The translations under genes were made by a program, and so were the position numbers. 64,000 nt of DNA from assembly GCA_944371995.1 (NCBI GenBank), contig CALVYD010000004.1, positions 11,077 to 75,076 of the forward strand, in the 5' to 3' direction. How positions within the stretch are numbered: position 1 is the stretch's first letter; the number at the start of each line of letters is the position of its first letter. Below are positions 1 to 64,000 of this stretch, in pieces. Below the pieces are notes generated by a model, which was not told the origin of the DNA, searched no databases, and saw only the letters and a program-made list of their open reading frames with translations. The DNA is from an uncultured Bacilli bacterium (GTDB lineage Bacteria; Bacillota_I; Bacilli_A; RF39; UBA660).

Positions 1-52
1 CACAGGATAGTTGTGGTATTATTATTGATAGAAGTATATAATAAGGTGGTGT

Positions 53-1378
53 GTGATGATGCATGAGGAAAGGCAAGTAATTTTTAGTAAGGGAAAGGTT
101 TCTACATATAACGGGATGTCTGATCTTTATTGTGATTATGTTACGATTACGACTGGTAATAGTCAGCAAATATATTATTTATTAAACAATAAAAAATTAG
201 ATAATGATCTTTTAGTTGCCTCTCCTATTTTAAAAGAAGCGATTGATCCAGATATTCAAAAAACATCTCTTGGTCTTATTAATAAACAAGGAGATATTAT
301 TATTCCTTTTGAAAATCGAGATATTAGAGTTTTTGATAAATATTTATTAGTTATTCGCAGTGAAGCGAAATCTCAAAGCGTACTTAATGCTATTCGTTCT
401 CGTAATGATCCTACTGCTGCTGAGAGAATGGTAGATACTAATTCTAATATTAAAGAAAAATTGAATAAGGAAATGAATAATCAAGGCAAGTTTCTTTTAA
501 ATGATATTTTTTCCGAGGGAACACTTTATACTTTGGATGGTCGTAATATATTAGATAATCAATATTATAGTTTTATTGGAATGACAGATGATTCTTTCTT
601 CTGTAGTACTAATGTATCTGATTCTAAAGTTGTAGAAGTTCCTCGTAACGCACCTTTTTCTTTAGAGAATTCTGCTCCTATTGTAGAGGCGATGCCAGTT
701 GAAAAGCCTCCTTTGGAAATTCCTAAAGAGGAGGGTAGTTCTTCTAAGTTAGATATTTCTAATGTAAATGTTTCTAAGAAAGACATTGATTCTATATTGG
801 AGTCTAAACCTGCTGGTTCACTTGATTCTAATGCTATTGATAATAAAGCAAAAGCAGTTACTGATACGAAGATAGTTATTCCTACTATTTCATCTAATTC
901 TGTTTTTGAAGAAGAGAAGAAAGAATCTAGTCCTATCAAACCTGTTTTAGATATTCCTTCTGTTTCTTTACCAGAAGTTAAACCAGAACCTATTTTCTCA
1001 GCAGAGGATAAATCTGTTAGTGTTTCAAAACCTAAGTCAGTTTCTAAAACTTCAGATTTGAAGGAGAATACTAAAGATGAATCTTTTGGCGATGTAGTTT
1101 CTGCTGTTACTAAATTGGTTCAAGAGAATAATAAATTACAGCAAGAAGTAAATAAGAAAGATTCTACTATTCTTTCACTACAAGATAAGCTTCGTACTAT
1201 GACAAATCAACAACAGGAAATTAATGATTTAGAAGAAGAAAATAAACAATTACATGAAGTTAATGGACAATTACAACGTAAAGTCGATCAATTACAAGAA
1301 GGTTGGAGACAAGTACGAGATGCTTTAGAGGCACCTTCTTCTTATGGAGAGACTGTAGGATATCAAAAAGTTGCATAA
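53..1378 (+). CDS. Hypothetical protein: N-terminal WG-repeat-like segment, low-complexity S/P/E/K linker, C-terminal coiled coil
   Basis: 441-aa ORF with AAGGTGG RBS; GLINKQGDIIIPFE resembles WG repeats; heptad-rich C-terminus; terminator follows. Confidence 0.6.
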   Translation: MMMHEERQVIFSKGKVSTYNGMSDLYCDYVTITTGNSQQIYYLLNNKKLDNDLLVASPILKEAIDPDIQKTSLGLINKQGDIIIPFENRDIRVFDKYLLVIRSEAKSQSVLNAIRSRNDPTAAERMVDTNSNIKEKLNKEMNNQGKFLLNDIFSEGTLYTLDGRNILDNQYYSFIGMTDDSFFCSTNVSDSKVVEVPRNAPFSLENSAPIVEAMPVEKPPLEIPKEEGSSSKLDISNVNVSKKDIDSILESKPAGSLDSNAIDNKAKAVTDTKIVIPTISSNSVFEEEKKESSPIKPVLDIPSVSLPEVKPEPIFSAEDKSVSVSKPKSVSKTSDLKENTKDESFGDVVSAVTKLVQENNKLQQEVNKKDSTILSLQDKLRTMTNQQQEINDLEEENKQLHEVNGQLQRKVDQLQEGWRQVRDALEAPSSYGETVGYQKVA

Positions 1379-1390
1379 ATTAATGATTTA

Positions 1391-1413
1391 AAGGACACTA
1401 AGGTGTCTTTTTT
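1391..1413 (+). terminator. Rho-independent terminator
   Basis: AAGGACAC-TAAG-GTGTCTTT hairpin followed by T-run. Confidence 0.75.
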
Positions 1414-1500
1414 TAAATTTTCTATATAAACTAAGGCAAATTCATTTTACTTAATTTTAAAACTCTCATAAAATATTATAAGTTTAAGGGAGGTATTATT

Positions 1501-2694
1501 ATGTATGATGATTTTCCTATTCTTCATAATAAGAATATTATTTATTTTGATAATGCTGCTACTACGTTGAAACCAGGAAGAGTTATTCAGGCAATGAATG
1601 ATTATTTAAATTATTATACCTCTAATATTCATCGTGGTCTTTATACTAATGCGATTGTTACTGATTATTTATATGATTCTACTAGGGAAGTAGTAAAAGA
1701 GTTTATTCATTGTAATAGTCCTAAAGAAGTTATTTTTACTAGTGGAACTACACATTCTATTAATTTGATGGTATTTGGTTATATGAAATATCATTTGCAA
1801 GCGGGAGATGAGGTTTTATTGTCTAAGGCAGAGCATGCCTCTAACATTTTACCCTGGCTTAGATTAGCTGAAGAGATTGGAATCGTAGTTCGTTATATTC
1901 CGTTAAGTGATGATTATTCTTTGGCTTATGAGAATGTTGTTTTATCGATTACGGAAAAGACTAAGGTAATTTCTTTGGCACAGGTTACCAATGTTATTGG
2001 TGATTGTCGTGATATTGAAAAAATCGGTAAACTTTGTTCTTCTAAAGGCATTTTGTTTCATGTAGATGGTGCGCAAAGTGTCCCTCATATGAAAGTTGAT
2101 TTTCAAGCTTCTTATATTGATTTTTTAAGCTTTTCTGGTCATAAAATGTGTGGTCCTACTGGTGTTGGTGTTTTGGTTGCTAGAGAAGCGTTGTTAAAAG
2201 AGATGGTACCTGTTTTCTACGGTGGTGGTATGAATCTTTCTTTCGATAGTACAGGTAAGTATCAATTGGTTGATTATCCTAGTTTGTTTGAAGCAGGTAC
2301 TCCACCTATTTTAGAAGTGCTTGGACTAAAAAGTGCTATTGAATATTTGAGGGAAATTGGTATGGATAAAATTCAGGATTATGAAAGTGAATTGAAAAAG
2401 TATTTACTCTCAAAGTTAGAAACAGTACCTGATATTGTTTTATATAATCGTGATTCTAGTAGTGGTATTTTAGTATTTAATATTCGTGGTGTTTCTAGTG
2501 CAGATGTTAGTAAATATTTAAACTCTTTTCATATCTGTGTTAGAGCAGGTAGTCATTGTAGTAAGATGCTAAAGGAAAATATGGATATTTCTTCTACGGT
2601 AAGAGTTAGTTTGTATTTTTATAATACCAAAGAGGAAATTGATTATTTTATATCTGTACTTCAAAGATGTAGAAATGTTTTTCATGTTGTTTAA
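1501..2694 (+). CDS. sufS: Cysteine desulfurase, SufS/Csd (group II) family
   Basis: YFDNAATT, DGAQ, SGHKMCGPTG (PLP Lys) and RAGSHC catalytic-Cys motifs. Confidence 0.85.
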   Translation: MYDDFPILHNKNIIYFDNAATTLKPGRVIQAMNDYLNYYTSNIHRGLYTNAIVTDYLYDSTREVVKEFIHCNSPKEVIFTSGTTHSINLMVFGYMKYHLQAGDEVLLSKAEHASNILPWLRLAEEIGIVVRYIPLSDDYSLAYENVVLSITEKTKVISLAQVTNVIGDCRDIEKIGKLCSSKGILFHVDGAQSVPHMKVDFQASYIDFLSFSGHKMCGPTGVGVLVAREALLKEMVPVFYGGGMNLSFDSTGKYQLVDYPSLFEAGTPPILEVLGLKSAIEYLREIGMDKIQDYESELKKYLLSKLETVPDIVLYNRDSSSGILVFNIRGVSSADVSKYLNSFHICVRAGSHCSKMLKENMDISSTVRVSLYFYNTKEEIDYFISVLQRCRNVFHVV

Positions 2695-2845
2695 AGTTGA
2701 TTATTAGAAAGAGTTATTGTTTTAAAAAGAGAAAATTCTTTTGAAGTTTTCTCTTTTTTTATGTTTTTTTGTCTTTCTTTTACTAAATTGTTCATTTGTT
2801 TTTTTATACTCTTTTTTTTATGATGTTGTTGAAAGGAGGTGAGAT

Positions 2846-3181
2846 ATGTTAAATCAGGTGGTTTTGGTTGGTAGAATTGTTTATGATTTAGAGTTAAAAA
2901 AGAATGATTCTGGTAAAAAATACTTGTCTTTGGTGTTGGCTATTCCTAGAAGTTTTAAAAATATAGAAGGTACTTATGATACGGATTTTATTCGGTGTAT
3001 TGTTTGGGATAATGTAGCATCTAATACAAGTGAATATTGTAAGAAAGGAGATATTGTCGGATTAAAGGGTCGCTTACAGTCTAGGATAGTTGAAAAAAAT
3101 GAGAAGAGGGAAAATATTATGGAGGTGATAGGAGAAAAAGTTACTTTTTTAACTTCTTCTAAAGAAAAGGAGGAAAATTAA
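2846..3181 (+). CDS. ssb: Single-stranded DNA-binding protein, short SsbB-like
   Basis: MLNQVVLVGR...TDFIRC..W...KKGD.VG..GRLQSR OB-fold motifs; no DDDLPF tail. Confidence 0.9.
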   Translation: MLNQVVLVGRIVYDLELKKNDSGKKYLSLVLAIPRSFKNIEGTYDTDFIRCIVWDNVASNTSEYCKKGDIVGLKGRLQSRIVEKNEKRENIMEVIGEKVTFLTSSKEKEEN

Positions 3182-3253
3182 TGTTTTTCTTTCTTTTTTT
3201 AGTCCGAAATTTTGTTTAAAACTAAGATGGATTTATTAGTGGATAAATTCCTT

Positions 3254-3373
3254 GTTATCATATAGTGTTTGAACTATTACAGAAATATATGATAGAATTG
3301 AAAAGAACACAAGGAAGCTTACTATCTGTTAAGCAATTGCGAAGTAAGAATTAAATGCTTCTTTCTTTTGTTT
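3254..3373 (+). mobile_element. Short remnant of an IS200/IS605 tnpB 3' end and right-end region
   Basis: 3254-3302 aligns at about 38/49 nt with the tnpB tail at 47243-47291; shares TCTGTTAAGCAATnnCGAAGTAAG with 47336-47359. Confidence 0.6.
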
Positions 3374-3406
3374 TATAAAATTGTTATTTTAGATTAGAGG
3401 GATTAT

Positions 3407-4288
3407 ATGGAAAAGATACAAATAACAGAAGATATTCTTAAGAGACTAAATTGTATTCATGCGAATGAAAATATGTTATTTAGAATGTCTAATGGAGATA
3501 TTCTTAAGATTTTATCGCCTAGTTATATTGCTGCTTTTAATCAGTGTACTGGTAATTGTATGGAAGATAAAATTTTGAATGCAAAAGAGGTTTCTGGTGT
3601 TTTAGAAATTATAGTTCCTAAAAGTGCTATGTATTTTGGAAATCGTTTTATTGGTTATACAATGGAAGGTGCTGTAGGTCAAAGCTATCTTGACTATACT
3701 AAAAATTTCACAATAGATAAACAAGAAGATCTATATAATTATGCCGAAATGTATTCTGCTATTGAAAAACCGGTTCGTAAAGCTCGTAATGTTGTATTTC
3801 CTGATCTTTGTACTTGCGATAATATTTTTATTTCTCAAAATAGTGAAGGATACCGTGTACAGTTTATAGATTATGATGGTCTTCAGGTTGGTGATCAAAG
3901 GAGTTTTTGTATTTCTAGTGCTTTAGGAGAGCCAAGGGATTTTGCTAATAAAAAATATCTAGATCATAATATGCTTTTTACTAAAGAACTTGATAAGAAA
4001 AGTTTAATTCACCTATATTTTTTATCTGCTTTTCATATTGACTTAACGCAAGTCAATAAATTTCATCCAGAAATTAATGGATATGTTACTTTAGATGATG
4101 TTTTTTCTTCTATTCATTTAGATGATTGGGATGTTATGGATAAGGTGTATAAGGCAATGCAAGATAAAGGTACTAATGAGTATTTAGGTGATGATGTATT
4201 TCGATTGGCTGATACCTATCAAATGCATGTTTTTTGTGTTCCTGGAAGGACAGGGCATTATTTAAAAGTACTAGAGAAAAAGAGATAA
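3407..4288 (+). CDS. Orphan protein-kinase-like fold protein
   Basis: ILKIL, IGYTME, PDLCTCDNIFI (catalytic-loop-like) and FIDYDG (DFG-like) motifs in the expected order. Confidence 0.6.
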   Translation: MEKIQITEDILKRLNCIHANENMLFRMSNGDILKILSPSYIAAFNQCTGNCMEDKILNAKEVSGVLEIIVPKSAMYFGNRFIGYTMEGAVGQSYLDYTKNFTIDKQEDLYNYAEMYSAIEKPVRKARNVVFPDLCTCDNIFISQNSEGYRVQFIDYDGLQVGDQRSFCISSALGEPRDFANKKYLDHNMLFTKELDKKSLIHLYFLSAFHIDLTQVNKFHPEINGYVTLDDVFSSIHLDDWDVMDKVYKAMQDKGTNEYLGDDVFRLADTYQMHVFCVPGRTGHYLKVLEKKR

Positions 4289-4351
4289 TTGGAAAAATAC
4301 TAGAATTAGTATTTTTTTTTTGATATTATTAATATTAAGGTAGGGATAGTT

Positions 4352-4753
4352 ATGGAAATTATTTATTATGATAATCAATATTTAGAGTCTTTAAATGAAC
4401 TTTTATATGAGTCTTTTAAGGTGACTAAAACAGGTAATAAAGCTTCTTCTGATATAGAATTGATAGCGGTTATTGATAATAAAGTTGTTGGATATTTAGT
4501 ATTAAATAAGTTAGTTGATCCAGTTAAAAATCTAACTTACTTTTATGTTAATTACGTTTGTACGCATCCTGAGTTTCGTAATCAGCATATTGCGACTTCG
4601 ATGTTTGAAAAGGTATTTTCTATTTGTAGAAAGGAACAAATTTCATATTTAGAATTAACTTCTAATCCTTCTAGAGTTGCTGCTCATCATTTGTATCAAA
4701 AACTAGGATTTCAAGTTCGTGAAACTACGGTGTTTCGAAAGGAGATTTTATGA
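4352..4753 (+). CDS. GNAT family N-acetyltransferase
   Basis: VCTHPEFRNQHIA motif A; AHHLYQKLGF motif B. Confidence 0.9.
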   Translation: MEIIYYDNQYLESLNELLYESFKVTKTGNKASSDIELIAVIDNKVVGYLVLNKLVDPVKNLTYFYVNYVCTHPEFRNQHIATSMFEKVFSICRKEQISYLELTSNPSRVAAHHLYQKLGFQVRETTVFRKEIL

Positions 4754-5976
4754 TAGTTGATATTATTAATAAGAAAAGAAATGGTCAAGAATTAAGTTAT
4801 CATGAGTTAGATGTTTTCTTTAACGGTTATTTAGATGGTAAAGTAAAAGATTATCAAATGTCTAGTTTACTTATGGCTATTTGTATCCAAGGAATGAGTG
4901 ATGAAGAGATTTTTTCTTTAACTAAAATATTTATTGATAGTGGAGATGTTCTAGATTTGAGTTTTCTTCCTGGAGTTACTGTAGATAAACATTCTACTGG
5001 AGGAATAGGGGATAAAACTACTTTGGTTATTGCTCCAATTGTTGCGAGTTTAGGTATTCCAGTTTTAAAAATGAGTGGTAGAGGATTAGGATATACGGGT
5101 GGTACGATTGATAAATTAGAAAGTATTCCTGGTTTTCGTATTGATTTATCTGATGAGGAAGTTATGCATCAAGTGGAAGATATTGGCATTGTTATTACGG
5201 GTCAGACCGCTAGTCTTGCTCCTATGGATAAGAAGATATATGCTTTGCGTGATGTTACAGGAACAGTGTCTTCTATTCCTTTAATTGCATCTAGTATCAT
5301 GAGTAAAAAAATAGCAGCTGGTGCTGATAAGATATTAATTGACATTAAAGTTGGTAATGGTGCTTTATTACAAACGAGAGAAGAAGCTGAGAAGTTAAGC
5401 GAATTAGTTATTAAGATTGGTAAAATTTATCAAAAAGAAGTACGAACTATTGTTAGTGATATGAATATTCCTTTAGGATATTGTATTGGTAATAGTTTGG
5501 AAGTCTTGGAAGCTATTAAAATTTTACAAGGTAATGAGCGTGATAATAATTTAACGAAGTTATGTATAGATCTTGCTAGTGAAATGGTTTGTATGTCTAA
5601 AGGCGTTACTAAACAAGATGCTATTGATATGATTTTAGATTCTATTCAATCTGGTATTGCTTATCAGAAATTTTTAGAACTAGTTCAAGCACAACATGGA
5701 AATATTGATTTACTTTCTACTAGTAAAAAAGTTAAAATAATCAAGGCTTCTCAATCTGGTGTTATTCAGAGTATTTCTGCAATTGAACTTGGAAAGTTAT
5801 CGGTATCCTTAGGTGCAGGACGTACGACTATGGAGGATACGATTGATTATGGTGTTGGACTAGAACTTCTAAAACAAGTTGGTGATTCTGTTCAAAAAGG
5901 GCAGGAAATACTTAAAATTTATTATCGAAAATTACCTAGTTTACCAGACTTTAATCACATTTTTTTAATAAAGTAA
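4750..5976 (+). CDS. pdp: Pyrimidine-nucleoside (thymidine) phosphorylase
   Basis: DKHSTGGIGDK, KMSGRGLGYTGGTIDKLESIPG, SIMSKKIAAG. Confidence 0.95.
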   Translation: MIVDIINKKRNGQELSYHELDVFFNGYLDGKVKDYQMSSLLMAICIQGMSDEEIFSLTKIFIDSGDVLDLSFLPGVTVDKHSTGGIGDKTTLVIAPIVASLGIPVLKMSGRGLGYTGGTIDKLESIPGFRIDLSDEEVMHQVEDIGIVITGQTASLAPMDKKIYALRDVTGTVSSIPLIASSIMSKKIAAGADKILIDIKVGNGALLQTREEAEKLSELVIKIGKIYQKEVRTIVSDMNIPLGYCIGNSLEVLEAIKILQGNERDNNLTKLCIDLASEMVCMSKGVTKQDAIDMILDSIQSGIAYQKFLELVQAQHGNIDLLSTSKKVKIIKASQSGVIQSISAIELGKLSVSLGAGRTTMEDTIDYGVGLELLKQVGDSVQKGQEILKIYYRKLPSLPDFNHIFLIK

Positions 5977-6034
5977 AAAAAAAGATTGAAAAATAGAAAA
6001 CTATGTTATAATAATAATATGAAGGCGGTGTATT

Positions 6035-7255
6035 ATGGAGAAAATTTATATGAATAAGAATAATGATGGTAAACAACAATCTACTTTTCAACAAGTTTTT
6101 AAATCGCAGTTATCTAAGAAAATGTCTATCACCATGGCTTTGGTAGCTTTCTTTTCATTTTTATTGATTGGTATAGGCAATGTTTCTTATGCTGCTCCTG
6201 TTGAGATTCCAAAGGATGATTTAGGAGATAGTATTGTTACACAAACATCCAATGTACAAGTTATTGGTGCTTCTACTCCAACTTTTTCTGTACAGATGTA
6301 TTATACTACAGTAAATGGACAATCTCTTCCAATTTTCTGTTTAGAGAGAGATGTTGATTTCATAGCAGGAGAAACATTAACAAAGTCAGGTAGTATTGAT
6401 GATCAAGGATTGCTATATGTAATGGCTAATTCTTTTCCTCATGTTAAGTTTGTAGATTCTTCTGGTAATCAATTTCCAGATGAAGTTCAAACATGGATTA
6501 CTCAAGCAGCTATTTGGGAATATTTAAATGGTTCTAATTTAAATGTTAGCGATGACAAACATAATTTAGAGCAAATGAAGACGGTTAGAGAACTTTATTA
6601 TGGAGATAGTCCTAATACTAAATATTGTGATGTAGATGGTTGCTATGATTCAGAAGTGCAAGTTGATTCTACTGAAACATTTTATCAAAAATATATTGCA
6701 GAGTTAGTTACAAATGCTAAACAAGCTGGTGTTACTACTAGTGGTGTTATGCAGATGAGTAAACAAAACAATGATATATCAATTACTGATGATGAAAAAT
6801 ATTATCAGTCATCAGAAATAACTGTTTCTAATACTGCACCAAATAATATTTTAGAATTCTCTGTTTCTATTGAAGATGCTCCTGAAGGAACAATTTTAGT
6901 AGATGAAAACGGACAAGAAGTTGAAAGTACTAAAAACTTATCTAAGTTTTATGTAAGAGTTCCTGTTGATAAAGTTACTGAAGATAATAAGACAGTTAAA
7001 TTGAAAGCAACTGGAACATTTAGAGGATATGATGGTTATTACTATCGTGCTGATGGTGCACAAACAGTTAGTACAGTATTTACTACAGATGTTAAAAATG
7101 ATACTGGTTTAGAGTTTACACTTAATTATACTCCAGAAGTACCTTCTACTGGTATGAATATGGCACAGTCAGTATACTTTATTGGTTTAATTGTGTTACT
7201 ATGTGGAGTGGGTATTATTTATGCAAATGCCAAACCAAAATCACAACAACAATAA
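6035..7255 (+). CDS. Sortase-anchored surface protein with Cys-Gln thioester domain (TED)
   Basis: Signal peptide; IFCLE and TQAAIW (TQxxhW) TED motifs; C-terminal VPSTG, TM helix and basic tail; adjacent to a sortase. Confidence 0.8.
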   Translation: MEKIYMNKNNDGKQQSTFQQVFKSQLSKKMSITMALVAFFSFLLIGIGNVSYAAPVEIPKDDLGDSIVTQTSNVQVIGASTPTFSVQMYYTTVNGQSLPIFCLERDVDFIAGETLTKSGSIDDQGLLYVMANSFPHVKFVDSSGNQFPDEVQTWITQAAIWEYLNGSNLNVSDDKHNLEQMKTVRELYYGDSPNTKYCDVDGCYDSEVQVDSTETFYQKYIAELVTNAKQAGVTTSGVMQMSKQNNDISITDDEKYYQSSEITVSNTAPNNILEFSVSIEDAPEGTILVDENGQEVESTKNLSKFYVRVPVDKVTEDNKTVKLKATGTFRGYDGYYYRADGAQTVSTVFTTDVKNDTGLEFTLNYTPEVPSTGMNMAQSVYFIGLIVLLCGVGIIYANAKPKSQQQ

Positions 7256-7904
7256 AAATAGAAAACGTTTGAGAAAGAGTCAGTTGCTATTCATCGGCTC
7301 TTTCCTTGTATTTATAGGAATAATTACTATTTCTTATAATCATTTAGTTTTTTTAAAGGATCAAGTATTTGCTAATATGAAAATTGCTATGTTAGATTTG
7401 GGAAATGTTGCTCAGGATAAAATTCAAGATGAAATAGATATTCCAGAGGTAGAAAACGTTTCCGATGGCACTGTTTATCAACAGAACGATAAAGAAATTG
7501 ATTATAGCAGGTATGTTGGTGTTTTAGAGATTCCTAAAATAAGTTTAAAAAGAGGGTTTTATAATACTGATTCTAAATATAATAATATTGAGCAAAATGT
7601 ATCAATGATAACTGGTTCTTCTATGCCAGATGTTCCTAATGGAAATTTAATGTTAATGGCGCATTCTGGGGATGCTTATATTTCATTCTTTGCTTATTTG
7701 TATCGTTTAAAAATAGGAGATACTGCCTATATTACTTACCAAGGAAAAAGATATAAATATCAAATTGTTAATATTTATACTGTTCCTAAAACAGGTAAGG
7801 TGGCAGTTTATCGAGATTATAATAAAACTACATTAACTCTTATTACTTGTACTAAGAATGATGATACAACCCAGACTGTTTATATTGCTGAATTAGTATC
7901 TTAA
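7221..7904 (+). CDS. Sortase family protein
   Basis: N-terminal TM; LEIPKI, LMAHSG and TLITC motifs; start at 7221 inferred (track ORF begins 7191). Confidence 0.85.
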   Translation: MQMPNQNHNNNKNRKRLRKSQLLFIGSFLVFIGIITISYNHLVFLKDQVFANMKIAMLDLGNVAQDKIQDEIDIPEVENVSDGTVYQQNDKEIDYSRYVGVLEIPKISLKRGFYNTDSKYNNIEQNVSMITGSSMPDVPNGNLMLMAHSGDAYISFFAYLYRLKIGDTAYITYQGKRYKYQIVNIYTVPKTGKVAVYRDYNKTTLTLITCTKNDDTTQTVYIAELVS

Positions 7905-7910
7905 TAGGAG

Positions 7911-8510
7911 GTGTGGTCTATGGAGTTAAGTTTATTTGAAAAGATGAAAATAATTTTTGAATTATTATTTTCATCTTTTATGTTTATAGAACTATTTTTC
8001 TTATTCCTTCTATTATTTCTTTTGGTAGTTGTTAATATGAAAGTGAAAAATAAAGTTATACCTATTTTTCTAACTATATTTTTTGCTATTTCTGTTCTTG
8101 TCCTTGTTATCTATCATTTTTCTTATGTTGCTACTTGCCTTGATACTTTTATTATGAAAGTTATGGATTATTATTATTTTCCTTCTACTGTTGTCTTTTT
8201 CTTCTTGTTTATTGTTGCTATTTTGATTTTTATTTATACTATATTTAGTAAAAAGTTACTTACCTGGAAAAAGATATTTAATTATAGTTTTATGACTATC
8301 ATATTTTTACTTTTTTCTATGTTTGTAGGTACTGCTAATATTCAGAATATAGATTTATCTGATGTTGTTTCTTTATATCAAAATGATCAAATTTTATCTG
8401 TTGTACAACTTAGTAATTTAATTTTTCTGTGTTGGATAATAATTAGTTTCTTTTATCATTTATATATGTTTTTTAAGAGAAAGTTTGATAAAGAAAAGGT
8501 TGAGTTTTAA
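7911..8510 (+). CDS. Hypothetical integral membrane protein
   Basis: About 5 hydrophobic helices; AGGAGG RBS nearby. Confidence 0.7.
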   Translation: MWSMELSLFEKMKIIFELLFSSFMFIELFFLFLLLFLLVVVNMKVKNKVIPIFLTIFFAISVLVLVIYHFSYVATCLDTFIMKVMDYYYFPSTVVFFFLFIVAILIFIYTIFSKKLLTWKKIFNYSFMTIIFLLFSMFVGTANIQNIDLSDVVSLYQNDQILSVVQLSNLIFLCWIIISFFYHLYMFFKRKFDKEKVEF

Positions 8511-8524
8511 AGAGACTCAACCTT
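8496..8524. terminator. Bidirectional terminator between convergent genes
   Basis: AAGGTTGAGT...ACTCAACCTT inverted repeat. Confidence 0.7.
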
Positions 8525-9368
8525 ATTTTTTTGCTAAATATTCTTCTAATGTTAAATTATTTTTATAGATTTCTTCTGCAATTTCTTTTCCAACGTAACG
8601 ATAATGCCATGATTCATATTGGTATCCAGTAATATTTGTTTTATCTTCTGGAAATCTTAATATAAATCCATATTTGTAAGCATTTTGTTGCATCCAAGTA
8701 AATTCTTCTGTTTCTTCGAATGAAGTATATGGTATTACTCCATTATAGACATCTACCGCTAGTCCTGTTTGGTGTTCTGAGTATCCTGCTCTTGCTGAAT
8801 AGGTATCAGCTGCTTGTTTACCATCTGTTTCTACATAATTATTGTATAAGTTTACTTGATAGTCATAACTTCTATAGCTTGACATTGCTAGTATTGTCAT
8901 ATCATCTTCTTTTGCGTTCTGAGATAGTTCTTCAAAAGCATTTTTTGCTTCGCTTACTAACTGCATGCCACTTCTAGCGTAAGCAGTATCGATTGGTTCT
9001 AGATTTTCTGGTATATAATCTTGTGTTACATAATTATATTTATTTACTAAAATTAAATTTGTATTTAAATTTTCTGAAGGTTTTGTATTTGTATAATAAG
9101 GTTGGTCAATACCAATATTTACGTGTGTAATTACATCTTCTATTGATAGTGAATTGTTTTCTTTTTGATATGTTATATATCTTTCTTTATTTTCTTTTCT
9201 ATAGTAAGATATTTTTTTCATGTCTTCTATTAATTTTTCTTCTTTTGTTAATTCTTTTTTATTTTCATTTTCTTTAGGTAATACATATATTATTCCAACT
9301 CCTATGATTATGCATATTAGAAGTATTAGTATTACTTTAGGACCTTTTTTCATTTTTCTTTTTTTCAT
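8523..9368 (-). CDS. M15B zinc carboxypeptidase (VanY/LdcB-like), membrane-anchored
   Basis: SSYRS, SEHQTGLAVD and ESWHYRYVG motifs; N-terminal TM. Confidence 0.9.
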   Translation of the reverse strand: MKKRKMKKGPKVILILLICIIIGVGIIYVLPKENENKKELTKEEKLIEDMKKISYYRKENKERYITYQKENNSLSIEDVITHVNIGIDQPYYTNTKPSENLNTNLILVNKYNYVTQDYIPENLEPIDTAYARSGMQLVSEAKNAFEELSQNAKEDDMTILAMSSYRSYDYQVNLYNNYVETDGKQAADTYSARAGYSEHQTGLAVDVYNGVIPYTSFEETEEFTWMQQNAYKYGFILRFPEDKTNITGYQYESWHYRYVGKEIAEEIYKNNLTLEEYLAKK

Positions 9369-9454
9369 ATTATCACCTACTTTCATCATATCATTCTTTT
9401 TTTTATTTATGTATATTTTTTTTCATCTTTACATAAAAAATAATGGAGGTATTT

Positions 9455-10648
9455 ATGAAGAAGGTTTTATCTATTTTTTTCTGTGCTTTGAGTATTGTTA
9501 CTATTATTCCTTCTCCGGTATATGCTGAAGAGGCGAACGAATCTGAACTTATTCCTGGAGCAGTCAGTGGTGTATTGATGGAAGCTAATAGCGGGGAGAT
9601 TGTTTTTCAAAAAGAGATGGATAAAGAAGTTAGCGTTGCTTCTATGACTAAGATGGTTGCTCAAATATTAATTTTAGATGCGATAAGAGAAGAAAAAATT
9701 TCCTGGGATGATATTGTTACTGTTAGTCAGAATGCAGCAGACATGGGAGGTTCACAGATTTATTTAAGTGTTGGTGAAAAGATTAGTATTCGTGATTTAA
9801 TGAAAGGTATTTCTATGGCTAGTGCTAATGATGCTACTGTTCAGATGGCAGAAGTTATTGCAGGGAGTGAGGCTGCTTTTGTTAAGTTAATGAATGATAA
9901 AGTTAAAGAGCTGGGATTAAAACATACTGTATTTAAGAATTCTACTGGTCTTGATGAAGAAGGCCATTACTCTAGTGCTTATGATATGGCGATGATTGCT
10001 AGAGAACTTGTAGTTAATTATCCTGAAATTTTAGAGTTTTCTTCTGTCTATGAAGATTATTTGCGAGAAGATACTGAAAATAAGTTCTGGCTTGTTAATA
10101 CTAATAAATTAGTACGTTTTTATGAAGGTGCTGATGGTTTAAAGACCGGTCATACTGATGCGGCTAAATATTGTTTGGCTGCTACTGCTAAGAAAGATAA
10201 TCTTCGTTTTATTGCTATTGTTTTAGGAGAAGAAGATAGTAAGGTTAGAAATCAAGAAGTTATGAATTTACTTGATTATGGTTTTAATCATTATCAAATG
10301 AACTTGATTAAATCTAAAGATGAGGTTTTAAAAACTGTTCCTATTGATAAAGCTACTAAATCAGAACTTTCCTTAGTACCAGTTCACGATATTGGAGTAT
10401 TGTCTAAGAAATCTAGTAGTTCTGTAAAATATACATATGAAGTAAAATTACATTCTTTTCAGTTTCCGATAAAAAAAGGTGATGTTGTTGGAAAAGTAAT
10501 TGTTAAAGATAAAGAAAATGATAAAAATATTACTACTGTTGATTTGACAGTTTTGGAAGATGTTGATTCGCTTTCTTATTTGCAACTATTTTATAAAGGA
10601 TTTAAAGACTTATTTTCTGGTAATTATACCTTTTCATTTACTAAGTAA
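9455..10648 (+). CDS. dacF: S11 D-Ala-D-Ala carboxypeptidase, DacF-like
   Basis: SMTK (SxxK), SAN and KTG motifs; signal peptide; FWLVNTNKLVRFYEGADGLKTG. Confidence 0.8.
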   Translation: MKKVLSIFFCALSIVTIIPSPVYAEEANESELIPGAVSGVLMEANSGEIVFQKEMDKEVSVASMTKMVAQILILDAIREEKISWDDIVTVSQNAADMGGSQIYLSVGEKISIRDLMKGISMASANDATVQMAEVIAGSEAAFVKLMNDKVKELGLKHTVFKNSTGLDEEGHYSSAYDMAMIARELVVNYPEILEFSSVYEDYLREDTENKFWLVNTNKLVRFYEGADGLKTGHTDAAKYCLAATAKKDNLRFIAIVLGEEDSKVRNQEVMNLLDYGFNHYQMNLIKSKDEVLKTVPIDKATKSELSLVPVHDIGVLSKKSSSSVKYTYEVKLHSFQFPIKKGDVVGKVIVKDKENDKNITTVDLTVLEDVDSLSYLQLFYKGFKDLFSGNYTFSFTK

Positions 10649-10751
10649 GTTTGATTGACTATTGTTAGTAAAGTGTGTATAATTTCTATAGGATAATATA
10701 AGGTTTTATACCTTTTTCTTTTTTGTTATCTTATAGAAAGAGGGAAGTTTT

Positions 10752-11708
10752 ATGGATAATGATAAGCAAAAAAAAGTAAGTAATCGTAGAAGTAATTATA
10801 AATATTCTAATAAAAATTATCAACAGACTAATCATCAGAGAAGAAATTCTTATTATCAAAATACTAATAAAAGACGTTCTTCTAGTCAACATTCTTCTAA
10901 TTTAGAATCTGATGAGATGAAATTTTCTGATGAATTAGATACTAGTTTTGTTGAGAAGAGAAGAGTAAATAAAGATAAGATTATTCGTGATTTGGATAAT
11001 TCTTATCAGAAAGAAAATAAGCCTAAAAAAGGTAGTATTAAGATTATTTTGCATCTTTTACTTATTATATTATTATTAAGTATAACTGTTTTATGTACTA
11101 GTCTTTATTTTACTTATATTTCTCCTAAAGTAGTAGAAAAGGCAGTTACTAAAGAAGTTGTTGTGATGGATGATAATTATTTGTTTTTAGGGGATTCTAT
11201 TACTGATTTTTATGATTTAGATGAATATTATGAGGGATTACCTGTTGTTAATAGTGGAATTGGTGGAAATGATACTCAAGATATTTTGGATGATATGGAA
11301 AATAGAGTTTATCAATATAATCCTTCAAAAGTGTTTTTATTAATTGGAACTAATGATATTGATCATGGTGACTCTTTGGATTCTATTGTAGATAATATTG
11401 AAAAGATTCTATTAGAAATTCGTGAGAATAGACCATATTCGGAACTTTATTTAGAATCCATTTATCCTGTTATGGAAGGAGAAAAGGCTGTTAATAGTCG
11501 TACTAATGAAAAAATTATGACTATTAATGATAAATTAGAAGAGTTTTGTGAAAAAGAACAGATTACATATATCGATATGTTTGATTTATTAGTGGATTCT
11601 TCTTCTGAAAAAGTACAGATAAATCCTAAGTATACTAAGGATGGTTTGCATTTATCTGATGAAGGATATGATGTAGTTACTAATGAAGTTAAGAAGTATT
11701 TGAAGTAA
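10752..11708 (+). CDS. Membrane-anchored SGNH/GDSL hydrolase
   Basis: LGDSITD, NSGIGG, IGTND and DGLH blocks; TM helix after a low-complexity N-terminus. Confidence 0.9.
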   Translation: MDNDKQKKVSNRRSNYKYSNKNYQQTNHQRRNSYYQNTNKRRSSSQHSSNLESDEMKFSDELDTSFVEKRRVNKDKIIRDLDNSYQKENKPKKGSIKIILHLLLIILLLSITVLCTSLYFTYISPKVVEKAVTKEVVVMDDNYLFLGDSITDFYDLDEYYEGLPVVNSGIGGNDTQDILDDMENRVYQYNPSKVFLLIGTNDIDHGDSLDSIVDNIEKILLEIRENRPYSELYLESIYPVMEGEKAVNSRTNEKIMTINDKLEEFCEKEQITYIDMFDLLVDSSSEKVQINPKYTKDGLHLSDEGYDVVTNEVKKYLK

Positions 11709-11733
11709 TCTATATTTATTATTTAATGTTTTA

Positions 11734-11761
11734 TCATATTTGTTTTTTTCTTTCATATATT
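11734..11761 (+). promoter_or_regulatory. Putative mother-cell (SigE-like) promoter of spoVS
   Basis: TCATATT-13nt-CATATATT; same architecture upstream of cotE. Confidence 0.5.
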
Positions 11762-11791
11762 AATGGTATAGAAAGAGAGGAATTTATAATT

Positions 11792-12052
11792 ATGGAAACA
11801 TTAAAAGTAAGTAGTAAATCTAATCCTAACAGTGTTGCTGGAGCACTTGCTAATGTATTTCGTGAAAAAGGAAACGTAGAAATTCAAGCAGTTGGTGCAG
11901 GTGCGTTAAATCAAGCAATTAAAGCTGTTGCAATTGCAAGAGGGTTTGTAGCACCTTCTGGTAAGAATCTGGTATGTATTCCTGCCTTTCAAGATATTGC
12001 TATTGATGGCGAGGAACGTACAGCAATTAAGTTGATTATAGAGGCCAAATAG
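11792..12052 (+). CDS. spoVS: Stage V sporulation protein S
   Basis: METLKVSSKSNPNSVAGALA...QAVGAGALNQAIKAVAIARGFVAPSG. Confidence 0.95.
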   Translation: METLKVSSKSNPNSVAGALANVFREKGNVEIQAVGAGALNQAIKAVAIARGFVAPSGKNLVCIPAFQDIAIDGEERTAIKLIIEAK

Positions 12053-12109
12053 GTCTTTTTTTTTCGTTCATAACGTGATAAACTATATTATAGATAGGAG
12101 GGTGTTTTT

Positions 12110-13252
12110 ATGTTTTGTCCTCGTTGCGGCGCTCAGATGAAAAATAATCAAAGATATTGTATGAAATGTGGAGCTTTGAATTATGATCATCCCGATAATA
12201 AACGAATGAAAAATTTAATGTCTGAGGAAGAGTTTGAAAAATCTAATAAGGAGTATCAGGAAAATCTTACTAAACCGGCTGATGTAGTAGAGTTTGCTGG
12301 TCAAAAGTATGAAACTAAAACTAAAAATAAAAAATCTTATGTTGATACTAGAACTGCATTGATTTTGTTGTTAGTATTTACTGTTGCTTTAGCATTACTT
12401 TTGTATTTCTATTTTTATTTTTCTGCTCTTATGATAGTAGTTGCTTGTCTTTTTTATTTCCTTTTTGGCTTCTTTACTATTGCTTTGTCATGTGTTTATA
12501 TGAAAGGTGGATATTCGGGATTTACGCCTATTATACCTTTTTATAATAATTTTGCTTATTGTGATATGGCTGTTGGTTCTGGATGGATGTTTTTACTTTT
12601 GTTTGTTCCTATTGTCAACTTCTTTTATTCACTTTATCTTAACTATCAATTTGGTAAATCGTTTGGAAAAAGTGGATGGCTTACTGTATTTTTTCCATTT
12701 ATTATGATTCCATATATTGCTTTTAGTGATACAGCAATATATCAAGGTCAAGGGTTACAATATTCATCGTTTGTGGAAAAAGGAAAGAGAAGAAATCCTA
12801 ATATATCTGCTTTTGTTTATGCAGTTATTGTTTTTGCCTTAAGTATTAGTATTTTTATACCGGTATCTACTAGTGCAAAATATAAATTGCTTCCTCGAGA
12901 TATGGAGAAAGTTTTAGAGAAGGTACATGAAGATGTAGATTCTGGATATTATACTTGTGATAATGGAGATATTAATACTAGTCCAGGAGAGTATTATATT
13001 AAATTCTCTGATGTAAATGATTTATTAGATTTTCAACTTCTTCCTTTAAGATCACCATTTAATGGAGAAAAATTAAAGGGATATGTTAAAGTTGTATTTA
13101 CCTCTACTGAAGGTAAAGCTCACTATACTTATTCTATTACTGTTACTGATGGAAAGTTAGGTATTCGTAATGGTAAAGAAGATTCTTATTATAGTGTAAA
13201 AAAAGTTACTGATGTTTCTTTGCCAGAGGGAGCAGTTATTTGTAAAAAGTAG
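12110..13252 (+). CDS. Zinc-ribbon membrane protein with DUF5684-like segment
   Basis: N-terminal CPRC..YCMKCG; IIPFYN...FGKSFGKSG..T..FP membrane motif. Confidence 0.7.
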   Translation: MFCPRCGAQMKNNQRYCMKCGALNYDHPDNKRMKNLMSEEEFEKSNKEYQENLTKPADVVEFAGQKYETKTKNKKSYVDTRTALILLLVFTVALALLLYFYFYFSALMIVVACLFYFLFGFFTIALSCVYMKGGYSGFTPIIPFYNNFAYCDMAVGSGWMFLLLFVPIVNFFYSLYLNYQFGKSFGKSGWLTVFFPFIMIPYIAFSDTAIYQGQGLQYSSFVEKGKRRNPNISAFVYAVIVFALSISIFIPVSTSAKYKLLPRDMEKVLEKVHEDVDSGYYTCDNGDINTSPGEYYIKFSDVNDLLDFQLLPLRSPFNGEKLKGYVKVVFTSTEGKAHYTYSITVTDGKLGIRNGKEDSYYSVKKVTDVSLPEGAVICKK

Positions 13253-13261
13253 TAAAATAAG

Positions 13262-13290
13262 TTGATATTTTTCTTAAAAAGTAATATACT
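13262..13290 (+). promoter_or_regulatory. Sigma-A promoter of the T-box leader
   Basis: TTGATA-17nt-TATACT. Confidence 0.65.
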
Positions 13291-13299
13291 ATTAACAAA

Positions 13300-13487
13300 T
13301 CGATAATTAGAACTAATAATAAGAACCTTTAATGAGAGAGAAGTCGTGGTTGGTGAAAACGATATTAAAGACTTATTTATCTACTCTATAGATGAAATAT
13401 TTCCGGAGAAGTCCGTTATACTTTTAAGTGAAAAAAAGGATGGTACCGTGCTATTTGCACTCCTTGTACTGTTCTTTTTTCTTTTTT
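13300..13487 (+). ncRNA. T-box riboswitch leader (probably Ser)
   Basis: AG box GAGAGAGAAG; GGTTGGTGAA distal loop; T-box AAGGA-TGGTACC-GTGC with antiterminator pairing to GCAC/TCCTT; upstream of the serS operon. Confidence 0.85.
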
Positions 13488-13500
13488 AGGAGATGATATC

Positions 13501-14433
13501 ATGATTGATTTGCATTATGATTTGTTGTCAATTTTGTATTATTGTTATAAGAAAAATGATTTTAGTTATATAAAAACGATTCAAAAGTATTATGAAGAAA
13601 ATGTGGTTCATGGAGTGGTTGCTAATCTTTATTTTATGAGTGAAGATGAAATGAAAGAAGAGAGTGGTGATTGGTTCGAACCTGTTAATGTAGTAGAGCG
13701 ATTCCGTATTGCGACTAATTTATTTTTAAAGTTTTTTCCTGAATTAGAGGTTATTTATAGTATTGAAGGTTGCGATTATATCGAGGGACCAGAAGAGCTA
13801 GAGGAACTTTATAAGCTTGGTCTTCGTAATATTTTACTAGTATGGAATAATAAGAATCGGTATGGCTCCGGTAATCGGAGTGATTCTGGTTTGACGGATG
13901 AAGGTAGGGTATTACTTCGAAAAGCAATTGATTTAGGTATTTCTATTGATTTATCTCATATGAATCGAAATACTTTTTCAGATACTGTAAAATTATTGAA
14001 AGAAGAAAAAGCTAAGGGTAAGCAATTTAGTGTTATTGTTAGCCATTCTAATTGTTATGATTTATATCCTCATGATAGGAATTTAACTGATCAGCAGTTA
14101 TTATCGATTAAGGAGCTTTCTCCTGTTGTTGGACTTGTTTCTTACGGACCTTTTGTCTCCTCGAGTGAGGACAGAGGTGAACTTGCTAAAAGATATGTAG
14201 AACATATTGTTTATATGGTTGAATTGCTTGGTATTGATTCTGTTGGTGTTGCTACTGATGATATGAGTTTTGGACCTGTGTTATTTGGAGATAGTGAAGA
14301 TATACAAATATTTGATTATGGACAGGTTGGTAAGCAGCTTACAGCTTTATTGAAAGACACTTTTATGGAAGATGAAATTAATCAAATATTATATAAAAAT
14401 AGTTATGAAAAATTGTTTAGAAAGAAGGAATGA
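13501..14433 (+). CDS. M19 membrane/renal dipeptidase family protein
   Basis: IDLHYD, SIEG, IDLSH, VSHSN, RNLTD and VGVATD motifs. Confidence 0.85.
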   Translation: MIDLHYDLLSILYYCYKKNDFSYIKTIQKYYEENVVHGVVANLYFMSEDEMKEESGDWFEPVNVVERFRIATNLFLKFFPELEVIYSIEGCDYIEGPEELEELYKLGLRNILLVWNNKNRYGSGNRSDSGLTDEGRVLLRKAIDLGISIDLSHMNRNTFSDTVKLLKEEKAKGKQFSVIVSHSNCYDLYPHDRNLTDQQLLSIKELSPVVGLVSYGPFVSSSEDRGELAKRYVEHIVYMVELLGIDSVGVATDDMSFGPVLFGDSEDIQIFDYGQVGKQLTALLKDTFMEDEINQILYKNSYEKLFRKKE

Positions 14434-15719
14434 ATATGATAGATATTAAATTAATTAGAGAAAATAAGGATTTAGTAAAAGAGAATATTAAGAAGAAATT
14501 TCAAGATGAAAAACTTCCTTTAGTAGATGAAGTTTATGAAATGGATAAGAGAGTACGTGAAGTACAAGTTAAAGCTGATGGATTAAAAGCTGATAAAAAT
14601 AAAATGAGTAGTGAAATTGGTAAGCTTATGAAAGAGGGAAAGAAGGAAGAAGCAGAAGAAGTAAAACAAAAGATTGCTTCTATGGCAGATGAAATTAGTG
14701 CTTTAGAGGAAGAACAAGAAGAACTTTCTCGTGATATTAAGGATCGAATGATGGTAATTCCTCAAATTATGGATCCTTCTGTTCCTATTGGAAAAGATGA
14801 TAGTGAAAATGTGGAAGTACAAAGATTTGGGGATCCTGTAGTACCTGATTATGAAATACCATATCACGCTGATATTATCGAAAGACTTCATGGTATGGAT
14901 AAGGATGCTGCTGGTAGAACTAGTGGACAAGGATTTTATTATTTACTTGGGGATATTGCTCGTTTACATGAGGCAATGCTTGCTTATGCTCGTGACTTTA
15001 TGATAGATGCTGGATTTACTTATGCTATTCCACCATTTATGATTCATAGTGATGTTGTGACTGGTGTTATGTCTTTTCCTGAGATGGAAGCTATGATGTA
15101 TAAGATTGAAGGAGAAGATTTATACTTAATCGGAACCAGTGAGCATTCTATGATTGGTAAGTTTAAAGATCAAATTATTAAAGATAGTGAACTTCCTATT
15201 CATATGACAAGTTATTCTCCATGTTTCCGTAAAGAAGGTGGTTCTCATGGATTAGAAGAAAGAGGACTTTACCGCGTTCATCAGTTCGAAAAACAAGAGA
15301 TGATTGTTATTTGTGAACCAGAAGAGTCAATGGATTGGTATGAGAAGATGTGGAAGTTAACAGTTGATTTCTTTAGAAGTTTAGATATTCCAGTTAGACA
15401 ACTTGAATGTTGTAGTGGAGATTTAGCTGATTTAAAAGTAAAATCTTGTGATGTTGAAGCTTGGAGTCCAAGACAGAAAAAATATTTTGAAGTTGGTAGC
15501 TGCTCTAACTTAGGAGATGCTCAAGCTAGACGTTTAGGAATTCGTAAAAAAGGAGAAAAGGGAACATACTTCTTACATACTTTAAATAATACCGTTGTTG
15601 CAACTCCGAGAGGATTAATTGCATTAATCGAGAATAATTATCAAGAAGATGGAAGTATTAAAATTCCTAAAGCTTTGCAACCATACATGGGAGGAAAAGA
15701 AGTTATTAAAGCAGATTAA
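14430..15719 (+). CDS. serS: Serine--tRNA ligase
   Basis: MIDIKLIR N-terminal coiled coil; LIGTSE, CFRKE..GLYRVHQFEK, EVGSCSN, HTLNNT. Confidence 0.97.
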   Translation: MNMIDIKLIRENKDLVKENIKKKFQDEKLPLVDEVYEMDKRVREVQVKADGLKADKNKMSSEIGKLMKEGKKEEAEEVKQKIASMADEISALEEEQEELSRDIKDRMMVIPQIMDPSVPIGKDDSENVEVQRFGDPVVPDYEIPYHADIIERLHGMDKDAAGRTSGQGFYYLLGDIARLHEAMLAYARDFMIDAGFTYAIPPFMIHSDVVTGVMSFPEMEAMMYKIEGEDLYLIGTSEHSMIGKFKDQIIKDSELPIHMTSYSPCFRKEGGSHGLEERGLYRVHQFEKQEMIVICEPEESMDWYEKMWKLTVDFFRSLDIPVRQLECCSGDLADLKVKSCDVEAWSPRQKKYFEVGSCSNLGDAQARRLGIRKKGEKGTYFLHTLNNTVVATPRGLIALIENNYQEDGSIKIPKALQPYMGGKEVIKAD

Positions 15720-15772
15720 AGAAATAGTGTATATTTCTTTTTTCTTTGGATATCCTAGTTAATGGTGATAGA

Positions 15773-15916
15773 ATGGAAGAAGATAAAAGATGTGAAGTAG
15801 TAGGGCGTGAGTCAGCTATGAAGAATATTCATATTGATAGCAACTCTAAGGAAGGTAAATTACTTGTTGAAGTTGTGGATAAAGAGTCTACTTTACAGAG
15901 ATTAGAAGATGAATAA
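15773..15916 (+). CDS. Small 47-aa acidic hypothetical protein (not in ORF track)
   Basis: MEEDKRCEVVGRESAMKNIHIDSNSKEGKLLVEVVDKESTLQRLEDE; GGTGA RBS; fills the intergenic gap. Confidence 0.55.
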   Translation: MEEDKRCEVVGRESAMKNIHIDSNSKEGKLLVEVVDKESTLQRLEDE

Positions 15917-15955
15917 TCTTCTTTTTTTTCTTTTTAAATGATAAAATTATCTTAG

Positions 15956-16663
15956 GTGATAATGATGATTTTTGTTTGGATTTTACTTATTATCTTAGTT
16001 TTAGTGTTAGTCATTGTTATTTTAGGATATATTTTATTATATAAATTAAAGAAATTTTTAGGTGTATCTAGTATTTCTGGCTTAATAAAAGATGCTAAGA
16101 AAGAAGATGAAAGTATGCCTAAATCTTTATCTAGTTTGGATTCTTTATATTTAACGAGAATTAAAGAAGATTTTCCTAATCTTAATATTAATGAGTTAAA
16201 AAGGGAATGTGAAAAAAATATATTGGATTATTTTCGTGCTATTGAAAGTAAGGATAGTACGAGCTTTCAAAGTGATAAAATAAAGAGTAGTGTAGATAAA
16301 AAAATTCAGGAATATAAAGATAAAAATATTTCTTTTCGGTCTATTCAATTTCATAAGACTGTCGTTAGTAAATATGAGAAAAATGGTAGTGTTGCGACGA
16401 TTACTTTTGGTAGTAGTTTACAGTATGAATTATATATAGATGGTACTTTTCAAAAAAAGGTGCAAGATCGGTTCCGTATTCAATATATTTATATTATAGA
16501 TAGTTCTAAGCTTGATAAATATAGTAAAGTCATCGGAATTCGGTGTCCTAGTTGTGGTTCTGTTGCTATTGATTTTAAGACTCATCAATGTAAGTATTGC
16601 GGGACTTATATGAAAGATATTGTCAAGAGAGTTTGGTATTGTAATGATTTAGTATCGTATTAG
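15956..16663 (+). CDS. Membrane-anchored Tim44-like protein with C-terminal zinc ribbon
   Basis: N-terminal TM; IKEDFPNLNINELK; CPSCG..CKYCG. Confidence 0.6.
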   Translation: MIMMIFVWILLIILVLVLVIVILGYILLYKLKKFLGVSSISGLIKDAKKEDESMPKSLSSLDSLYLTRIKEDFPNLNINELKRECEKNILDYFRAIESKDSTSFQSDKIKSSVDKKIQEYKDKNISFRSIQFHKTVVSKYEKNGSVATITFGSSLQYELYIDGTFQKKVQDRFRIQYIYIIDSSKLDKYSKVIGIRCPSCGSVAIDFKTHQCKYCGTYMKDIVKRVWYCNDLVSY

Positions 16664-16705
16664 TATGTTTTATGATATATTATATATAATAGATAGAGGT
16701 GTTTT

Positions 16706-17761
16706 ATGGAAGCATTGGATCATAAGTGCCCTTCCTGTGGTGCGAAAATTACGTTTCATCCTAAAGAACAAAAATGGGTATGTGACTATTGTGGTAGTAA
16801 GTTTACATTAGAAGAGATGCAGAAGTATCAAAATGCTAGTAGTGAGAATGTGAATCAAAAAAAGGCTTCTAAAAAGGAAGTAAAAGTCGAAGAAGCAGAT
16901 GTTTACCGTTGCAAAAGCTGTGGTGCTGAGATTGTTGCAGATCCTAATACAACAGCGACATTTTGTGTATATTGTGGTAATACGGCAATACTCAAAGAAA
17001 GAATTCAAAATAGTAGAGTACCTGATTTAATTATTCCTTTTCAAAAAGTAAAAGAAGATGCAGTGAAAGCTTTCGAAGGTGTTGTGAAACATAAACCTCT
17101 TGTTCCGAAGGCTTTTAAGAGAAAAGAAAATATCAATAAAATTACTGGTATTTATATTCCTTTCTGGGCCTATGATTTTGATGTTTCTGGTACTGCATGT
17201 TTTAATGCGAAAGATGTTCATTCGTGGAGTGATACTTCTTTTCATTATACTAAAACTGATACTTTTATGACAGAAGTTGAAGGACATATGCATTATGATA
17301 AAGTACTGGCGGATGGTTCTTCTAGGTTTCCTGATGCTTTAATGGATTCTTTAGAACCTTTTCAGTATAAAGATTTAGTAACTTATAATCATGCTTTTTT
17401 ATCTGGCTTTTTAGCAGAAAAGTTTGATGTTGGTGAAGATAGTGCCATAGAGAGAGCCAAAGAGAGAACTATGAATACGTCTGTTTCGCTATTGCAAGAG
17501 GAGGTTCGACATCAGACTAGTATGCTTGCTAGTAATAAGCTTACGGTAAATAAGGTAGACTCTGATTATATTATGTTGCCTGTCTTTATGGTAAATATCA
17601 AATATCGTGATAAGATGTATACTTTTGCTATGAATGGGCAAACAGGTAAGATTGTTGGTGATTTACCATTAGGAAGAAAAGAAGTTATTCTTTGGACTTT
17701 ATTAGTTTTAGTTCTTTCCTCTTTAGTATTTATCTTGTTATTTATAGGAGGAATTATATGA
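16706..17761 (+). CDS. Double zinc-ribbon protein, YdjG-like
   Basis: CPSCGA..CDYCG and CKSCGA..CVYCG; YIPFW; MNGQTGK.VG..P; C-terminal TM. Confidence 0.8.
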   Translation: MEALDHKCPSCGAKITFHPKEQKWVCDYCGSKFTLEEMQKYQNASSENVNQKKASKKEVKVEEADVYRCKSCGAEIVADPNTTATFCVYCGNTAILKERIQNSRVPDLIIPFQKVKEDAVKAFEGVVKHKPLVPKAFKRKENINKITGIYIPFWAYDFDVSGTACFNAKDVHSWSDTSFHYTKTDTFMTEVEGHMHYDKVLADGSSRFPDALMDSLEPFQYKDLVTYNHAFLSGFLAEKFDVGEDSAIERAKERTMNTSVSLLQEEVRHQTSMLASNKLTVNKVDSDYIMLPVFMVNIKYRDKMYTFAMNGQTGKIVGDLPLGRKEVILWTLLVLVLSSLVFILLFIGGII

Positions 17762-18672
17762 AAAAAATTGGTTATTTGATATTTTCCTTTGGTATCTTTT
17801 TCTTATCTTTTATTTCTGTTCAGGCCAGTGTAAATACTTATACACGAACTGATTCGGATTATCTGGTACCTGATTATATTGATGTTACTGGTAGTAATCG
17901 AGATAATGTATTAAGTACTCCAGCAGTAGATGCTTCTGAAAAGGTTTATGATTTTGCTGATTTACTTACGGATAGTGAGGAGAAAAAAATATATAATCAG
18001 GTAATCGAGTATATTGATAAGACGGATTTGGATTTAGCAATTGTTACTGTGAGTGATTATGATAAAGCAATTTGTAATGGAGATTGTACTAGAACTTATG
18101 CTGATGATTTTTATGATTATAATGAATTTGGTATAGGATCGCGTCATAGTGGAGTGTTGTTTTTAGTTGATATGAAAACTAGAACAATTTATATGACTAC
18201 TACTGGTGATGCGATGGATATGTATAGTGATTATCGTATTGAGCAGATAATGGATGCTATTTATCAAGACTTTAGTAATCAAAATTATTACACAGGGATT
18301 ACAAAGTTTATGACAATCCTTGAAAATTATGATACAATAGGTGTAGCTAATAGTAAGGATAGTCATTATGAGATTTCTGATGATGGTCGTATTGTTAGGG
18401 ATATTCCTTGGCTTATTTTAATTGGAGGACCGTTGTTAATTACTGGAATCGTTATGGCTATTATGATTAGTAAAAATAAATTAGTTAGGGTTGCTACTTC
18501 GTCTAGAGAGTATTTGGATAAAAAGACTTTGGAAACTAACGTGGTTAGAGATCGATTTGTTCATACGCATACTTCGAAGACGCCTATTTATCATTCCAGT
18601 GGTAGTAGTGGTGGAGGCAGTCATTCTGGAAGTAGTGGTGTTAGCCATGGTGGTGGTGGCCATCGATTTTAA
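17758..18672 (+). CDS. TPM-domain membrane protein, YdjH-like
   Basis: VYDFADLLT..EE, YADDFYD, GVLFLVDM; C-terminal TM and Gly/Ser tail ending GGGGHRF. Confidence 0.85.
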   Translation: MKKIGYLIFSFGIFFLSFISVQASVNTYTRTDSDYLVPDYIDVTGSNRDNVLSTPAVDASEKVYDFADLLTDSEEKKIYNQVIEYIDKTDLDLAIVTVSDYDKAICNGDCTRTYADDFYDYNEFGIGSRHSGVLFLVDMKTRTIYMTTTGDAMDMYSDYRIEQIMDAIYQDFSNQNYYTGITKFMTILENYDTIGVANSKDSHYEISDDGRIVRDIPWLILIGGPLLITGIVMAIMISKNKLVRVATSSREYLDKKTLETNVVRDRFVHTHTSKTPIYHSSGSSGGGSHSGSSGVSHGGGGHRF

Positions 18673-18692
18673 ATTGAAAGAGAGGTATATTT

Positions 18693-19901
18693 ATGGGTTT
18701 AATTAAAGCAGCAGTAGGTGCGGTTGGAAGTACGTTACATGATCAATGGAAAGAGTATATTCGGTGTGATGATTTAGGACAAGATATTTTGATGAAGAGA
18801 GTATCTACTCCTAATGGTATTATTTCAAAAGATAGTGGTATTCAGGTAGCACCTGGACAGATTGCTGTTATTTTTCAAAATGGTCAGATCTTAGATGCTA
18901 CGGCAGAAGAGGGCATTTATACATTTGATCAATCTACTTCTCCATCTTTCTTTGCTGGACAATTTGGTGCTGTATTTAAAGAAATGTGGACTAGATTTAC
19001 TTATAATGGTGGAACTTTTAAAGAACAGGCAGTATTTTATATTAATGCTAAAGAAATTATGGATAATAAGTTTGGTACTCCTGCTCCTATTCCATTTCAA
19101 GATTGGTCTCATCCTATTCCAAATCAAATGACTGGAACGATGAGTCCATTACGAGTTGAAGTTAAATGCTTTGGTAAGTATACATTTAAAATTACTGATC
19201 CAGCAGTATTTATGTCTCGCATTGCTGGTACAGCTGATGAGTATCGTAAAGATGAATTATGTGAACAGATGAGATCTGAAGTTATTGGTGCATTCCAAAA
19301 TGTCTTAAATGAACTTGGAACTTCTGTACATAAGACTCCAGTACTAGAGTTACCTAGTAGAACAGATGAAATTAAAACTGTTATGGATGAGAAGGTATTT
19401 GATCAACCTATCCGTGACCGTGGTATTAGTTTATTAGGATTCGTTGTTGAATCTGTTACTTTAGATGATGAGTCAAATCAAAAGATTGATAATTATGAAT
19501 TATCTTCTAATCAGTTTATGCAACAAGGAACACTTACTGGTGCTTATGCGAATGCTGTTCAAGATGCTGCTAAAAACGAAGCTGGTGCAATGAATGGATT
19601 TTTAGGTGTTGGTATGATGAATATGGCATCTAATGGTATGATTGGTGGAGCTGTTAATAATGCTATGAATCCACAGGCAGGTAGTGTTGCTGCTCAACCT
19701 TATGATCCATATGCAAATCAAGCTGCATCTCAATTAAATCAAGCACAGCAAGCAGCAAATGCAGGTAGTAGTCCAACCATAACTCCAGTTCAAGTACAAT
19801 CATCAACAGATACTACGGTGTCTCCTCAATTTTGTCCAAATTGTGGAAGTCCTTCTCAAGGTGGAAATTTCTGTACCAATTGTGGAACTAAATTAAAATA
19901 A
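18693..19901 (+). CDS. SPFH-domain protein with C-terminal zinc ribbon, YdjI-like
   Basis: MGLIKAA..DQWKEY, KFGTPAPIP, CFGKYTFKITDP; FCPNCG..NFCTNCG. Confidence 0.85.
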   Translation: MGLIKAAVGAVGSTLHDQWKEYIRCDDLGQDILMKRVSTPNGIISKDSGIQVAPGQIAVIFQNGQILDATAEEGIYTFDQSTSPSFFAGQFGAVFKEMWTRFTYNGGTFKEQAVFYINAKEIMDNKFGTPAPIPFQDWSHPIPNQMTGTMSPLRVEVKCFGKYTFKITDPAVFMSRIAGTADEYRKDELCEQMRSEVIGAFQNVLNELGTSVHKTPVLELPSRTDEIKTVMDEKVFDQPIRDRGISLLGFVVESVTLDDESNQKIDNYELSSNQFMQQGTLTGAYANAVQDAAKNEAGAMNGFLGVGMMNMASNGMIGGAVNNAMNPQAGSVAAQPYDPYANQAASQLNQAQQAANAGSSPTITPVQVQSSTDTTVSPQFCPNCGSPSQGGNFCTNCGTKLK

Positions 19902-19915
19902 TAAAAAGTCTACAT

Positions 19916-20863
19916 TCATTTTGAATTGTAGACTTTTCTTTTTTGATAAACTTTATCTAAATACATTCCATCTCTTAGTGCTTGACAGACACTTTGACAG
20001 CTTTGATAACTGTGCATTGTGTTTTCTTCTGTAAATGCGATATGTAGTTTTTTTCTTTCTTCTGGTTCTAATATCATAGTAGCTGCTGTTATAGATAATA
20101 GTATTGGCTTTAAGTATACATGTTCGTCAGGGTATTCAGTCAACTTTTTATCTGTATATATTAAGGCATCCTCAATACTTGCATGTAAATATTGTGCTAT
20201 GATTTCTTGGTAAGTACTGTTTACTAGATTTGTTTCTTGACAAAGGTCTAAACATCTTTGTCTACCACTTTTTTCAGGATGAGTAGGAAATTTAGTTAGA
20301 TATTCCTCTAGGCTTTTTTCACAATAGATTTCATTTAGATATTCTTCTAATAATGCAGATCTTCTGAGAGGGTCATTTGTATATTCTAATTCTTGTGATA
20401 ATAAAAATAAAAATGTTAAACTATAGTCTCTTTTTACTTGCCTTTCTATTTCTGCTATGTTTTCTTGTATTCTATCTACAATATCTTCTTGTAGAGATAA
20501 TATTGGATTTCTGATTGTCAGTTCATTAATATAATTAAGAAATCTACTTTTGATAAGATCCTTATTATACATCCCTATAGGTTCTCTTCTTAAGAAGTAA
20601 GAAAATCTATTTTCTAATTGATCTAATGGAATGTTATCTAAATCTAGTTTGTTATATAACTCTGTTTCTGAGTTTGATACTATATCTATATGTATTAATG
20701 TCTCATTTTCTTTTTTTAATGTCTCATTTTCTTTTTTTAATGTCTCATTTTCTTTTTCTTTATTTTCATCTATTTTTGCTATTAGCAATGTTTGGTATAA
20801 ATTATTTAATGATTCTGATCTGTTGATAATTTCTTGTAATATTTTAGTTTGTATTTGTTCCAT
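19916..20863 (-). CDS. Hypothetical helical protein
   Basis: 315-aa ORF with GAGGG RBS; contains 3x (K/E)KENETL repeat. Confidence 0.65.
   Translation of the reverse strand: MEQIQTKILQEIINRSESLNNLYQTLLIAKIDENKEKENETLKKENETLKKENETLIHIDIVSNSETELYNKLDLDNIPLDQLENRFSYFLRREPIGMYNKDLIKSRFLNYINELTIRNPILSLQEDIVDRIQENIAEIERQVKRDYSLTFLFLLSQELEYTNDPLRRSALLEEYLNEIYCEKSLEEYLTKFPTHPEKSGRQRCLDLCQETNLVNSTYQEIIAQYLHASIEDALIYTDKKLTEYPDEHVYLKPILLSITAATMILEPEERKKLHIAFTEENTMHSYQSCQSVCQALRDGMYLDKVYQKRKVYNSK
20695..20757. repeat. 21-bp tandem repeat, about 3 copies (in-frame KKENETL)
   Basis: TTAATGTCTCATTTTCTTTTT repeated three times. Confidence 0.9.
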
Positions 20864-20909
20864 AATATCCCTCTTTTTATGGATTATTATAGCATCTTTT
20901 CATTGATTT

Positions 20910-20938
20910 GTATATTTTTTTCTTTTTTTTACATACTA
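20910..20938 (+). promoter_or_regulatory. Putative SigG (forespore) promoter
   Basis: GTATA-17nt-CATACTA matches the B. subtilis SigG consensus. Confidence 0.55.
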
Positions 20939-20966
20939 AGAATGAAGTGTAAAAAGGGGACGAAAT

Positions 20967-21725
20967 TTGACAATGAAGGATAAATTTGCTAGAATATATA
21001 ACTGTCAGACAAACAGAGAGGTGTTATACATGTTTTATGATGAAAAACAAGCTCTTAAAGCTTGTGAAGATGAGCCATCCCTGATTTTTGATTTAATTAA
21101 AGAAGGATATTATCATTTAGTAGACGAGCTTATCTCTAAAAATAAGGTAGATATTAATACTGTAGATGCTGCTGGTAATGATGTTGTTGTTAGATTATTA
21201 AAAGCAAAACAATATGATTTGGTATTAAAGTTTCTTAGAAAACGTACTTGGCATGTAAATCATCAAAATTTAGATGGTAATACAATTGGTCATTTGTTAG
21301 TAAAAGATACATCTGTTCATGCATTGAAAGTTTTAGATCAACTTACTAAAAATAAAAAATATTTATTGAATATTAAAAATAAAAATGGGGAAACGGTGCT
21401 AGATAGAGCTATTCATAATCAATCTGCTTTTCCAGCACTTAAAATACTAGAAGAAAAAAGATTTAATAATATTGATGTATTGTCATTTAAGCAGTTATAT
21501 CAGTTATGTATTAAAAATAATTATTATGGTAAATATTCTAAACTAACAAATCTAGATAGTATAGTTGAAAGTTTAGAAAAAAAAGATGGTCTTGTTCCTA
21601 GTATGAGACAATTATTAGATAAGATTATTGATAATATGGAAGTAATTAAGCATGATTTAATGCAAAATAAATTTTCTGTATTAGATAATATGATTAATTC
21701 ATCTTTAGAAGAAGTTATTGTATAG
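20967..21725 (+). CDS. Ankyrin-repeat-like protein
   Basis: DINTVDAAGND, VNHQNLDGNTIGH, NIKNKNGETVLD repeats. Confidence 0.7.
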   Translation: MTMKDKFARIYNCQTNREVLYMFYDEKQALKACEDEPSLIFDLIKEGYYHLVDELISKNKVDINTVDAAGNDVVVRLLKAKQYDLVLKFLRKRTWHVNHQNLDGNTIGHLLVKDTSVHALKVLDQLTKNKKYLLNIKNKNGETVLDRAIHNQSAFPALKILEEKRFNNIDVLSFKQLYQLCIKNNYYGKYSKLTNLDSIVESLEKKDGLVPSMRQLLDKIIDNMEVIKHDLMQNKFSVLDNMINSSLEEVIV

Positions 21726-21810
21726 AGGGCTTTTCCTCTTTTTTAGTATAGAATTTATAAATTTGGTGTTTAGTGGTATAATTTGGTTACTTAATGTGAG
21801 GGGATGATGT

Positions 21811-22380
21811 ATGAAAAAAAATATATATAATACTTTGGGATTGACGAATGAGCCTATTAATCAGATGGTTGATATTTTAGATAAAATGGATTTAACTTCT
21901 GAAGAAATTGCTGAACGTATTGGAGATATGCGTGAGGTAATAAGAGCACAGATGCATGTTGTAGCATTAGGAAGTGATAATCAGGAATTGGCAGATAAAA
22001 TTGCTGCTGCTAATAATTTAATAAAACAAAAAAGAATTGATGCATTTAAGCAATCAGTTGCTGATGGCACTTATCCTGAGTTTTTAGCTAATATGTCATG
22101 GACAGAGAAATCATCTTTATCTGTAGATATGGGATTATTTAGACAAGGATTTTTGAATGAGAAGCCACTAACAAAAGAGGAACAGCAATACTATGATATT
22201 ATTGAGAATTCTATTGATAAAGATATAGAAAAGAAAGCATTAAGTGCAGGCTTTGATAGTGTAGAAGCTTGGCAGGAGCATAATGCAAAGCAATGTAGAA
22301 ATAAAGAATCGTCATTTCAATTACATTTAGCAAAGTCTAGGGATGTATTTCTTAATGGAAAAAGATGTAGGAAAAGATAA
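21811..22380 (+). CDS. Hypothetical protein
   Basis: 189-aa ORF with GAGGGG RBS; no recognised motif. Confidence 0.6.
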   Translation: MKKNIYNTLGLTNEPINQMVDILDKMDLTSEEIAERIGDMREVIRAQMHVVALGSDNQELADKIAAANNLIKQKRIDAFKQSVADGTYPEFLANMSWTEKSSLSVDMGLFRQGFLNEKPLTKEEQQYYDIIENSIDKDIEKKALSAGFDSVEAWQEHNAKQCRNKESSFQLHLAKSRDVFLNGKRCRKR

Positions 22381-22487
22381 CATCTTTTTTGTTATATAAT
22401 TATAATCTAAAGATATTTAGGGGAGATTTAAGTTTACTTAATTCTTATATTTTGGTATAATCTATGTTGTATTTGAGAGGTGGTTTT

Positions 22488-23903
22488 ATGCATTTACCTG
22501 ATTATAAAGAAGCTAGGAAAAGAGATATTAGACCTTATCATAGGGTAGAGTTTCAATTTGATGATAAAGTAAAAAATAAGTATCAAGGAAAGACTTTTTA
22601 TTTGAAAACTTATGGTTGTCAAATGAATGAGCATGATAGTGAAAATATTGAGGCGTTACTTGAGTTTTTAGGATTTGCTAAAGTGGATGATTATACTGCT
22701 GCAGATTTGGTGCTTTTAAATACTTGCTCTATTCGTGAGAATGCACATAATAAAGCTTTTGGTATGCTTGGTAGACTTAAGCATTTAAAACAAGAGAAAA
22801 AAGATTTAATTGTTGGATTGTGTGGATGTATGGCTCAAGAAGCTAGTGTTGTTGATACAATACTTCAAGATTATCGCTGGGTCAACTTTGTATTTGGTAC
22901 TCATAATATGTATCAGTTACCTGAAATTATTGATAAAGCAATTGAAGAGAATAAACAGCAGATTGAGGTTTTCTCTCGTGAGGGTGATTTAGTAGAAGGT
23001 GTTCCTGTGCGAAGAGTTAATGACTATAAAGCGTATGTTAATATTATTTATGGTTGCAACAAGTTTTGTACATATTGTATTGTTCCTTATACTAGAGGTC
23101 GTGAGAGAAGTCGTTTAAAAGAAGATGTGTTAAAAGAAGTACAAGAGTTAGTTCGTGATGGTTATAAAGAAGTTACTTTACTTGGTCAAAATGTTAATGC
23201 TTATGGTAAAGATATTTATGATGATTACACTATGGCTAACTTATTAGAGGATGTTGCTAAAATGGGAATTCCTAGAATTCGTTTTACTACTTCACATCCT
23301 TGGGACTTTACAGATGAAATGATAGATGTGATTGCTAAATATGATAATATTATGCCTAGTGTTCATTTACCTGTACAAAGTGGTTCTAGTCGTATTTTAA
23401 AACTTATGGGACGTAGGTATACGAAAGAAAGTTATTTAGAGCTATTTCATAAGATTAAAAATAAAGTTCCTAGAGTTAGTATTTCTACTGATATTATTGT
23501 AGGATTTCCTGGAGAGACGGAAGAAGACTTTTTAGAAACTTTAGATTTAGTTCGTGAATGTCAGTATGATAATGCGTTTACATTTATTTTTTCCAAAAGA
23601 GAAGGAACTCCTGCTTGTAGGTTAGCAGATCCTGTACCTTTGAAAGAAAAAGAAGAGCGTCTTCAGAGATTAAATGAAGTTGTTAATCATTATTTCTTAG
23701 AAAATAATAAGAGGCTTGTCGGATGCGAACTTGAAGTTTTAGTAGAAGGTATTTCTGATAAAAAACATATGTATTATGGTTATAGTGATACTAATAAGTT
23801 AATTAATTTTTCTAGTGAAAAAGAACTTAAGCCAGGTGATATTCTTATGGTAAAGATCGTGGATGCAAAAACATGGAGTTTGGACGGTGAAATGGTTGAA
23901 TAG
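22488..23903 (+). CDS. miaB: tRNA-2-methylthio-N6-dimethylallyladenosine synthase
   Basis: TYGCQMNEHDSE, NTCSIRE, GCMAQ, GCNKFCTYC radical-SAM motif, TRAM domain. Confidence 0.97.
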   Translation: MHLPDYKEARKRDIRPYHRVEFQFDDKVKNKYQGKTFYLKTYGCQMNEHDSENIEALLEFLGFAKVDDYTAADLVLLNTCSIRENAHNKAFGMLGRLKHLKQEKKDLIVGLCGCMAQEASVVDTILQDYRWVNFVFGTHNMYQLPEIIDKAIEENKQQIEVFSREGDLVEGVPVRRVNDYKAYVNIIYGCNKFCTYCIVPYTRGRERSRLKEDVLKEVQELVRDGYKEVTLLGQNVNAYGKDIYDDYTMANLLEDVAKMGIPRIRFTTSHPWDFTDEMIDVIAKYDNIMPSVHLPVQSGSSRILKLMGRRYTKESYLELFHKIKNKVPRVSISTDIIVGFPGETEEDFLETLDLVRECQYDNAFTFIFSKREGTPACRLADPVPLKEKEERLQRLNEVVNHYFLENNKRLVGCELEVLVEGISDKKHMYYGYSDTNKLINFSSEKELKPGDILMVKIVDAKTWSLDGEMVE

Positions 23904-24213
23904 GGCACTAGATGAAGTTGTTTCTGTTATTACTTCTAGCAGAGATTACCATATTTGTATAGAATTACAGGAGAAGATGAAGAAAAATCAAAATTTGATG
24001 GACTTAATAGATAAGTTAAAAGATGCCCAGAAAAGATATGTAAAAAGTAATTATGATAAAAGTATTAAGGATGAATTGGATTTGTTAGAAGAGAAGCTTC
24101 AACAAGTACCAATCTATGTATCTTATATGGCACACTTAGAAAAAGTAAATGATATGCTTTCTTATGTAGAAGATGACTTAAATCAGTATTTTTATCAATT
24201 ATTAAATTCTTAG
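23863..24213 (+). CDS. YlbF/YmcA (RicA-like) regulator
   Basis: Helical protein ending P....Y......VND.L; miaB-ymcA-cotE synteny; true start probably near 23890. Confidence 0.7.
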   Translation: MQKHGVWTVKWLNRALDEVVSVITSSRDYHICIELQEKMKKNQNLMDLIDKLKDAQKRYVKSNYDKSIKDELDLLEEKLQQVPIYVSYMAHLEKVNDMLSYVEDDLNQYFYQLLNS

Positions 24214-24215
24214 TA

Positions 24216-24258
24216 GAGAACTATAATGAAATAGATATTTCGTTTAGTTCTTTTTCTT
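24216..24258 (+). terminator. Terminator after the ymcA-like gene
   Basis: AGAACTA..GAAAT/ATTTC..TAGTTCT hairpin plus T-run. Confidence 0.6.
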
Positions 24259-24357
24259 TGGAAAAAGTGTGTTGCTGATTTTCTTTATATATCAACAAAA
24301 ATTATAAAGTTTAAATTAGACATCGACGTATATTTTGAAAGAAACAGTATAAATTTC

Positions 24358-24386
24358 TTGATTTTTTTCTTTTCAAATGGTATAAG
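24358..24386 (+). promoter_or_regulatory. Sigma-A promoter driving the CRISPR mini-array
   Basis: TTGATT-17nt-TATAAG with extended -10 TG; ends 7 nt before repeat 1. Confidence 0.65.
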
Positions 24387-24393
24387 ATAAGTA

Positions 24394-24633
24394 GTTCTAC
24401 ATTACCTATGAAGGCTTTGAAACTCAACTGTTTCTTCAACTTCTTCTACATCAATTATATTGTGTTCTACATTACCTATTGAGGATTTTAAGCTCTTTAA
24501 TGAATGCATTTTCTGCAACATATAATTTTGTTCTACCTTACCTATTAAGGCTTTGAATCTCCATTAAAGCTATAATCCATTCCGTCAAGTCCGTTGATAA
24601 CTAGTTCTACCTTACCTATTAAGGAATTTGTTT
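24394..24633 (+). CRISPR. Orphan CRISPR mini-array: four 30-nt repeats, three spacers (40, 36, 44 nt)
   Basis: Repeats at 24394 GTTCTACATTACCTATGAAGGCTTTGAAAC, 24464 GTTCTACATTACCTATTGAGGATTTTAAGC, 24530 GTTCTACCTTACCTATTAAGGCTTTGAATC, 24604 GTTCTACCTTACCTATTAAGGAATTTGTTT; GTT...GAAAC ends are typical of Cas6-processed class 1 repeats. Confidence 0.85.
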
Positions 24634-24640
24634 CAAAATA

Positions 24641-24675
24641 AAAGTCAAGGAGTAGTTGCTGTCCTTGATTTTTTT
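24641..24675 (+). terminator. Rho-independent terminator closing the array
   Basis: AAGTCAAGGA-10nt-TCCTTGATTT followed by T-run. Confidence 0.75.
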
Positions 24676-24689
24676 GTTGCTATTTTTGG

Positions 24690-24717
24690 TCAAATATATT
24701 AGTTTGCTGCATATATT
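24690..24717 (+). promoter_or_regulatory. Putative SigE-like promoter of cotE
   Basis: TCAAATA-13nt-CATATATT; cotE is SigE/SigK-driven in Bacillus. Confidence 0.55.
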
Positions 24718-24735
24718 AAGTTAGGAGGGGTAGTT

Positions 24736-25266
24736 ATGTCTAGTTATAAAGAAATTGTTACAAAAGCAGTTATAGGAAAAGGTAAAAAACTTTTTACTAC
24801 GGATAATACCATTAAAGTTAGTAATTTGCCTTCTACTATTTTGGGATGCTGGGTAATTAACCATAATTTTCAAGGTCAAAAAAATGGTGATCAAATTACT
24901 ATTACTGGTAGTTATGATGTTAATATATGGTATTCTTATGATCGTGATACGAAGACTGATGTTGTAAAAGAGACAAATCGTTATCAGGAAGTTGTTCGTA
25001 TGAGAAGCAGGGATGATAGCAGTGATAATGAAGAAATTATTGTTCGTAGTTTAAAGCAGCCTACATGTTCTAACATTACTATTGATGGTAATGACATTCA
25101 TTATACAATTGAAAAAGAACTTGGTATCGAGTTAGTTGGTGATGTTAAAGTAAAAATAGAGGCTGACGAAGAGGAAGACCCTTGGGATGAAATTGTTGAC
25201 GAGTCTCAAGATAATACTGTAACTGATGATATTGATGAAGATTTTATACAAGATAATACCATTTAA
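24736..25266 (+). CDS. cotE: Outer spore coat morphogenetic protein CotE
   Basis: YKEIVTKAVIGKGKK, PSTILGCWVINH, G.YDVNIWYSY; acidic tail. Confidence 0.92.
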   Translation: MSSYKEIVTKAVIGKGKKLFTTDNTIKVSNLPSTILGCWVINHNFQGQKNGDQITITGSYDVNIWYSYDRDTKTDVVKETNRYQEVVRMRSRDDSSDNEEIIVRSLKQPTCSNITIDGNDIHYTIEKELGIELVGDVKVKIEADEEEDPWDEIVDESQDNTVTDDIDEDFIQDNTI

Positions 25267-25335
25267 TGTCTTTGATAGCACTTATGAGTGCTATTTTTTT
25301 TAGTATGTGTTATCCTTTTAGTAAGGAGTGTTGTT

Positions 25336-25821
25336 ATGGGAAATAAAAAATATATATTTATTACTATTGGTATTGTTTTGGGAGTTTTTGCTTTTCTATT
25401 TTGGATATTTTTTGTGGTTATTTCTTCTCGTAGACCTAATTATACTTTTTCTCTTTCTAATGCCGGTACTGATTGTAGTAAACGGGAGTATTCTCTTTAT
25501 TATGAAAAGAATGATGTTAAGTACTATAGTGCTTGTTATGATAAGGTGAATGTTATAGAGGAGAAGTTTTTATTTAAAAAGACGGATGATATTAAAAAAT
25601 ATATTGATAATGGTCAGTTACTTTCTATTTTACAGAAGTTTGATATGGATAAATGGAAATATAGTGAAGGAGTACAAACAGATTATTACGTTTTAGATTC
25701 TTCAAAAAACTTAATTATTACTAGGTGTAGTACTGAAACTCGGGATACTTATTATTTTCATCGTGGTACTGATGGCTATTTTTGTCAGTATTTTGTGGAT
25801 TTTAATATTCGGCAAGAATAG
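25336..25821 (+). CDS. Hypothetical membrane-anchored protein
   Basis: AAGGAG RBS; N-terminal TM; Cys-containing extracellular part. Confidence 0.65.
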   Translation: MGNKKYIFITIGIVLGVFAFLFWIFFVVISSRRPNYTFSLSNAGTDCSKREYSLYYEKNDVKYYSACYDKVNVIEEKFLFKKTDDIKKYIDNGQLLSILQKFDMDKWKYSEGVQTDYYVLDSSKNLIITRCSTETRDTYYFHRGTDGYFCQYFVDFNIRQE

Positions 25822-25837
25822 TGTTATCAAAAAAAGG

Positions 25838-25866
25838 TTGACAGATAGCTTTTTTTTTATTATACT
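25838..25866 (+). promoter_or_regulatory. Sigma-A promoter of rpsP
   Basis: TTGACA-17nt-TATACT. Confidence 0.8.
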
Positions 25867-25896
25867 ATATTTGCATTTAAGAAATGGAGGGATATT

Positions 25897-26172
25897 ATGG
25901 CAGTTAAAATTAGATTAACAAGAATGGGTGCTAAAAAGAAACCTACTTATAGAATTGTTGCAACTGACTCTAGACGTCCTAGAGATGGTCAATATATTGA
26001 ATTAATTGGTACTTATGCACCTGTTGGAGAATGTAAGGTTAATATCAATGAAGAAGTAGCTTTAAAATGGTTAAATAATGGAGCTATTCCTACAGATACA
26101 GTTAAGAGTTTATTTACTAAAGCTGGTATTATGAAAAAGTTTACTGAATCTAAAGAAAAGAAGGATAAATAA
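25897..26172 (+). CDS. rpsP: 30S ribosomal protein S16
   Basis: [31 protein letters not shown]. Confidence 0.98.
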
Positions 26173-26174
26173 TT

Positions 26175-26423
26175 ATGGATTTAGTTCAGCTAACTGAGGA
26201 GATTGTTAAATCATTAGTAGTAGATCAAGATGCTGTTAGTGTGAAAGAGTTTCCTACAGAAGAAGATAATGTTATCTTGATACAAGTAATTGTTGCGGAA
26301 GCTGATATGGGAAGAGTTATTGGTAAAGGTGGAAGATGTGCTAATGCTATTCGTACTTTGGTTCAAGCAAGTAGTGCTTTAAAAGATAACAGGTATGTTA
26401 AAATTGATATTGATAAGTTTTGA
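26175..26423 (+). CDS. khpA: KH-domain RNA-binding protein KhpA
   Basis: DMGRVIGKGGRCANAIRT; directly after rpsP. Confidence 0.93.
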   Translation: MDLVQLTEEIVKSLVVDQDAVSVKEFPTEEDNVILIQVIVAEADMGRVIGKGGRCANAIRTLVQASSALKDNRYVKIDIDKF

Positions 26424-26486
26424 GAAAGCAATTTTGCTTTCTTTTTCTTTTGTCTTGTTATATAATATTTTTGAGGTAGAAGAATA

Positions 26487-27197
26487 ATGATGAATGATTT
26501 AGTGATTCCTAACCATATAGGTATTATTATGGATGGGAATGGTCGCTGGGCCAAAATGCGTGGACTTCCGCGTAGTGCAGGGCATAGAGAAGGTGCTAAT
26601 ACATTAAAAAAACTTTGCCTTTATGCTGAGAGTATTGGTTTAAAATACTTATCTGTTTATGCGTTTTCCACAGAAAATTTTAAACGTAATAAAATAGAAG
26701 TTGATTTTTTAATGAACTTATTTGTTGATATGTTTAAAAAAGAGTTTCAAGAAATTATGGATCGTCAGGTAAAGGTTGTTTTTTCTGGGCGTAGGGATCC
26801 ACTTCCTAAAAAAGTGTTAGAAGCTATGGATGAACTTACTTTCAAGACCAAGGATAATACTCGTACAGTACTTAATGTCTGTTTAAATTATGGTGGTCAG
26901 TTTGAGGTTTTGGATATGACCAAAAAAATTGTGCAACAAGTTCAGAATGGTAGTCTTAATGTGGATGATATTAATTTAGATACGATATCTGCTAATCTGT
27001 ATCAAGATTTACCACCGCTTGATTTGGTAATTCGTACGAGTGGAGAGTTACGTCTTAGTAATTTTATGTTATATCAAGCAAGCTATGCAGAATTTTATTT
27101 TCCAAAGATTCTGTTTCCTGATTTTTTAGAGAATGAATTTATGGAAGCAATCGTAGAATTTAATAAAAGAACTAGAAAGTTTGGAGGGAATGTATGA
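26487..27197 (+). CDS. uppS: Undecaprenyl diphosphate synthase
   Basis: HIGIIMDGNGRWA, YAFSTENF, IRTSGELRLSNF. Confidence 0.97.
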   Translation: MMNDLVIPNHIGIIMDGNGRWAKMRGLPRSAGHREGANTLKKLCLYAESIGLKYLSVYAFSTENFKRNKIEVDFLMNLFVDMFKKEFQEIMDRQVKVVFSGRRDPLPKKVLEAMDELTFKTKDNTRTVLNVCLNYGGQFEVLDMTKKIVQQVQNGSLNVDDINLDTISANLYQDLPPLDLVIRTSGELRLSNFMLYQASYAEFYFPKILFPDFLENEFMEAIVEFNKRTRKFGGNV

Positions 27198-27994
27198 AAA
27201 AACGTGTACTTAGTGCTATTGTTATGATATTGATTTTTGTTCCATTATTAATTATTGGAGGTAAGGCATTTGCTATTTTTATGACTATACTTGCTGCTTT
27301 AGGATTATATGAATTAATTCATATTCGAGAAAGTAAAAAAGAGTTTCCATTCTTAATGAAGATTTTTGCTTATGTTATGGTAGTATTCTTTTCATTATCT
27401 CATTTTAACTCAATTACTTTTAGTTATACTATGGATTACCGAGTAGTGGCTTTTATGATTTTTGCCTTTTTATCACCTATGGTATTTATTCATGATTTTA
27501 AAAAATATAATTTAAATGATGCTTTATTTTTGATAGGATCAGTATTATTTATTGGTTTAAGTTTTAATTTATTTATTATTTGTCGTAATTATGATATTAC
27601 TTATCTTATTTATTTATTACTTATTACAACACTTACCGATACTTTTGCTTTGTTTACTGGTATGTTAATTGGTAGGCATAAATTGTGTCCTGTTGTTTCT
27701 CCTAAAAAGACTGTTGAAGGACTTATTGGTGGAACATTTGTTGGTACATTTGCTGCTACTGCCTTTTATGTTACGGTAATAGATCCGTCTATGTCTTTGG
27801 CATTTATTGTGATTATTACTATTATCTTATCTTTATTGGGACAATTAGGAGATTTAGTATTTTCTTCTATAAAAAGATATTATGATAAGAAAGATTTTTC
27901 TAATTTGATTCCAGAACATGGAGGAATATTAGATAGATTTGATAGTTTAATATTTGTTGTTTTAGCATTTATTATTTTTTCTAGTGTATTATAA
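27194..27994 (+). CDS. cdsA: Phosphatidate cytidylyltransferase
   Basis: DTFA..G...G, SPKKTVEG, SSIKR...KKD...IPEHGGILDRFDS. Confidence 0.95.
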   Translation: MKKRVLSAIVMILIFVPLLIIGGKAFAIFMTILAALGLYELIHIRESKKEFPFLMKIFAYVMVVFFSLSHFNSITFSYTMDYRVVAFMIFAFLSPMVFIHDFKKYNLNDALFLIGSVLFIGLSFNLFIICRNYDITYLIYLLLITTLTDTFALFTGMLIGRHKLCPVVSPKKTVEGLIGGTFVGTFAATAFYVTVIDPSMSLAFIVIITIILSLLGQLGDLVFSSIKRYYDKKDFSNLIPEHGGILDRFDSLIFVVLAFIIFSSVL

Positions 27995-28005
27995 AGGAGG
28001 CAACC

Positions 28006-29058
28006 ATGGGATTTCTTATTAATTTAATCTTATTTATATTAATATTAGGAAGTATTGTTTTTGTACATGAGTTTGGTCATTTTATGATGGCTAAACTTAC
28101 TGGCGTTTATGTATATGAATTTGCGATAGGTATGGGACCAAAGTTATGGAGTAAAAAGGGAAAAGAGACTGAGTATACTTTACGAGCTATTCCTATTGGC
28201 GGATTCTGTATGATGGCAGGAGAAGATTTAGAGGATGATGACTTAAAAAAAGTTCCTAAAAATAAAAGATTACAATCTAAAAAGCCTTGGCAACGTTTTT
28301 TAATTATGTTTTTTGGAGCTGGTAATAATTTTATTTTTGCGGTTTTATTACTTTTTCTTATTGGTCTTATCTGGGGAGGTTCTTCTATGGAACCTGTTGT
28401 TACTTCTGTTCTTAAGAATTCAGCAGCAGCTAATTCTGGAATTGAAGCAGGAGATAGAATTTTAGAAATTAATGGTCATTCTATTTCTACAACTGATGAT
28501 ATTAGTTTATATCTTGCTGTTGCTAATCCAGAGGAAGCTAGCGATATTAAAGTAGAAAAAGAAAATGATAGTATAAAAACATATTCTGTACAACCAAAAA
28601 AGAAGAAAGTAGATGGACAGACTACTTATCAATATGGTATTGGTATGGAGCAAGAAGTAGAACATGGATTATTAGCTGCTATTCAGTTTACTTATAAGAA
28701 GACTATTTCTATTTTTAAACAAATGGCTGTTACTGTTGGTTATTTGTTTACTGGTGGTATTAATATTTCTCAACTTAGTGGGCCAGTTGGAATTTTCTCT
28801 ATTGTAGGGAATCAAAGTTCTGCTGGAATTATGAATATCATTTATTTAGTAGCATTTTTAAGTATTAACGTTGGATTTATTAATTTACTTCCTTTACCAG
28901 CATTTGACGGAGGACATATTCTATTTATTATTATTGAAAAAATTAAAGGTTCTCCAGTTAATCCTGAGACAGAAAATAAGATTCATACGATAGGGTTGTT
29001 TTTATTAATGCTTTTAATGGTAGTTATTACATTTAATGATATTTTAAGATTATTTTGA
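28006..29058 (+). CDS. rseP: RIP metalloprotease RseP
   Basis: HEFGH, PDZ domain, NLLPLPAFDGG. Confidence 0.95.
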   Translation: MGFLINLILFILILGSIVFVHEFGHFMMAKLTGVYVYEFAIGMGPKLWSKKGKETEYTLRAIPIGGFCMMAGEDLEDDDLKKVPKNKRLQSKKPWQRFLIMFFGAGNNFIFAVLLLFLIGLIWGGSSMEPVVTSVLKNSAAANSGIEAGDRILEINGHSISTTDDISLYLAVANPEEASDIKVEKENDSIKTYSVQPKKKKVDGQTTYQYGIGMEQEVEHGLLAAIQFTYKKTISIFKQMAVTVGYLFTGGINISQLSGPVGIFSIVGNQSSAGIMNIIYLVAFLSINVGFINLLPLPAFDGGHILFIIIEKIKGSPVNPETENKIHTIGLFLLMLLMVVITFNDILRLF

Positions 29059-29075
29059 TTTTGGTAGGTGATTCT

Positions 29076-29255
29076 ATGAATCCTATAATTCTTCTTATTT
29101 GTATTTTGGTTGTCTCTTTTGTTACTTTTTTCATTGCTTATTCAGGGGAGAAAAGACAAATACAGCTAGACAAGAAAAAAAAGAAGTCTTATACAGATGA
29201 TCCTTCAATTTTGTTTGATGAGTATTCTCAAGATGAAGATATAGAAATTATATAG
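29076..29255 (+). CDS. Small membrane protein
   Basis: AGGTGA RBS; single TM; acidic tail. Confidence 0.55.
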   Translation: MNPIILLICILVVSFVTFFIAYSGEKRQIQLDKKKKKSYTDDPSILFDEYSQDEDIEII

Positions 29256-29309
29256 GTCATGAAGGTGACCTTTTAATTTTGTGCTATAATAAAAGAGGGA
29301 GGTAGGCAG

Positions 29310-31472
29310 ATGGTTGCTGGAGTTTTAGTACAACTTGCTAGTCAGAACGTGGATAAAATCTTTGACTATTCAGTACCTAGAGAGTTGGAAGATTCTATTA
29401 AATTAGGTATTCGAGTTTTGGTTCCTTTTGGAAGGCAGACCTTGGAGGGCTTTGTTTTAGAAATTAAAGATTCTAGTCAGTTGGAATTAAAAGAAATTTA
29501 TTCGATTGTAGATTATGATATTGTATTAAATGAAGAATTACTTTCTCTCGGGAAAGAAATACAACACGATACTTTGTCTACTTTAATCAGTGCTTATCAA
29601 GTGATGTTGCCTAAAGCATTAAAAGCAAAAGCAGGAACTACTATTCATAAAAAATTTCATACTTTTTATAAGATGGGACAAAATAATTATATTGGTACTT
29701 CTGTTCCACAGAGGAAAATATTAGAATTGTTTCAAAGTAAAGATATGATTCCTAAAGAGGAGTTAGTTTCTATTTCATCATCAGCACTTTCTACTTTGGT
29801 AGAAAAGCAAGTTTTATTTCCTGTTCAGATAGAGGATTATCGGTTAAAGTATGATATTCATCAAGATTCTAAGAAGGTTTTAACTCCTCTTCAGCAACAA
29901 GTCGTTGATAAAGTTATCCATGGAGATTATGAGAGACCATTTTTGTTATTTGGTGTTACTGGTAGTGGTAAGACTGAAGTTTATATGAATATTATTGAAC
30001 ATGTATTAAGTCAGGGTAAGACGGCTATTATTCTGGTTCCAGAGATTAGTTTGACACCTCAGATGGTTGAACAGTTTTCTAATCGTTTTGGTAATCAAAT
30101 TGCAGCACTTCATTCGGCTTTATCTGATGGTGAGAAGTATGATGAATGGAGAAGAATTGCTAGAGGAGAAGCTAGTATTGTGATAGGTGCTCGTAGTGCT
30201 ATTTTTGCTCCATTAAAAAATATTGGAGTTATTATCATGGATGAAGAACATAGTGATTCTTATAAACAGGGTGATAAAGATCCTAGATATCATGCTAGAG
30301 ATATTGCAATATGGAGAGGTAAGTATCATTGTTGTCCAGTTGTGTTAGGAAGTGCTACTCCTTCTTTAGAGTCTATGGCTAGAGCAAACAAGGGAGTGTA
30401 TCAACTTCTGGTTTTAAATAAGAGAGTCAATGGTCGGTCGCTTCCTGATGTAGAAATTATTGATATGAATAGAGAAGCTAAGAATAGTTCTTCTCATCTA
30501 ACGCAGGTTTTGTTAGATGAGATTAAGCATTGTATTGATAGAGGGGAACAGACTATTTTATTTTTAAATAGGCGAGGATTCTCAACTTTTGTAACTTGTA
30601 AGAATTGTGCTGAGACGATTAAATGTCCTCATTGCGATATTACTCTTACTTATCATAAAAGTAATAAAATGCTACGGTGTCATTATTGTGGATATGCAAC
30701 ACCACTTCCTAAAGTTTGTCCTAATTGTGGTGAAGAAGCATTATCTGATTTAGGCGTTGGTACAGAAAAAATAGAAGAAGAACTACATACCTTATTACCT
30801 TATGCCAGGGTTCTTAGAATGGATGTTGATACGACTAGTAGAAAAGGTGCTCATAAGAAGATGATTGAAGCATTTAGAAATCATGAATACGATATTTTGC
30901 TTGGTACACAGATTGTTGCTAAGGGTCTTGATTTTCCAGATGTGACTTTAGTTGGAGTTGTTAATGCTGATACTAGTTTAAATATTCCAGATTTTCGTAG
31001 TAGTGAAAATACTTACTCATTACTTTCTCAGGTTGCTGGTAGGAGTGGTAGAAGTGATAAGCAGGGAAAGGTTTTGATTCAAACCTTTAATCCTGATCAT
31101 TATGCAATCTCTTATGTTAAACATCATGATTATTTAGGATTTTATAAAGAAGAGATGTTTGTTCGAAGAAAGCTAGGATATCCTCCTTATTATTATCTTT
31201 GTTATATAAAAATTAGTGGTAAGGATGCAAAGTATATATTTCAAGAAGCACTAAAGATTAAACAGTCTTTAGAGCGTATGTTAGAGCATACTACTATCTT
31301 AGGTCCTACATCTCTTCCTATTTTTAGGGTAAATAATATTTATCGATATGGTATTATTTTGAAGTATAAAAAAGAAGATAGATTGCGTCAAGATTTATTT
31401 AGAGTAAAAAATCATTATAAGACAAATAATAAAGTTAGAATAGATATTGACTTTAGTCCTAGTCATTTTTAA
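29310..31472 (+). CDS. priA: Primosomal protein N'
   Basis: GVTGSGKTEVY, DEEH, four CxxC zinc motifs, QVAGRSGR. Confidence 0.97.
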   Translation: MVAGVLVQLASQNVDKIFDYSVPRELEDSIKLGIRVLVPFGRQTLEGFVLEIKDSSQLELKEIYSIVDYDIVLNEELLSLGKEIQHDTLSTLISAYQVMLPKALKAKAGTTIHKKFHTFYKMGQNNYIGTSVPQRKILELFQSKDMIPKEELVSISSSALSTLVEKQVLFPVQIEDYRLKYDIHQDSKKVLTPLQQQVVDKVIHGDYERPFLLFGVTGSGKTEVYMNIIEHVLSQGKTAIILVPEISLTPQMVEQFSNRFGNQIAALHSALSDGEKYDEWRRIARGEASIVIGARSAIFAPLKNIGVIIMDEEHSDSYKQGDKDPRYHARDIAIWRGKYHCCPVVLGSATPSLESMARANKGVYQLLVLNKRVNGRSLPDVEIIDMNREAKNSSSHLTQVLLDEIKHCIDRGEQTILFLNRRGFSTFVTCKNCAETIKCPHCDITLTYHKSNKMLRCHYCGYATPLPKVCPNCGEEALSDLGVGTEKIEEELHTLLPYARVLRMDVDTTSRKGAHKKMIEAFRNHEYDILLGTQIVAKGLDFPDVTLVGVVNADTSLNIPDFRSSENTYSLLSQVAGRSGRSDKQGKVLIQTFNPDHYAISYVKHHDYLGFYKEEMFVRRKLGYPPYYYLCYIKISGKDAKYIFQEALKIKQSLERMLEHTTILGPTSLPIFRVNNIYRYGIILKYKKEDRLRQDLFRVKNHYKTNNKVRIDIDFSPSHF

Positions 31473-31518
31473 TAAAATATGATATTCTTATGTTAATGAT
31501 AATGATAGAGGTGATATT

Positions 31519-31746
31519 ATGGCAAGGAATCATTTTTTCTTATCGCAAAATGATATTGATGAAGAACCAAAAGTAAGTGTTAATGAGAAAAATAGTCGTG
31601 AATTTCAAAATTTAATGGAACATAGTCAGCGTAAGTATGATGATTACTGGGATATAAATAATCCACTTGTTCGAGCAATCCTTATTATTTTATTTTTAAT
31701 TGCTGCTATTGGTTCTGCTTATTATATTATTACATGGTTTAGTTAA
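31519..31746 (+). CDS. Small membrane protein
   Basis: GAGGTG RBS; C-terminal TM. Confidence 0.6.
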   Translation: MARNHFFLSQNDIDEEPKVSVNEKNSREFQNLMEHSQRKYDDYWDINNPLVRAILIILFLIAAIGSAYYIITWFS

Positions 31747-31771
31747 TTATAATACTGGGATGGTGGTGTAG

Positions 31772-32914
31772 ATGCTTTCTTCTGTTTTTGAAAACGATGA
31801 TGTTCTTTCTTTATTATCTAAAGTTTCTAGTAATCCTAGATATTATGATAAAAAGAAAAAAGATTCTATTAATTATGAGAAGTTCTCCGGGCTTGAGCAG
31901 CCTATGTTTTTATTGTTTGATGCATTATTTAAGTATCAAATTATTATTAGGGATGATACTTATCTTAGAGACTATGTTCATCATTTAGAATTGTTATGGT
32001 ATAAGATTGATAATTTTCATGATATTAGTGAAGGTGTATGTAAAATCTTGGTTAAATTTTGTGCTAAAAAACTGGGATATAAGATGCAGATAGAAGAACA
32101 TAGAAGAGAAATTTTGGAATATATTTACCAGAAATATATTGTGGAAGGGTATTTGTTCCATGGAATTTCTGATGTATATGTTTCTACTATTAAGAAAGAA
32201 GGATTTTCTCCACAACTTTATGAGAATTATTATCCTCGTTTTTTAGAAATTCAAAAACAATATCCAGCTTTTTTCTCTGATATGGATTTTCATCATGATT
32301 ATGTTTCTTTTACTGATGATTTTGTAATGGCATGTTATTATGCTACTTATAGTCCTATTTATTTTTCTAATTTTTTATGCCCATCTTCTTCTAAAAAACT
32401 TGAGCTTAATAGTTATGCAAAAAGGGATTATATGGGATGTTTTAGAAATTTACGTAATTTACTCAAAACAAAGGAGATTAATGAAGAAGATAGCAAGAAA
32501 ATAGAGACGCTTTGTCATAATCAGTGGAAATTATTGAAAAGAAATGAGTCTTGTCCTACGATTATGTTAGTAAAAAGAAGTGTCTTTGGTAAAAATGTAA
32601 TCCATGGAATTAACGAAATTTTGGAGGATGGAAAAGAAGATATCGGTATATTGGCACATCATATAATGGATTATAAATTTGATAGTTTATCATGGAATCT
32701 TCCGATTTCCTCTTCTAATATTGAATTTGTAAGTATTCCTTATGCATCCTTTGTTGTTGATGCTTTTAAAGAAGAAGATTCTGATAGTATAGAAGTTATT
32801 ATACCAAATGAAGAAGATAATACTGAAGATGGTAAAGTTTCATTCTTATTACTTTTAGGTTCTGTTTTAATTTTGACTGGTGTGTTATTTAGTGTTATTA
32901 TGTTGTATCAATAG
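31772..32914 (+). CDS. Hypothetical tail-anchored protein, possible ADP-ribosyltransferase-like fold
   Basis: YLFHGIS...IKKEGF and VSFTDD...ACYYA; C-terminal TM. Confidence 0.45.
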   Translation: MLSSVFENDDVLSLLSKVSSNPRYYDKKKKDSINYEKFSGLEQPMFLLFDALFKYQIIIRDDTYLRDYVHHLELLWYKIDNFHDISEGVCKILVKFCAKKLGYKMQIEEHRREILEYIYQKYIVEGYLFHGISDVYVSTIKKEGFSPQLYENYYPRFLEIQKQYPAFFSDMDFHHDYVSFTDDFVMACYYATYSPIYFSNFLCPSSSKKLELNSYAKRDYMGCFRNLRNLLKTKEINEEDSKKIETLCHNQWKLLKRNESCPTIMLVKRSVFGKNVIHGINEILEDGKEDIGILAHHIMDYKFDSLSWNLPISSSNIEFVSIPYASFVVDAFKEEDSDSIEVIIPNEEDNTEDGKVSFLLLLGSVLILTGVLFSVIMLYQ

Positions 32915-32924
32915 AGGTGAGGTT

Positions 32925-33872
32925 ATGGAAAAGGTTAAGATTGTATTCATGGGAACTCCAGATTTTAGTGTTCCTATTTTAGAGGGTTTAATAGAGAATT
33001 ATCAAGTCATTGGTGTTGTTACACAACCAGATCGTTGTGTTGGAAGACGTCAGGAAGTTGTTTTTTCTCCTGTTAAAGAGGTTGCTTTAAAATATCAAAT
33101 TCCTGTTTTTCAACCTGAAAAAATTCGAAATAATTATGATGATATTTTGGCTTTAGAGCCTGATATTATTATTACTTGTGCTTACGGGCAAATTATTCCT
33201 AAAGCTATTTTGGATTTTCCTAAATATGGTTGTATTAATGTGCATGCGTCACTACTTCCTAAATTGCGTGGCGGAGCACCGATTCATCATGCTATTATAG
33301 ATGGTTATGATAAGACAGGTATTACTATTATGTATATGGATGAAGCTATGGATAGTGGTGACATTATTTCTCAAAGAGAAACTGAAATTTTAGATAGCGA
33401 TACAGTGGAGACGTTACATGATAGATTAAGTAGCCTTGGAAGAGAATTATTACTTGATACTTTACCTAGTATTTTAGATGGTAGTGCTAAACGTATTAAA
33501 CAAGATGAATCGCTAGTTACTTATGCTTATAATATTAAAAGAGAAGAAGAGTATCTAGATTTTAGTAAAACTAGTTTAGAATTGTTTAATCAGATACGTG
33601 GACTTTCTCCTTTTCCTGGCAGTTCTTGTATTATTAATGATAGGGAATTTAAAGTGTATTTTGCTAGAATATCTTCTGTTCAATCTAGTTTGTTTCAACC
33701 CGGGGAAATACTTCATATTTATAAAGATGGTATTGGTATTGCGACTCAGGACTATGAGATTGTGCTTTTAGATATAAAACCTTTTGGTAAAAAAAGGATG
33801 CTAGCTAGTAGTTTTATTAATGGAATTAAAAAAGAAGAATATATAGGGAAGGTAGTTTATGGACGAAAATAA
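32925..33872 (+). CDS. fmt: Methionyl-tRNA formyltransferase
   Basis: IVFMGTPDF, VTQPDR, INVHASLLPKLRGGAPI. Confidence 0.97.
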   Translation: MEKVKIVFMGTPDFSVPILEGLIENYQVIGVVTQPDRCVGRRQEVVFSPVKEVALKYQIPVFQPEKIRNNYDDILALEPDIIITCAYGQIIPKAILDFPKYGCINVHASLLPKLRGGAPIHHAIIDGYDKTGITIMYMDEAMDSGDIISQRETEILDSDTVETLHDRLSSLGRELLLDTLPSILDGSAKRIKQDESLVTYAYNIKREEEYLDFSKTSLELFNQIRGLSPFPGSSCIINDREFKVYFARISSVQSSLFQPGEILHIYKDGIGIATQDYEIVLLDIKPFGKKRMLASSFINGIKKEEYIGKVVYGRK

Positions 33873-34584
33873 AGATTTTAATTCTACTTCTGATTCTAAA
33901 GATAAGGTTAGGGCTTTTTTTAAAACACCTCGTGGAAAAGCAGTTCTTTTCTTTGGTGTCTACTTTATATTTTTTATAGGATTAGCTATATTTTCACGTG
34001 TTGCTGGTACAGGAAATTCTATTAGTCCTCAATTAAATGTTTCTCCTTATTCTTATAGTTTGAATCAAATTTCTAATCATAATTATCATTATCGATATCA
34101 GTATCAAATTGATGATTTATCTTTTTCTTTTGAAGGAGACAGAGTTAATAATAGAAGTTTATTTAGTGATGGTACTACTTCTTATTATCAAAAAGATGAT
34201 TTGTTTATGAAAAATCAGGATGGTCTTTGGATAAAATGTGATAATCCTTATATTTTTCCTTCGTTTTTAGATGATTCTATTATTAATACTCTTATTACTT
34301 CAGCTACTTATGTTTCTAAAACTGAACTTGCAACAGGGGAAGAAGAGATAAATCTTGAAATTAGTACTACGACGTTAGTTAAAATTTTAGATGGTGTTGA
34401 TGTAGATTTAGATGATCCTGTAAATACGATTCAGTTGAAGAAAGATACATCTTCAGAAGTAGTTGAAATTCGTTACAATTTAACTAGTTATGCTATTTAT
34501 CATGGAAGTTGTACTTCTCAATTTCAGTTGATACTTTCCTATTCTAATTTTGGAGAAAATTCAGAGATTCAAGACCCTGCATAA
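33859..34584 (+). CDS. Hypothetical membrane-anchored protein
   Basis: Single N-terminal TM; beta-rich extracellular domain. Confidence 0.65.
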   Translation: MDENKDFNSTSDSKDKVRAFFKTPRGKAVLFFGVYFIFFIGLAIFSRVAGTGNSISPQLNVSPYSYSLNQISNHNYHYRYQYQIDDLSFSFEGDRVNNRSLFSDGTTSYYQKDDLFMKNQDGLWIKCDNPYIFPSFLDDSIINTLITSATYVSKTELATGEEEINLEISTTTLVKILDGVDVDLDDPVNTIQLKKDTSSEVVEIRYNLTSYAIYHGSCTSQFQLILSYSNFGENSEIQDPA

Positions 34585-34644
34585 AATGTTGTTTGGTCTT
34601 TTCTTTTATTTGTTGTATAATAATATAGATATTGGAGTGAGTCT

Positions 34645-35664
34645 ATGAATATATATAATTTAACCAGGGATGAAATGGAAGAATATTTTGTAAAGCTAGG
34701 ATCTAAAAAATTTCATGCTGATCAGTTGTTTTCTTGGCTTTATGAGAAACGTATTTCTTCTATTTCAGAGATTACAAATATTAAGAAGGAATTACTTAAT
34801 CAAGTTAGCTCTGATTATTCTTTTTCTAAATTAAATCTTGTTCAAGTAGAACGAGATGTTGATGTTTGTAAATATTTATTTGAACTTAGTGATGGTGAAC
34901 ATATTGAAGCTGTATTAATGATGCATGATTATGGAAACAGCGTTTGTATTTCTAGTCAAGTTGGTTGTAATATGGGATGTAGATTCTGTGAATCTGGTAG
35001 AAGAAAAAAAGTACGTAATTTAGAAACCTGGGAAATGGTTACACAACTTCTAATGATTGAAGAGGATTTAGGTATGCGAGTAAGTCATGTTGTTGTCATG
35101 GGAATTGGTGAACCTTTTGATAATTATGACAACTTATTAAAATTCTTTTTAATTATTAATCATCCTAAGGGTCTTGCGATTGGTGCTCGTCATATTACTG
35201 TTTCTACTTGTGGAATTGTTCCTAAAATATTAGAGTTTAGTAATTTTCCATTACAAATTAATTTAGCAATTAGTTTGCATGCTCCTAATGATGAACTTAG
35301 AAATCAAATTATGCCAATTAATAAAGTTTATCCTTTAAAAGAGTTAATTCATGCGTTAGAGATTTATTTAGAAAAAACAAATCGACGTATCACATTTGAA
35401 TATATTTTACTTTCTGGAGTGAATGATACTGACTCTTGTGCTTTAGAATTAGCTAGATTAGTTGGACATTTAAATTGTTATATTAATTTAATTCCGTATA
35501 ATGAGACAAATAATTTAGAATTTAGACGAAGTAATACTGTTCAAATTATGAAGTTTTATGATATACTTAAGAAGAATAGACTTAATGTCACAATCAGGAG
35601 AGAGTTTGGTAGCAAGATTAGTGCTGCTTGTGGACAACTTAGAAGTAAGAAGGAGGAGTTATGA
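34645..35664 (+). CDS. rlmN: Dual-specificity RNA methyltransferase RlmN
   Basis: CISSQVGCNMGCRFC, MGIGEP, ISAACGQL. Confidence 0.96.
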   Translation: MNIYNLTRDEMEEYFVKLGSKKFHADQLFSWLYEKRISSISEITNIKKELLNQVSSDYSFSKLNLVQVERDVDVCKYLFELSDGEHIEAVLMMHDYGNSVCISSQVGCNMGCRFCESGRRKKVRNLETWEMVTQLLMIEEDLGMRVSHVVVMGIGEPFDNYDNLLKFFLIINHPKGLAIGARHITVSTCGIVPKILEFSNFPLQINLAISLHAPNDELRNQIMPINKVYPLKELIHALEIYLEKTNRRITFEYILLSGVNDTDSCALELARLVGHLNCYINLIPYNETNNLEFRRSNTVQIMKFYDILKKNRLNVTIRREFGSKISAACGQLRSKKEEL

Positions 35665-36404
35665 AATCTTTTTATTTAACAGATGCAGGAAAAGTTCGCA
35701 GCCATAATGAAGATAGTGTCATTATTGTTAAAAATCAAAATGATGATTATTTAATGGCCATCGCAGATGGGATGGGAGGTCATTCTGCTGGAGAAGTAGC
35801 TAGTTCTATTGCGATTGGCTATTTAGGAAAATATTTTAAAGAAACTTTTTTAAATATGAGCAAAGTGGATGCTGTTAACTGGATTCGAGATGCGTTTAGT
35901 GAGATTAACACTTTAATTTTTCAGCATGAAAAAACACATCCTGAAAGTAAAGGAATGGGAACTACTTTAGTTCTTGCAATACTTACTAAAGATTATCTAT
36001 TATTTGGTAATGTAGGGGATTCTAGTGGCTTTGTTATGAAAGATGATAAACTTCATAAAGTAACCTACGACCATACTTTAGTTAATTTACTTGTTAGTGC
36101 TGGAGAGCTTACCAAAGAAGAAGCTAGTGTTCATCCTAAAAAAAATGTATTAATGAAGGCACTAGGTGCTGCTACTTCTGTTGAAGTTGATATTTTTGAT
36201 TGTGATATGGATATTACGGAGATACTTCTTTCTAGTGATGGACTTACTAATATGTTAGATAAAGATCAGATAGAAAAAGTTTTACTTAGTGATAATGACG
36301 TTGAAGATAAAGTTATTAAATTAATTCAAAAAGCGAATAATCGCGGGGGAACTGACAATATTTCGGTGGCTTATTTAATCCGTAGTGAAGAAGGTGACGA
36401 GTAA
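35661..36404 (+). CDS. prpC: PP2C-type Ser/Thr phosphatase
   Basis: RSHNED, ADGMGGH, GDS, SDGL, GGTDN. Confidence 0.93.
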   Translation: MKSFYLTDAGKVRSHNEDSVIIVKNQNDDYLMAIADGMGGHSAGEVASSIAIGYLGKYFKETFLNMSKVDAVNWIRDAFSEINTLIFQHEKTHPESKGMGTTLVLAILTKDYLLFGNVGDSSGFVMKDDKLHKVTYDHTLVNLLVSAGELTKEEASVHPKKNVLMKALGAATSVEVDIFDCDMDITEILLSSDGLTNMLDKDQIEKVLLSDNDVEDKVIKLIQKANNRGGTDNISVAYLIRSEEGDE

Positions 36405-38194
36405 TGATTACAAAGGGGCAAAAGATAAATGATCGTTATGAGATTATTCGTTCTATTGGTGAAGGTGGTATGGCCAATGTTTATCTTGGCTATGATACAA
36501 TACTAGATCGTAATGTAGCAATTAAAATTTTACGAGGAGATTTGTCTAGTGATGAAAAATTCGTTAGGCGTTTTCAGCGTGAAGCTTTATCTGCTTCTAG
36601 TCTTGCACATCCTAATATTGTTGAGATGTATGATGTAGGTGAAGATGATGGTGTTTATTACATTGTTATGGAATATGTGGAAGGAAAGACATTAAAACAA
36701 TTGCTTAAAAAACGTGGAAGTTTAACATTGTCGGAAGCTATTGACATTATGTTGCAGCTTACTGATGGTATGGCACATGCTCATGATTCTTATATTATTC
36801 ATAGAGATTTAAAACCGCAAAATGTAATGATTAAAGATGATGGTCAAATTAAAATAACAGATTTTGGTATTGCTATGGCACTTAATGCTACGCAACTTAC
36901 ACAAACAAACTCAGTCATGGGATCTGTTCATTATTTGCCTCCAGAACAAGCAAGTGGTAAAGGTTCTACTATTAAGAGTGATATTTATTCCATGGGAATC
37001 ATTTTTTATGAATTACTTACTGGTAGCTTACCTTTTAAGGGAGATAATGCTGTTGAGATTGCTTTAAAGCATATGCGAGATCCACTCCCTAGTGTTAGAG
37101 AAGATAATCCGGCTATTCCTCAAAGTATTGAAAACATTATCTTAAAAGCAACTGCTAAAAATCCTAAGAATCGTTATGATGATGCTAGACAAATGCATGA
37201 GGATTTACTTACCGCTTTAGATGATGATCGTATGAACGAACCTCCTTATAAATATCCTTATCCTGAACATGATACTGAGTCCACTAAGAACTTAAAGAAA
37301 ATTGAAGATATTGATAAAAATGGTGATCAGGAAGAAGAGGAAGAACCTGTTGCTACTAAGATAGAAGATAAAGGGGATAAAAAACGTAAAAAATTAATTA
37401 TTATATTATCTATTGTTTTTGGAGTGTTGGTTCTTGGCATTATAACGTTTGCCTTTATTATTCCTGCTGTTACTGCTTCTAAGCCAGTTATTGTTCCTGA
37501 TTGCGAAGGAGATAAAGTTAGTCAGTGTGAAAAGAAACTACAAGAGGCTGGATTAGAGGTTCGAACTAATATTAAAAGTGTGGCATCTTCTAAAATTGAA
37601 AAAGGTTTAGTAGTTCGTACTGATCCAGAAGAGGGACGAAGTGTAAAAGAGGGTACGAAAGTTACTATTTATAAATCTAGTGGTGAAGAAACTTTTGAAA
37701 TTAAGGATTACAGTGGAGAAAATTATATTGAGATTCAAACAATTTTGGAGACACAATATGGATTAAATGTTACAGTTGAAAAACGAGATGTTGATGCTAG
37801 TGATAGAGAATATGATCCACAGGAGATTATTGGTCAATCTTTAGCCGAAGGTAGTGAAGTAAAAGAAGGAGATTCTATTATTTTATATATTCCTAATATC
37901 GTAGAAAATTTCCCTGATATGGCTGGTTTAGGATGGGGATTAGCAGATGCACAAGCTTTCTGTGATAAATATGGATTAACTATTAGTGTTGAATATCAAG
38001 AGACTACTGCTTATGAAGAAGGTAAAATAATTGATCAGTCAAGAGCTGCTGGTAGTCCTATTGTTAAAGGACAAACACTTACTGTTACGATTGCTCAAAA
38101 ACCAAAACAGCAGTCAACACCATCCACACCATCTACTGGAGATGACGATGAAGAGACTACAACTCCATCAGATACAAATAATGGAACAGAATAG
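36404..38194 (+). CDS. prkC: PASTA-domain Ser/Thr kinase
   Basis: GEGGMA, HRDLKPQN, DFG, TM, three PASTA-like repeats. Confidence 0.95.
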   Translation: MITKGQKINDRYEIIRSIGEGGMANVYLGYDTILDRNVAIKILRGDLSSDEKFVRRFQREALSASSLAHPNIVEMYDVGEDDGVYYIVMEYVEGKTLKQLLKKRGSLTLSEAIDIMLQLTDGMAHAHDSYIIHRDLKPQNVMIKDDGQIKITDFGIAMALNATQLTQTNSVMGSVHYLPPEQASGKGSTIKSDIYSMGIIFYELLTGSLPFKGDNAVEIALKHMRDPLPSVREDNPAIPQSIENIILKATAKNPKNRYDDARQMHEDLLTALDDDRMNEPPYKYPYPEHDTESTKNLKKIEDIDKNGDQEEEEEPVATKIEDKGDKKRKKLIIILSIVFGVLVLGIITFAFIIPAVTASKPVIVPDCEGDKVSQCEKKLQEAGLEVRTNIKSVASSKIEKGLVVRTDPEEGRSVKEGTKVTIYKSSGEETFEIKDYSGENYIEIQTILETQYGLNVTVEKRDVDASDREYDPQEIIGQSLAEGSEVKEGDSIILYIPNIVENFPDMAGLGWGLADAQAFCDKYGLTISVEYQETTAYEEGKIIDQSRAAGSPIVKGQTLTVTIAQKPKQQSTPSTPSTGDDDEETTTPSDTNNGTE

Positions 38195-38203
38195 AGGGAC
38201 TAT

Positions 38204-39046
38204 ATGAAAGGACAGATTGTAAAGATTCATAGTGATTTGCATTATGTACAAGCAAATACAGAGATTTATCCATGTAAATGTAGAGGAATTTTTAGAAAAG
38301 AAAAAATATTACCCTTAGTAGGAGATTTTGTTGAATTTGATTCTAATAAATTAATAATTGAGAAGATTTTACCTAGAAAGAATGAATTCTTTCGACCTAA
38401 AGTTAGTAATATTGATCAAGCTTTTCTTATTACTAGTTTAGTTTCTCCTGATTTTTCCTTAAATTTACTTGATAAATTGCTTGTGCTTATGGAGTTACAT
38501 TCTGTCAAACCTGTTATTTGTATTACAAAAAGAGATTTAGTAACTGATGCGAAGTTTTGTGAAATTGAACCTATATTGAATTATTATAAACAATTAGGAT
38601 ATACTGTTATATTTAATACAGAGTTAGATAAAATAAAAGAATTGTTAAAAAATAAAACTAGTGTTTTTACCGGGCAAACAGGTGCTGGTAAAAGTACTTT
38701 GTTAAATAAACTAAAGCCAGATTGGAATTTGGAAACTGGTGAAGTTTCCGTTGCCTTAGGGCGTGGAAGACATACTACTCGTGTAGTTACGTTATATGAA
38801 CTTTTCGAAGGAAAAGTGATGGATACTCCTGGTTTTTCAGCTTTAGATTTTCAAGGATATTCTAAAGAACAAATTCGAGATGCTTTTATAGAGTTTTCTC
38901 ATTATCCTTGTCCATTTAAGGATTGTCTACATACAAAAGAAGCAGAATGTGAGGTAAAAAAGGCAGTTATTTCTAATAATATAATGAAGAGTCGCTATCT
39001 TAATTATTTAAGTTTTATTCAGGAGGGTGATTGTTATGAAGATTAG
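38204..39046 (+). CDS. rsgA: Ribosome small subunit-dependent GTPase A
   Basis: TKRD, GQTGAGKS, GRHTT, DTPG, C-terminal CPFKDCLH..C. Confidence 0.95.
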   Translation: MKGQIVKIHSDLHYVQANTEIYPCKCRGIFRKEKILPLVGDFVEFDSNKLIIEKILPRKNEFFRPKVSNIDQAFLITSLVSPDFSLNLLDKLLVLMELHSVKPVICITKRDLVTDAKFCEIEPILNYYKQLGYTVIFNTELDKIKELLKNKTSVFTGQTGAGKSTLLNKLKPDWNLETGEVSVALGRGRHTTRVVTLYELFEGKVMDTPGFSALDFQGYSKEQIRDAFIEFSHYPCPFKDCLHTKEAECEVKKAVISNNIMKSRYLNYLSFIQEGDCYED

Positions 39047-39662
39047 TGCTACCTTTTTAAGCAGTTCTAATATACCTGCAGATTTAAAAAAGTTAAATGA
39101 TACTGATGTTGATTATATACATGTAGATGTTATGGATGGTAAGTTTGTTCCTAATAAAACGATGCCTTTTCGAGAAATGAGAAATATCTACAAGTATACT
39201 GATAAAAGATTAGATGTTCATTTAATGGTCGATGATCCTAGAAAATATATTCCTTTATATGCTGAACTAAATACTGAGTATATTACTTTTCATGTAGAGG
39301 TGATGGAGCATGTTGAAGAATGTTTGGAAATGATAAAAAGTTATGGGATTAAGGCTGGTTTAGCATTGAAGCCAGCAACACCGGTTAAAAGTTTGGTTCC
39401 TTACTTACCACTCTTAGATTTGATTCTGGTTATGAGTGTGGAGCCTGGTAAGGGTGGACAGGAATTTATTGCTTCTTCAGGTTCAAAGATAGAAGAAGTA
39501 AGGGCGTTACTTGATTCTTATCAATCTAAAGCTGTTATTAATGTAGACGGGGGTATTAATAACGAGACAAAAGATAAGTGTCAAAAGTGTGATATATTGA
39601 CTTCTGGGAGTTATATTATAAATTCAGAGTCGTTCCAACAGCGTATTGATAGTCTTAGATAA
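39036..39662 (+). CDS. rpe: Ribulose-phosphate 3-epimerase
   Basis: HVDVMDGKFVPN, DVHLM, MSVEPGKGGQ, VDGGIN. Confidence 0.95.
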   Translation: MKISATFLSSSNIPADLKKLNDTDVDYIHVDVMDGKFVPNKTMPFREMRNIYKYTDKRLDVHLMVDDPRKYIPLYAELNTEYITFHVEVMEHVEECLEMIKSYGIKAGLALKPATPVKSLVPYLPLLDLILVMSVEPGKGGQEFIASSGSKIEEVRALLDSYQSKAVINVDGGINNETKDKCQKCDILTSGSYIINSESFQQRIDSLR

Positions 39663-39683
39663 AGAATAAAAAGGGGTGATACT

Positions 39684-41444
39684 ATGAATGATAATAACCA
39701 AGATAAAGGCTTGATTTCATCAGAAGATGTCTTGGCTGTCGTTAGTGGTAATCAAGATGCTTTAGCAGAGCAACTCGAACGTGCTAAAGAAGTTGCTATC
39801 GAACAATTAAATAGTAATCATTCTGCGGCTTTGGAAGAAGCTCAAAAAAAGAAAGAAGAAGAGCAGAAAAAAATAACAGAAGCTAATAGATTACAGATGG
39901 AAGCTCAAAAAAAGAATGAACAGCTAGTGTATCAAAAAGAAGAGCGTGAGCGGTTAACGAATGAACAGCTACAAGCTAACAAAAAAAAGGCATTACCACA
40001 GCAACAAAATGTTCAATCACAGCAAGTACAAGTTCAACTTGCTCCAGAAAAAGTTGATCCTAAAAAGAAGCGTGAACAAGAGCGTTTATTAAAAAAACAA
40101 GCTCTTGAGCAAAAGAAGAAAGAAAAAGAAGAAAAAAGAAGGTTAGAACAAGAACAAAAACGTATACAAAAAGAAAATGCTAAAAAAGCTAAATTAGATG
40201 CTAAGAAACAGAAGTTATTAGCTAAGCAACAGTCGAATGGTGCAAATACAGTGCAAAGTTCTATTGATGTGCAAAAAGTTAGTGAAGAAGAGTTAAAACG
40301 TCAAGAAGAGCAGAAAAAAGCAGAAGCATTAAGACAACAAGAATTGGAAAGACAAAGATTAATACAACAACAGGCTGCGCAACAGGAGGCGTATAGACAA
40401 CAAGTTTTATTACAACAACAAGCTGCTAAACACGCCGAGGAAATGGCTAAAGCGGAAGCCTTGAGACAACAACAGTTGGCACAGCAAAAAATGCAAGAAC
40501 AACAGGCTTATCAGCAACGGCAACTTTTACTTCAGCAACAGCAAAGAAAGCAGGCGGAAATGGCTGCACAACAAGCAAGAATTGCTAAAGAACAAGAGTT
40601 AATAAATAAAAGATATCAAGAGCAGCAGGCTAAACAACGAGAAGAAGCAGCTAGACAGCAAGCTATACTTCAAAAACAAAAAGAAGAAGCTGAAAGACAG
40701 CAAGCTAGGCAAAGAGAAGAGGCTGCAAAATTACAAGCAAAACAAGCGGAAGAAGCAGCTAGACAACAAGCTATGCTTCAAAAACAACAAGAAAAAGCGC
40801 AACAAGAAGCTACTAAAGCACGTAAAATATCTGATAAAAAAGCAGAAAAAGAATTAAGAGCAAAACAAAAGGCTGAGGCAAAAGCAGCGAGAAGAGCAGC
40901 TAGTAATTTTAAATATTATTTGGCTTTTATATTCTTTGTGTTTCTTCTTTTTGTGATTGGTTTTTTACCTGAAATTAATGATTACTTTAATCGTCGTAAA
41001 ATTGAACAAGAACAAAATACTAATTCTGTTATTACTACTGGTACATTATCTTGTGATATGAATACTAATGATGAAAGATTTGATTATTCTTATCAAGCGA
41101 CTTTTAACTTTCGAGATAATGAAATGTATCGTTTAACTTTTAAAACAACCATTAAAGGAGATAGAAATTTAGATGCTTTAGATCTTTCTGAAATGAAAAG
41201 TCAATGTGATTTATTAGAAAGTCAGGTTGTTAATGCTAATGGTGTTCGTGTTTCTTGTAGTTTAAATGAAGGGGTATATGTGAATGAACAAGTTCTAGAT
41301 TACTCTAGTTTAAATGTAGAAGAAGTTTCTACTGCTTATATAGAAGCAGGAGGAACTTATCCTAATTATGTATATCAACAAAATATTGATGATATTGAAA
41401 AGCAAATGAATTCGAGTAATTATAATTGTGAGAGAAGGAAGTAG
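39684..41444 (+). CDS. Bitopic membrane protein: long Q/E/K/A coiled coil, TM, 4-Cys extracellular domain
   Basis: About 400 aa of Q/K/E/A-rich helix; TM near residues 410-430; C-domain homologous to the next gene. Confidence 0.7.
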   Translation: MNDNNQDKGLISSEDVLAVVSGNQDALAEQLERAKEVAIEQLNSNHSAALEEAQKKKEEEQKKITEANRLQMEAQKKNEQLVYQKEERERLTNEQLQANKKKALPQQQNVQSQQVQVQLAPEKVDPKKKREQERLLKKQALEQKKKEKEEKRRLEQEQKRIQKENAKKAKLDAKKQKLLAKQQSNGANTVQSSIDVQKVSEEELKRQEEQKKAEALRQQELERQRLIQQQAAQQEAYRQQVLLQQQAAKHAEEMAKAEALRQQQLAQQKMQEQQAYQQRQLLLQQQQRKQAEMAAQQARIAKEQELINKRYQEQQAKQREEAARQQAILQKQKEEAERQQARQREEAAKLQAKQAEEAARQQAMLQKQQEKAQQEATKARKISDKKAEKELRAKQKAEAKAARRAASNFKYYLAFIFFVFLLFVIGFLPEINDYFNRRKIEQEQNTNSVITTGTLSCDMNTNDERFDYSYQATFNFRDNEMYRLTFKTTIKGDRNLDALDLSEMKSQCDLLESQVVNANGVRVSCSLNEGVYVNEQVLDYSSLNVEEVSTAYIEAGGTYPNYVYQQNIDDIEKQMNSSNYNCERRK

Positions 41445-41452
41445 GTGATATT

Positions 41453-42481
41453 ATGAGCAATAAGGATGATGATGTTGAATTACTAGATTCATCCATCAAT
41501 AAAAGTCAGAATCGTTCAGGTGATGTTTCTTCTTCAGATTTATTGGGAAATCAAGTTATTTCAAGTCTTGATTCTTCTCATCAGTCAGTAAATACTAATG
41601 ATTATTTTACTTCAAATACATCACCTAATCCATCTTTTTCCCAAGATAATATACAAACTAATTTGAATTCATTAGATTCTAATGAAGGTACTCCTCCTTT
41701 AGTTAATTCTAAGGATCAGCTATCTCCTATGTCAGATATGCCAAGACCTTTTTCTAATCAGGAAAATCAGTATCATGTAACTAGTAATGTGTTTCCTACT
41801 AGTGATTATCATTCTCATGCATCTATACAAAATAATAGTAGTACTACTAATTTAAATTCTAATAATAATAGTTTATCTTCTAAGGGTACTAATGTTTCTA
41901 CTTCTCAGTATGAATCTGTTGATTCTAATAATAATGGTAATGATACATCTAAGCCTACTAAGCCAATTGTATTTTTAATTATATTTTTAGTATTGTTATT
42001 GGTGATTTTTTTCCTTCCTTATATTGGTGATTTCTTTAATAAATTAATTCCTGAGTCTAAGATGTCTACTGAGGTTTCCAAAATAGAGAATGGCTCTCTT
42101 ACTTGTACTTTGGAGCATGAAGAAGAAAATGTTAGTTATTATTATACTGATACTTATGACTTTAAAAATCGTAAAGTTGAGAATTTACAGCATGTTGTTT
42201 CTATTCAAGGAGGTACTGATTTCTTAAATCAACGAAATGCTGAATGTCAAAATTTGCGGCAAGCTTCTTCTTATATTTCGGGTATTTCTATTGAATGTAA
42301 TTTATCTTCTGGTGAAATGGTAGAAACGCAGTTTTTTAATTTTAGTACTTTACGTGATATGGATGTTTCTACTGAATTTGTTGAAGCCGGGGGAATTTAT
42401 CCTAATGTTGAATATGGTGATGATATTTCAGAAATTGAAAAGAATTTAACTATTAGTGGATATGAATGTAGAGAATCTTAA
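41453..42481 (+). CDS. Bitopic membrane protein: S/N-rich disordered region, TM, 4-Cys domain (paralog of upstream gene)
   Basis: Shares G.L.C, EAGG.YPN and IEK......Y.C motifs with 39684..41444. Confidence 0.7.
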   Translation: MSNKDDDVELLDSSINKSQNRSGDVSSSDLLGNQVISSLDSSHQSVNTNDYFTSNTSPNPSFSQDNIQTNLNSLDSNEGTPPLVNSKDQLSPMSDMPRPFSNQENQYHVTSNVFPTSDYHSHASIQNNSSTTNLNSNNNSLSSKGTNVSTSQYESVDSNNNGNDTSKPTKPIVFLIIFLVLLLVIFFLPYIGDFFNKLIPESKMSTEVSKIENGSLTCTLEHEEENVSYYYTDTYDFKNRKVENLQHVVSIQGGTDFLNQRNAECQNLRQASSYISGISIECNLSSGEMVETQFFNFSTLRDMDVSTEFVEAGGIYPNVEYGDDISEIEKNLTISGYECRES

Positions 42482-42579
42482 TTTACATTTATTTACGAAT
42501 TTTACAATTGGTAATTTTTGTCAAGTTATTGTCTACTCTTTGTAAATATGCTAGACTAGTGTTTACAAGGAGTTTTTTT

Positions 42580-43269
42580 ATGAAAATTTTTATATATATT
42601 ATTAATTTTATGTTAATATTAGGTATTGTTCTTTATCTTACTATTGTTGGTATTCAAAGTACAAAACCTATGATTGTCTCAGTTGAACTTGAAGAGAAAA
42701 CTTTAAAAAGTTCTGATTTGTTAGCATATGCCAAGAATATAGAAAGTGTTGTTTCTAAAGAAATAGATAGTGATAGCGAAGTTGATTTAGATGATAGTGA
42801 GGATAAGGAAGAGACCATTATTGTGTCAAGTGATAATACAATTGAGAATGATAATGTCAATCAGGAGATTGTCGTTTCTGATGATTCTAGTTTAGATGAT
42901 AAAGCTTATGTAAGTGATGTTTTAGAAACTCAAGTAGGAAGTTTAAGTGGCTATGGACCTGATTGCTACGGGTGTAGTGGAATTCTCGCTAGTGGATTAG
43001 ATGTACGTGATGGAACTATTTATTATAGTGATTCTACTTATGGTGCTGTGCGAATTTTGGCCGGGGATAAATCTTATCCTTATGGTACGATTGTTAGAGT
43101 TAAAAATTCTAAAATTTCTGAGTTTATTGGTATTGTTTTAGATCGAGGTAGTGCAATTGGTTTTGGTAAAAGTCATTTGTTTGATTTACTTTTTCCCTCG
43201 TCTAGTGAAGCTTTAGTTTATGAGGTTTCTTATAATACTACATTTGAAATATTACGGTACGGGTATTAA
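42580..43269 (+). CDS. 3D-domain (MltA/Sps-like) cell-wall protein
   Basis: N-terminal TM; GYGPDCYGCSG.LASG, ILAGDK.YPYGT.V, LDRGSAI, FDL. Confidence 0.75.
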   Translation: MKIFIYIINFMLILGIVLYLTIVGIQSTKPMIVSVELEEKTLKSSDLLAYAKNIESVVSKEIDSDSEVDLDDSEDKEETIIVSSDNTIENDNVNQEIVVSDDSSLDDKAYVSDVLETQVGSLSGYGPDCYGCSGILASGLDVRDGTIYYSDSTYGAVRILAGDKSYPYGTIVRVKNSKISEFIGIVLDRGSAIGFGKSHLFDLLFPSSSEALVYEVSYNTTFEILRYGY

Positions 43270-43330
43270 TTATCTTGAATAATTCTCTTTTATTTGATAT
43301 AATATGTTTACTTTTAAGGAGGTTGGTTTT

Positions 43331-43597
43331 ATGAGTTTTACAGATATACCTGATGATACTTTGGATGATAAAGATTTTGCAGAAATAGGTGATGATAATT
43401 ATTATTTCAATTCTTCTTTAGGCATTTCTGGTATTGATTCTAGTTTGTTAGAAGAATTTCTTGATTTAGATATTCCTCTAGGGGATGAGATATTAGCATC
43501 TGATAGGGCTTGTGAGATTTTAAATCGTATTTCTCAAAATGACGATGATTCTTTTTTGCCTGATTTTGAAGGTAAGACTATTGGTCCTAAAAAATAA
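43331..43597 (+). CDS. Small acidic hypothetical protein
   Basis: AAGGAGGT RBS before ATG 43331; Asp-rich. Confidence 0.6.
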   Translation: MSFTDIPDDTLDDKDFAEIGDDNYYFNSSLGISGIDSSLLEEFLDLDIPLGDEILASDRACEILNRISQNDDDSFLPDFEGKTIGPKK

Positions 43598-43660
43598 TAA
43601 GGATATTATTCCTTTTTTTTTGCTTTCATGTTAAAATTAGTATGCTAGATGGAGGTATAA

Positions 43661-45820
43661 TTGATGAATGAATTTATTATTAAAGAGATAGCAAATAATT
43701 TAAATATTACAGATAAACAAGTAGAAGTTGTTTTATCTTTACTTAGTGAAGGAAATACGGTTCCTTTTATTGCGCGTTATAGAAAGGAAGCAACTGGTGC
43801 TTTAGATGAAGAGACGATTCGTTCTATTAATGAAGTATATCTATATCAAGTTAATTTGTTAAAGAGAAAAGAAGATGTTATTCGTTTGATCGATGAGAAG
43901 GGTATGCTTACTGATGAATTAAAGAATTCTATTATGAATTGTACAAAGTTAGTCGATGTGGAAGATTTATATCGTCCTTATAAAGAAAAGAAAAAAACAA
44001 AGGCTACCGAAGCTATTGCTTTAGGACTTGAACCTTTAGCTAAAATGATGATGAGTTTTCCTACTACGGGTAGTTTAGAAGATATGGCTACTAAATTTGT
44101 AAAGGATAAAGTAAAAACTGTAGAAGAGGCCATTACAGGAGCTAAATATATTATTGCAGAATGGATTAGTGATAATGCTAGTTATCGTAAGTGGATTCGT
44201 AGTTATTTTTATAAGAATGGTATTATTACTTCTAAAATAAAGAAAAATGCTGAAGACGAAGGTAAAGTATATGAGATGTATTATGATTATAGTGAGCCTG
44301 TAAAATGGATTAAACCTCATCGTATTTTAGCGCTTAATCGTGGTGAGAAAGAGAAAGTGTTAACAGTTTCTATCGATGTTGATAAAGAGGGTATCCTTGC
44401 CTTTTTAGAGAAGAAAATTATTAAGAATGAGAAATCTTTTGTTGTTAGTAGCATTAAAGAAGCAATAGAAGATGCTTATAAGAGATTGATTGCTCCTTCT
44501 ATTGAGCGTGAAGTACGAGCAGAACTTTCTGAAAAAGGAGAAGAAGCGGCGATTGATAACTTTGGAAAGAATTTAGAGGCACTATTACTTACTCCTCCTA
44601 TGAAAGAACAAGTAGTTCTTGCTTTTGATCCGGGTTTTGTTAATGGATGTAAGTTGGCTGTCGTTGATAAGAATGGAAAGTATTTAGACTCTACTGTAAT
44701 TAAACCATTTTTAAATAATAATAGTGAAGATAGAATTCGTTTGTCTATGGAAGTTGTTGTAGGACTAATTAAAAGATATCATGTTGATATTATTGCGATT
44801 GGTAATGGTACGGCATCTAGAGAATCTGAAAAATTTTGTGCAGATATGATTCATAAATATCAGTTAGATTGTAAATATGCCATTGTATCTGAAGCGGGAG
44901 CATCTATTTATAGTGCTTCTCCAGTTGCAGCAGAAGAGTTTCCTGATTTAGCAATTGAAAAACGTAGTGCTGTTAGTATTGGTAGACGTATTCAAGATCC
45001 ACTTGCTGAACTTGTAAAGATTCCACCAGAAGGAATTGGTGTTGGACTTTATCAACATGATGTTAGCGAGAAAAAGTTGTCTAGTTCTTTAGATTTTGTC
45101 GTTGAAAAATGTGTTAATAGCGTAGGTGTTAATGTTAATACTGCTTCTAGTTCACTACTTAGTTATGTATCTGGTCTTACTAAGAAGACATGTCAAAAAT
45201 TAATTGAGTATCGTGAAAAAGTAGGAAAGATTGTATCTCGTGATGAGATTCGTAAAAAGAAGTTACTTACTGATAAAACTTACGAACAAGCAATTGGTTT
45301 TCTACGTATCTTAGATGGTGATAATGCTTTAGATAAGACAGCAATCCATCCAGAAAGCTATGATATTGCGGAGAATTTATTAAAGGACTTAGGTTTTACT
45401 ATTAGTGATATAGGTAGTCCTGAATTAATCGATAAGTTAAATAAGATTGATGTTCGTAGTTATCAAGAAAAACTGGGTACTGATCAATATACTTTAGAAG
45501 ATGTTATATTGTCTTTAAAGAAACCTAATTTAGATCCTAGAGATGAAATGCCGCAACCACTACTTCGTAGTGATATTTTAGATATTAAAGATTTGACGGT
45601 TGGTATGAAGTTACAAGGTACTGTTCGTAATGTTGTTGATTTCGGGGCTTTTATTGATATTGGTCTTCATAACGACGGGCTTGCTCATATCTCTAAGCTT
45701 ACAGATAAATATATTAAACATCCTAGCGAAGTAGTTAGTGTTGGAGATATTGTTGATTGTTATGTAGATGATATTAATTTAGAAAAAGGAAAGGTTAGCT
45801 TGAGTTTACTTCCTCGCTAA
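43661..45820 (+). CDS. tex: Tex family transcription accessory protein
   Basis: GNTVPFIARYRKE, AIGNGTASRES, QDPLAELVKI, C-terminal S1 domain. Confidence 0.95.
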   Translation: MMNEFIIKEIANNLNITDKQVEVVLSLLSEGNTVPFIARYRKEATGALDEETIRSINEVYLYQVNLLKRKEDVIRLIDEKGMLTDELKNSIMNCTKLVDVEDLYRPYKEKKKTKATEAIALGLEPLAKMMMSFPTTGSLEDMATKFVKDKVKTVEEAITGAKYIIAEWISDNASYRKWIRSYFYKNGIITSKIKKNAEDEGKVYEMYYDYSEPVKWIKPHRILALNRGEKEKVLTVSIDVDKEGILAFLEKKIIKNEKSFVVSSIKEAIEDAYKRLIAPSIEREVRAELSEKGEEAAIDNFGKNLEALLLTPPMKEQVVLAFDPGFVNGCKLAVVDKNGKYLDSTVIKPFLNNNSEDRIRLSMEVVVGLIKRYHVDIIAIGNGTASRESEKFCADMIHKYQLDCKYAIVSEAGASIYSASPVAAEEFPDLAIEKRSAVSIGRRIQDPLAELVKIPPEGIGVGLYQHDVSEKKLSSSLDFVVEKCVNSVGVNVNTASSSLLSYVSGLTKKTCQKLIEYREKVGKIVSRDEIRKKKLLTDKTYEQAIGFLRILDGDNALDKTAIHPESYDIAENLLKDLGFTISDIGSPELIDKLNKIDVRSYQEKLGTDQYTLEDVILSLKKPNLDPRDEMPQPLLRSDILDIKDLTVGMKLQGTVRNVVDFGAFIDIGLHNDGLAHISKLTDKYIKHPSEVVSVGDIVDCYVDDINLEKGKVSLSLLPR

Positions 45821-45856
45821 TCTTTTTTATGTTATACTTTTTGTAGGTGTGGAATT

Positions 45857-47017
45857 ATGAATGCTAAAAAATTTGAGAAAAAATTGAGTCATTATTATGA
45901 ACAAGGATTAGTTTATCCAGGCTTTATTCACTGGGTCTATTCTCATGATAAAAAGAGTCTTTTTCATGATCAAAGTCTTGTTTCTTTGTTACAAGAGCAT
46001 TATAAAGAGATTGTATCTAAGTGTTTACCAAGTAATCGTTTTTTACTTGTATCTGAGCTAAGTCGGAAAGATGATATGAATAGTTTTACTAAGGAACAGA
46101 TTCCTTTTTTATTATCTTTTGTTGATAGTGAATATTCTTTTTTTGACTTTGATGATTTATGCCCTGATTTGAAGATTAAAGATTATATTAATACACATTT
46201 TACTAGTCTTATTTCTAATATTCCTAATGTATGTTTTTATTCTATGGCTGTTAAAAATGGTGATGTTGATGATAAAAATAGAGAAGCTTTAAATCAATTT
46301 TTAACTAAAAATAAAAGAGAATATGTTGAGTTTTTATTAGGAAATAAACTTCCTAAAGATGCTAAAAATTATGATGATGTTATCGATGTTACTTTAAAAT
46401 TAGTGGATGAAGTTTTGGAACATGAGAATCTTTCTTACACGGATATTAAAAGACTTAATAGTGGAGGGTATTCTGATGTTATTCTTATCGGTAGTAAAGT
46501 GTTAAAGGTTGGTAAGGAAAGAGGTACTTATTATGTTCCTAATAATGAATATTTATTAAAACCATATATTCGTGTTAATTTGGAAGATATTTCTGATGTT
46601 CCTGGTACTATTGAAGTAGTGGAAAAGGTTAATACTGATGTTTCTGATATTGATTTATATTCTTTTTATAAAGAACTTAGAAAAAAGGGAATTGTATGTA
46701 TGGATATTAAGTCAATTAATTTAGGAATTCTTCTTAAAGATAATACGTTTCATTGGAATAAACAGCTGGGTAGGGATGTATCTGTTAGAGGTTTAATTGG
46801 TGATGATAATTTTTCCCCTCTTTCAAAAGGAAGCCCTGTTATTTTAGATTCTGATCATATTTATTCTGAGAGAATGTTTAATTTTTTATCTAAAAGAAAA
46901 GAAAATAATTTTAAAAGTTTACCTGGTTATCAATATGAACAAAGATATCAAAAAGAGTTAGCTGATATGCTTAATGATGAGAAAAGTAATGTTGTTGATG
47001 GTAAGAGGATAAAATAG
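45857..47017 (+). CDS. Orphan kinase-like protein, paralog A
   Basis: SGGYSDV (G-loop), VLKVG, DIKSIN, ILDSD. Confidence 0.6.
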   Translation: MNAKKFEKKLSHYYEQGLVYPGFIHWVYSHDKKSLFHDQSLVSLLQEHYKEIVSKCLPSNRFLLVSELSRKDDMNSFTKEQIPFLLSFVDSEYSFFDFDDLCPDLKIKDYINTHFTSLISNIPNVCFYSMAVKNGDVDDKNREALNQFLTKNKREYVEFLLGNKLPKDAKNYDDVIDVTLKLVDEVLEHENLSYTDIKRLNSGGYSDVILIGSKVLKVGKERGTYYVPNNEYLLKPYIRVNLEDISDVPGTIEVVEKVNTDVSDIDLYSFYKELRKKGIVCMDIKSINLGILLKDNTFHWNKQLGRDVSVRGLIGDDNFSPLSKGSPVILDSDHIYSERMFNFLSKRKENNFKSLPGYQYEQRYQKELADMLNDEKSNVVDGKRIK

Positions 47018-47078
47018 TTTTCTTTCTTTTTTTTGTTAATAAGGAATCTGCTTTTCAATAGGTCTTATTGTTTTCGTC

Positions 47079-47292
47079 TTAGAATATAAAGCTAAGATAT
47101 ATGGAAAAAGATATATCAAAATAGATAGTTATTATCTAAGCAGTCAGGAGTGTAACAGGTGTGGATATAAGAATGAGAAGGTAAAAGAATTAAGTGTTAG
47201 AAGTTGGATATGTCCAAAATGTGAAAGTTATCATGAATGTCGGTTATAATATTATGTTTGAAGGATGAAAGAAGTATATGATGGAGTTAAAG
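47079..47292 (+). pseudogene. tnpB: IS200/IS605 tnpB C-terminal fragment, degraded
   Basis: Reads LEYKAKIYGKRYIKIDSYYLSSQECNRCGYKNEKVKELSVRSWICPKCESYH (TnpB zinc finger); the DRD.N RuvC-III motif is deleted, then NVGYNIMFEG* in another frame. Confidence 0.85.
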
Positions 47293-47380
47293 TAGATAAG
47301 AAAGAAACAAAAGAAAACTACGGTAGCGACTACCTTCTGTTAAGCAATCACGAAGTAAGTTTACTTAATTCTTTTGTTCT
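47293..47380 (+). mobile_element. IS200/IS605 right-end / omegaRNA-like structured remnant
   Basis: ACTACGGTAGCGACTACC hairpin directly after tnpB; enclosed by AACAAAAGAA/TTCTTTTGTT stem. Confidence 0.6.
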
Positions 47381-47466
47381 GATATTATATTAGTAATTCC
47401 TTTTTATAGGATAATTTGTAAGAATTATTTTACAAGAGTTTTTATTGCAAATTAGAAGGTGAGATT

Positions 47467-48564
47467 ATGGAGAAAGAGGAACTTATTAATATTATTTCTT
47501 ATAGTGTACAACATCATGAGATTGCTCCAGGTTTTTTTGATTATTTATATGAAGAAGTTAAAGATTCTATTATATTAACAGAAATAATTAAAGAAAAATT
47601 TGATTTTATACTTTCTGCTTTTCCTAATAATTCTTTTTTTTCATTGGTTTTGGAAGAATTATCATGTTATGATGATATGCATTCTCATATTGTTAAGAAT
47701 ATTCCTATCGTATTAAAATATTTTCATGGAGATTTAGATAATCTTTCTACTTTTTCTATACAAGAATATGTGAATTCTCATTTTTCTGAATTAGTATCCT
47801 ATATTCCTAAAGACACTTTTTTTGCTATGGCTATTTCTGATTATTATGTGCAAGAAAAGAATAGGAATCTATTAAATCAGTATTTAATGGATTATAAAAA
47901 GGATTATGTTTCTTTTTTACTTGGGAAAAAGTTATCTTTATCTTATTCTGATACACAACTTGATACTCTTATGGATGTTTTAGTTATGTTAGTAGATGAA
48001 CTTTTGAAACATGAAGAACTTTCTTATGTTGATATAAAATTGCTTTCTGCAGGGTCTTTTTCTGATGTTATAGAAATAGGAAGTAAAGTAGTAAAAGTTG
48101 GTGATGAACGATATACCTATTTTATGCCTAATAGTCCTTATTTTTTGGCACCATTAATTAGGGTTAATTTAGAAGATATTTCTTTTCTTAAAGGAACAAT
48201 TGAAGTTGTTGAAAAAGTGGATACAGATATTCATATTTCTGAGTCTGAATTATACGAGTTATATAGGCTGATTCGTTTGGATAAGCAGATATGGTTAGAT
48301 GTAAAAAAAGAAAATGTAGGTAGACTTTTATGTGATAATACGATTCATTATAAAAAGACACTTTATCCTGATTCTATTACTCGTGGCCTTCTGGGAGAAA
48401 ATACCACGGTTTTAAAAAAAGGAGATTATGTGGTTTGTGATTTAGACCATTTAGTGTTTGAAGAAGTTTTTCAGAATGATTTTGGTTTGCGACAAAATTT
48501 CTATCTTTCTAATGCTTATGATTTTGAAGAAAAATATCAAAAGTCTAAAATAAAAAATGATTAA
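47467..48564 (+). CDS. Orphan kinase-like protein, paralog B
   Basis: SAGSFSDV, VVKVG, DVKKEN, VCDLD; shares RVNLEDIS..GTIEVVEKV.TD with paralog A. Confidence 0.6.
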   Translation: MEKEELINIISYSVQHHEIAPGFFDYLYEEVKDSIILTEIIKEKFDFILSAFPNNSFFSLVLEELSCYDDMHSHIVKNIPIVLKYFHGDLDNLSTFSIQEYVNSHFSELVSYIPKDTFFAMAISDYYVQEKNRNLLNQYLMDYKKDYVSFLLGKKLSLSYSDTQLDTLMDVLVMLVDELLKHEELSYVDIKLLSAGSFSDVIEIGSKVVKVGDERYTYFMPNSPYFLAPLIRVNLEDISFLKGTIEVVEKVDTDIHISESELYELYRLIRLDKQIWLDVKKENVGRLLCDNTIHYKKTLYPDSITRGLLGENTTVLKKGDYVVCDLDHLVFEEVFQNDFGLRQNFYLSNAYDFEEKYQKSKIKND

Positions 48565-49187
48565 ACATTAATTTTAATTGTTTTTTCATGTTTTTCTATC
48601 AGACCTTTTTCTTCCATTCTTTTTAATTCTCTCATTAAATTTGATCTATCTACAAATAAATATTCTGCAATGGCTTTGTAGGATGTGGTTACTTTAAATA
48701 TATGATTGTCATTCATTCTCTGTTTTAAGAAAAATAATAATTTTTCTTCTACACTACGTTTGGATAATAGTTCTATTTTCTCATTTTGTTGTTTGTTATC
48801 TACTATTAATAAGTCGAATAATGTCATGACTAAATTGTTATGAAATGAACAGTTGATATTACAATTTTTTAATATGTTATAATAATCAATAAAAATTACT
48901 TCTGTTTCTTTATTACTGATAATGTAAATGTCATCTTCCGTATCTTGAAAAAATAAATTTGAAAATATGTCATTTTCTTTTAACTCTCTCATTATAGTTA
49001 CATTTCCTTCACTATCATTTTTAACAATATTAGCTTTTCCATAGGTTATAAAACCTATGTTTTTTTTTGTTGGAAAAGAACTTAATATAGTTTCTTTATT
49101 GTAAAATATTTTACGTTTGACATTGACACAGTTTGACAAATTCTTCTTAAATTCTGTTATTCTTGTTTCTTCTAGTGTTTTTGTCAT
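48561..49187 (-). CDS. Crp/Fnr family transcriptional regulator
   Basis: cNMP-binding-like N-domain; CNINCSFH motif; HTH IAEYLFVDRSNLMRELKRM...G.I. Confidence 0.9.
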   Translation of the reverse strand: MTKTLEETRITEFKKNLSNCVNVKRKIFYNKETILSSFPTKKNIGFITYGKANIVKNDSEGNVTIMRELKENDIFSNLFFQDTEDDIYIISNKETEVIFIDYYNILKNCNINCSFHNNLVMTLFDLLIVDNKQQNEKIELLSKRSVEEKLLFFLKQRMNDNHIFKVTTSYKAIAEYLFVDRSNLMRELKRMEEKGLIEKHEKTIKINV

Positions 49188-49229
49188 ATTTATCACCTCA
49201 ATATTTTTAATTTTAACAAAATTTATTTA

Positions 49230-49247
49230 TTGTTGCAAATGCAACAA
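49230..49247. promoter_or_regulatory. Palindromic operator, probable site for the adjacent Crp/Fnr protein
   Basis: TTGTTGCA-AA-TGCAACAA in the divergent intergenic region. Confidence 0.75.
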
Positions 49248-49305
49248 ATGTTTTTTCTTTTTGTAGAGTAGAATGGAATCTATAGAATAGGGAGATAGTA
49301 TATAT

Positions 49306-51438
49306 ATGACGAAAGATATTATGATTGTAAAAAGAAATGGTAATTTAGAAAAATTTGATCCAGAACGAGTAAAAAAAGCAGTTGTTGCTAGTGCTGAGAG
49401 AGTTATGGTTGATTTGACCGAGGATGCTTTAGAACAAATTGTTTCTAAAGTAAGGGAATTTTTAAGTACTCAGACTAGTAATCCTACGGTAGAACAAGTT
49501 CATAGCTGTTGTGAAGCGGCTTTAGAACAAATTAATCCTTTAGTTGCGAAAAGTTATAGAGAATATCGTGATTATAAAAAAGAAATTGTTCATATTTTAG
49601 ATAAAGTGTATAAGAAAGCACAAGTTATTACTTATATTGGTGATAAAGAATGTTCAAATATGGATAGTGCTTTAGTTACTACACAGAGATGTCTAATTTA
49701 TAATAGTTTAAATAAAGAACTTTATAAAAAATTTTTTTTGACAGCTAATGAAATAGAAGCTTGTAAAGATGGATATATTTATATTCATGATATGGCTTTT
49801 CGAAGAGATACTATGAATTGTTGTTTGTTTGATATGGCCAATGTTTTAAAAGATGGTTTTGAGATGAGTAATCTTTGGTATACTGAACCGAAAACATTAC
49901 AGACAGCTTTTAATGTTCTAGGAGATGTTATTATTAATACTACAGCCATGCAGTATGGTGGTTTTACGGTTCCAGAAGTTGATACTGTGTTAAAAAAATA
50001 TGCTAAGAAAAGTTATGATATGTATTATCAGGAGTATTTAGATATTAAGGGTGAAGAGTATAGAGAAGAAGCAGAGGAGTATGCTTGGAAGAAAACTATA
50101 CGTGAGTGTGAGCAAGGTTATCAAGGTGTTGAGTATAAACTTAATACTGTTAGTTCTAGTAGAGGTGACTATCCTTTTGTGACATTTACTTTTGGTGTAG
50201 ATACTGATAAGTACGCAGTAATGATTACAAAAACTATGTTGGATGTACATCGTAAAGGTCAAGGAAAGAAAGGATTTAGACGTCCTACATTATTTCCTAA
50301 ACTTGTATTTTTGTATGATAAAAAAGTTCATGGAGAAGGTGGATGTCTTCGTGATAGTTTTCTTACAGCTATTAAATGTAGTGAAAAAACAATGTACCCG
50401 GATTATTTGTCTTTAAGTGGAGAGGGATATGTTCCAGAAATGTATAAAAAGTATGGTAGAATTGTGTCTCCCATGGGATGCAGAGCATTTTTGTCACCAT
50501 GGTATGAGCATGGCGGAATGGAGCCAGTAGATAAAAATGATAAACCGGTTTTTATTGGTAGATTTAATATCGGGGCGGTTTCACTACATCTACCTATGAT
50601 TTTGGCAAAGGCTCGTGAAGAACAAAAAGATTTTTATGAAGTATTAGATTATTATTTAGAAATGATTCGCCATATTCATCTTAGAACTTATAGGTATCTT
50701 GCAAAACGTAAAGCATCTACGAATCCACTTGCATATTGTCAAGGTGGTTTTTATGGAGGACATTTAAAACCAGAGGAAGCAATTGAGCCTGTATTAAAAT
50801 CTTCTACTGCATCTTTTGGCATTACGGCTTTAAATGAGTTACAAGTTTTATATAATGGGAAAAGTATTGTAGAGGATGGACAATTTGCACTTGATGTTAT
50901 GAAATATATCAATAAGAAAATAACAGAGTTTAAGAATGAAGATCATATTTTATATGCAATTTATGGAACACCAGCTGAGAATTTGTGTGGCTTACAAATT
51001 AAACAGTTTCGTAAGAAATATGGAATTATTCCTGGCGTTAGTTCTCGTGAATATGTCTCTAATAGTTTTCATTGTGGTGTCTGGGAAGATATTACAGGAA
51101 TCGAGAAGCAAGATTTAGAAGAGAGATTCTGGGATTTATTTCGAGGTGGACGTATTCAATATGTTCGTTATAATTTAAGTTATAATACAAAAGCTATGGT
51201 TACTTATGTAGAAAGAGCTATGGAAAAGGGTTTTTATGAGGGTGTTAATTTGTCTTTATCTTATTGTAACCATTGTGGACATGAAGAATTAGATATGGAT
51301 GTGTGTCCAAAATGTGGTAGTACGGATCTTACTAAAATTGAGAGAATGAACGGCTATTTGTCTTATTCAAGAGTTCATGGAGATACGATGCTTAATAATG
51401 CTAAAATGGTGGAAATTTCTGAAAGGAAGTCTATGTAA
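49306..51438 (+). CDS. nrdD: Anaerobic (class III) ribonucleoside-triphosphate reductase, full length
   Basis: ATP cone, IHD..NCC, MGCR finger loop, TPAE, CxxC..CxxC, ERMNGYL glycyl-radical motif. Confidence 0.95.
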   Translation: MTKDIMIVKRNGNLEKFDPERVKKAVVASAERVMVDLTEDALEQIVSKVREFLSTQTSNPTVEQVHSCCEAALEQINPLVAKSYREYRDYKKEIVHILDKVYKKAQVITYIGDKECSNMDSALVTTQRCLIYNSLNKELYKKFFLTANEIEACKDGYIYIHDMAFRRDTMNCCLFDMANVLKDGFEMSNLWYTEPKTLQTAFNVLGDVIINTTAMQYGGFTVPEVDTVLKKYAKKSYDMYYQEYLDIKGEEYREEAEEYAWKKTIRECEQGYQGVEYKLNTVSSSRGDYPFVTFTFGVDTDKYAVMITKTMLDVHRKGQGKKGFRRPTLFPKLVFLYDKKVHGEGGCLRDSFLTAIKCSEKTMYPDYLSLSGEGYVPEMYKKYGRIVSPMGCRAFLSPWYEHGGMEPVDKNDKPVFIGRFNIGAVSLHLPMILAKAREEQKDFYEVLDYYLEMIRHIHLRTYRYLAKRKASTNPLAYCQGGFYGGHLKPEEAIEPVLKSSTASFGITALNELQVLYNGKSIVEDGQFALDVMKYINKKITEFKNEDHILYAIYGTPAENLCGLQIKQFRKKYGIIPGVSSREYVSNSFHCGVWEDITGIEKQDLEERFWDLFRGGRIQYVRYNLSYNTKAMVTYVERAMEKGFYEGVNLSLSYCNHCGHEELDMDVCPKCGSTDLTKIERMNGYLSYSRVHGDTMLNNAKMVEISERKSM

Positions 51439-51977
51439 TGAAGTATCATAATATTACAAAAGCGGATATGCTTAACGGGGAAGGGCTTCGTGTGGTACTC
51501 TGGGTTTCTGGTTGTTCTCACCATTGTCCTGGCTGTCAGAATGCAATTACCTGGGATCAAACAGAAGGGTTAGAGTTTGATAATACTGCTAAAGAAGAAA
51601 TTTTTGCTGAACTTGAAAAGGACTGGTGTAGTGGTCTTACACTATCTGGAGGTGATCCTTTATTTTATGGTAATCGATGTGATATTTCTAGTTTGGTTGT
51701 TGAAGTCAAAGAGAAATTTCCTAATAAAACAATATGGCTTTATACAGGGTATACCTGGGAAGAATTATTAGAACAGGTAACGTCTGATAATAATTTAGAT
51801 ACAATTTTGAAACATATTGATGTATTATTAGATGGAAGGTTTGTTTTGAAACTTGCTAGTTTAAAAATACATTATGTAGGAAGTAGTAATCAAAAAATTA
51901 TTGACGTTCCGAAAAGTTTAGCTAATCAAGAAAAAATATTATATATTGATAATAGTGAGGTTTTAGAAAGTGAATAG
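51438..51977 (+). CDS. nrdG: Anaerobic RNR activating protein
   Basis: NGEGLRVVLWVSGCSHHCPGCQN, GSSNQ. Confidence 0.95.
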   Translation: MKYHNITKADMLNGEGLRVVLWVSGCSHHCPGCQNAITWDQTEGLEFDNTAKEEIFAELEKDWCSGLTLSGGDPLFYGNRCDISSLVVEVKEKFPNKTIWLYTGYTWEELLEQVTSDNNLDTILKHIDVLLDGRFVLKLASLKIHYVGSSNQKIIDVPKSLANQEKILYIDNSEVLESE

Positions 51978-52392
51978 TATAGTAAATAAATTAAATAATG
52001 GTTATACTTTGTATTTTTCTTATGATAGAGATGAAAATGCTAGAGCTGGTTATTTAAAGAAAACTGATTATGGTATGATACCTAGTGCTTTGACAGGTGA
52101 GGCAGAATTTCCATATGTTTTAGATTTGGTAAAGCAGGGTCGTACTTTGCAACTTTGTCTTAGTGATGTTGGCTTTATGTTTACTGCTATGCTTGGCAAT
52201 GCGATATTAGAGGGACCTTATGGAGAAGAAGAGTGCCTTGATTAAACAATTGTTGTCAGTGATTCAAATATTATGTTAGTTTTAGAAAATAGAGAACATG
52301 TTAGTTATCAGAAGGCTTACCGATTGTATGGTAGTGATAAATATCGTGTTTATACAAAGAAATTTTTGGAGGGAAGTAAGTATGAGAAATAG
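51970..52392 (+). pseudogene. Hypothetical gene interrupted by an in-frame TAA at 52243-52245
   Basis: The same frame stays open for 48 further codons to TAG 52390-52392, overlapping the dut start. Confidence 0.55.
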
Positions 52393-52834
52393 AGGATTTG
52401 AAATAGTTAAAGGTTATGAAGATAAGGATATCCATATTCCAGTTAGAAAGACAAAACATTCTGCTGGATATGATGTGGAGGCTGCAGAAGATATTGTAAT
52501 ACCAAAGTATTATCCTGGTATTAAGCCGACATTAATTCCTACAGGGTTAAAAGCGTATTGTAGGGAGGATGAGTGCTTTTTATTATTAAATCGTAGTAGT
52601 GGCCCTAAAAAAGGGTTTGTGCTTGCTAATAGCGTTGGTTTAGTAGACTCTGACTATTATGGTAATCCTGATAATGATGGTCATTTTTACTTTGCTTATT
52701 TTAATTGTAGTGATCATGATATTAATGTAAAAAAAGGAGATGTTATTGGACAAGTAGTATTTCAGAAGTTTTTAGTTACGGATGACGATAGTGCAGTTGG
52801 AGAGAGACTAGGAGGGTTCGGGTCTACTGATTAA
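52382..52834 (+). CDS. dut: dUTP diphosphatase (trimeric)
   Basis: SAGYD, RSS, GLVDSDYY, IGQ and RLGGFGST motifs; start MRNRGFE after GGAGG. Confidence 0.93.
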   Translation: MRNRGFEIVKGYEDKDIHIPVRKTKHSAGYDVEAAEDIVIPKYYPGIKPTLIPTGLKAYCREDECFLLLNRSSGPKKGFVLANSVGLVDSDYYGNPDNDGHFYFAYFNCSDHDINVKKGDVIGQVVFQKFLVTDDDSAVGERLGGFGSTD

Positions 52835-53166
52835 AAATCTAAAAAAATTAAAAATATTTAAAAGCTATTTTTTTTAATTTTTAATTTTTTTTTGCAATTT
52901 TTTCTTGTAAAATGTTGAAAAATAAGGAAAATATTCGTTTTTAATATTTAATTTTTAACAAAAATATAAAAAATGATTTTAATAATTTTTAAAAAATGTC
53001 TATTGTTGTAAATTGTCGTAAATCGAACAAAAAACATTTTTTTACAAAATCTAGCTATATCAATACTTTTGAAAAAAGTGGTAAAATTTTCATGATATTG
53101 TCTATTGCATTTTAGAATTTTGCATTTTACAATTGATGTAGACATAGAGGTTTTGGAGGTAAATGT

Positions 53167-55497
53167 ATGGCAGATACAAATGAGTTAAATGAGATGTTAG
53201 AAGATGTTACAGTAATTAAGAGAAATGGTAAAAAAGTGGCTTTTGATGGAGCAAAAATCGCTTTGGCAATAAAAAAAGGGTTTGATAGTGTTGAAATTGA
53301 TGATGATGAATCTGAAAAGGAGAGAAAATATACTTCACAAGATATTCAAAAAGTATATCAAGCTGTTTTAAAAAAGATTGAACGTGATGCGAAAGAGAAA
53401 AATAATCGCTTTAAGATAGAAGAGATTCAAGATTATATTGAAGGAGAACTTTCTAGTAAAGGATATGATGATGTTTATAAATCATTTTCTGAGTATCGTG
53501 AAAGAAGAAATCAGTCAAGAGAGAGTTTCTTTGGAGATAATAAGACTCATAAGTTTTTAAAATCTTTAGAAAATTTAGGTTTAAAATCAGCTAATGAAGA
53601 AGATGCGAAACGAGAAAATGCTAATATTGATGGAAATAGTCCCATGGGAACCATGCTACAGTATGGAGCAACAGTTTCTAAAGAGTTTGCAAAAGCATAT
53701 TTAATGAAGAAAGAGTATGCTGAACTTCATGATAATGGTACTATTCATATTCATGATATGGATTTTCTAGCCATGGGAACTACTACTTGTTGTCAAATTG
53801 ATTTATCAAAATTGTTTAAAAATGGATTTGATACTGGACATGGTTATGTTCGCCCTCCACAAGATATTTCAACATATGCATCCCTTGCTTGTATTGTTAT
53901 TCAAGCAAATCAAAATGATCAACATGGTGGACAAGCGATACCAGCTTTGGATTATTATTTAGCACCAGGTGTTCTTAAAACTTTTAAAAAACAATTTAAG
54001 CAGACAATTTATGATTTCCTTGATTTAGAGGGATTTATTCCAATTATTAATATTGACAGAATTATTCGTGAGATTGATAAGCTAGAATCTATTGAGGTAA
54101 AGGTAGAAGAGTTTAGTGATTATAGTAAAGGCTCAAGTCGAATTCATGAAATTTTTGAAAAGAGTTATGAAAAAGCGTTACAAAAGACTGATCGTGCTAC
54201 ACAACAAGCAATGGAAGCATTTATTCATAATTTAAATACTATGCATTCTAGAGCAGGTGCTCAGGTTCCATTTTCTTCTGTTAATTTTGGAACAGATACT
54301 TCTCCTGAAGGTAGAATGGTAATAAAGAATTTCTTACTTTCTGCTGATCGTGGACTTGGAAAAGGTGAAACACCAATCTTTCCAGTATCTATATTTAAGG
54401 TAAAAGAAGGAGTTAATTATAATAAAGAAGATCCAAATTACGATTTATTTAGATTAGCTTGTCAGGTTTCTGCAAAAAGACTTTTCCCTAACTTTGCCTT
54501 TATTGATGCTCCATTTAATAAACAATATTATAAAGAAGGAGATTTTAATACAGAAATTGCTTATATGGGATGTCGTACTAGAGTTATCGGCGATGTTACT
54601 TCTCCAGATAATGAAGTGGTTACAGGACGTGGAAATTTATCTTTTACGACGATTAATTTACCAAGACTTGGAATTAAATATGGTATTTGTTTGAAAGAAA
54701 GAGAAAAACCAGATATGAAAGGTTTTTATCAAGAACTTGGGGAAGTAATGGATATTGTTCGTGATCAGTTACTAGAACGTTTTGAAGTACAATGTAGTAA
54801 ACATAATTATAATTTTCCATTTTTACTTGGACAAGGTGTTTGGACGAACGGAGAAAAGTTAAAACCATCTGATCGTCTTCGTAAAGTTTGGAAACACGGA
54901 TCTTTATCTACTGGATTTATTGGTCTTGCTGAGTGTCTAAAAGCCTTAACTGGTAAACATCATGGTGAAAGTGAAGAAAGTCAAAAATTAGGGTTAGAAA
55001 TTATTAAGTTTATGCGTGATCGTTGTGATGAGAACTCTAAAAAATATAATTTGAATTTTACTTGTTTAGCAACACCAGCAGAAGGATTATCTGGTAGATT
55101 TACTAGAATTGATAGAGCTATTTATGGAAAAATTAAAGGTGTTACAGATAGAGAATATTATACAAATTCTTTCCATATACCAGTTTATTATCATATTAGT
55201 ATTACTGATAAAATTGAGAAAGAAGCTCCATATCATGAATTTACTAATGGAGGTCATATTTCTTATATTGAATTAGATGGTGATACTGCTTCTAATGTTG
55301 ATGCTTTTGAAAGAGTTATTCGTGTGATGAAAGAAGCTGGTATAGGATACGGGGCAATTAATCATCCAGTGGATCGTGATCCTGTTTGTGGATATGTTGG
55401 TGTGATTAATGATGTATGTCCTAAATGTGGACGTCGTGAATTTGAGGGCGTTCCGATTGAACAGATTACATCTATTGATAATAATTGTTGTGAATAG
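53167..55497 (+). CDS. nrdD: Class III RNR catalytic subunit lacking the C-terminal glycyl-radical domain
   Basis: ATP cone, IHD..TTCC, MGCRT, TPAEG, YYTNSFH, DPVC..CPKC; ends ..DNNCCE with no RxxGY. Confidence 0.93.
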   Translation: MADTNELNEMLEDVTVIKRNGKKVAFDGAKIALAIKKGFDSVEIDDDESEKERKYTSQDIQKVYQAVLKKIERDAKEKNNRFKIEEIQDYIEGELSSKGYDDVYKSFSEYRERRNQSRESFFGDNKTHKFLKSLENLGLKSANEEDAKRENANIDGNSPMGTMLQYGATVSKEFAKAYLMKKEYAELHDNGTIHIHDMDFLAMGTTTCCQIDLSKLFKNGFDTGHGYVRPPQDISTYASLACIVIQANQNDQHGGQAIPALDYYLAPGVLKTFKKQFKQTIYDFLDLEGFIPIINIDRIIREIDKLESIEVKVEEFSDYSKGSSRIHEIFEKSYEKALQKTDRATQQAMEAFIHNLNTMHSRAGAQVPFSSVNFGTDTSPEGRMVIKNFLLSADRGLGKGETPIFPVSIFKVKEGVNYNKEDPNYDLFRLACQVSAKRLFPNFAFIDAPFNKQYYKEGDFNTEIAYMGCRTRVIGDVTSPDNEVVTGRGNLSFTTINLPRLGIKYGICLKEREKPDMKGFYQELGEVMDIVRDQLLERFEVQCSKHNYNFPFLLGQGVWTNGEKLKPSDRLRKVWKHGSLSTGFIGLAECLKALTGKHHGESEESQKLGLEIIKFMRDRCDENSKKYNLNFTCLATPAEGLSGRFTRIDRAIYGKIKGVTDREYYTNSFHIPVYYHISITDKIEKEAPYHEFTNGGHISYIELDGDTASNVDAFERVIRVMKEAGIGYGAINHPVDRDPVCGYVGVINDVCPKCGRREFEGVPIEQITSIDNNCCE

Positions 55498-55535
55498 TTA
55501 TATATATATAATAAAGAAAAGAGGAGTGAAATATT

Positions 55536-55700
55536 ATGGAAAAAATTATTGGTGAAGGACAAAAGTTTGAAAGAATTAGACGAGTTACTGGATATTTAGC
55601 TGGAGATGTTTCTAGATTTAATAATGGTAAACGTGCAGAAGAAAGAGATCGTGTAAAACATTCTGGATTAAAAGAAATTATGTCTAAAGAAGGTAAGTAA
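55536..55700 (+). CDS. Stand-alone NrdD glycyl-radical domain, 54 aa (not in ORF track)
   Basis: MEKIIGEGQKFERIRRVTGYLAGDVSRFNNGKRAEERDRVKH...; own GAGGAG RBS; stop lies 1 nt before the nrdG ATG. Confidence 0.92.
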   Translation: MEKIIGEGQKFERIRRVTGYLAGDVSRFNNGKRAEERDRVKHSGLKEIMSKEGK

Positions 55701-55701
55701 T

Positions 55702-56253
55702 ATGAAAATAAGATTGGCTGCCTATCTACAACCAGACTCTATTGTAGATGGTGAGGGTATTCGAACTGTTCTATGGACGCAAGGATGTCCTCATCATTGT
55801 CCTGGATGTCATAATCCTGATACTCATGATTTTGAAGGCGGGGCGTTGATAGATGTAGATGAAGTTATATCAGAACTTAAAAAGATTAAAAATCAAGATG
55901 GAATTACTTTGTCTGGTGGAGATCCAGTATGTCAGGCAGATGCTTGCTACGAAATTAGTAAAGCAGCTCATGCACAGGGACTTAATGTATGGTGTTATAC
56001 TGGTTTTACGTATGAGCAAATGTTATTAAATCCGAAAGCAAGGCGTTTACTTGAACAAATTGATGTTTTAGTAGATGGTAAGTTTATTTTGGAAGAGAAA
56101 AGTTATGATCTTTATTTTAGAGGATCTAGAAATCAAAGAATTATTGATGTTGCTAAAAGTTTAGAACAGCAACGAGTAGTTCTTATTGATAAATATATGC
56201 AAGATAAAAATTATCAGATAAGTTATAAAAAACCAGATTATTTATTTATTTAA
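55702..56253 (+). CDS. nrdG: Anaerobic RNR activating protein, second copy
   Basis: DSIVDGEGIR..QGCPHHCPGCHNP, FRGSRNQR. Confidence 0.95.
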   Translation: MKIRLAAYLQPDSIVDGEGIRTVLWTQGCPHHCPGCHNPDTHDFEGGALIDVDEVISELKKIKNQDGITLSGGDPVCQADACYEISKAAHAQGLNVWCYTGFTYEQMLLNPKARRLLEQIDVLVDGKFILEEKSYDLYFRGSRNQRIIDVAKSLEQQRVVLIDKYMQDKNYQISYKKPDYLFI

Positions 56254-56317
56254 TTAATTAATCTGGTTTTTGATTTGACAAAATAGTAAAGATGAGTGTA
56301 CAATCTATATATAGGAT

Positions 56318-56815
56318 ATGGAAATAGATATTGATAAAGAGGTGGAAAGAATGAAAAAATCTAATAGTAAATTCAAGGGGAAAGTTGGTTTTATTATCGT
56401 ATTACTTGCAGTTATTCTGATTGCGGTAGGTTTGGTACTAGTTTTTTTACCAGATAAGGAAGAAGCTAAGTCCAATAAAACAATTACTAATGATAGTGAA
56501 GAATTAAAAAAACTTCATTGTTTAGACGGTTTATGTGTTGAAAAAATGGATATTTCTTATAATGAGGGAGAAGGAGTAGGTTCTATACTTTTCTATATTC
56601 AAAATACTGGTGAAGTAGATGTTCCTGCTGGCTTTTTAAAGGTTGTTTTTGATAACAGTAATCAAAAAGAATTTATTTTACGTTATGTAGATTTCTTACC
56701 AGGGGATACTCAGTCTATAGAAATTGAATTTACAGAAAAAGATATTACTGAAACTACTGATTATGAATTACAATATTTAACAGAAGAAGAGTTACAAACT
56801 GTTACTTCTTACTAG
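56318..56815 (+). CDS. Hypothetical membrane-anchored protein
   Basis: Single TM; Ig-like beta pattern; TTGACA-18nt-TACAAT promoter at 56275-56304. Confidence 0.65.
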   Translation: MEIDIDKEVERMKKSNSKFKGKVGFIIVLLAVILIAVGLVLVFLPDKEEAKSNKTITNDSEELKKLHCLDGLCVEKMDISYNEGEGVGSILFYIQNTGEVDVPAGFLKVVFDNSNQKEFILRYVDFLPGDTQSIEIEFTEKDITETTDYELQYLTEEELQTVTSY

Positions 56816-56855
56816 TTTTTGAAAGTGTAATTTAAACAGAAAGGGTGTATAACCA

Positions 56856-57554
56856 ATGTTGTCTAGAAAAAGATTAAATAATCATGGTTTTACCATGGTT
56901 GAATTATTGGTTACCATTGTTATTTTAGGTGTTTTAATGGGTGCTGCTATTGGAGCGGTATCATGGATTTTAGATGATGCAGAAGATAATTATTATGAAA
57001 CATTAGAGAAAAATGTTGCCATGGGAGCTGAAAGCTATTATGCAGACCATAGAGGGTCTTTACCAAAATCTGTTGGTCAAAGCAGGACAATATTGATTAA
57101 GACTTTGGTAGAGCAAGGATATCTTCCTGATGTTGTTGATCGTTCAAAAAAAGACTGTTCTCAATCTGAAAATAGTTATGTAAAAGTAACTAAAAGTTCT
57201 AAATCTAATTATAAGTATGATGTTTATTTAGATTGTCCTTCCTATCAAACTACAGATAATACTGTTGCTAAAACGGTTAATATTAATGTTACTTTTAATG
57301 CCGGTACTAATCCTTCAGCAACTATTAATGTTAGTACTTCTAGTGATAATCAGATAGCAAGTTATCAATATTATATTCTTCAGAATGAACAACAGGTATA
57401 TATGTCTGAATCTATTACTGTTGGAAATTTGTCAAGTGTTAGTAGAAATGTTGATTTAACTAGTTATGCTCCTGGAACTATAAAAATTGTCGTTACTGCT
57501 TATGATGTTCAGGGAACTTCTAAAACTGTAACGAAAGAACAAACTTTGTCTTAA
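56856..57554 (+). CDS. Type IV pilin/pseudopilin-like protein
   Basis: Class III signal G|FTMVELLVTIVILG; Cys pair. Confidence 0.85.
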   Translation: MLSRKRLNNHGFTMVELLVTIVILGVLMGAAIGAVSWILDDAEDNYYETLEKNVAMGAESYYADHRGSLPKSVGQSRTILIKTLVEQGYLPDVVDRSKKDCSQSENSYVKVTKSSKSNYKYDVYLDCPSYQTTDNTVAKTVNINVTFNAGTNPSATINVSTSSDNQIASYQYYILQNEQQVYMSESITVGNLSSVSRNVDLTSYAPGTIKIVVTAYDVQGTSKTVTKEQTLS

Positions 57555-57691
57555 TATCATTATATTAATCGAGTAATAATTAGAAGAGTTTGACTAAATA
57601 TTTTAATTTTTAGTTTCTATTATAGGATAAAATGGAAATAAGTATTTTCCATTTTTTTCTTTTATGGTATTATTATACTAGAGGTAAGTAT

Positions 57692-58408
57692 ATGAAGATA
57701 CAAAGAATTAAACCAAGTGTGAGAAATCATATTCATCAAAAATGGTATGAAAAAAGATTAGTTTTTAAGAGTTTTATTTGTTTAATATATCTAATTGTTA
57801 TTACTATTTTGATTGTTTGTATTTATCAACTATATAATGAGAAAAAAGAAGTCCTTCCATGGAATCAAGTAGAGTCTGTTGATGATTACAGTTATATTAC
57901 TATTTCTAGAATGAGTGAGAAATTCGCATATTATCAAGATTCTAATAAGGAAATCCACTTTGTTATCGAACAAGAAGATACTGGTCTTTGGCATACTTAT
58001 TTGATTGCTATTAATGCTGAGGATTATGATAAGTATAAAGCTATTATTGATTATACTTATGAGCGTACTACTGAAGTTCCTGAGCCAGTCAAAGTGTATG
58101 GTTATCCGGTTGTTATTGATGATAAATTAAAAGAATTGGCTATTCAAAATATCACTAACTTTGTTCCGGCTGAAAATGAAGTAGTTATTACCAGTGATAA
58201 TTTTAATACTTATTTAACTAATAGTTATTTAGATACGACTATTCCTCGTAGAGAAGAGTTTAGTATTGTACTTTGTATTGTAATTATTATTTTACTTATT
58301 GTTTTATTTTTATTTATTATTACTTTATTTGATAGAGATAAAATTGTATATCAAAAAGTAGAAGATGCTTATCATAAAAAGAAAAAATTATTTTCTGTTC
58401 AGAAGTAG
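57692..58408 (+). CDS. Hypothetical membrane protein (2 TM)
   Basis: N- and C-terminal TM helices flanking a soluble domain. Confidence 0.65.
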   Translation: MKIQRIKPSVRNHIHQKWYEKRLVFKSFICLIYLIVITILIVCIYQLYNEKKEVLPWNQVESVDDYSYITISRMSEKFAYYQDSNKEIHFVIEQEDTGLWHTYLIAINAEDYDKYKAIIDYTYERTTEVPEPVKVYGYPVVIDDKLKELAIQNITNFVPAENEVVITSDNFNTYLTNSYLDTTIPRREEFSIVLCIVIIILLIVLFLFIITLFDRDKIVYQKVEDAYHKKKKLFSVQK

Positions 58409-58459
58409 TTATTTGATAAAATACTTGTTTTCATATATACTAATATAGAAGGTGATATT

Positions 58460-59686
58460 ATGCAATTTTTAGAGATTACAGAAGAAGAATATCGTAAGTT
58501 TTGGGAAAATCATCCATTAAAGACTTTTTTATCTGCACCTGAGATTGGTGAACTTAGAAAAAGTAATGGCTGGGATGTTTATTTTGTTGGTGTTAAAGAT
58601 AATAATGATGTAGTAGCAGCAGCGATGATTGTCTCTCATAAGCGTCATTTTGGTAAATATGAATTCTATTCTCCTAGAGGAGTTTTAGTTGATTATGAGA
58701 ATAAAGAGTTATTAGATTATTTTTTAAAGGAAATTAAGAATTTTGTTAGAAAACATCATGGCTATATTTTTAGAATGGATCCATATGTTATTTATAAAGA
58801 AAGAGATATTGATGGAAATATAGTAGAAGATGGTGTAGATCATAGTAATGTTGTTTCTCATTTAGAAAGTTTGGGATTTAAAAAGGTAAGTATTCCTGAT
58901 ATGGAACAAGTTGGTTGGATGTTTTCTTTACCGCTAGAAGGAAAGACTTGTGAACAAATATTAAAAGAGATGAAGCCTAATACTAGAAATACGATTCGTA
59001 AGACTGAAAAAATTGGTATTACTGTAAAAGAATTAGGATATGATGAATTGGATCGATTTCAAAATATTATGGTAGAAACTGGAGAAAGAAAGAATTTTTC
59101 TATTCGTAGTGTTGATTATTATCAAAAGATGTATGAACTTTTTCATGATAAGAGTGAAGTTAAGTATTATGTTACCGAGTTAGATTTAGTAAAGTATCAG
59201 AAGAAATTAGAAGAAGATAAAAAATCAGCAGAAGATAAGTTATCTAAGCTTAGTGATGCGAAATATAATGAAGGTCAAAAGAAAAACTTAGAGAATGAAA
59301 TTGCTTCTTATGAGAAGAGAATTAAGGAAGCAGAAGATATTAGAAAAGAGAAAAATACGGATGTTATTACTTTGTCTGGTTCGATGTTTATGATTATACA
59401 GCCTGAGATTATTTATTTATCTAGTGGTAATTATGAAGAGTTTATGAAATTTAATTCTCAATATTTATTACAATGGATGATGATTCAATACGGGATCGAA
59501 CATGGATTTAAGAAGCATAATTTTTATGGAATTCCTGCTAATATTAATGAGCATCCAAAAGATTATGGAATTTATGAGTTTAAACGGGGATTTAATGGTA
59601 TTGTTGAGGAGTTGATTGGTGAGTTTGAACTTCCTGTTACTTGGCATTATTATTTGATTAAGTTTATCCATAAAATTAGGAATTAG
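58460..59686 (+). CDS. FemABX/MurM peptidoglycan peptidyltransferase
   Basis: YSPRG, RMDP, coiled-coil insert, HNFYGI, GIYEFKRGFNG..EELIGEF. Confidence 0.92.
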   Translation: MQFLEITEEEYRKFWENHPLKTFLSAPEIGELRKSNGWDVYFVGVKDNNDVVAAAMIVSHKRHFGKYEFYSPRGVLVDYENKELLDYFLKEIKNFVRKHHGYIFRMDPYVIYKERDIDGNIVEDGVDHSNVVSHLESLGFKKVSIPDMEQVGWMFSLPLEGKTCEQILKEMKPNTRNTIRKTEKIGITVKELGYDELDRFQNIMVETGERKNFSIRSVDYYQKMYELFHDKSEVKYYVTELDLVKYQKKLEEDKKSAEDKLSKLSDAKYNEGQKKNLENEIASYEKRIKEAEDIRKEKNTDVITLSGSMFMIIQPEIIYLSSGNYEEFMKFNSQYLLQWMMIQYGIEHGFKKHNFYGIPANINEHPKDYGIYEFKRGFNGIVEELIGEFELPVTWHYYLIKFIHKIRN

Positions 59687-59767
59687 AGGAAGCTAGGGCT
59701 TCTTTTTTCTTGCTTTTTTAGTGCTTTCTTGATATTATATATGGAACTTTTAATAAGAGGGATAATT

Positions 59768-60610
59768 ATGAAGTGTGATTATATAAGTTTTGCTCAAAAG
59801 ATAATTGAAGGCAGATGTTCAACAAATAATGGTGATGATGTTTATCATTCTACTTCTTTTATTTATAAAACTACTAATGAAGATATGCAATACTATCAGA
59901 AGTATTTACAAGATTGTAATCGAGCCTTAACTGTGATTTCTTCGTCAGAACAAATTTTTAATCAAGTTGTAGAGGGAACTTCTAATATTGATATCTTTGA
60001 TATTAGTATTTTTCCATATTATTACTTTACCTTAAAAAGAGCAGGTATTCTTTTATTTTCAGAAGTGAATAAATATTGTGATTTTTTCTATGGTGATATT
60101 GATGTAGAAGGCGATGATTATTATGATGATATGTATGATGAAATGAGAAAATTTCTCGACTCTGATTCCAAAGAATTCTGGGATAGTTTATTTTCTTTTT
60201 ATGATTGGTCTGATATTTATCATTCGATGTTATTTTCTAGTGAACCTTATACATTAAAACGTGTTGTTAATAGAAATAAGCATTTACAACCAGTAGAATA
60301 CTTAAAATTGCATGATACTATTTCTAAAGTTAACTTTACTCCTTATATAGGTGATATTAATCAATTAGCAAGTGACTTACCATCTTCTTATGATGTAGTT
60401 AATTTATCTAATATTTCTACTTATCAATCTGTTGCAAGTTATCGGAAATTGTTGGAGGCGATTCCTTTAGAGAAAAATGGTCAAGTACTAAGTTATTTTT
60501 ATCAAATTGATGATAAGGTAAGAAATTCCTTTCAAGAGTTAAGTCCTATTTATGATGTTTTTCCTAACCATAATGGTGTTATGATTTATACAAAAAAAGC
60601 AAGTAAGTAG
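59768..60610 (+). CDS. DUF3419/BtaA-like SAM-binding protein
   Basis: TNED, ALTVISS, IDIFDIS....Y...LKRA, YDVVNLSNI. Confidence 0.6.
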   Translation: MKCDYISFAQKIIEGRCSTNNGDDVYHSTSFIYKTTNEDMQYYQKYLQDCNRALTVISSSEQIFNQVVEGTSNIDIFDISIFPYYYFTLKRAGILLFSEVNKYCDFFYGDIDVEGDDYYDDMYDEMRKFLDSDSKEFWDSLFSFYDWSDIYHSMLFSSEPYTLKRVVNRNKHLQPVEYLKLHDTISKVNFTPYIGDINQLASDLPSSYDVVNLSNISTYQSVASYRKLLEAIPLEKNGQVLSYFYQIDDKVRNSFQELSPIYDVFPNHNGVMIYTKKASK

Positions 60611-61292
60611 TTACTTGTATTTTTTACATTCTATGATATAGTTTTTGCTTTTTGTTTCTTTTTTTGATACCTATATATTGATATTTACCATAGCGTCTGA
60701 TACTGAATATATCATTTTCTTTTAGTTGGTAGGAGTTATTTTTTAGAATATCATAGTTTAATATTATTTCTTTATTTTTTATTTTTTCTATGATGTTTGG
60801 TCTGCTAGTTTGTATTAATCTAGAAATTACTGTATCAATTCTAGTACTTGATGCGATGATTTCGATTGCCTCATATTCTTTATGATATTCTTTTAGTGTT
60901 TCTAGAGGTACTTCTATTAATTCTACGTGAGAGTTTTTTATCAGTAATAAATTGTTTTTAATATAGGGAGCGATACTTTCTAATACATAGATATAATAAT
61001 GATTATTAGTAATTACTATGTCTCCAAATAGTTCACTGGTGATGTTTAGAGAAAAGAGTGTACCTAGTATTTCTCTATGTTCTAGAGGTATTTTTGATTT
61101 TATTTCATATAGAATTACTTTTGGTTCTTCTTTTATATAAAAGATGTTTTTTTCACTATCGGGATATGGTTTATATATTTGATATGGTTCTTTTTTTAAT
61201 TTTTTTGCTAGTTCTAGTTGTTCTTTTGGATCTAAGAAGAATGTTGCTTCTTTTCTATATAGACGGTTTAAGTTTTTTTCTATTTTGTACAT
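60611..61292 (-). CDS. ylmH: YlmH/Sll1252 S4-domain RNA-binding protein with a frameshift near the C-terminus
   Basis: TFFLDP, HREILGTLFSL, GDI, STRIDTVIS, SIRRYGK; a family-like end ETKSKNYIIECKKYK lies in another frame. Confidence 0.85.
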
Positions 61293-61403
61293 AGTATCAC
61301 CTTTTAATATTTTTTTTTAGGTTCTTTCTTTGTTCTTGCCTAGTATAGCATATTTTTAAGGATAGTAAAAGTATATAAAAATTGTTATAATAGATAGAAA
61401 TAA

Positions 61404-62450
61404 GTGGTGAAGTTTATGCAGGATTATATTAGTAATTTAGAAGAGTGGTTTTTAGAAAATAGACGGATTCTTCCTTGGAGGAGAGATAAGAATCCTTATC
61501 ATGTATGGATATCTGAGGTGATGCTTCAACAGACTAGAATTGAGGCGGTAATTTCTTATTATGAGAGGTTTATGAAAGAGTTACCTGATATCTCTTCTTT
61601 AGCAAATGTTTCAGAAGATAAATTATTGAAATTATGGGAGGGACTTGGTTATTATAATCGAGCTAGGAATTTGAAGAAGGCTGCTTTCATGATTATGGAA
61701 AAGTATGGAGGAGTATTTCCTACTACTTATGCAGAAATTATTCAATTGCCTGGTATTGGTGAGTATACAGCTAGTGCGATATCTTCTATTTGTTTTGGAG
61801 AAAATCAAGTTACTGTGGATGGAAATGTTATGAGAGTATTTACTAGGTTTTATAATGATTCTTCTAATATTTCTAAGGATAGTACTAGAGTGATGATTCA
61901 TGATAGATTACTTTCTATGATGTCTTTTGACCCTGGCTGTTTTAATGAAGCAATGATGGAGTTAGGAGAAGTTATTTGTATTCCTAATGGTATGCCAAAG
62001 TGTGATATTTGTCCTTTGAAAGAAGGGTGCCTATCTTATCAAAACAGTAACTATTATCTGTTTCCTGTAAAAGATGAGAAAAAGGTAAAAGAAGAAGTGG
62101 ATATGACAGTTATTATTCCTATTTGGTATGGTAAAACTCATGTTAGAAAGAGAAAGAGTCCAGGGCTTTTACATAATTTATATGAGTTTCCTAATATAGT
62201 TGGAAATAAGAGTATTGAAGAGATTAGAGAATGGTCTTTAGAGTATGGTATAGTAGAAAATATTAAGAAGAGTATTTGTTATACTCATGTGTTTACGCAT
62301 AAAAAGTGGAAAATGCAGGCGTATTTTGTGACTTTTGAAAGTGTAAATTGTCAGGATATGTTTTATAGTGTTTCTGAGGTAGAAGAGCGTTTTGCTTTAC
62401 CAACAGCATTTAGTCCATTTTTATATCAGTTGAAGGAGGAGTTAAAATGA
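61404..62450 (+). CDS. mutY: A/G-specific adenine glycosylase
   Basis: WISEVMLQQT, WEGLGYYNRARNL, LPGIGEYTA, VDGNV, C6xC2xC5xC Fe-S motif. Confidence 0.96.
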   Translation: MVKFMQDYISNLEEWFLENRRILPWRRDKNPYHVWISEVMLQQTRIEAVISYYERFMKELPDISSLANVSEDKLLKLWEGLGYYNRARNLKKAAFMIMEKYGGVFPTTYAEIIQLPGIGEYTASAISSICFGENQVTVDGNVMRVFTRFYNDSSNISKDSTRVMIHDRLLSMMSFDPGCFNEAMMELGEVICIPNGMPKCDICPLKEGCLSYQNSNYYLFPVKDEKKVKEEVDMTVIIPIWYGKTHVRKRKSPGLLHNLYEFPNIVGNKSIEEIREWSLEYGIVENIKKSICYTHVFTHKKWKMQAYFVTFESVNCQDMFYSVSEVEERFALPTAFSPFLYQLKEELK

Positions 62451-63202
62451 AGATAGTATCGTGGAATGTTGCGGGAATTCGGGCTTGCCTAAAGAAAGGT
62501 CTTAGTGAATTTTTTAAAGATGTTGATGCTGATATTTTTTGTATGCAAGAAGTAAAAGCAATGGAAGATCAGTTTGATTTTAGACCAGATGGTTATACTA
62601 TGTATTTATATCCAGCAGAGCGTAAGGGATATTCTGGTACTGTTATTTTTAGTCGAGTTAAACCTATTTCTGTTACATATGGAATAGGAGATTCGGAGTA
62701 TGATAGTGAAGGTCGTAATATTACCTTAGAGTTTGATTCCTTTTATTTAGTTAATTGTTATGTACCAAATGTAAAACGAGATTTATCTAGAATGGAATCT
62801 CGTATGCGGTATGAAGATTTGTTTTTAGCTTATATCAAAAAGTTAGAAGAGAATAAACCAGTTATTTTCTGTGGTGATATGAATGTTGCTCATGAAGAGA
62901 TAGATATTAAGAATGCTAAATCTAATATTGGTAATGCTGGTTTTACTTATGAAGAACGTGGTAAGTTTAGTCGATTATTACAAACAGGATTTATTGATAC
63001 TTTTCGTTATTTATATCCAGATAGGCGTGATGCTTATACATGGTGGAGTTATATGAAGGGTGTTAGAGAGAGAAATATTGGCTGGAGAATTGATTATTTT
63101 GTAGTATCTAAGTCGTTTATTTCTAAAGTTAAAGATAGTCTTATTTATAAAGATATATTAGGTAGTGATCATTGTCCTATTGGACTTATTATCGAGGAGT
63201 AA
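62447..63202 (+). CDS. xth: Exodeoxyribonuclease III / AP endonuclease
   Basis: SWNVAG, QEVK, GDMN, GWRIDYF, SDHCP. Confidence 0.95.
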   Translation: MKIVSWNVAGIRACLKKGLSEFFKDVDADIFCMQEVKAMEDQFDFRPDGYTMYLYPAERKGYSGTVIFSRVKPISVTYGIGDSEYDSEGRNITLEFDSFYLVNCYVPNVKRDLSRMESRMRYEDLFLAYIKKLEENKPVIFCGDMNVAHEEIDIKNAKSNIGNAGFTYEERGKFSRLLQTGFIDTFRYLYPDRRDAYTWWSYMKGVRERNIGWRIDYFVVSKSFISKVKDSLIYKDILGSDHCPIGLIIEE

Positions 63203-63204
63203 AT

Positions 63205-64000
63205 ATGAAAGAGTTTTTTTCTAATTTAAAATTTGTTTGGCAATATGCTAAAGATCAAAAAGCAAAATTAATTAAATATATTTTATGTAATTTTGTTGTG
63301 GTTATTATTAGTGTTGTTGTGCCAATTATTAGTGCTAATATAATTATATATTTAACAGATAGTATGTTTTATCAGTTGCTGATGATGGCATCGGTGTTAT
63401 GTTTACTTGAATTGTTACGTAACATGTTAAATTATTTTTCTAGATATTATTCTATGATTATTTTTCGGGAATCGTTTATAAAAATACAAACAGCATTAGG
63501 AAAAAATATATTAAGATTAGAAAATAAAATTATTGATTCTAATAGTTCAGGAGTATTTATTCAAAGACTTACTAGTGATACTAGTAGACTGGCGGATATT
63601 TTTAATGTTTTGAATTTGTATCTTAGCAGAATATTAATTAATCTTGGTATTTTTATTGCGGTATTTATTATTAGTTTTAGAGCCTTTATTTATTTATTTA
63701 ATTGTTATGGTTATTGTACTTTATCTGATTGAGAGAAGGAGAGTTAGCATATATAATAGTAAGGATAAGGAATTTCGTAAGGAAAATGAGAAAGTTACTG
63801 GTTTTGTTTCCGAAATTGTTAGAGGACTTCGTGATATTAAAATGTTACATTCGGAAGATAGTTTTTCTTCTGAACTTCATAGCCAGGTAGAGGAATTAAA
63901 TCAGAGTAGATATTTGATGATGAGAGTTAATAATAGGTATAATTGTCTTCATTTTTGTTTACAGGATGTCTTTGATTTAGGATTAATCTTTTTATTGGTA
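63205..64000 (+). pseudogene. ABC exporter (TM domain), frameshifted near 63700; runs off the window end
   Basis: SSGVFIQRLTSD motif; continues in another frame as IVMVIVLYLIERRR...EIVRGLRDIKML. Confidence 0.8.

Follow-up and report, generated by a model that had tools for sequence, protein, structure and literature searches.

Orphan CRISPR arrays are common and their roles are little understood, and viruses and mobile elements carry mini-arrays and solitary repeat units. The mini-array analyzed here resembles the latter in its few repeats and in having no adjacent cas gene, whereas its flanks are core housekeeping and sporulation genes. Both arrays of this kind and the action of Cas6 in trans are already known (PMC12669027, PMC3886909), and according to the former most type III loci rely on Cas6 provided in trans. 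Among the closest described cases is Anabaena PCC 7120, whose orphan arrays one study assigned to two Cas6 enzymes (bioRxiv 10.1101/2020.04.14.041012); as there, our array lies far from a cas operon, has a Cas6-type repeat and has a Cas6 encoded elsewhere as the presumed processor. In contrast to Anabaena, the three assemblies that carry spacer-bearing arrays of our type (G000, G007 and G016) contain no effector, and their cas6 is a lone single-gene cassette. The genome of Anabaena PCC 7120 reportedly contains effector complexes. RliB of Listeria is likewise small, always found at one place in the chromosome and without adjacent cas genes, so that any activity would need cas genes in trans (PMC3886909). 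According to the same paper, RliB is ubiquitous at one locus and processed by PNPase, whereas the present cassette occupies its site in 3 of the 21 genomes of the genus and has a Cas6 dedicated to it.

The nearest complete system is type III-D with RT-Cas1, described for Vibrio vulnificus (PMC6821258) and also found in G731, a genome of another genus. The best identity to our Cas6 was at most 35% among 400 genomes of the class and 52% among 400 genomes of the family, the latter in G731. In that genome cas6 lies beside RT-cas1, cas2 and a 12-repeat array, and the locus also encodes Csm6, a short Cas10, Csx10, Csx7, Csx19 and a TIGR03986 RAMP, a gene content that indicates a type III-D locus. 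The likeness extends to the related 30-nt repeat, which has TACATTA and the 3′ end TTTGAAAC in common with that of G000, and to the variable spacer lengths (29-48 nt in the arrays of our genus versus 36-42 nt in G731). Unlike G731, the genomes G000, G007 and G016 lack Cas10, Csx10, Csx7, Csx19, the TIGR03986 RAMP and RT-Cas1/Cas2. Our preferred reading, to which we assign a probability of about 0.5, is that the array represents what is left of a type III-D-like system, orphaned but still cut by a retained Cas6, with no user in the genome.

The window, that is, the whole 64-kb stretch of DNA analyzed (G000:C4:11077-75076), belongs to a 1.72-Mb metagenome-assembled genome (MAG) of 71 contigs and 29% G+C, with 94.6% completeness and 5.1% contamination, and the public runs in which it occurs are mostly chicken-gut metagenomes. 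A repeat search of the window identified four direct repeats of 30 nt each, with start-to-start distances of 70, 66 and 74 nt, and the 16-nt core GTTCTACMTTACCTAT occurred four times at no more than one mismatch, against 0.00 copies expected from 100 shuffles. On the plus strand, repeat 1 (24394..24423, GTTCTACATTACCTATGAAGGCTTTGAAAC) is followed by spacer 1 (24424..24463, 40 nt), repeat 2 (24464..24493) by spacer 2 (24494..24529, 36 nt) and repeat 3 (24530..24559) by spacer 3 (24560..24603, 44 nt), and repeat 4 (24604..24633) is the degenerate terminal repeat. All four repeats differ from one another, yet the 5′ 16 nt and the CCT-N4-AGG motif are retained in all of them, while drift is seen in the last 8-9 nt, which read TTTGAAAC, TTTTAAGC, TTTGAATC and ATTTGTTT in repeats 1 to 4. 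When the consensus 3′ end was derived from the repeats of G007 and G016, repeat 1 was the sole G000 copy that retained it, and the degenerate end of repeat 2 was of the same variant type as that preceding the shared spacer in G007. The sequence-only reading had described four repeats with three spacers between ymcA and cotE, repeats that are non-identical but keep the 5′ part and CCT-N4-AGG in all four, and a Cas6-type repeat family; positions and core count agree with the first description, direct reading bears out the second, and the third was upheld as well.

The locus is very probably a genuine CRISPR array. It has at least three direct repeats within the 23-47 nt range, and the spacers between them are unique and similarly long; among relatives, the repeats are conserved and the spacers variable, with older spacers shared at the trailer end; and a leader at one end is matched by a degenerate terminal repeat at the other, the last repeat being degenerate in G000, G007 and G016 alike. 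The array gave no match to the Rfam CRISPR-DR families at E up to 1, and the CCU-N4-AGG stem of repeat 1 folds at only -1.4 kcal/mol, not better than shuffles. The three stem pairs CCT/AGG correspond to TTC/GAA in the G731 repeat, changes that in this single comparison may be compensatory. The 3′ end of the repeat agrees with the 8-nt tag left by Cas6 enzymes (PMC5965381). No further copy of the core or repeat was found in the G000 genome, which therefore holds only one such array, nor was an anti-repeat, the tracrRNA-like partner, found there. A search of public genome contigs with the repeat pattern recovered the G016 and G007 contigs alone, and three viral-contig loci and one metagenome locus retrieved from public collections were rejected as isolated chance matches, not arrays. 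A crude k-mer scan of G000 also returned two regions, C5:1982-2138 and C16:9764-9935, in which three copies of a 12-mer are spaced as in a CRISPR array.

Cas6 is encoded on contig C8 of G000 (C8:24860-25597; L003:10861-11598) by a monocistronic, single-gene cassette, a 245-aa ORF whose homologues start at Met4. The protein scores 103 bits against PF01881 (cut-off 23, E 2e-29) and 109 bits against TIGR01877 (cut-off 58.65), aligns full-length to Pyrococcus Cas6 3PKM (E 1.6e-13), and carries His46 and the G-rich loop GLGSKNSQGFG, both invariant across 16 Cas6 homologues. The protein thus shows the marks of a Cas6 endoribonuclease, namely a profile score that exceeds the curated cut-off, a G-rich loop near the C-terminus and a conserved His, and His46 is probably the catalytic His, following work on Pyrococcus Cas6. 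Metagenomes commonly encode homologues with 46-94% identity (83 proteins, E up to 1e-10). The neighbours of cas6 are unrelated to it: small ORFs flank it at one end, and genes of the RhuM and beta-lactamase families at the other. The RhuM-family and class A beta-lactamase-family genes separate cas6 from a methyltransferase gene in G000 only; in G007 the methyltransferase gene directly follows. Between G000 and G007, dN/dS of cas6 was 0.17 at a dS of 0.455, and neighbouring genes ranged from 0.09 to 0.33. The gene is under purifying selection, which, acting across a dS of about 0.45, argues that Cas6 still does something. We consider this constrained solo cas6 the feature most worth attention. 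A solo or stand-alone cas6 gene is absent as a phrase from the titles and abstracts covered by our literature search, and the ‘standalone Cas6’ of PMC5965381 denotes an enzyme outside the effector complex and not an isolated gene.

The absence of cas genes near the array, noted from the sequence beforehand, was borne out for the 64-kb window, as none of its 63 ORFs of at least 90 aa matched the Cas models of PADLOC. Extended to the genome, the term ‘cas-less’ does not hold, because G000 encodes the solo cas6 on C8 and a type II-C cas9-cas1-cas2 set on C18. The latter locus (C18:7684-15309, L004) comprises cas9 (1,221 aa), cas1 of type II (TIGR03639, 267 bits) and cas2, together with a 36-nt repeat that is present in 22 copies and has no relation to that of the mini-array, and it looks type II-C because csn2 and cas4 are absent beside cas9-cas1-cas2. 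A 596-aa Ser/Thr kinase gene in the window (36404-38194) strongly matches the PADLOC PD-T4-6 models, and the ORF that is its 5′ neighbour (35661-36404) weakly matches the candidate-defence model PDC-M21C (E 3e-11); we set the kinase aside as a defence gene on account of its housekeeping-like setting and the weak match of its neighbour.

For the effector, the models for RAMP (PF03787), DevR (PF01905), Cas7 (PF05107), Cas5 (PF09704), Cas10 (TIGR02578) and TIGR03986 gave no match in G000, G007 or G016, in a search where the positive controls from G731 and G012 were recovered for TIGR03986, the Cas10 protein and PF05107, while PF09704 and TIGR02578 detected their control genes weakly. When all Cas proteins of G731 and G012 were compared with G000 by tblastn, only Cas6 and an unrelated reverse transcriptase were recovered, and the same proteins gave nothing below E 0.09 on the 5.8-kb contig that carries the G016 array. 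Class 1 effectors (Cas7, Cas5, Cas10 or Cas8/Cas3) are thus absent from the assemblies of G000, G007 and G016, whose completeness is 94.6%, 92% and 77%, respectively, and the type III-D set (Cas10, Csx10, Csx19 and fused RAMPs) is absent from these three and from G012. A matching Cas1-Cas2, of type I/III or with RT-Cas1, is also absent, as G000 has the type II Cas1 only and G007 and G016 have no Cas1. The genome had been proposed for a check of cas6, cas10, cas7 and cas8 and of further repeat copies, and this check returned cas6 alone, with neither a class 1 effector nor a second copy of the repeat. The suggestion that the guides serve a distant or non-canonical effector accordingly found no class 1 effector gene to support it in G000, G007 or G016, all of them MAGs and incomplete.

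This incompleteness is relevant because, elsewhere in the genus, class 1 operons were seen only on short contigs (5.5-5.6 kb) that break off at both ends. One is a type I-B fragment of G012 (C69, L065; 5.5 kb, 24.7% G+C) with cas7, cas5b, cas3, cas4 and cas1b, which has no counterpart in any other genome of the genus, and the other is a type III-A-like fragment of G005 (C52, L084; 25.5% G+C), which is probably native. Contig C97 of G008 (L083) carries type III-D-like genes and was rejected as a system of the genus, since its 46% G+C against 29% for the genus makes contamination probable. An effector operon of G000 could therefore be unassembled or unbinned as well. Array and solo Cas6 may then be the part of a functional split system that resides on the chromosome, still immune and still updated, with the effector and RT-Cas1/Cas2 on a plasmid, a phage or an island missing from the MAG and using the crRNAs made by Cas6 in trans. 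We regard this as the main rival, though less probable than an orphaned remnant. It agrees with the low dN/dS of cas6 and with the common use of Cas6 in trans by type III loci (PMC12669027), while the lack of an effector or matching Cas1 from as many as three assemblies, and the retention of the consensus 3′ end by repeat 1 alone in G000, speak against it. If the effector does sit in unbinned contigs, the locus would be an ordinary split type III system and a caution against calling MAG arrays ‘cas-less’; if closed genomes confirm that there is none, the constraint on the solo cas6 would suggest that Cas6 and array function as a pair, alone or with mobile effectors.

Under the preferred reading of an orphaned remnant, the repeat would belong to a Cas6-dependent class 1 family, the nearest full context of which is type III-D with an RT-Cas1 adaptation module, and the array would have become separated from its effector and adaptation genes in this lineage. 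A transcript of about 290 nt would arise from the array's own promoter, and probably by read-through from ymcA too, and the solo Cas6 is predicted to cut it 8 nt before each repeat end, which would yield units of 70, 66 and 74 nt with the 5′ tags UUUGAAAC, UUUUAAGC and UUUGAAUC. Because no protein that would use these guides is present in the assembled genome, a residual, slowly decaying array with its processing enzyme is most likely, not working immunity, and we infer that the effector was lost in G000 as opposed to unassembled. Signs of decay are the mutated 3′ ends in three of the four G000 repeats, the collapse of the cassette in G012, which also lacks cas6, and the absence of the cassette at this site from G016 and from a strain about 94% identical. 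The constrained cas6, a recent difference in leader-end spacers, the well-conserved promoter and terminator, and the incompleteness of the MAGs are points against the orphan reading.

The history of the locus was followed in 40 relatives searched with the ymcA-cotE intergenic region, the genus being represented by 21 genomes. At the locus, G000, G007, G012 and G016 form a tight clade with CotE 99-100% identical, and these four close species give an unusually clear comparison, two having array and cas6 at fixed sites, one a collapsed repeat without cas6 and one cas6 with the array elsewhere. Where G000 has the leader, four repeats and three spacers between ymcA and cotE and cas6 on C8, G007 has the same leader, five repeats and cas6 at the same site as in G000. 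Its three leader-end spacers are unique, its fourth is spacer 2 of G000 with one difference (35 of 36 nt, 97.2% by blastn), and its terminal repeat is identical; spacer 1 of G000 is found in neither G007 nor G016, and spacer 3 is not in G007. In G012, only the leader and the terminal repeat remain and the site corresponding to cas6 is empty. G016 has a clean intergenic region of 116 nt with a homologous terminator, and the first 42 residues of cas6, 100% identical, at a contig end; its array, with five repeats and four other unique spacers, is found elsewhere, at a contig end with different surroundings. The cassette is thus at the ymcA-cotE site in three of the 21 genomes, one of which has the single repeat, and at another site in a fourth, and the repeat is altogether absent from the other 17. 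The three genomes with cas6 (G000, G007 and G016) are exactly those with spacer-bearing arrays, but as close kin they are not three independent observations. In most other members of the genus, the ymcA-cotE gap holds an antisense gene of about 212 aa and unassigned family (L011, L024 and others), of which G006 has a remnant only.

Persistence of the same spacers at ymcA-cotE in relatives, which had been put forward as a check, was therefore seen for spacer 2 in G007 only, the other spacers differing and G012 having none. Strain-specific presence and repeat decay, the features by which a dead relic was to be recognized, were in part observed. In two RNA runs (X15 and X16), contigs of the array-less strain of about 94% identity have 84 other letters in place of 24214-24708, the cassette of about 493 nt. 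A DNA run from an independent study yielded a contig of 1,896 nt with the same array and seven differences over 1,835 nt, none of those listed lying within the array, and DNA run X3 spans a few short pieces of the window.

When synonymous divergence between G000 and G007 was determined around the array (window 22464-27994 versus L029), dS was 0.079 for part of miaB, 0.040 for cotE and 0.010 for the next ORF, compared with 0.31-0.45 for uppS and cdsA, 2-3 kb further away. This contrast suggests a recent exchange of the segment, that is, a recent recombination tract between G000 and G007 that includes the array. Since the leader-end spacers of G007 differ even though the flanks are nearly identical, the turnover of spacers was recent, and with no matching Cas1 it implies that an adaptation module or donor arrays were available not long ago. 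The claim that the array no longer acquires spacers is accordingly supported by its unchanged state in the independent metagenome but not by the three different leader-proximal spacers of G007. Both observations bear on the split system as well, for which three spacer sets in three close species, with the trailer-end spacer alone shared and flank dS down to 0.01-0.08, count as favourable and the unchanged array of the second study as unfavourable. Another way to account for these data is a minimal module of solo Cas6 and promoter-fused mini-array, kept by selection without a class 1 effector, either as a guide bank for visiting effector and adaptation modules or as a crRNA decoy occupying incoming complexes. 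It would explain the constrained cas6, the spacer turnover without a resident Cas1 and the movement of the cassette between sites; nevertheless, we consider it unlikely.

The spacers were also compared with possible targets. Against 50,697 phage records, the G000 array region gave low-complexity matches only (E 5e-3 to 0.8) and the G007 array region none, and viral contigs, scanned for exact copies of three of the ten distinct spacers of the genus (spacer 3 of G000 and one each of G007 and G016), returned no match. Among the 400 family genomes, partial matches of 24-78 nt at 74-96% identity were found, the majority of them in the low-complexity stretch of spacer 1, and the 40 relatives contained no convincing protospacer. 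The 24/24-nt match of spacer 1 in G028, which ends after 24 nt, and the 20/20-nt match of G007 spacer 1 in contig C11 of G000, which ends after 20 nt and amounts to 23/35 overall, were judged to be chance. A metagenome contig of run X5 matches 24423-24455 alone, that is, 32-33 nt of spacer 1, with unrelated flanks, and is a possible protospacer of that spacer. The purine fraction was below 0.5 in eight of the ten distinct spacers of the genus and in eight of 11 spacers of G731 (16/21), compared with a mean of 0.564 for the coding strand of G000; the sample is small and the control, a type II array with 6/21 below 0.5, is itself skewed, so that the pyrimidine richness hints only weakly at guides that are antisense to mRNA. 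For a split system that is still immune, the co-occurring X5 contig and the pyrimidine-rich spacers are in favour, whereas the lack of a protospacer in the phage records, viral contigs, family genomes and relatives searched is against.

Upstream, the array is preceded by an AT-rich leader of 180 nt (24214..24393, plus strand), which starts right after the stop codon of the ymcA-like gene (23863..24213, plus strand; Com_YlbF family, PF06133, E 4.7e-10) and is conserved in G007 and G012 according to a three-way alignment; it does not resemble the sequence that precedes the array in G016. In G007 and G012 the leader is longer by about 110 nt, bounded by the direct repeat TATATATCAAC, a segment missing in G000 (L006:1405-1515 and L007). 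Direct reading identifies a promoter-like site on the plus strand (24358..24386) with TTGATT at 24358-63, a spacing of 17 nt, TATAAG at 24381-86 and TG at 24378-79, and repeat 1 begins 7 nt past the -10 hexamer. The -35, TG and -10 elements are conserved in the alignment as TTGCAT and TATAAG in G007 and as TTGCTT and TATAAA in G012. A consensus scanner missed the site because its rule requires a -10 hexamer ending in T. The promoter with an extended -10 proposed at this place is thus present as promoter-like sequence, conserved in two sister species. Its conservation in three species also argues against a fully dead locus, a very unlikely reading in which the array is untranscribed or unprocessed and cas6 is retained by chance or for an unrelated reason. 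Degenerate repeats and a cassette that is collapsed or missing in relatives would fit such a relic, but cas6 is an intact gene under constraint, and all three genomes that have it also have spacer-bearing arrays.

Downstream, repeat 4 is followed by an intrinsic terminator, a hairpin with a T-run (24640..24675, plus strand), at -14.6 kcal/mol (z -4.03), and none of 200 shuffles was as good. A homologous hairpin lies directly 3′ of ymcA in G016, which has no array at that site, so the hairpin is the ancestral terminator of ymcA and not the cassette's own, and the cassette is inserted between the ymcA stop codon and this terminator, as the comparison of the two genomes indicates. Upstream of the cassette, the hairpin that had been taken as an insulating terminator is weak (-6.1 kcal/mol, z -1.5), with 19 of 200 shuffles as good. 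The unit described as self-contained is hence not fully so, as the strong hairpin after repeat 4 belongs to ymcA and the upstream hairpin is weak.

This placement inside the ymcA transcription unit, the conserved promoter fused almost directly to repeat 1, and the retention of cas6 without an effector over a dS of 0.45 would suit a non-immune role, in which Cas6 and the mini-array produce antisense regulator RNAs or a Cas6-titrating RNA, perhaps linked to sporulation through the position between ymcA and cotE. Such a role is unlikely, because the spacers have no extended match to their own genome (the best, 18/19 and 20/22 nt, are at chance level), the spacer content varies between species in a manner ill-suited to a conserved regulator, close relatives with the same ymcA and cotE lack the cassette, and the array of G016 is at a different locus. 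The downstream flank, cotE (24736..25266, plus strand; PF10628, E 1.3e-51), encodes a protein 100% identical in G007 and G016. Just past cotE, 25246-25303 gave a weak Rfam match to the Listeria sRNA sbrA (28.8 bits versus a gathering threshold of 45, E 0.0035), which is probably a chance match or a terminator.

Follow-up and report, generated by a model that had tools for sequence, protein, structure and literature searches.

Oxygen destroys glycyl radical enzymes by cutting the chain at the radical glycine. Autonomous glycyl-radical proteins that act as spare parts, the E. coli protein GrcA/YfiD and its phage T4 counterpart Y06I, are known for pyruvate formate-lyase (PFL), GrcA/YfiD being the one repair known for such damage; among ribonucleotide reductases (RNRs) the NrdA of Aeromonas phage Aeh1 is split. 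In the accessible text of a 2021 paper and a 2026 review such spare parts are validated for PFL only, those for other glycyl radical enzymes being treated in the review as an open question, and in the available part of PMC13450708 YfiD is described as overlapping the strand kept by oxygen-cleaved PFL. The split class II RNR of Pseudomonas aeruginosa, NrdJa/NrdJb, is encoded by two adjacent genes whose chains must associate, the second chain contributing C-terminal accessory domains and not the radical-bearing residue, according to the accessible portions of PMC4520616 and the citing paper PMC9669993. The class III enzyme NrdD, with its activase NrdG, is a one-chain enzyme in phage T4 (1H78/1H7A), Prevotella copri (8P23) and E. 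coli, and its glycyl-radical domain comprises a zinc site, a loop and a tail in the available sections of PMC11226230. Our search of the accessible literature found no published description of a split NrdD.

Within the window, the whole 64,000-nucleotide stretch of DNA analysed here, we identified a locus in the order nrdD body, nrdD radical subunit and nrdG (Table 1). The body ends in ...DNNCCE followed by TAG, 22 residues past the zinc ribbon, and a gap of 38 nt (55498-55535) separates it from a small ORF in a different reading frame, whose RVTGY motif is the glycyl-radical loop absent from the body; nrdG starts one base past the stop of this ORF. The original prediction had singled out the DNNCCE end, the 38-nt gap, the GAGGAG site, the 54-residue ORF and the abutting nrdG, all of which are in place. 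A promoter/terminator scan of 48800-56500 found no plus-strand terminator-like sites between 53167 and 56253, and its 46 promoter-like sites against 40.2 expected are uninformative.

Table 1 Features of the split nrdD locus (positions in the window)
Feature	Position	Strand	Description and basis
nrdD body	53167..55497	+	776 aa; PF13597 632.7 bits (cut-off 26.2), profile positions 1-533 of 562; PF03477
Parts of nrdD body			ATP-cone, ten-stranded barrel, thiyl-radical finger loop, zinc ribbon, putative vestigial loop tail
ATP-cone of nrdD body, residues 15-115	53209..53511	+	PF03477, 46.4 bits
Finger-loop Met467-Gly468-Cys469, presumed thiyl-radical Cys	54565..54573	+	22/22 split bodies; aligned with 8p23
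Zinc-ribbon region of body, residues 738-755, D-P-V-C ... C-P-K-C-G	55378..55431	+	Invariant residues; 8p23 alignment
Body tail, residues 757-776 and TAG, end Cys-Cys-Glu	55435..55497	+	In-register profile test
GAGGAG ribosome-binding site of small ORF, 9 nt 5′ of ATG	55521..55526	+	Read directly
nrdD radical subunit, glycyl-radical loop and C-terminal tail	55536..55700	+	54 aa; PF13597, PRK07111
Gly19 codon, predicted radical glycine	55590..55592	+	Aligned with Gly of RITGY in 8p23; invariant
nrdG activase, radical SAM	55702..56253	+	183 aa; TIGR02491 157.8 bits (cut-off 126.1); PF13353

The two products divide a single NrdD between them. The body matches positions 4-715 of the 746 of NCBIfam model PRK07111 (1011.7 bits, cut-off 764) and aligns with residues 8-708 of the solved P. 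copri chain 8p23_A (581.8 bits), while the small protein matches PRK07111 positions 710-744, PF13597 positions 531-562 and 8p23_A residues 707-740. The body polypeptide, ending where it does in PRK07111, contains no RxxGY or Gly-Tyr radical loop. Its Met467-Gly468-Cys469 aligns with MGCRTRV of P. copri NrdD, and Cys469 is presumably the thiyl-radical Cys, a role established with the NrdD enzymes of T4 and E. coli. Its zinc-ribbon region aligns with the zinc-site region of 8p23 and forms a putative metal site of three Cys and one Asp (D-P-V-C ... C-P-K-C); the zinc ribbon of many NrdDs has four Cys. Residues D738, P739, V740, C741, C751, P752, C754 and G755 are invariant in split bodies, the catalytic residues are invariant in all 22 of them, and 22 small proteins share 19 invariant columns including the motif R-R-x-T-G-Y-L. 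Judged from its family models, its finger-loop Cys and the accompanying NrdG, the body can be classed as the catalytic subunit of a class III RNR (NrdD), with the qualification that the RxxGY motif lies on another chain. The claim that the glycyl-radical domain is a separate protein needs amending, since the small chain contains no more than the radical loop with the C-terminal tail, the zinc-ribbon half being part of the body; relative to the domain as delimited in the accessible text of PMC11226230, the cut falls inside it.

We conclude, with a probability of roughly 0.85, that the operon encodes an obligate two-subunit class III RNR. The body would supply the allosteric ATP-cone, the barrel, the thiyl-radical Cys loop and the zinc ribbon, and the separately translated 54-residue protein would dock in the barrel at the site of the C-terminal loop of one-chain NrdD, bringing Gly19 beside Cys469. 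NrdG with S-adenosylmethionine would then abstract hydrogen from Gly19, and the glycyl radical would generate a thiyl radical and permit nucleotide reduction as in one-chain enzymes. That the chains assemble, that the small one is the site of activation and that the complex is catalytic are inferences. In docking, the predicted complex of body and small protein passed with an ipSAE of 0.82 (best of three controls 0.00) a mark that 116 of 157 solved complexes and 2 of 215 mismatched pairs attained, a pass that may reflect likeness only, as the two chains together make up a fold already solved in one-chain form. Contacts agreed to at least 94 % between docking runs with partner pLDDT of at least 77, and the body residues predicted to touch the small protein are 468-470, in the Cys loop, and 756-767.

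The split enzyme shares with one-chain NrdD the overall fold, the ATP-cone, the Cys finger loop, the zinc ribbon, the RxxGY loop and an adjacent nrdG, but differs in that the radical Gly is on a separate, independently translated chain of 54 residues and in that the body ends in what appears to be a decayed copy of the loop. Like NrdJa/NrdJb, it is a catalytic subunit made from two adjacent conserved genes, although the class and the cut are different. In common with GrcA/YfiD, the small protein is free-standing, comprises the radical loop region only and presumably depends on the activase of its parent enzyme; phage-borne copies exist, as for the GrcA/Y06I type, and the tail of the split body duplicates the start of the small protein, resembling the YfiD overlap as the available part of its description gives it. 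Unlike GrcA/YfiD, the small protein is homologous to NrdD and not to PFL (PF13597 is its sole Pfam match, the PFL-type domain PF01228 giving none), and within its 54 residues there is no structured extra domain. The adjacent parent gene lacks a loop of its own, so the part is obligatory at this locus and not a backup.

The original prediction took the gene to be natively in two pieces and proposed a survey of homologs for the same split. In a first sample 19 of the 20 other species in the window's genus had the split, as did three of four other genera, their loops lying in open frames 56-70 aa long, and all five matches outside the family were fused. Across the family it was found in 18 of 41 sampled genera and, in a second sample, in 20 of 50 genomes. 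On an NrdD tree built without the C-terminal columns the 25 split bodies form one side of a branch (SH-aLRT 95), with one change. Both parts are under purifying selection: dN/dS is 0.049 in the small ORF and 0.075 in the section of the body next to it, and the body tail gave 0.086 within the genus. The class I/II RNR domain PF02867 was found in none of 41 family genomes (a control detected it in 12 of 14 named genomes), and 13 of the 18 split genera yielded no NrdD match, and no RNR at all, besides the split enzyme. This is not proof of essentiality, as gut organisms with small genomes might in principle survive by salvaging deoxynucleosides.

These data bear on whether the break is an artefact. 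Contigs from four public runs of three studies bridge the junction without insertion or deletion; three of the runs, from two studies, are RNA libraries, and such libraries can hold DNA, so transcription is unproven. Nothing was found in favour of an error in sequencing or assembly, or of a pseudogene of recent date; this explanation is refuted by these independent contigs, by the split in at least 18 genera of one clade and by a dN/dS of 0.05, and its probability is negligible. A fused frame in close relatives or raw reads is likewise contradicted by the split congeners and by the identical junction in the run contigs. The view of a native two-piece enzyme and no simple frameshift is thus upheld by conservation, single origin, purifying selection, sole-RNR status and the junction in independent runs.

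One fused protein might instead arise by recoding, through stop read-through, frameshifting or ribosomal bypass of the 38-nt gap. A GAA before the stop and another after the ATG, 47 nt downstream, do give an arrangement, GAA-TAG ... ATG-GAA, that resembles the take-off/landing pair of T4 gene 60. However, over 23 aligned junctions the gap ranges from 2 to 41 nt, the relative frame is 0, 1 or 2 in 12, 5 and 6 junctions respectively, and in-frame cases have extra stops inside the gap. What is kept is the body stop (TAG in 17, TAA in 6) and an ATG with a purine-rich site 5′ of it, visible in most of the 23; in addition, the small gene precedes the body in two phage loci. With the start and stop signals and the ribosome-binding site conserved across gaps of such varied length and frame, bypass and read-through are ruled out and we consider recoding of any kind extremely improbable.

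The body tail, from its alignment, appears to be what decay has left of the original radical loop, namely of its linker and first strand. Compared with fused relatives it has an in-register profile score of 14.9, reached by 13 of 20000 shuffles, with scores of at most 0.8 at 27 other offsets, and body tails often show Cys at the place of the former radical Gly. The small protein of Bilophila wadsworthia shares 40 % identity over 35 residues with the tail of its own body (E 4e-05); pairwise BLASTP between the small protein and the body encoded in the window gave no tail similarity (E 0.71), the relic being visible in this lineage at family level only. In a one-time split, an ancestor with a one-chain gene would have duplicated the 3′ end of that gene, the upstream copy then decaying into the short tail of the present body.

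A complete one-chain NrdD of 710 residues (49306-51438) lies 4 kb upstream of the split nrdD, and because of it the split enzyme is not the sole dNTP source in this genome. The proximity of the two loci, and a pairing kept in the genus (17 full-length copies, 87-94 % identity), would be expected if the small ORF were a spare part for this neighbour and the truncated nrdD a decaying pseudogene, which we nevertheless consider very unlikely. The truncated body is under purifying selection with all catalytic residues kept, and the small protein fits its PRK07111-type model and not the best full-length model of the neighbour. The neighbour is 29 % identical to the body, over residues 222-675 only, has a dissimilar radical loop and forms a very long separate branch on the NrdD tree, and a second NrdD is absent from 13 of the 18 split genera. 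The same evidence lends no support to the suggestion that the small protein might rescue the neighbouring full-length enzyme.

Similar short NrdD-like ORFs had been anticipated elsewhere and proved widespread, with 150 short representatives found. The two-gene NrdD also occurs in cultured Bilophila, Succinivibrio and Agathobaculum, and orphan extra copies of the small gene are present in bacteria with the split operon, five of them in Bilophila wadsworthia. In all five complete phage genome records checked, the small gene is present without a body. These orphans indirectly support the proposal of a cheaply replaceable radical subunit and suggest, tentatively and at somewhat less than even odds, that the 54-residue protein serves as a radical cartridge that can be exchanged: NrdG would arm it, it would plug into the body, and a fresh cartridge would replace one cleaved by oxygen at Gly19 without remaking the 776-residue enzyme, orphan phage and bacterial copies being in circulation. 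With its end close to the former position of the radical Gly, the body could then be regarded, just as tentatively, as in effect a genetically pre-cleaved NrdD and the operon as the GrcA rescue complex in hard-wired form.

Alternatively the two chains may assemble once into a stable enzyme like the one-chain form, the small chain never being exchanged, with the fission fixed by chance after duplication (constructive neutral evolution). We hold this to be a real possibility that falls a little short of an even chance. The order body, small gene, nrdG in 23 of 23 junctions, such that the chains are probably co-made, the large predicted interface (171-184 contacts) and the single match to the small gene in genome G000, with no extra copy, favour it. 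The orphan copies in phages and beside split operons weigh against it, as they are hard to explain unless the small chain acts in trans on a body made elsewhere. The neutral explanation departs from an exchangeable small chain and not from the two-subunit structure.

Should the small chain be exchangeable, phages could re-arm or boost the host reductase, and PFL would no longer be the one glycyl radical enzyme with a spare-part system. In a large group of gut anaerobes, an enzyme essential for making DNA precursors would carry its radical on a separate small protein whose gene travels alone in phages, and for this reason the spare-part question becomes directly testable with three small genes. 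The small ORFs are annotated as 'anaerobic ribonucleoside-triphosphate reductase' or 'hypothetical', truncated bodies may be mistaken for pseudogenes, and RNR censuses from full-length sequences may miss or misjudge the split subclass.

Autonomous NrdD-loop proteins of 87-114 residues were also identified in Erysipelotrichales-type bacteria. They resemble the small protein in being encoded by a free-standing gene and in their near-identical radical loop and tail but, unlike it, begin with a conserved domain, about 50 residues long, that belongs to no family, and their genes are far from nrdD. Profile comparison found this N-terminal domain unrelated to the NrdD body (probability 0.2), and no solved relatives were found apart from the loop. 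In the same survey, 13 of the 14 genomes encoding such proteins also matched a full-length fused NrdD, G171 having the short frame only.

The split nrdD operon consists of a body, here the large NrdD chain lacking the radical glycine, followed by a small ORF carrying the radical loop and by nrdG. Both the ORF listing and the raw sequence bear out the originally predicted order of nrdD end, gap, GAGGAG, small ORF and nrdG, and place the end of the body 22 residues past the C-P-K-C-G of its zinc ribbon. Family models are cut cleanly between the two proteins: the body covers positions 1-533 of 562 in PF13597 and 4-715 of 746 in PRK07111 (1011.7 bits, cut-off 764), and the small protein covers 531-562 and 710-744, respectively. 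In alignments with the chain of the solved P. copri structure, residues 8-708 pair with the body and 707-740 with the small protein. The P. copri paper (PMC11226230) defines the glycyl-radical domain as zinc site, buried Gly loop and C-terminal tail; by that definition the split point falls within the domain, with the zinc ribbon remaining on the body.

Features of the window and of the loci of relatives and viral contigs (L-numbers; coordinates within each locus)
Feature	Coordinates	Description	Source
One-chain nrdD with own nrdG	49306-51977	NrdD of 710 residues; 4 kb upstream of split operon	
91-aa ORF	51970-52245	No Pfam family; beside one-chain nrdD/nrdG	
dUTPase	52298-52834	Beside one-chain nrdD/nrdG	
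nrdD body	53167-55497	776 codons; ends ...DNNCCE, then TAG	ORF listing and raw sequence
Cys-Cys-Glu end of body	55483-55494		
GAGGAG	55521-55526	Inside 38-nt gap; ATG 9 nt downstream	Raw sequence
Small ORF	55536-55700	54 codons; RVTGY loop and conserved NrdD C-terminal tail	ORF listing
nrdG	55702-56253	First base 1 nt past stop of small ORF	ORF listing
Free-standing 87-114-aa form	L049-L058	For example L053:2981-3250 (-), beside L053:3252-3620 (-)	
Viral contigs L090, L093	~3001-3120 (small ORF); from ~3120 onward (body)		
Small ORF in viral loci L060, L062, L067, L074, L076, L098, L102 and others	~2950-3180	About 50-70 aa	

The two genes are co-inherited and both constrained, and in many genomes they are the sole RNR found. 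A survey of homologs, proposed with the original prediction, recovered the same split: among 41 related genomes searched with the small protein, the loop lay in an open frame of 56-66 amino acids in 19 of the 20 other species of the genus, and of 69-70 amino acids in three of the four other genera of the family. All five loop matches from other families were in frames of 614-796 amino acids and are therefore fused. In a family-wide sample of 41 genera, one genome each, NrdD was present throughout and split in 18 (15 by separate profile matches and three with an in-frame stop read through by the tool); a further sample, spanning the class and with 399 genomes scored, included 50 from the family, 20 of them split and eight fused. 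When 37 NrdD bodies were placed on a maximum-likelihood tree using only columns ahead of the C-terminal region, the 25 split ones fell on one side of a single branch (SH-aLRT 95) with one change of state. Mean pairwise dN/dS within the genus was 0.049 for the small-ORF core, 0.075 for the adjoining part of the body and 0.086 for the 13 tail codons of the body.

Thirteen of the 18 split genera have no NrdD match other than body and small ORF. None of the 41 family genomes gave a match to PF02867, the catalytic domain of class I/II RNR, while the control was positive for 12 of 14 named genomes. All 22 aligned bodies have invariant catalytic residues, including the Met-Gly-Cys finger loop, which we take to be a formate-type signature. 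The window's genus is an exception in retaining an additional one-chain NrdD, kept 4 kb upstream of the split operon across the genus, in 17 species at 87-94 % identity; this one-chain NrdD shares 65 % identity with one from a faecal phage record. The suggestion that the small protein might rescue this neighbouring full-length NrdD was unsupported. Two other genera of the family (L045 and L046) encode an NrdD of ~785 amino acids with a C-terminal extension past the radical loop, thioredoxin-like by eye.

Alignment of 23 junctions revealed a body stop codon in every case (TAG in 17, TAA in six) and a conserved ATG and purine-rich ribosome-binding site upstream of the small ORF, with a gap of 2-41 nt and the small ORF in relative frame 0, 1 or 2 at 12, 5 and 6 junctions. 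Varied gap and frame with a kept stop, ribosome-binding site and ATG rule out read-through, frameshifting and gene-60-like bypass as a general mechanism, and the pattern fits independent initiation of the small ORF. Contigs from three RNA-library runs (two studies) and one further run bridge the junction without insertion or deletion, differing only by a C to A substitution at 55472 in one run. They are firm evidence for the junction sequence and weak evidence for transcription, because RNA libraries can hold DNA. Together with inheritance, junction pattern, dN/dS and the one-branch tree, these indel-free contigs support the native two-piece NrdD originally proposed.

To characterise the tail, sequences were anchored at the final Cys-x-Arg of the zinc ribbon, and tail residues 1-13 from 20 split bodies were set against the same positions in four fused relatives. 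The in-register score of 14.9, attained by 13 of 20000 column-order shuffles, against at most 0.8 at 27 other offsets, shows the tail to be a decayed remnant of the linker and first strand that originally belonged to the radical loop; the small ORF has this stretch in a second, intact copy. Decay is less advanced in Bilophila wadsworthia, where the small protein matches its own body tail with 40 % identity over 35 residues (E 4e-05); this match supports an origin by duplication of the 3′ end, after which the upstream copy lost function. The body ends at about the site where oxygen would cut the one-chain enzyme, paralleling oxygen-cleaved PFL, which according to PMC13450708 retains a strand overlapped by YfiD.

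Fused proteins have the radical Gly-Tyr at positions 16-17 past the anchor. Cys occupies position 16 in 11 of the 20 tails, Cys-Cys occurs at 18-19 in four sampled tails including the window's, each after a two-residue insertion, and three tails have no Cys. Some small proteins bear Cys-rich ends instead, such as that of genome L014, whose body has none; one idea is that Cys-rich ends may form a metal clasp joining both chains. Cys-rich C-termini recur at the Cys-Cys-Glu end of the window's body and at the small-ORF ends of L014, L037, L038, L040, L219 and L220.

Co-folding of body and small protein, with a 22-row alignment for each, gave an ipSAE of 0.82 versus 0.00 for the best of three controls; the ipSAE mark used is attained by 116 of 157 solved complexes and 2 of 215 mismatched pairs. 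Runs shared at least 94 % of contacts with a partner pLDDT of at least 77, and predicted contacts on the body include the Cys loop at 468-470, the segments 673-682, 698-704 and 732-740, and residues 756-767 of the tail. This pass may mirror likeness to known structures, because one-chain NrdD structures are already solved; the model shows that both chains can rebuild the known fold and is not a demonstration of binding. By analogy with the biochemistry of one-chain NrdD, the loop of the small chain would insert into the barrel beside Cys469, NrdG would form the radical on Gly19, and catalysis would then proceed as usual, probably with formate. Exchange of the small chain after oxygen damage is plausible, though more speculative.

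Two-piece NrdD is widespread and apparently undescribed in print. Full-text searches of open-access articles yielded no description of NrdD in two pieces or of a spare part of NrdD type. PMC13450708 identifies spare parts for formate lyases only, their existence for other GREs being yet to be determined, PMC8683613 gives YfiD and Y06I as the sole validated spare parts, and PMC9669993 treats split RNR for class II only; the papers covered also included PMC9531940, PMC3019208, PMC4390871, PMC11226230 and PMC11528403.

We identified 1764 homologues of 29-95 amino acids among 5.8 billion clustered proteins, and the best 150 matches among 1.84 billion 50 %-identity representatives were all 45-193 amino acids long. 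A scan of species-representative genomes found the loop in a short frame at 77 of the 80 loci kept, in records titled mostly as uncultured Bacilli, Tenericutes or Mycoplasmatota gut MAGs, with further titles including Succinivibrio dextrinosolvens DSM 3072, Bilophila wadsworthia ATCC 49260, Agathobaculum hominis, Desulfovibrio and Succinatimonas. All five of the latter genomes, when searched, contained a body with adjoining small ORF and nrdG, and orphan small copies lay elsewhere in Bilophila (five, on other contigs), Succinatimonas (two), Succinivibrio and Desulfovibrio (one each). Tails in these genomes follow the same pattern as in the family, which suggests that split NrdD is a single subclass distributed by transfer. 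The operon is seen in cultured strains of other phyla, namely those of Bilophila (L219), Agathobaculum (L220) and Succinivibrio (L221); the Bilophila body has a longer decayed loop with Gly-Tyr still present.

On viral contigs the motif was in a short frame at 74 of the 75 loci showing it (80 loci kept), with a body within 3 kb at only 13 of the 80; in two of these 13 the small gene precedes the body, opposite to the arrangement in bacteria. Neighbouring genes include terminase, endolysin and ParB-methyltransferase. Five whole phage records were examined (CheckV 77-100 %; terminal repeats in two), and in each the loop was the sole NrdD match, with no body; contigs with a lone phage radical peptide range in GC content from 0.24 to 0.69. 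That orphan copies exist in both phages and bacteria is an argument for the small chain being able to act in trans.

A free-standing loop form of 87-114 amino acids, with a conserved N-terminal domain of ~50 residues without known family ahead of the NrdD radical loop, was present in 14 of the 399 class genomes, 13 of which also matched a fused NrdD in the class survey. A desulfoferrodoxin (superoxide reductase) gene adjoins it in four loci of one family. NCBI labels such proteins, from Thomasclavelia, Tannockella and others, 'anaerobic ribonucleoside-triphosphate reductase' or 'hypothetical'.
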